Of a stretch of DNA of 5,125 bases, positions 1-5,125 are shown in pieces. The stretch comes from Candidatus Iainarchaeum sp. (GTDB lineage Archaea > Iainarchaeota > Iainarchaeia > Iainarchaeales > 0-14-0-20-30-16). Numbering within the stretch: position 1 is the stretch's first letter; every line of letters begins with the position of its first letter. The notes below the pieces were generated by a model. That model was not told where the DNA came from and searched no databases. It saw only the letters and a list, made by a program, of their open reading frames with translations. The stretch spans positions 1 through 5,125 of the forward strand of contig JAQTTP010000016.1 of NCBI GenBank assembly GCA_028710695.1. Reading direction: 5' to 3'. Position numbers and translations under genes: made by a program.

Positions 1-133
1 ATCCGCTCGATTTAAAAGCATCGCTCAGTATTTTCTCCAGAGTACCTACGCCCAAACCTGCCGCACCGCCAATCAAAATAGAGATACTAACTTGATGAGT
101 ACTTTCTGAAAAATCTTTTTCAAATCTTTTCAT
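1..133 (-). CDS. 5' end of an unidentified ORF running off the left edge (44 codons visible, with a hydrophobic Gly/Ala-rich segment)
   Basis: ATG at 133..131. AAGGA at 145..141 lies 7 nt upstream, and the start is 18 nt after the sodB stop codon. My translation is open to position 1: MKRFEKDFSESTHQVSISILIGGAAGLGVGTLEKILSDAFKSSG. It is absent from the supplied track, presumably because it is truncated. No family recognised. Confidence 0.4.
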   Translation of the reverse strand, partial: MKRFEKDFSESTHQVSISILIGGAAGLGVGTLEKILSDAFKSSG

Positions 134-151
134 AAAGATATCCTTGTTTGA

Positions 152-832
152 CTACGACTGCGTACGCTCGTATTCTTGCATAACATCAACATAGTCACAC
201 ACTTCATTGTTATCATTGCATGGCTGCGCGTAGCCGGAGATTGGGTCTTGTTGTGCATCAGCAAGATTATCTGAGACAAATCTCCAGTTGATAAGTCTCC
301 ACCAGCCTTCAAGATAATCAGCTCTACCGTTACGATAATCTATGTAATATGCATGTTCCCAGACATCACAGGTAAGTAATGGTATTTCATCATGACATAG
401 CGGATTATCTGCGTTTGAGTACTCTGCGATGGCAAGATTTCCATCTTTATTCAGAACAAGCCAGACCCATCCTGAGCCAAAAAGAGCCATTGCTTTGGCT
501 AAAAAAAGTTTTTTAAACTCCTCCTCTGAACCAAACGCAGCAATAATCCTATCAGAAAGTTCTACCGAACAAGTCGTAGAATTCCCGGAGAGTCCATTCC
601 AGTAGAAGTCATGGTTAAATACCTGTGCAGAATTATTGAAGATAGCGCCAGCGGAGTTTTTGATGATATATTCTAGCTCTTTATCTTCAAACTCACTGCC
701 TTGGATAAGTGTATTGAGTTTATTGACATAAGTCGCATGATGTTTACCATGATGGTAAGCTATTGTTTCAGACGAAATATAAGGTTCTAATGCTCTATCT
801 TTAAAAGGCAGCGACATGAGTTCAAGTTTCAT
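152..832 (-). CDS. sodB: Fe-type superoxide dismutase (Fe/Mn SOD family) with a ~34-aa C-terminal extension
   Basis: 226-aa ORF. It is collinear with E. coli SodB as I remember it: PFKDRALEPYIS, YHHGKHHATYV, AQVFNHDFYW, FGSGWVWL, DVWEHAYYIDYRN. Gln in the AQxFNH context and FGSGW rather than QGSGW indicate the Fe type. AAGGAG at 844..839 lies 6 nt before the ATG. Confidence 0.95.
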   Translation of the reverse strand: MKLELMSLPFKDRALEPYISSETIAYHHGKHHATYVNKLNTLIQGSEFEDKELEYIIKNSAGAIFNNSAQVFNHDFYWNGLSGNSTTCSVELSDRIIAAFGSEEEFKKLFLAKAMALFGSGWVWLVLNKDGNLAIAEYSNADNPLCHDEIPLLTCDVWEHAYYIDYRNGRADYLEGWWRLINWRFVSDNLADAQQDPISGYAQPCNDNNEVCDYVDVMQEYERTQS

Positions 833-900
833 TTTCTACTCCTTGATCTATAAGTTAATATTATCATCGTAACGGAAAAAAAATTATGTTTTACAAAAAG
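833..900 (-). promoter_or_regulatory. sodB ribosome-binding site and probable promoter region
   Basis: SD AAGGAG at 844..839. There are -10-like hexamers GATAAT (865..860) and TAATAT (863..858) on the minus strand, with a T-rich tract upstream (879..872 on the minus strand). There is no convincing -35. The exact TSS cannot be called. Confidence 0.3.
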
Positions 901-943
901 AATTGAACTAATTGGAGAAAGTTATATTTTCATAACGCTAAGG

Positions 944-969
944 ATGTCGTCCTGAGGGAAGGACGACAT
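944..969 (-). terminator. Perfect 10-bp GC-rich hairpin between nifK and sodB (possible terminator, attenuator or RNA-stability element)
   Basis: ATGTCGTCCT (944..953), loop GAGGGA, AGGACGACAT (960..969). It starts 27 nt after the nifK stop codon. On the minus-strand transcript the stem is not followed by a U tract. The T4 run lies on the plus-strand side, so a canonical intrinsic terminator is uncertain. Confidence 0.4.
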
Positions 970-995
970 TTTGGGAATAAATGAAGGGTTGATAA

Positions 996-1535
996 TTAAC
1001 GAATAAGGTCGAAAAAGTAGTCAGTTGAAGCGATACCTTTTGTATCTTCATCAAGCTTGTCAAGAACTTTGTTCGTGATCCAAGTAAGCAAATTGAGCGC
1101 TCCATCGTATCCGCTAATACTATAACGGTGTAGGTGGTGACGGTCAAATATTGGGAAACCAATATAGATTAATGGAATATTTGTATCTCTCATGAGCTCT
1201 TTACCGTAGCTGTTTCCAATCATGAAATCAACCGGTTGTGTAAAAAGTAATGAACGCATGTGCCATAAATCTTTACCAGCCCATACATGACAATCAGAGC
1301 ACGCAGGAGAAGTATCAAGCATTGCTCTCATCTCATCTTCCCAACCACGAGCTGGATTGTTACAAAGTACATGAGTCGGTTCAGCACCCATCTCTAGTAA
1401 GAATGAAACCATTCCTATTAAAAAGTCAGGGTCACCCCAGATTGCAAACTTTTTACCATGCATATATGGATAAGAATCTTGCATAGCATCTACTAAACGA
1501 CCACGTTCAGTTTTAAGTTTTTGTGGAACTTCAAC
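996..1535 (-). pseudogene. nifK: 3' fragment (C-terminal ~180 codons) of the nitrogenase MoFe protein beta chain gene; the 5' two thirds are missing from this locus
   Basis: Hallmark NifK C-terminal blocks are present: ERGRLVDAMQDS, HGKKFAIWGDPDF, DLWHMRSLLF, DFMIGNSYGK, GFPIFDRHHLHR, and the terminal DYFFDLIR. The frame stays open and NifK-like for 17 codons upstream of the track Met (VEVPQKLKTERGRLVDA, 1485..1535) and then hits TAA at 1538..1536. There is no SD before the internal Met. A vnfK/anfK paralogue cannot be fully excluded by eye. Confidence 0.85.
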
Positions 1536-1549
1536 TTAACTGTAAACAA

Positions 1550-2005
1550 CTATAATTTAATATACATCCATTCATGCTTCTCAGTAGCATAAGAAAATCC
1601 CATAGACTCATAAAAATCAACTAGTATTTTGTTCTCTTTCCCACCATCTGGATACAAAATAAGATAACTCACCCCAATATGTTCTCTGACTTCGTAGAAT
1701 TTTGATACTGAATATTCAAGTAGCAACTGAGAAACTTTGGAGTTATCAAGATGTTCATATGTGTTTGACCTGTAATCATTATTTACAAAAAGTAAATCTA
1801 TCAAGACCACAGGTTTTTTACTCTTTCCTATCATCACTTCAGAAGCTGATAAGGCTATGTATCCGAGTATTCCTCTGAGGATTGAATTTGTATCTCTGAT
1901 GGAGTAAAGTTTCGTGCTGTTATTTTGAGCCGATGATATTGCCTTGGCTAAAAGTGCTTTTTCTCTTTCTGCTTTTTTTGATGTCGCGGCTAAATTCAAC
2001 AGCAT
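1550..2005 (-). CDS. GNAT-fold acetyltransferase resembling TacT/AtaT/KacT-type toxins; probably N-terminally disrupted by a frameshift
   Basis: 151-aa ORF. The layout parallels TacT as I remember it: ILGYIALSASEV (cf. VAGFYSLATGSV), PVVLIDLLFV (cf. PVIILARLAV), EHIGVSYLILY (cf. ENIGVRAIMVH), DFYESMGF (cf. NFYIHHGF), and a short C-terminus MYIKL (cf. LFLRL). The AcCoA-loop Gly residues are not conserved (DNSKVS where HGKGLG is expected). An overlapping ORF starting at 2069 supplies a plausible missing N-terminus (see findings). Confidence 0.7.
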   Translation of the reverse strand: MLLNLAATSKKAEREKALLAKAISSAQNNSTKLYSIRDTNSILRGILGYIALSASEVMIGKSKKPVVLIDLLFVNNDYRSNTYEHLDNSKVSQLLLEYSVSKFYEVREHIGVSYLILYPDGGKENKILVDFYESMGFSYATEKHEWMYIKL

Positions 2006-2076
2006 TTAAAAGCGACCTTTTTTCTGATTTTATTTTAGAAGAGGAGTAAGAGTTGAATTTATACGGCATCTAGAGA

Positions 2077-2226
2077 TTAAGCTGCTTCGGTAATAAACTT
2101 CTTAGCTTTTACCCTTGCTACAAGCTCTTTAGGCACCTTTGCATTAAGCATTTTTTTTGCGTCTTCACCTGTCACATGTGGCGGTGATACTTGAATTACT
2201 TTACCGTTTTCATATTTGAAAGCCAT
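2077..2226 (-). CDS. Small 49-aa hypothetical protein in the antitoxin position upstream of the GNAT gene
   Basis: My translation: MAFKYENGKVIQVSPPHVTGEDAKKMLNAKVPKELVARVKAKKFITEAA, stop TAA at 2079..2077. AAAGGGG lies 6 nt before the ATG (2238..2232). An extended -10 (TGcTAAAAT) lies ~35 nt upstream. It is below the size cutoff of the supplied track. No family recognised with confidence. Confidence 0.45.
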   Translation of the reverse strand: MAFKYENGKVIQVSPPHVTGEDAKKMLNAKVPKELVARVKAKKFITEAA

Positions 2227-2260
2227 TGTAACCCCTTTATTGCAGTTATTTTATGGGTGT

Positions 2261-2294
2261 ATTTTAGCATAATTTGGTTTATGGCGAATTCGCC
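2261..2294 (-). promoter_or_regulatory. Putative promoter of the small ORF/GNAT pair, with a 12-bp perfect palindrome over the -35 position
   Basis: On the minus strand, TG-C-TAAAAT (2269..2261) is an extended -10. GGCGAATTCGCC (2283..2294) is a perfect palindrome 16-18 bp upstream. It overlaps a weak -35 (TTCGCC). Confidence 0.35.
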
Positions 2295-2472
2295 TATTTT
2301 ATAAAATGGTGCTGACACATTTTTCTTATTTATAACGAATGTTAAGAAACCACAGATGGTTGCGTATGTGGTTCCTATTTGAGATGATTGAGATATTTGC
2401 TTGCAGGTTAAAATAAAGTGATGGAGACTTAAGCATCAAGGAAAAGGAAATTCCAAATACCTGACCCCCCTT

Positions 2473-2496
2473 TACTTCTTGTTTTGTACTTCTTGT
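2473..2496. repeat. Two copies of a 10-bp direct repeat TACTTCTTGT with 14-bp periodicity just downstream of the TPR gene stop
   Basis: TACTTCTTGT occurs at 2473..2482 and 2487..2496, immediately after a C6 run (2465..2470). The repeat itself is certain. Its function is unknown. Confidence 0.5.
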
Positions 2497-2514
2497 GTAA
2501 AGTTAAGTTGGAAG

Positions 2515-3858
2515 TTAGTTAATAACTTTAATTATCTTCGCCATAATTTTTCCATTGTTTTGATTTTCTTTAAGTTTAAAAAGCACTTGAGTATTTATGT
2601 TTATATTTTCTATAAAATTTATTATGCTTGGTACGCTAAAATAATAATCTTTATTATTAGAATGCATCCATCCATCTTTGCCTCTTTCATTGTCATTAAT
2701 GATTTTTGTAATAGTTCCAGTGAGTACTTCATTAGTAGTTGTTGGAGTTTTATTTGGAACAAAAGAATGCCAATAAGTTTTTAATTCACCTAACAATTTA
2801 GTCATGTCAACCTCTTCATTTTCTACTACAAGAGAGTGCAATTCGCATAGGTCATTATTTGTCACTTGCCAACCATTTTGCTCTTTAATAGTCTTGACTA
2901 ATAAAAGATGTTTGTAAGATAAATCATTTTGTTTTTTAGTTTTTAAAATTTTGGCAATTAAAGAGATAATACCTATTTTCATCTCTATTTTTCCAAAACC
3001 ATTCATGTTAATAGCTTCGATAGCATACTCAAATGATTTTTGAATATCACCTATCTCAAAATAAAGTTCAGCTAATTCTTTTTTGATAAACCACTCTTTT
3101 TTCTTTCTAAATATTTTTTCCAAACCATCTATTGCACCTTGCATGTCTCCAAGAGCTTTTTTAGATAATGCAATTCTTCTTGCAAACCATAAATCATTAT
3201 TGTAATGGAAATTATGAAGTTTTTCTATAGCATTACTTGAAATTTCAAAACACTCTTGATATTTTCCTAGTTCAAGTAATGCTTTTGTTTGATGTTGATA
3301 CCAGTTTTCCTCATCTGATGCCATCTCCTTATTTTGACCTTTTATCTCAATAGTTGAAACATCTTTACTCAATAAATCAGGATTAAAGATATTGCAAAAC
3401 TCATGAATAAATTTATAATCTTGATTTACTTTCTCTTTTTCTGATTTAAAAGTTAGCCTAAAAATATTTGAGATGATGCTATAAGAGTATTGAGATTTTT
3501 TGCCTATTAAGAGAGGGATAATGGTTTGTACGAGGCTTAAAAATTGGTATTTATTGAACTGTTTACTTTGAACATCCTCTTTAAGTTTATCAAATATTGC
3601 CCACCCATAAGCATTAAGAACCATCTCATGAGTATTTTCATTCATCACAATATTGTACATTTCCAAAAATTTCGGTACTGCTTGAGTATTATTGGTTTTT
3701 CTAAGGGCTGTTAAAATAATCGAAACTAAATAGTTATGTTGCGTTATTTGCATCTGGGTAAATGGCTCTTTATTTATTTTAAAAAATTGCAATATCTCTC
3801 CATATTTTTCTGCTTTTTTGAGTGTAACCATCTCTTGTACAAAATTTTGAAAATCCAT
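2515..3858 (-). CDS. TPR-like helical repeat protein with a C-terminal cold-shock/S1-like (OB-fold) domain
   Basis: 447-aa ORF. The start lies 9 nt after the helicase stop, with AGAGGA in the gap. Three TPR-like units span about aa 186-285: WYQHQTKALLELGKYQECFEISSNAIEKL, LWFARRIALSKKALGDMQGAIDGLEKIF, EWFIKKELAELYFEIGDIQKSFEYAIEAI. The C-terminal ~70 aa follow the CspA pattern: GTITKI..GKDGWMHS..DYYFSV..NTQVLFKLKE..GKIMAKIIKV. Confidence 0.8.
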   Translation of the reverse strand: MDFQNFVQEMVTLKKAEKYGEILQFFKINKEPFTQMQITQHNYLVSIILTALRKTNNTQAVPKFLEMYNIVMNENTHEMVLNAYGWAIFDKLKEDVQSKQFNKYQFLSLVQTIIPLLIGKKSQYSYSIISNIFRLTFKSEKEKVNQDYKFIHEFCNIFNPDLLSKDVSTIEIKGQNKEMASDEENWYQHQTKALLELGKYQECFEISSNAIEKLHNFHYNNDLWFARRIALSKKALGDMQGAIDGLEKIFRKKKEWFIKKELAELYFEIGDIQKSFEYAIEAINMNGFGKIEMKIGIISLIAKILKTKKQNDLSYKHLLLVKTIKEQNGWQVTNNDLCELHSLVVENEEVDMTKLLGELKTYWHSFVPNKTPTTTNEVLTGTITKIINDNERGKDGWMHSNNKDYYFSVPSIINFIENININTQVLFKLKENQNNGKIMAKIIKVIN

Positions 3859-3867
3859 AATTCCTCT

Positions 3868-5125
3868 TTATTTCAATAGTGAATATATCTGTTGAACTAG
3901 TGGAAAAGAACTGTCTTTTTGATCTTGAAATTTTGTAAATTGACTCTTTCCATTATAATAAAAATCAAAAATAGCAACATCTCCATTATTCTCAAAAGTA
4001 TATCTCTCCATATAGTTTAGATGTATGATATGGTTGATTTTTATACCATGTGGATGTAATTTGTTTTGTATAAGGTGAAAATATTCTTTTAAAAAAGGTT
4101 GATTAAATTCAAACTCTTTTGGTGTATGACTTTTTTCTAAAAAAATTATTTTATGTACTAAATTTTCTAAGATATTTTTCAGCAATTTAGAGAGTATATT
4201 TGTTTCTATTGGGTCTATTTTTGTAATGATATTATTTCCATTATAATTGATTTTGAGTCTTGAAATTTCACTATTATATTCAAAAGTATAAAGTTCATGA
4301 TAAGAGTTATGCTCAACATTTATAATATTGATACCATTGGCAGTAGCAATACTGTGAATTTCTTGATAGATACTTTCCAAAAATGTGTGTGCAATTTTTT
4401 TAGTAATAATATCCACTTTATTTTCAGTATGAGTTTGGTGTGTATTTTGAGTTGGTGTTGATATTGCTGTACCAACATTTAACTTAAATACGGGTTCGTT
4501 CATAAGATAAAGATTCTGTGTTGTTCTTGTCATGGCAGTATAGAGCCATCTAAAATAGCTTTGAGATAAATAGTTTTGTGGAGTTGCACAATTGAGCAAT
4601 ACATTTTCCCATTCACTTCCTTGTGCTTTATGACAAGTAATTGCATATCCAAATTTAATTTTTAGTCCATTAAAATAAGGGTCGCTTTTAAGAGCATCTT
4701 TAAACTCTTTTGTATGCGGTCTTAACTCTGGATTTCTATATACAAAATCTACATATAATGCTTTATTTTCATCAGAACTCAAGCTTGGCTTATCAGAGTA
4801 AAGAAGATTTTCTATAATTTTGCAACGAATTAAATGGGGAATACCTTTTAAATCTTCAAACAATACTACCACATCTCTAAAAGATAATAGAACATCAATT
4901 ATTTTGCTTTTTGTTACGATGTGTCTTTGTTCTTTGACATATGAAACCTCTTTAACGATACCAAAATCACCATTAGATAAAAAAATTTCGTTTTGTGAGC
5001 TATTAGAGGCTACCATAATTTTATCTTCGGGCATAATATTGTCTTGATTGTTCGGAAAAAAATGTTCTCTGATTTGATCATTATACTCTTTGACAGAATT
5101 GTTTGAATAAGCTATGACAATATTA
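3868..5125 (-). CDS. SF1 helicase (RecD/Dda/Pif1-like, UvrD_C_2-type C-terminal core), 5'-partial, with a ~210-aa C-terminal extension containing a tandem domain duplication
   Basis: The frame stays open upstream of the track Met (5034) to the window edge: NIVIAYSNNSVKEYNDQIREHFFPNNQDNIMPEDKIMV. This resembles the 'vlA.tN.av..lN..iR ... GD.vm' region of this family. It is followed by an SH3-like NGDFGIVKEV, motif V-like FGYAITCHKAQGSEWENVLL (around 4609..4650) and motif VI-like YTAMTRTTQNLYL (4504..4542). The Walker A/B motifs lie outside the window. Confidence 0.85.
   Translation of the reverse strand, partial: NIVIAYSNNSVKEYNDQIREHFFPNNQDNIMPEDKIMVASNSSQNEIFLSNGDFGIVKEVSYVKEQRHIVTKSKIIDVLLSFRDVVVLFEDLKGIPHLIRCKIIENLLYSDKPSLSSDENKALYVDFVYRNPELRPHTKEFKDALKSDPYFNGLKIKFGYAITCHKAQGSEWENVLLNCATPQNYLSQSYFRWLYTAMTRTTQNLYLMNEPVFKLNVGTAISTPTQNTHQTHTENKVDIITKKIAHTFLESIYQEIHSIATANGINIINVEHNSYHELYTFEYNSEISRLKINYNGNNIITKIDPIETNILSKLLKNILENLVHKIIFLEKSHTPKEFEFNQPFLKEYFHLIQNKLHPHGIKINHIIHLNYMERYTFENNGDVAIFDFYYNGKSQFTKFQDQKDSSFPLVQQIYSLLK

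What the first reader, a model, noticed from the sequence alone, without database searches (positions are those of the whole stretch)
996..1552. nifK is cut off mid-gene: an intact C-terminal third abuts an unrelated AT-rich gene block within about 14 bp
The minus-strand frame reads as bona fide NifK from VEVPQKLKTERGRLVDA (1535) to the canonical C-terminus DLIR (999), about 180 codons with no frameshift or internal stop. Upstream of 1535 there is a TAA (1538..1536), and 11 nt later comes the stop codon of a co-oriented GNAT gene (1552..1550). The N-terminal ~2/3 of NifK, which in known NifK carries the P-cluster Cys ligands, therefore cannot be at this locus. An undecayed fragment with a sharp junction fits a recent or reversible interruption better than long-term decay. 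Precedents for elements that interrupt genes and are excised on demand include the Anabaena nifD, fdxN and hupL elements, the B. subtilis skin element in sigK, and prophage switches in comK or mutL. Here the interrupting block would carry helicase, TPR and toxin-like cargo rather than an obvious prophage. Alternatives are a dead-end insertion or deletion that killed nitrogen fixation, or an assembly or construct chimera.
Basis: partly seen in the sequence, partly recalled or inferred. Interest (0 to 1): 0.8.

Follow-up and report, generated by a model that had tools for sequence, protein, structure and literature searches.

The report
Displaced nifK tail beside defence island
The last third of the nitrogenase gene nifK really does sit directly against foreign anti-phage genes, but it looks like the leftover scar that recombination leaves when defence islands are pasted in next to nifK, not a gene waiting to be repaired by excision.

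Summary
Window 996-1535 (minus strand) is the undecayed last 179 codons of NifK. It is joined within 0-2 nt to the 13-nt tail of a small toxin-antitoxin module.

The window is a complete 5,125-bp metagenomic contig. It comes from a Sulfurimonas-type bacterium but was mis-binned into an archaeal MAG, so it cannot be extended.

The foreign block has two parts:
- a TOTE/PDC-M16 defence system (helicase-TBP plus TPR-OB);
- a 49-aa gene plus a GNAT tRNA-acetylating-toxin-like gene, which is frameshifted here.

No recombinase is visible. In relatives the same module lies a few kb downstream of an intact nifK and is followed by another partial nifK copy (from codon 31, or from codon 470). Other Sulfurimonadaceae also carry intact nifK, an integrase-less defence island and a nifK fragment. 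Sister strains have the empty site, nifK directly followed by sodB.

The fragment is itself mosaic. Positions 1152-1535 are foreign (84% to sister strains) and 996-1133 are resident-type (99-100%).

[quoted passage not shown] An intact nifK probably lies upstream, off the contig. Regulated excision is not supported.

The parts
1..133 (-). First 44 codons of a 2-oxoacid:ferredoxin oxidoreductase (POR) gene, cut by the contig end. Native backbone.
   Evidence: Translation. In sister loci L088, L089 and L090 the gene after sodB is a 570-aa PF01558/PF01855 protein. DNA is 97-100% identical to those loci.
152..832 (-). sodB, an intact Fe superoxide dismutase. It is the native downstream neighbour of nifK in this lineage.
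   Evidence: Pfam Sod_Fe_N and Sod_Fe_C; NCBIfam NF007832 at E 9e-75. The nifK-sodB adjacency is found in L014, L089, L091, L011, L012, L023, L008 and L029.
944..969 (.). Conserved hairpin (ATGTCGTCC...GGACGACAT) in the nifK-sodB spacer.
   Evidence: Read from the sequence. The same hairpin follows nifK in L089 and L014 and follows the nifK fragment of L003.
996..1535 (-). The nifK 3' fragment: codons about 336-514 plus the stop, with an open frame. It lacks the N-terminal domains that hold the P-cluster cysteines.
   Evidence: tblastn with the L040 NifK aligns residues 336-514 at 89%.
996..1133 (-). Resident ('A-type') part of the fragment. It is 99-100% identical to sister strains that carry an intact nifK.
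   Evidence: Segment identities. Mismatch positions against L089, L091, L020, L057 and L088.
1134..1151 (.). Interval that contains the switch from resident-type to foreign-type nifK sequence. This is a homologous crossover at about codon 465-470.
   Evidence: Sliding identity against L089 falls from 49-50/50 to 40-44/50. The first B-type site is 1152 and the last A-type sites are 1116 and 1122. The max-chi-square breakpoint is at index 381.
1152..1535 (-). Foreign ('B-type') part of the fragment. It is 84% identical to sister strains and at best 91% identical to any locus (L004).
   Evidence: Codon differences against L004 are 25 synonymous and 5 non-synonymous.
1535..1549 (-). Illegitimate junction (between 1537 and 1535) plus the 13-nt module tail TTGTTTACAGTTA (1549..1537). 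The tail contains an imperfect 9-nt similarity to nifK codons 332-335: TTACAGTTA against TTACAGGTA.
   Evidence: Alignments. The tail TTGYTTACAGYT occurs only three times in 1.39 Mb of fetched loci, each time right after this toxin gene and each time followed by different DNA.
1550..2069 (-). GNAT-fold, tRNA-acetylating-toxin-like gene (172 aa in relatives), frameshifted here. The 151-aa ORF runs 1550-2005. The original start was at 2069.
   Evidence: A +1 A in the poly-A run at 1973-1979, compared with L083 and L084; the independent Logan contig L087 has the same extra base. The family has a conserved length of 172 aa. AF2 model and Foldseek result.
2077..2226 (-). 49-aa gene always paired with the toxin gene. 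It is a putative antitoxin with no detectable family.
   Evidence: Identical protein in L083, L084, L085, L086 and L087. It is always placed 3-8 nt upstream of the toxin gene. There are no Pfam or PADLOC hits.
2227..2332 (-). Upstream region of the module, including the palindrome GGCGAATTCGCC (2283-2294). It marks the left limit of module homology: 2280 in L083 and L084, 2332 in L040.
   Evidence: BLAST limits. The palindrome is read from the sequence.
2515..3858 (-). TOTE component: a TPR protein fused to a cold-shock/OB domain (447 aa).
   Evidence: PADLOC PDLC01170, 'TPR ... fused to cold shock-like domain (OB-fold)', E 2.3e-53. In relatives the helicase-TBP gene is followed by a TPR-DUF7017-S1CSD-TOTE gene.
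3868..5125 (-). TOTE component: the C-terminal 418 aa of an SF1 helicase with two TBP-TOTE domains. The gene runs off the contig, and about 280 aa are missing.
   Evidence: Pfam PF22721 at E 5.5e-37 and UvrD_C_2 at E 4e-17. PADLOC PDC-M16A at E 6.9e-139. Full-length relatives are about 700 aa and at most 55% identical.

Best explanation
The nifK piece is the right-hand border scar of a horizontally acquired defence island. It is not one half of a split gene that is waiting to be rejoined.

Shown:
- The 3' flank of nifK is a hot spot for integrase-less defence and toxin-antitoxin islands in Sulfurimonadaceae.
- In several lineages the island lies between an intact nifK and a second, partial nifK copy in the same orientation.

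Inferred for this contig:
- DNA from another Sulfurimonas lineage ('B') carried [TOTE helicase-TBP, TPR-OB, 49-aa gene, GNAT toxin, 13-nt tail] already joined illegitimately to nifK codon ~336.
- That DNA entered a resident ('A'-type) chromosome by recombination, probably after natural transformation.
- The right-hand crossover was homologous and fell inside nifK at codon ~465-470 (window 1134-1151).
- This leaves foreign nifK sequence at 1152-1535 and resident sequence from 1133 through sodB.

[quoted passage not shown] In those processes one end is anchored by nifK homology and the other is joined at a few bases of microhomology. Both processes leave a complete nifK upstream of the island. 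I therefore expect an intact, possibly hybrid, nifK beyond the helicase gene, off this contig.

The fragment itself has no function and will decay, as it has in relatives.
For: Junction anatomy. nifK homology starts at 1532-1535. The preceding 13 nt are the module's own tail, shared with L084 and L040, where they are followed by different DNA. Only a 9-nt imperfect microhomology is present.

Same module with an intact nifK in relatives.
- L083 (=L027) and L085: nifK (intact 514 aa in L083; only its last 42 nt lie on the L085 contig), then a Septu-like PtuA/PtuB pair, then the 49-aa gene, then the 172-aa toxin, then a decayed nifK piece from codon 31.
- L040: intact nifK, about 1.7 kb, the 49-aa gene, a different TA pair, the same tail, then nifK codons 31-94 (E 7e-14).
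- The L094-L101 family: the module is followed by a nifK spacer and hairpin and then nifK codons 470-514.

Other islands with the same layout.
- L003: intact nifK, then 8.4 kb (type III R-M plus three TA pairs, no integrase), then nifK codons 425-471 fused to the last four codons.
- L010: intact nifK with its hairpin, then a second copy of codons 468-514 from a different allele.

Empty sites.
- L089 and L091 carry nifK directly followed by sodB, and are 97-100% identical to window 1-1133.
- L026 has nifK, 128 nt, then a conserved 117-aa gene. L043, L050, L041, L040 and L083 have inserts of 1.2-5.2 kb at that same spot.

Mosaic fragment. Identity to the A lineage is 99-100% over 996-1133 and 84% over 1152-1535, where the best match anywhere is 91%. 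Mosaic nifK alleles occur in other genome pairs too.

No decay. 25 synonymous against 5 non-synonymous codon differences and no indels.

No mobility gene in the visible island. The island is AT-rich.

Literature. Insertions of defence (R-M) genes with long target duplications (up to ~420 bp), without mobility genes, are prominent in naturally competent epsilon-proteobacteria (PMC2853133). The HFIR anchor model and orphaned 3' fragments are described in PMC5361080.
Against: - The key prediction, an intact nifK upstream of the helicase gene, cannot be checked. The contig ends at 5125, and no other assembly of this strain covers the region.
- The L094 family shows that this architecture can end with no intact nifK nearby.
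- Plain HFIR into an A-type recipient would give an entirely A-type fragment. The observed B/A mosaic needs a two-step history, or a Campbell-type single crossover of a circular or duplicated unit.
- Three different right-hand partners diverge at the same nucleotide (±1) after the tail. That hints at a defined element terminus and an unknown enzyme rather than random illegitimate joins.
- The junction is documented by a single assembly. The Logan unitigs of run SRR22315508 match 69-1157 and 1794-3400 but none spans 1157-1794.
Confidence: 0.55

Rival explanations
1. Dead-end truncation. The island allele replaced or deleted nifH, nifD and the first ~335 codons of nifK. This strain has lost nitrogen fixation at this locus, and the fragment is a very young pseudogene.
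For: - Nothing upstream of codon 336 is present in the 3.6 kb to the right.
- The L094-L101 family carries the same module with only nifK remnants and no intact nifK within 4 kb upstream.
- L014 may have a split nifK.
- Import of a deletion allele by two flanking homologous crossovers would give the same right-hand mosaic.
Against: - In four other lineages with a partial nifK copy downstream of nifK (L083, L040, L003, L010), the upstream nifK is intact.
- All close sister strains keep nifDK-sodB intact.
- No relative has the module upstream of the nif operon, which a simple deletion model would need.
Confidence: 0.25
2. Assembly or binning artefact. The contig is a chimera, and the nifK/toxin junction does not exist in any cell.
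For: - It is a short (5.1 kb) metagenomic contig placed in the wrong bin: an archaeal 'Candidatus ainarchaeum' MAG, although every gene is Sulfurimonas-like.
- Several strains with about 200 nt of identical nifK 3' sequence co-occur. Contigs of the Sandtown MAGs and the Logan unitigs break inside the nifK 3' end (L002 ends at 1157; L020, L057 and L088 end or start at 1006-1132).
- No second assembly spanning 1157-1794 was found.
Against: - The two partners share at most a 6-9-nt similarity at the junction. That is far below any assembler k-mer, so a de Bruijn mis-join cannot create it.
- The same kind of module|nifK join exists independently in L040, L083 and the L094 family, in unrelated samples.
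- The B-to-A switch requires real k-mers that link B-type position 1152 to A-type sequence, and the Logan unitig L002 contains them.
- An inter-strain mis-join could only affect which sodB allele follows. It would not affect the truncation.
Confidence: 0.07
3. The AT-rich block is a nifK-interrupting element that a site-specific recombinase excises on demand (for example under nitrogen limitation) to restore nifK, as with the Anabaena nifD/fdxN/hupL elements or the B. subtilis skin element.
For: - The fragment is undecayed and in frame.
- The junction is sharp.
- The left part of the island is unseen and could hold a recombinase.
- In a distant relative (L105/L106) the same toxin-antitoxin module sits next to a tyrosine integrase in a tRNA-integrated element.
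- The three contexts diverge at exactly the same nucleotide after the tail.
Against: - No recombinase or Xis gene in 3.6 kb.
- Related nifK-flank islands seen whole (L083, L003) contain none.
- In relatives the nifK upstream of the island is already complete, so nothing needs restoring.
- The nifK pieces after the module start at three different codons (31, 336, 470) and are decaying. That is the opposite of a conserved excision site.
- The fragment is a B/A mosaic, which points to homologous recombination.
Confidence: 0.04

Closest known systems
Insertion with long target duplication of restriction-modification genes (Nobusato et al. 2000, cited in Furuta, Abe & Kobayashi 2010, PMC2853133)
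   Same: - Defence genes without any transposase or integrase are inserted next to or into a host gene.
- The insert is flanked by direct repeats of the target that are tens to hundreds of bp long.
- An empty site exists in sister strains.
- The phenomenon is prominent in naturally competent epsilon-proteobacteria.
In relatives L083, L040 and L003, an intact nifK and a partial nifK copy flank the island in just this way. L010 has the two copies with only a terminator-bearing spacer between them.
   Different: - Only the downstream repeat copy is visible in this window.
- The repeat would be at least 537 bp, longer than the ~420 bp listed in that paper.
- The cargo is TOTE plus a GNAT TA module rather than an R-M system.
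- The visible copy is a mosaic of two lineages.
Homology-facilitated illegitimate recombination during natural transformation (de Vries & Wackernagel 2002; Prudhomme et al. 2002; Meier & Wackernagel 2003; as cited in PMC5361080)
   Same: One end of the incoming DNA is anchored by homology (here nifK). The other end is joined at a few bases of microhomology close to the anchor. Recipient sequence downstream of the joint survives as an orphan piece. The same logic has been proposed for the strings of orphaned 3' regions in Rhs, CDI and T6SS loci.
   Different: - Competence of these Sulfurimonas strains and the process itself have not been shown.
- A single HFIR event would give an all-recipient fragment, whereas this one is mosaic.
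- The donor-side endpoint is suspiciously constant.
Developmentally excised interrupting elements (Anabaena nifD, fdxN and hupL elements; B. subtilis skin in sigK)
   Same: A nitrogen-fixation gene is cut mid-ORF by kilobases of unrelated DNA, and the visible piece is undecayed.
   Different: - Those elements encode their own recombinase (XisA, XisF, XisC, SpoIVCA).
- They are bounded by short direct repeats.
- They leave both gene halves in place.
Here no recombinase is seen, the joint is illegitimate, and in relatives the gene is whole upstream of the island.
Genomic islands integrated at the 3' end of a tRNA or protein gene, which leave a displaced 3' fragment at the far att site
   Same: The layout is a complete target gene at one end of the island and a partial 3' copy at the other. 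Repeated use of one locus gives tandem remnants, as in L094.
   Different: Those islands use an integrase and a fixed att core. Here the partial copies start at different codons (31, 336, 425, 460, 468-470), and no integrase is present in the nifK-flank islands examined.
[quoted passage not shown] 2022, as cited in PMC12458937); PADLOC candidate system PDC-M16
   Same: The window has the two-gene core: an SF1 helicase with two TBP-TOTE domains, followed by a TPR protein with a cold-shock/OB domain. Gene order is the same as in L102 and L103.
   Different: The TPR-OB protein is short (447 aa against 773 aa). The proteins are at most 55% identical to any known homologue. Anti-phage activity is untested.
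GNAT/RHH type II toxin-antitoxin systems (TacAT, AtaRT, KacAT, GmvAT)
   Same: The 172-aa protein has the fold of the tRNA-acetylating GNAT toxins. It follows a small co-transcribed gene and lies on mobile or defence islands.
   Different: The partner is only 49 aa and has no detectable RHH/DUF1778 similarity. Sequence identity to solved toxins is 11-17%. The copy in the window is frameshifted.

Membership tests
NifK (nitrogenase MoFe protein beta chain, TIGR01286) | Sequence match to the equivalog model over its full length (~516 aa) and above the curated cut-off | tested here: not met
   Only model positions 338-516 are matched. The score is 276.7 bits against a cut-off of 427.3. This is a genuine NifK C-terminal domain but not a complete NifK.
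NifK (nitrogenase MoFe protein beta chain, TIGR01286) | The N-terminal domains with the P-cluster cysteine ligands (Cys70, Cys95 and Cys153 in Azotobacter numbering; established knowledge) | tested here: not met
   The fragment starts at about residue 336. The motifs PAKACQPLG, HGSHGCVAY and STTCMAEVIGDD seen in intact relatives are absent from every frame of the window.
Developmentally excised gene-interrupting element (Anabaena nifD-element / skin type) | An element-encoded site-specific recombinase | tested here: inconclusive
   None among the four genes in the visible 3.6 kb. The rest of the island is off the contig. Related nifK-flank islands seen whole (L083, L003) have none.
Developmentally excised gene-interrupting element (Anabaena nifD-element / skin type) | Both halves of the interrupted gene flank the element in the same orientation, with a short direct repeat at each junction | not testable with these tools
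   The contig ends at 5125, inside the island. No other assembly of the strain was found.
Developmentally excised gene-interrupting element (Anabaena nifD-element / skin type) | A conserved insertion point, with the gene non-functional until excision | tested here: not met
   In relatives with the same module, nifK is intact upstream. The nifK pieces after the module start at codons 31, 336 or 470 and are decaying.
Insertion with long target duplication (Kobayashi group) | Inserted defence genes, under 20 kb, with no transposase, integrase or prophage | tested here: met
   The visible genes are TOTE helicase-TBP, TPR-OB, the 49-aa gene and the GNAT toxin, and none is a mobility gene. This holds for the visible part only.
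Insertion with long target duplication (Kobayashi group) | Direct repeats of the target sequence longer than 30 bp on both sides of the insert | not testable with these tools
   Only the downstream copy (537 bp) is on the contig. The feature is met in relatives: L083, L040, L003 and L010 each have an intact nifK plus a partial copy in the same orientation.
Insertion with long target duplication (Kobayashi group) | An empty site with a single copy of the target in a closely related genome | tested here: met
   L089 and L091 have nifK (514 aa) followed by sodB and are 97-100% identical to window 1-1133. L026 is the empty site for the L083-type locus.
TOTE conflict system | TPR, OB (cold-shock), TBP-like and effector domains encoded together | tested here: met
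   PF22721 TBP-TOTE in two stretches at E 5.5e-37, plus helicase domains. PADLOC PDLC01170 'TPR ... cold shock-like OB' at E 2.3e-53 and PDC-M16A at E 6.9e-139. The gene order matches L102 and L103. Function is not tested.
GNAT-type toxin-antitoxin module (TacAT/AtaRT/KacAT) | A toxin with the GNAT fold most similar to tRNA-acetylating toxins | tested here: met
   AF2 pLDDT 91, pTM 0.87. The top 24 Foldseek PDB hits are GmvT, TacT, AtaT and KacT (E 7.5e-8 to 6e-6, TM 0.63-0.76).
GNAT-type toxin-antitoxin module (TacAT/AtaRT/KacAT) | An upstream RHH/DUF1778 antitoxin, and an intact toxin ORF | tested here: not met
   The 49-aa partner has no Pfam or PADLOC hit. The toxin ORF in the window carries a +1 frameshift in the A7 run at 1973-1979.

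The most novel reading that the evidence does not exclude
The 49-aa/GNAT module, with its constant 12-13-nt tail (TTGYTTACAGYT), marks the defined terminus of an uncharacterised, integrase-less mobile unit. That unit carries interchangeable defence cargo (TOTE, Septu-like, other TA pairs) and homes repeatedly into nifK.

In the extreme version, the unit interrupts nifK at codon 336 in this strain and can be removed precisely, making nitrogen fixation conditional on island excision, as in heterocystous cyanobacteria but in a Campylobacterota chemolithotroph.
Probability: 0.05. Interest if true: 0.8.

Novelty: new member of a known kind. Interest (0 to 1): 0.3.

Why it matters
If the reading is right, this contig is a fresh snapshot of how integrase-less defence islands spread between Sulfurimonas strains. 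They ride on homology to a highly conserved housekeeping-like gene (nifK) and leave partial gene copies as scars.

That matters in three practical ways.
- Annotation: a nifK fragment in a MAG is not evidence that nitrogen fixation was lost, or that it is regulated.
- Defence-island biology: the nifK 3' flank is a usable landmark for finding new systems in Campylobacterota.
- MAG quality control: this is a bacterial contig sitting in a DPANN archaeal bin.

It does not open a new mechanism. The closest precedents are long target duplication in Helicobacter and HFIR.

Tried and rejected
Attempts to extend the contig all failed.
- Exact-protein look-ups of the TPR protein, the 162-aa nifK ORF, the 151-aa toxin and the partial helicase found no other contig.
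- A metagenome scan with the TPR protein found nothing.
- A scan with a B-type-specific nifK 26-mer found nothing.
- The genome scan found no genome with more than 96% NifK identity.

A protein search with the NifK fragment returned only short partial proteins. The many 186-188-aa 'NifK' entries on long contigs looked like recurrent truncations. The one I opened (L104) is a nifK split by a 1-nt frameshift in a 66% GC assembly, with a spurious antisense ORF. I rejected this as an artefact.

I considered that nifK DNA extends to 1545 with a 2-nt insertion, as MAFFT and BLAST suggested. I rejected this because 1537-1549 is shared with L084 and L040, where no nifK codon-332 sequence follows.

I considered that L094 'dupA' preserves a decayed copy of the window-type junction. 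The only support is an 11-nt match (E about 1), so I dropped it.

I considered a site-specific core at nifK codons 468-472, because four breakpoints lie within 15 nt: the window switch, the starts of the L010 and L094 duplicates, and the L003 deletion. Recombination breakpoints in other genome pairs are scattered, and position 1133 proved to be a variant also present in an A-lineage genome (L057), not a B marker. I leave this as an unexplained coincidence.

Other negative results:
- The integron attC, IS200/IS605 (TTAC target) and Xer/dif-module ideas for the tail: no supporting structure or gene was found.
- The toxin family is absent from IMG/VR viral contigs.
- Rfam found nothing credible in the window.
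- The promoter and terminator scans were at or below the chance level.
Full report
WHAT IS IN THE WINDOW

All genes are on the minus strand. In nifK orientation, from right to left in window coordinates, they are:
- The C-terminal 418 aa of an SF1 helicase with two TBP-TOTE domains (3868-5125, running off the end). Evidence: Pfam PF22721 E 5.5e-37, UvrD_C_2 E 4e-17, PADLOC PDC-M16A E 6.9e-139.
- A 447-aa TPR protein (2515-3858) matching PADLOC PDLC01170, 'TPR repeats ... fused to cold shock-like domain (OB-fold)', E 2.3e-53.
- A 49-aa gene (2077-2226).
- A 151-aa ORF (1550-2005).
- The nifK piece (996-1535).
- sodB (152-832).
- The first 44 codons of a 2-oxoacid:ferredoxin oxidoreductase gene (1-133).

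[quoted passage not shown] 2022. Relatives have the same two-gene order. GC content is 21-33% over 2500-5100, against 37-43% in nifK and sodB.

CHECK OF THE OBSERVATION

The frame from 1535 to 999 reads VEVPQKLKTERGRLVDA...DYFFDLIR and then stops. It has 179 codons with no interruption. It matches:
- TIGR01286 nifK positions 338-516 of 516 (E 3e-82);
- PF00148 positions 246-398 of 399 (E 1.8e-48);
- NifK of about 80 Sulfurimonadaceae genomes at 88-96% protein identity.

The N-terminal two thirds are absent from all six frames. In intact relatives that part carries the cysteine motifs of the P-cluster ligands (ligand identity from established knowledge of NifK).

SOURCE OF THE CONTIG

- The helicase fragment is NCBI protein MDD4984101.1, annotated 'partial', from a MAG labelled 'Candidatus ainarchaeum sp.'. 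Its only contig is 5,125 bp long. The window is therefore the entire contig.
- Every gene is Sulfurimonas-like. sodB is identical to a JGI and a Logan contig and 97% identical in DNA to Sulfurimonas MAGs. The contig is therefore mis-binned.
- Two Logan unitigs from run SRR22315508 are 100% identical to window 69-1157 and 1794-3400. The strain exists in that sample, but no retrievable contig spans 1157-1794.

ANATOMY OF THE JUNCTION

- Aligned with intact nifK genes, certain homology begins at GAAGTTCC (1532 downward) and plausibly at GTT (1535). The allele in L020 also has Val at that position.
- The 13 nt between the toxin stop codon and the nifK piece (TTGTTTACAGTTA, 1549-1537) are not nifK. 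The same tail follows the same gene in L084, where no nifK is nearby and homology covers window 1537-2280 at 95.6%. As TTGCTTACAGCT it also follows the gene in L040.
- In 1.39 Mb of fetched loci the motif TTGYTTACAGYT occurs only three times. Each time it comes right after this gene and is followed by different DNA.
- The tail happens to resemble nifK codons 332-335 (TTACAGTTA against TTACAGGTA). The join therefore looks like an illegitimate, microhomology-assisted joint located between 1537 and 1535.
- Nothing resembling an att repeat is present. The partners share far too little sequence for a de Bruijn mis-assembly.

THE NEIGHBOURING MODULE

- The 151-aa ORF is a frameshifted copy of a conserved 172-aa protein. 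The window has A7 where L083 and L084 have A6 (1973-1979). The Logan unitig L087 shows the same A7.
- Sequence searches give no family.
- An AlphaFold model built on 24 homologues (pLDDT 91, pTM 0.87) has as top PDB matches the tRNA-acetylating GNAT toxins GmvT, TacT, AtaT and KacT (E 7.5e-8, TM 0.64-0.76).
- The 49-aa gene always precedes it by 3-8 nt and is the presumed antitoxin. It has no detectable RHH/DUF1778 similarity.
- More distant copies of the pair sit next to a tyrosine integrase beside a tRNA 3' fragment and inovirus-like genes (L105 and L106), or in front of a type IIG restriction-modification gene (L108). The pair is therefore mobile-island cargo.

THE COMPARATIVE PATTERN THAT DECIDES THE READING

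Loci that carry the same module:
- L083 (=L027) and L085: nifK (an intact 514-aa gene preceded by nifH and nifD in L083; only its last 42 nt are on the L085 contig), then a Septu-like PtuA/PtuB pair, the 49-aa gene and the 172-aa toxin. Directly after the stop comes a decayed nifK piece that starts at codon ~31 (GGMG.INP...).
- L040: intact nifK, about 1.7 kb of small ORFs, the 49-aa gene and a RelE/Phd-like pair that has replaced most of the toxin gene. The same tail follows, then nifK codons 31-94 (tblastn E 7e-14).
- The L094-L101 family: the module is followed by a nifK-type post-stop spacer and hairpin, then nifK codons 470-514. L094 holds a further remnant (codons 460-485 and 496-514) upstream. 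No intact nifK lies within 4 kb.

Loci without the module that show the same layout:
- L003: intact nifK, then 8.4 kb holding a type III R-M system, three TA pairs and ORF6N/RhuM-like genes but no integrase, then nifK codons 425-471 fused to the last four codons.
- L010: intact nifK plus hairpin, followed immediately by a second, divergent copy of codons 468-514.

Empty sites exist:
- L089 and L091 have nifD, nifK (514 aa), sodB and POR. They are 97-100% identical to window 1-1133.
- L026 has only 128 nt between nifK and a conserved 117-aa gene. L043, L050, L041, L040 and L083 have 1.2-5.2 kb at that spot.

The nifK 3' flank is therefore a hot spot for integrase-less defence and TA islands in this family. 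Partial nifK copies in the same orientation are their recurrent by-product.

THE FRAGMENT IS A MOSAIC

- Against the sister lineage A (L089, L091, L020, L057, L088), the window is 99-100% identical over 996-1133. From 1152 onward it is only about 84% identical.
- The best match to 1152-1535 anywhere is 91% (L004). The switch therefore lies in 1134-1151, at nifK codon ~465-470.
- The foreign part shows 25 synonymous against 5 non-synonymous codon differences from L004 and no indels. It was under purifying selection until very recently.
- Abrupt mosaic breakpoints occur in other genome pairs too, for example L091 against L014. A homologous crossover is thus an ordinary explanation.
- The Logan unitig L002 carries the B-type base at 1152 joined to A-type sequence. 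The switch is therefore not the product of one assembler's path choice. What an inter-strain mis-join could still affect is only which sodB allele follows the ~200 nt that the strains share.

MECHANISM

Shown:
- an illegitimate joint at the end of a TA module;
- a homologous crossover inside nifK;
- the absence of mobility genes in the visible part;
- empty sites in sister strains;
- the 'intact nifK, island, partial nifK' layout in four other lineages.

Inferred:
- The island, already joined to nifK codon 336 in a donor lineage B, was imported into an A-type chromosome by recombination, probably after natural transformation.
- The original joint arose by 'insertion with long target duplication'. 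That process is described for defence genes without mobility genes, with repeats up to ~420 bp, mostly in naturally competent bacteria and prominently in epsilon-proteobacteria (PMC2853133).
- An equivalent origin is homology-facilitated illegitimate recombination, in which conserved sequence anchors the incoming DNA and the other end joins illegitimately, leaving orphaned 3' pieces (PMC5361080 and references there).
- A Campbell-type single crossover of a circular or tandemly duplicated [nifK 336-514 + island] unit would give the same product and would directly explain the mosaic.

All these routes leave a complete nifK upstream of the island. That is my prediction for the DNA beyond position 5125. 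I put this reading at about 0.55.

RIVALS

- Dead-end loss of nifHD and the 5' part of nifK (0.25). The L094 family shows that the architecture can end that way, and nothing in the contig excludes it.
- An artefactual junction (0.07). This is unlikely for the k-mer reason above and because analogous joints exist in unrelated samples, but only one assembly documents this one.
No recombinase is visible, there is no conserved insertion point, nifK is intact in relatives, and the duplicates are decaying. It cannot be excluded, because the left part of the island is unseen.

WHAT REMAINS UNEXPLAINED

- Three different right-hand partners (nifK codon 31 in L040, nifK codon 336 here, unrelated DNA in L084) diverge at the same nucleotide (±1) after the 12-13-nt tail. 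This would fit a defined element terminus better than random illegitimate joins.
- Four breakpoints fall within nifK codons 468-472: the window's switch, the L010 and L094 duplicate starts, and the L003 deletion. Breakpoints in other genome pairs are scattered.

VERDICT

The attractive 'gene interrupted by an excisable element' reading is not supported. This is most likely a new example, in Sulfurimonas and involving a TOTE defence system and a GNAT toxin module, of a known kind of recombination scar at a defence-island hot spot.

Noticed in passing
whole window (1-5125): The contig is deposited in a MAG labelled 'Candidatus ainarchaeum sp.' (a DPANN archaeon; proteins MDD4984098-101, locus tags PHH82_0467x). 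All its genes are Sulfurimonas-type, and its DNA is 97-100% identical to Sulfurimonas MAGs and metagenome contigs. It is a binning contaminant.
   Followed up: yes
window 1973-1979: The GNAT toxin gene has an A7 run where relatives have A6. This shifts the frame after ~21 codons, giving a 151-aa ORF instead of 172 aa. The same extra base is in an independent Logan unitig (L087). It is either an inactivating mutation or a slippage-prone tract.
   Followed up: partly
window 1537-1549; L084 1158-1169; L040 5602-5613: The 12-13-nt tail TTGYTTACAGYT after the toxin stop codon is followed by three unrelated sequences that diverge at the same nucleotide. This could be a defined terminus of a mobile unit. 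No enzyme or matching repeat at the other end was found.
   Followed up: partly
window 1134-1151; L010 10585-10600; L094 4895-4905; L003 19100-19110: Four independent breakpoints fall within nifK codons ~465-472, in the sequence GACCGTCACCAYTTACACCGTTAT: the mosaic switch, two duplicate starts and one internal deletion. This is either a recombination hot spot or coincidence.
   Followed up: partly
L094 1856-2216 and 4902-5181: This locus carries two nifK 3' remnants, each with a terminator, plus a repeated ~95-nt segment. They bracket a ParE TA pair, RhuM and the 49-aa/GNAT module. It looks like a tandem record of successive insertions in a lineage with no intact nifK nearby.
   Followed up: partly
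L083 6046-9761 (= L027 11108-14823; L085 608-4323): A Septu-like pair occupies the position that TOTE occupies in the window, between nifK and the 49-aa/GNAT module. It consists of a 984-aa AAA_15/AAA_21 ATPase with PtuA/AriA hits and a 254-aa PtuB/HNH-like protein.
   Followed up: partly
L105 180-1533 and 5045-7506: In a more distant lineage the 49-aa/GNAT pair lies directly after a tyrosine integrase, next to a tRNA 3' fragment and an IS30 remnant. An AAA_14 ATPase and inovirus-like genes (Phage_GPA, Zot) follow.
   Followed up: no
L014 1874-3405: The nifK of Sulfurimonas sp. GWF2_37_8 is split into two overlapping ORFs (114 aa and 464 aa). This is a frameshift between codons ~52 and 107. 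It could be a sequencing error or a pseudogene.
   Followed up: no
L104 1262-2789 (proteins P0156, P0159, P0166, P0193 and others): Public protein sets hold many 186-188-aa 'NifK' entries that start at the conserved Met of ...FVMKLSELTG.... The one examined is a nifK broken by a 1-nt frameshift in a 66% GC assembly, with a spurious 327-aa antisense ORF. This is an annotation artefact, not a recurrent truncation.
   Followed up: yes
L020 / L088 (MAG STC_122), L057 (STC_53), L002: Contigs of several MAGs whose contig names carry the label 'Sandtown', and the Logan unitigs, end or start inside the last ~160 nt of nifK (window-equivalent 1006-1157). That fits several paths converging on one shared nifK tail in those communities.
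   Followed up: partly
window 2283-2294: A perfect 12-nt palindrome, GGCGAATTCGCC, lies upstream of the 49-aa gene. It may be an operator of the module. It is retained in L040 and L086 but lies outside the homology shared with L083 and L084.
   Followed up: no

What the first reader, a model, noticed from the sequence alone, without database searches (positions are those of the whole stretch)
2515..5125. Tightly coupled SF1 helicase plus TPR/cold-shock-domain protein pair: candidate uncharacterised conflict or mobility module
Two long co-oriented ORFs are separated by only 9 nt, with an SD-like AGAGGA in the gap, so they are almost certainly co-translated. They sit in the most AT-rich part of an apparently foreign block next to a toxin-like GNAT. 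The upstream protein is an SF1 RecD/Dda/Pif1-like helicase with an extra duplicated C-terminal module. The downstream protein joins a TPR-like scaffold to a CSD/S1-like single-stranded nucleic-acid-binding barrel. I do not recognise this pairing as any named defence system (not Gabija, Hachiman, Zorya, Shango, Nhi, Mokosh and so on). A helicase motor plus a repeat-scaffold 'sensor' with an ssNA-binding module is a recurring logic in anti-phage and anti-plasmid systems. The mundane alternative is a replication or mobilisation helicase of the element with an accessory factor. I vaguely recall that TPR plus S1/CSD-like architectures have been catalogued in comparative-genomic conflict-system surveys (a 'TOTE' label), but I cannot verify that here.
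Basis: partly seen in the sequence, partly recalled or inferred. Interest (0 to 1): 0.75.

Follow-up and report, generated by a model that had tools for sequence, protein, structure and literature searches.

The report
TOTE-type helicase plus TPR–cold-shock pair
The two tightly linked genes are real and form a two-gene "TOTE" conflict (probable anti-phage) system that comparative genomics has already catalogued but that I could not find tested, so this is an ordinary new member, carried on foreign DNA next to a broken nitrogenase gene of a Sulfurimonas bacterium.

Summary
On the minus strand, an SF1B helicase gene (3868-5124, cut by the contig end) is followed after 9 nt (TAA-AGAGGAATT-ATG) by a 447-aa gene (2515-3858).

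The helicase's "duplicated C-terminal module" is two copies of Pfam PF22721, the TATA-binding-protein (TBP)-like domain of TOTE conflict systems (E 5.5e-37). The protein also matches PADLOC candidate PDC-M16A (E 7e-139). The second protein is a TPR solenoid with a C-terminal five-stranded cold-shock-domain (CSD) barrel. It matches the PADLOC model "TPR fused to cold-shock-like OB" (E 2e-53).

This is the TPR-OB-TBP-Effector (TOTE) architecture named by Aravind et al. 2022 and listed among the 145 untested candidates of Payne et al. 2024.

The pair is conserved. In 50 of 54 species genomes with a close TPR-CSD homologue, a helicase-TBP gene lies directly upstream. Neighbours are mostly restriction and defence genes. 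No relaxase, T4SS or primase family was among the 25 most recurrent, and no plasmid carries it.

The contig is Sulfurimonas, not the archaeon it is labelled as. In relatives, a Septu-like system sits just upstream of the same adjacent 49/172-aa gene module, where the window has TOTE.

Verdict: new member of a known, experimentally untested kind. The mechanism is inferred only.

The parts
3868..5124 (-). 3' part (418 codons plus stop) of the helicase-TBP gene, the TOTE 'TBP + effector' component. It is cut by the contig end, and about 280 N-terminal residues (Walker A and B, RecA-like domain 1A) are missing.
   Evidence: PADLOC PDC-M16A E 7e-139. The closest full-length homologues are 55% identical, 685-720 aa long, and carry PIF1/AAA_30/AAA_19 + UvrD_C_2 + TBP-TOTE.
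4486..5124 (-). Helicase domain 2A with an SH3-like 2B insertion (aa 1-213 of the fragment). Motifs V and VI are conserved (YAITCHKAQGSEW, YTAMTR).
   Evidence: Pfam UvrD_C_2 E 4e-17 and SH3_13. Invariant columns in A2. AlphaFold model. Foldseek hits to T4 Dda, DSH9, Pif1, RecD2 and RecD.
4396..4485 (-). Predicted disordered linker (aa 214-243) between the helicase core and the TBP-like module.
   Evidence: pLDDT below 50 over residues 214-243.
3871..4395 (-). Two tandem TBP-like (alpha-beta4-alpha) domains, at about aa 244-325 and aa 340-418.
   Evidence: Pfam PF22721 TBP-TOTE, E 5.5e-37, two stretches. Model secondary structure. Foldseek match to the TBP-like N-terminal domains of E. coli RnlA (6y2q, E 2e-3).
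3859..3867 (-). 9-nt intergenic gap, AGAGGAATT on the coding strand, with an SD-like GAGG 4 nt before the ATG. It indicates an operon junction.
   Evidence: Sequence. In homologous loci the gap is mostly -4 to +15 nt.
2515..3858 (-). Complete TPR-CSD gene (447 aa), the TOTE 'TPR + OB' component.
   Evidence: PADLOC PDLC01170 'TPR repeats containing protein fused to cold shock-like domain (OB-fold)', E 2.3e-53. 280 homologues found. Model pLDDT 90.7.
2767..3858 (-). TPR-like alpha-solenoid (aa 1-364) with a beta-hairpin at aa 169-178. It carries family-invariant motifs FHYxNDxWFxRRxA and EWFIxKE.
   Evidence: Foldseek hits to consensus TPR, PPR, OGT and LGN, E 1e-6 to 1e-4.
2521..2724 (-). C-terminal five-stranded cold-shock-domain/OB barrel (aa 379-446). 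It has RNP1-like (GKDGW, W397) and RNP2-like (YYF, Y406 and F407) aromatic motifs.
   Evidence: Model strands. A profile of this region hits CspB over its full length (E 0.0017), Unr CSDs and a CSD-Cmr6. Pfam CSD hits appear in more distant family members.
2281..2514 (.). Non-coding stretch downstream of the pair. Position 2280/2281 is the boundary between TOTE cargo (no similarity to Sulfurimonas relatives) and the shared 49/172-aa module. No consensus terminator, tRNA or Rfam match was found.
1537..2280 (-). Context: a conserved Sulfurimonas two-gene module. It comprises a 49-aa gene (2077-2226) and a 172-aa divergent GNAT-like gene, which is frameshifted here and called as 151 aa (1550-2005). 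In relatives, a Septu-like PtuA/PtuB system lies just upstream of this module.
   Evidence: 94-96% nt identity to L086-L088. Frameshift. PtuA/PtuB hits.
996..1535 (-). Context: the 3' third of nifK (from about codon 333-338 of 514). It abuts the foreign block and marks its right-hand junction.
   Evidence: TIGR01286 positions 338-516. 94% nt identity to loci with intact nifK-SOD. Junction inspected base by base.

Best explanation
The pair is a two-gene TOTE-class (TPR, OB, TBP, Effector) conflict system, most probably an anti-phage or anti-mobile-element defence operon. It is carried as variable cargo in a defence slot of a Sulfurimonas chromosome.

Proposed working, all inferred: the two proteins are made from one transcript and act as a complex. 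The TPR-CSD protein is the sensor or regulator. Its cold-shock barrel binds single-stranded DNA or RNA exposed by an invader's replication or transcription, and its conserved TPR groove holds the partner or a trigger. The tandem TBP-like domains of the helicase clamp a duplex, either dsDNA or an RNA:DNA hybrid. The Dda/Pif1/RecD2-like SF1B motor is the effector. It translocates 5'->3' on ssDNA and unwinds or strips the invader's replication or recombination intermediates.

In sister systems an N-terminal NERD nuclease would add cleavage. The variant here most likely lacks a nuclease, because its closest full-length relatives are about 700 aa and start directly with the Walker A motif.

Shown: domain identities, operon structure, conserved pairing, defence-island context, foreign origin. 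Inferred: complex formation, ligands, helicase polarity, and the defence phenotype itself.
For: Domain identities:
- Pfam TBP-TOTE E 5.5e-37, in two copies, plus UvrD_C_2.
- PADLOC PDC-M16A E 7e-139, and TPR-CSD model PDLC01170 E 2e-53.
- AlphaFold models at pLDDT 90.7 and 80.1.
- Fold matches to TPR proteins, to Dda/Pif1/RecD2 and to the TBP-like domains of the anti-phage toxin RnlA.
- The CSD profile hits CspB.

Operon and pairing:
- 9-nt gap with an SD-like sequence.
- 50 of 54 close TPR-CSD homologues in GTDB species genomes have a helicase-TBP gene directly upstream on the same strand. Titled source records span Bacteroidetes groups, Ignavibacteria, Patescibacteria, Thermodesulfobacteriota and Proteobacteria.

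Context:
- The most recurrent families among 130 neighbour ORFs of 28 loci are ResIII, SWI2/SNF2, GmrSD/SspE-like, HsdR, DNA methylase, RnlA toxin and transposase.
- Individual loci sit next to Fic, HicAB, ParE, YoeB, Schlafen-AlbA, ArdA and AbiC.
- In Sulfurimonas relatives, a Septu-like PtuA/PtuB lies just upstream of the same 49/172-aa module, where the window has TOTE.
- GC is 27% against 40% for the host genes.

Literature:
- TOTE is defined as TPR, OB, TBP, Effector (PMC12458937).
- PDC systems are untested candidates found embedded in BREX, DISARM and type I R-M systems (bioRxiv 10.1101/2024.01.29.577857).
Against: I found no experimental test of TOTE or PDC-M16 in the paper library, so 'defence' rests on guilt by association.

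The helicase N-terminus, including Walker A and B, is not on the contig. Integrity of the motor and absence of a nuclease in this copy are therefore inferred from homologues.

The TPR-CSD protein matches the PDC-M16B models only weakly (E 0.0044).

The CSD assignment by sequence is modest (E 0.0017), although it agrees with the predicted fold.

The neighbour analysis is qualitative. It used my own ORF calls, the tool lists only the top 25 families, and there was no background control.

A nuclease-free helicase as sole effector has no established precedent that I can cite.
Confidence: 0.7

Rival explanations
1. Abortive-infection or toxin-antitoxin-like logic. The helicase-TBP protein is intrinsically toxic, through uncontrolled unwinding or ATP consumption. 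The TPR-CSD protein is its restraint and releases it when the CSD or TPR senses an invader, so that the cell is arrested or killed rather than the invader being attacked directly.
For: Tight coupling with the regulator encoded downstream. No nuclease in the closest full-length homologues. The TBP-like module resembles that of RnlA, a toxin of an anti-T4 toxin-antitoxin system (the RnlA biology is from established knowledge). Toxin-antitoxin genes are frequent neighbours.
Against: No data on toxicity. Sister variants carry NERD nuclease domains, which suggests direct nucleic-acid attack. This is a sub-variant of the defence reading, not an alternative to membership in TOTE.
Confidence: 0.15
2. 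Replication or mobilisation module of a mobile element. A RecD/TraA-like helicase with an accessory ssDNA-binding factor serves the element's own propagation.
For: The block is foreign, AT-rich DNA. Weak similarity of the 2A domain to the TraA_Ti relaxase helicase (E 0.011) and to the PADLOC 'RecD/Tra ATPase' model. Some loci have integrases or transposases nearby.
Against: No relaxase, T4SS, primase or Rep family appears among the 25 most recurrent families in neighbours of 28 loci. There is no tblastn match to the TPR-CSD protein in 72,556 plasmids, and only one weak hit (25% identity) in 50,697 phage records. The pair recurs in chromosomal restriction and defence neighbourhoods.
Confidence: 0.06
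3. Housekeeping nucleic-acid metabolism. A cold-shock-type RNA or DNA chaperone with a helicase acts on host RNA or on stalled forks and R-loops.
For: CSD proteins and SF1B helicases (Pif1, RecD2) have housekeeping roles (established knowledge). The TBP-like domain also occurs in RNase HIII, as recalled from the literature.
Against: Distribution is patchy: 456 clusters at 50% identity among 1.84 billion representatives. The pair is absent from closely related Sulfurimonas loci, where a Septu-like system sits just upstream of the same 49/172 module. Composition is foreign and neighbours are defence genes.
Confidence: 0.05

Closest known systems
[quoted passage not shown]
   Same: All four defining parts are present: a TPR protein, a C-terminal OB/CSD on it, a TBP-like domain (two copies), and an effector (SF1B helicase) fused to the TBP. 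The genes are in one operon.
   Different: There is nothing categorical. This copy is truncated at the contig end and belongs to the short (about 700 aa) helicase-only effector branch, not the NERD- or DUF4145-bearing branches. I could not read the original review, so its definition is taken second-hand from PMC12458937 and from the Pfam description.
PADLOC phage defence candidate PDC-M16 (Payne et al. 2024, bioRxiv 10.1101/2024.01.29.577857; cassette FAM_00097>>FAM_00119; untested)
   Same: The helicase matches PDC-M16A models very strongly (E 7e-139), and it is a two-gene cassette.
   Different: The TPR-CSD protein matches PDC-M16B only at E 0.0044. It matches the older PADLOC model PDLC01170 ('TPR ... 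fused to cold shock-like domain') instead. PADLOC's own rule set was not run, so whether it would call PDC-M16 here was not tested.
[quoted passage not shown]
   Same: It shares the TPR-CSD fusion and a TBP protein.
   Different: TALON is built around a YprA-family (SF2) helicase with an inactivated RNase H domain plus a NERD nuclease, and it is rare and mostly found in Chloroflexota. Here the helicase is SF1B and no YprA is present.
RnlA/LsoA (RNase LS) toxins of anti-T4 toxin-antitoxin systems
   Same: They have tandem TBP-like N-terminal domains of similar fold (Foldseek 6y2q, 4i8o). Pfam RnlA_toxin_N cross-hits the TBP region of a family member.
   Different: The RnlA effector is a HEPN RNase, with no helicase and no TPR-CSD partner.
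SF1B helicases T4 Dda, Pif1, RecD2 and RecD
   Same: They share the motor fold, including the SH3-like 2B domain and motifs V and VI, so 5'->3' ssDNA translocation is expected.
   Different: None of them carries TBP-like domains or a TPR-CSD partner. Sequence identity is only 15-21% over about 220 columns.

Membership tests
TOTE conflict system | TPR-repeat protein | tested here: met
   AlphaFold model at pLDDT 90.7, helical repeats over aa 1-364. Foldseek top hits are TPR and PPR proteins.
TOTE conflict system | OB-fold (cold-shock-like) domain fused to the TPR protein | tested here: met
   Five-stranded barrel at aa 379-446. The profile hits CspB at E 0.0017 over its full length, plus Unr CSDs. 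PADLOC PDLC01170 E 2e-53. Pfam CSD hits in distant family members.
TOTE conflict system | TBP-like (TATA-binding-protein fold) domain | tested here: met
   Pfam PF22721 E 5.5e-37 (cut-off 27 bits, score 125.7), two stretches. Two alpha-beta4-alpha units in the model, and a fold match to the RnlA TBP-like domains.
TOTE conflict system | Effector domain linked to the TBP (helicase, nuclease, RNase H and others) | tested here: met
   An SF1B helicase C-terminal half is fused upstream of the TBP domains. The N-terminal half is not on the contig. Full-length homologues have intact Walker A and B motifs.
TOTE conflict system | Components encoded as conserved gene neighbours | tested here: met
   9-nt gap in the window. 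50 of 54 close homologues are paired on the same strand and adjacent.
TOTE conflict system | Biological-conflict (defence) function | not testable with these tools
   Only contextual support. No experimental paper was found.
PADLOC PDC-M16 | PDC-M16A protein | tested here: met
   PDLC04472 E 6.9e-139, and seven further PDC-M16A models.
PADLOC PDC-M16 | PDC-M16B protein adjacent | tested here: inconclusive
   Only PDLC04481 at E 0.0044. The same weak pattern appears in L001 and L003. PADLOC's system rules were not run.
TALON | YprA-family helicase with an inactivated RNase H domain, plus a NERD nuclease | tested here: not met
   The helicase is SF1B (Dda/Pif1/RecD2-like), and no YprA or DUF1998 hit was found.
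Conjugative or mobilisation helicase module | Linkage to a relaxase, T4SS, primase or Rep, or carriage on plasmids | tested here: not met
   No such family is among the 25 most recurrent in neighbours. No plasmid match. TraA_Ti similarity is only E 0.011, against a cut-off of 590 bits.
SF1B (RecD/Dda/Pif1) helicases | Conserved helicase motifs and 2A/2B fold | tested here: met
   Motifs V and VI are invariant. Foldseek hit to Dda at E 1e-8. Motifs I-III lie in the missing part and are seen only in homologues.

The most novel reading that the evidence does not exclude
The short TOTE branch seen here is a nuclease-free immune system. A Dda/Pif1-like helicase, guided by a TBP-like duplex or RNA:DNA-hybrid clamp and gated by a TPR-CSD ssNA sensor, is the sole effector. 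It would stop phages by dismantling their replication or R-loop intermediates rather than by cutting nucleic acid or killing the cell.
Probability: 0.15. Interest if true: 0.6.

Novelty: new member of a known kind. Interest (0 to 1): 0.3.

Why it matters
TOTE/PDC-M16 is a recurrent family: 456 clusters at 50% identity, from source records titled with many different bacterial groups. It has been predicted twice by comparative genomics, yet I found no experimental test of it, so its trigger, its ligands and the role of a TBP-like fold in immunity are open.

This window adds one more example, from Campylobacterota. It also gives a tidy natural comparison. In Sulfurimonas relatives, the position just upstream of the same 49/172-aa module holds either this pair or a Septu-like system, which supports the defence reading.

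The copy itself is truncated and sits on a mis-binned 5-kb metagenomic contig. For experiments, complete pairs in cultured strains are better material: Lutibacter profundi and Flavobacterium piscis carry the pair, and Campylobacter peloridis has a related helicase (its partner gene was not checked).

Tried and rejected
1. Recovering the helicase N-terminus. The window is the entire contig (longest_contig 5125). The exact-protein look-up for the TPR-CSD found nothing. A 28-mer from the contig end had no exact match in metagenome contigs.

2. Reading the primary TOTE description (Aravind et al. 2022) and Makarova et al. 2011. Neither is held. The attribution of the PADLOC 'TPR' and 'RecD_like' models to Makarova 2011 is my recollection only.

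3. A third system component.
- The small ORF overlapping the helicase start in L001/L002 is an N-terminal remnant of a DrmD/BrxH-type SNF2 gene.
- The L004 upstream ORF is ParA/VirC1-like.
- Neither is conserved, so both were rejected.

4. My first TBP HMM missed the NERD-type helicases, giving 'None'. Pfam showed they do carry TBP-TOTE, and the count was redone with BLAST against verified references.

5. The inverted repeat 1532-1549 / 2493-2510 flanking the 49/172 module. Arm 1 is partly nifK sequence and the core match is only 11 of 13, so it is probably chance.

6. The apparent 9-bp microhomology at the nifK junction in BLAST was an end-extension artefact. Inspection shows a clean junction at 1535/1537.

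7. Rfam, tRNA and terminator scans of the window found nothing.

8. The 'GNAT toxin' label for the neighbour is not supported beyond a weak C-terminal motif.

9. The archaeal label 'Candidatus ainarchaeum' was rejected. SOD, nifK and the 49/172 module are 94-100% identical to contigs that are either labelled Sulfurimonas or carry the same SOD protein cluster.
Full report
**Observation**

All genes in the window are on the minus strand. The upstream ORF is open from the contig end (5124) to a TAA at 3868-3870, giving 418 codons. The downstream ORF runs 3858-2515 and encodes 447 aa. On the coding strand the junction reads TAA-AGAGGAATT-ATG: a 9-nt gap with a GAGG core 4 nt before the start codon. 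GC falls from about 0.41 in the SOD and nifK part to 0.23-0.32 across the pair. The strand is minus, and the window is a whole 5125-bp contig, so the helicase N-terminus cannot be recovered from flanks.

**The helicase-TBP protein**

- Pfam finds UvrD_C_2 (E 4e-17) and two stretches of PF22721, the 'TATA-binding-like protein domain of the TOTE conflict systems' (E 5.5e-37).
- PADLOC gives PDC-M16A at E 7e-139.
- The AlphaFold model (pLDDT 80) shows a 2A domain with an SH3-like insertion, a disordered linker at residues 214-243, and two alpha-beta4-alpha units.
- Foldseek against the PDB returns T4 Dda (E 1e-8), DSH9, Pif1, RecD2 and RecD for the motor half. For the C-terminal half it returns the TBP-like N-terminal domains of the E. 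coli toxin RnlA.
- The closest full-length homologues are 53-56% identical and 685-720 aa long. They start almost directly with GYAGTGKT (Walker A) and have IIDEASM (Walker B), so about 280 residues are missing here and a nuclease domain is unlikely in this copy.

**The TPR-CSD protein**

- It matches the PADLOC model 'TPR repeats containing protein fused to cold shock-like domain (OB-fold)' at E 2e-53.
- Its model (pLDDT 90.7) is a helical solenoid over aa 1-364 with one beta-hairpin, followed by a five-stranded barrel at aa 379-446.
- Foldseek gives TPR and PPR proteins.
- A profile of the C-terminal region hits Bacillus CspB over its full length (E 0.0017), Unr cold-shock domains and a CSD-Cmr6.
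- More distant family members hit Pfam CSD directly.
- RNP1- and RNP2-like aromatics are invariant: G396, F/W397, Y406, F407.

**What is known**

PMC12458937 defines TOTE as 'TPR, OB, TBP, Effector', citing Aravind, Iyer and Burroughs 2022. It notes that TPR-CSD and TBP genes are shared with its TALON systems. [quoted passage not shown] 2024. I found no paper in the library that tests TOTE or PDC-M16. No close homologue appeared in the fold searches of the PDB.

**Is the pair conserved?**

A scan of one genome per GTDB species with the TPR-CSD alignment returned 80 loci.

- Of 54 close homologues (HMM E<1e-100) with upstream DNA available, 50 have a helicase with TBP-like domains directly upstream on the same strand, mostly with gaps of -4 to +15 nt.
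- Three effector architectures occur: helicase+TBP (about 700 aa, the window's type), NERD+helicase+TBP (about 950-1000 aa), and DUF4145+helicase+TBP.
- Titled source records include Bacteroidetes groups (most frequent), Ignavibacteria, Patescibacteria, Thermodesulfobacteriota, Alpha- and Gammaproteobacteria, Cloacimonadota and others. Helicase hit P0146 adds Campylobacter peloridis.
- The family is modest in size: 456 clusters at 50% identity with E<=1e-30 among 1.84 billion representatives.

**Context**

- Single loci sit beside Fic, HicAB, ParE, YoeB, Schlafen-AlbA, ArdA, a D12 methylase, AbiC and integrases.
- Among 130 neighbour ORFs of 28 loci, the most recurrent families are ResIII, SWI2/SNF2, GmrSD/SspE/HEC-06-like, HsdR, N6/N4 methylase, RnlA toxin and transposase. 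No relaxase, T4SS or primase family is in the top 25.
- The TPR-CSD protein has no match in 72,556 plasmids and one weak match in 50,697 phage records.
The analysis is qualitative and has no background control.

**The window's own locus**

- The contig is labelled 'Candidatus ainarchaeum' but is Sulfurimonas. Its SOD falls in a 90%-identity cluster named Sulfurimonas. Window 1-1535 is 94-100% identical to contigs that are labelled Sulfurimonas or carry the same SOD cluster.
- Window 1537-2280 (a 49-aa gene plus a 172-aa gene) is 94-96% identical to a module found in other Sulfurimonas contigs.
- In L086 and L088, a Septu-like PtuA/PtuB pair lies just upstream of that module, downstream of intact nifHDK. 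In the window the TOTE pair is in that position, and window 2281-5125 has no similarity to those contigs. The same position relative to the module thus holds different defence cargo.

**Mechanism (inferred)**

- Tight coupling and strict co-occurrence argue for a complex.
- The CSD is a classic ssDNA/ssRNA binder.
- TBP-like domains in RNase HIII (as I recall) and RnlA are associated with nucleic-acid substrates.
- SF1B motors translocate 5'->3' on ssDNA.
- The simplest model has the TPR-CSD as sensor or gate, the TBP pair as a duplex or hybrid clamp, and the helicase as effector, with a NERD nuclease adding cleavage in sister variants.

Whether protection is direct or abortive is open, and no step has been tested.

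**Verdict**

The finding is real and correctly interpreted, but it is a new member of a known, computationally defined family. It is of moderate-to-low interest as a discovery. It has some value as one more pointer to a system for which I found no experimental test, and as a natural case of TOTE or Septu-like cargo at the same position in Sulfurimonas.

Noticed in passing
window 996-1545; L093, L095, L086: nifK is truncated. Only its 3' third (from about codon 333-338 of 514) is present, and it abuts the foreign block at a clean junction (nifK homology ends at about 1535, the module starts at 1537). Close Sulfurimonas relatives have intact nifD-nifK-SOD-POR (L093, L095), and another has the related island just downstream of intact nifK (L086). 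So a defence island lies inside, or has replaced part of, a nitrogenase structural gene. The 5' side is off the contig, and a chimeric assembly cannot be fully excluded.
   Followed up: partly
whole window (NCBI MAG record, locus tags PHH82_046xx): The contig is binned and named 'Candidatus ainarchaeum sp.' (a DPANN archaeon), but its SOD, nifK fragment and 49/172-aa module are 94-100% identical to contigs labelled Sulfurimonas (Campylobacterota) or carrying the same SOD cluster. This is a binning error.
   Followed up: yes
window 1537-2280 (49-aa gene 2077-2226; 172-aa gene 1550-2069): A conserved two-gene module (49 aa + 172 aa) recurs at 94-96% nt identity in different Sulfurimonas contexts (L086-L088; L089 shares only about 290 nt at 87%). 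These contexts are next to a Septu-like system, next to SpoU/RND efflux genes, and next to Sdh_cyt. It is possibly a toxin-antitoxin-like or mobile unit. The 172-aa protein has no Pfam or PADLOC hit, and the GNAT resemblance is limited to a C-terminal motif.
   Followed up: partly
window about 1969-2069: The 172-aa gene is frameshifted in the window near codon 30, at a homopolymer run. The N-terminal 30 codons are in frame -3 and the rest in frame -1. This is either a real pseudogene or an assembly error. NCBI annotates only the 151-aa remainder.
   Followed up: yes
L086 6046-9761; L088 608-4323: A Septu-like PtuA (984 aa, with a long N-terminal extension before the ATPase) and PtuB (254 aa) pair sits directly downstream of nifHDK in a Sulfurimonas MAG. 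It lies just upstream of the 49/172 module, where the window has the TOTE pair.
   Followed up: partly
L070, L073, L075, L077, L082, L084, L085 (Bacteroidales MAGs, several named as Dysgonamonadaceae, Tannerellaceae or Tannerella): Proteins of 750-780 aa distantly related to the TPR-CSD protein lie immediately downstream of a roughly 326-aa ORF, which is Cas1 in L073 (the only one scanned). In the two scanned (L073, L085) they combine a BT4734-like N-terminal domain and TPR repeats; L085 also has a weak TBP-TOTE match and DUF7017. This may be a single-chain TOTE-like protein linked to CRISPR adaptation genes.
   Followed up: partly
L041 6831-11200 (Prolixibacteraceae MAG): A close TPR-CSD homologue (399 aa) has a Card1-type CARF protein and a RAMP protein upstream instead of a helicase-TBP gene. 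This is a TPR-CSD in a type III CRISPR-like context.
   Followed up: no
L001 7537-7923 (also L002, L006): A 128-aa ORF overlapping the TOTE helicase start matches only the N-terminal region (about residues 70-150) of DrmD/BrxH SNF2 helicases. It is a gene remnant, suggesting the TOTE pair displaced or inserted into a DISARM/BREX-type gene.
   Followed up: partly
window 1532-1549 and 2493-2510: An 18-nt imperfect inverted repeat (16 of 18) brackets the 49/172 module and the non-coding stretch downstream of the TPR-CSD gene. One arm is partly nifK sequence and the core is only 11 of 13, so it is probably chance.
   Followed up: yes
L064 7578-9995: In one Cytophagales locus an 805-aa protein with a Pfam CSD domain lies between the helicase-TBP gene and the TPR gene. 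This is a three-gene variant of the system.
   Followed up: no
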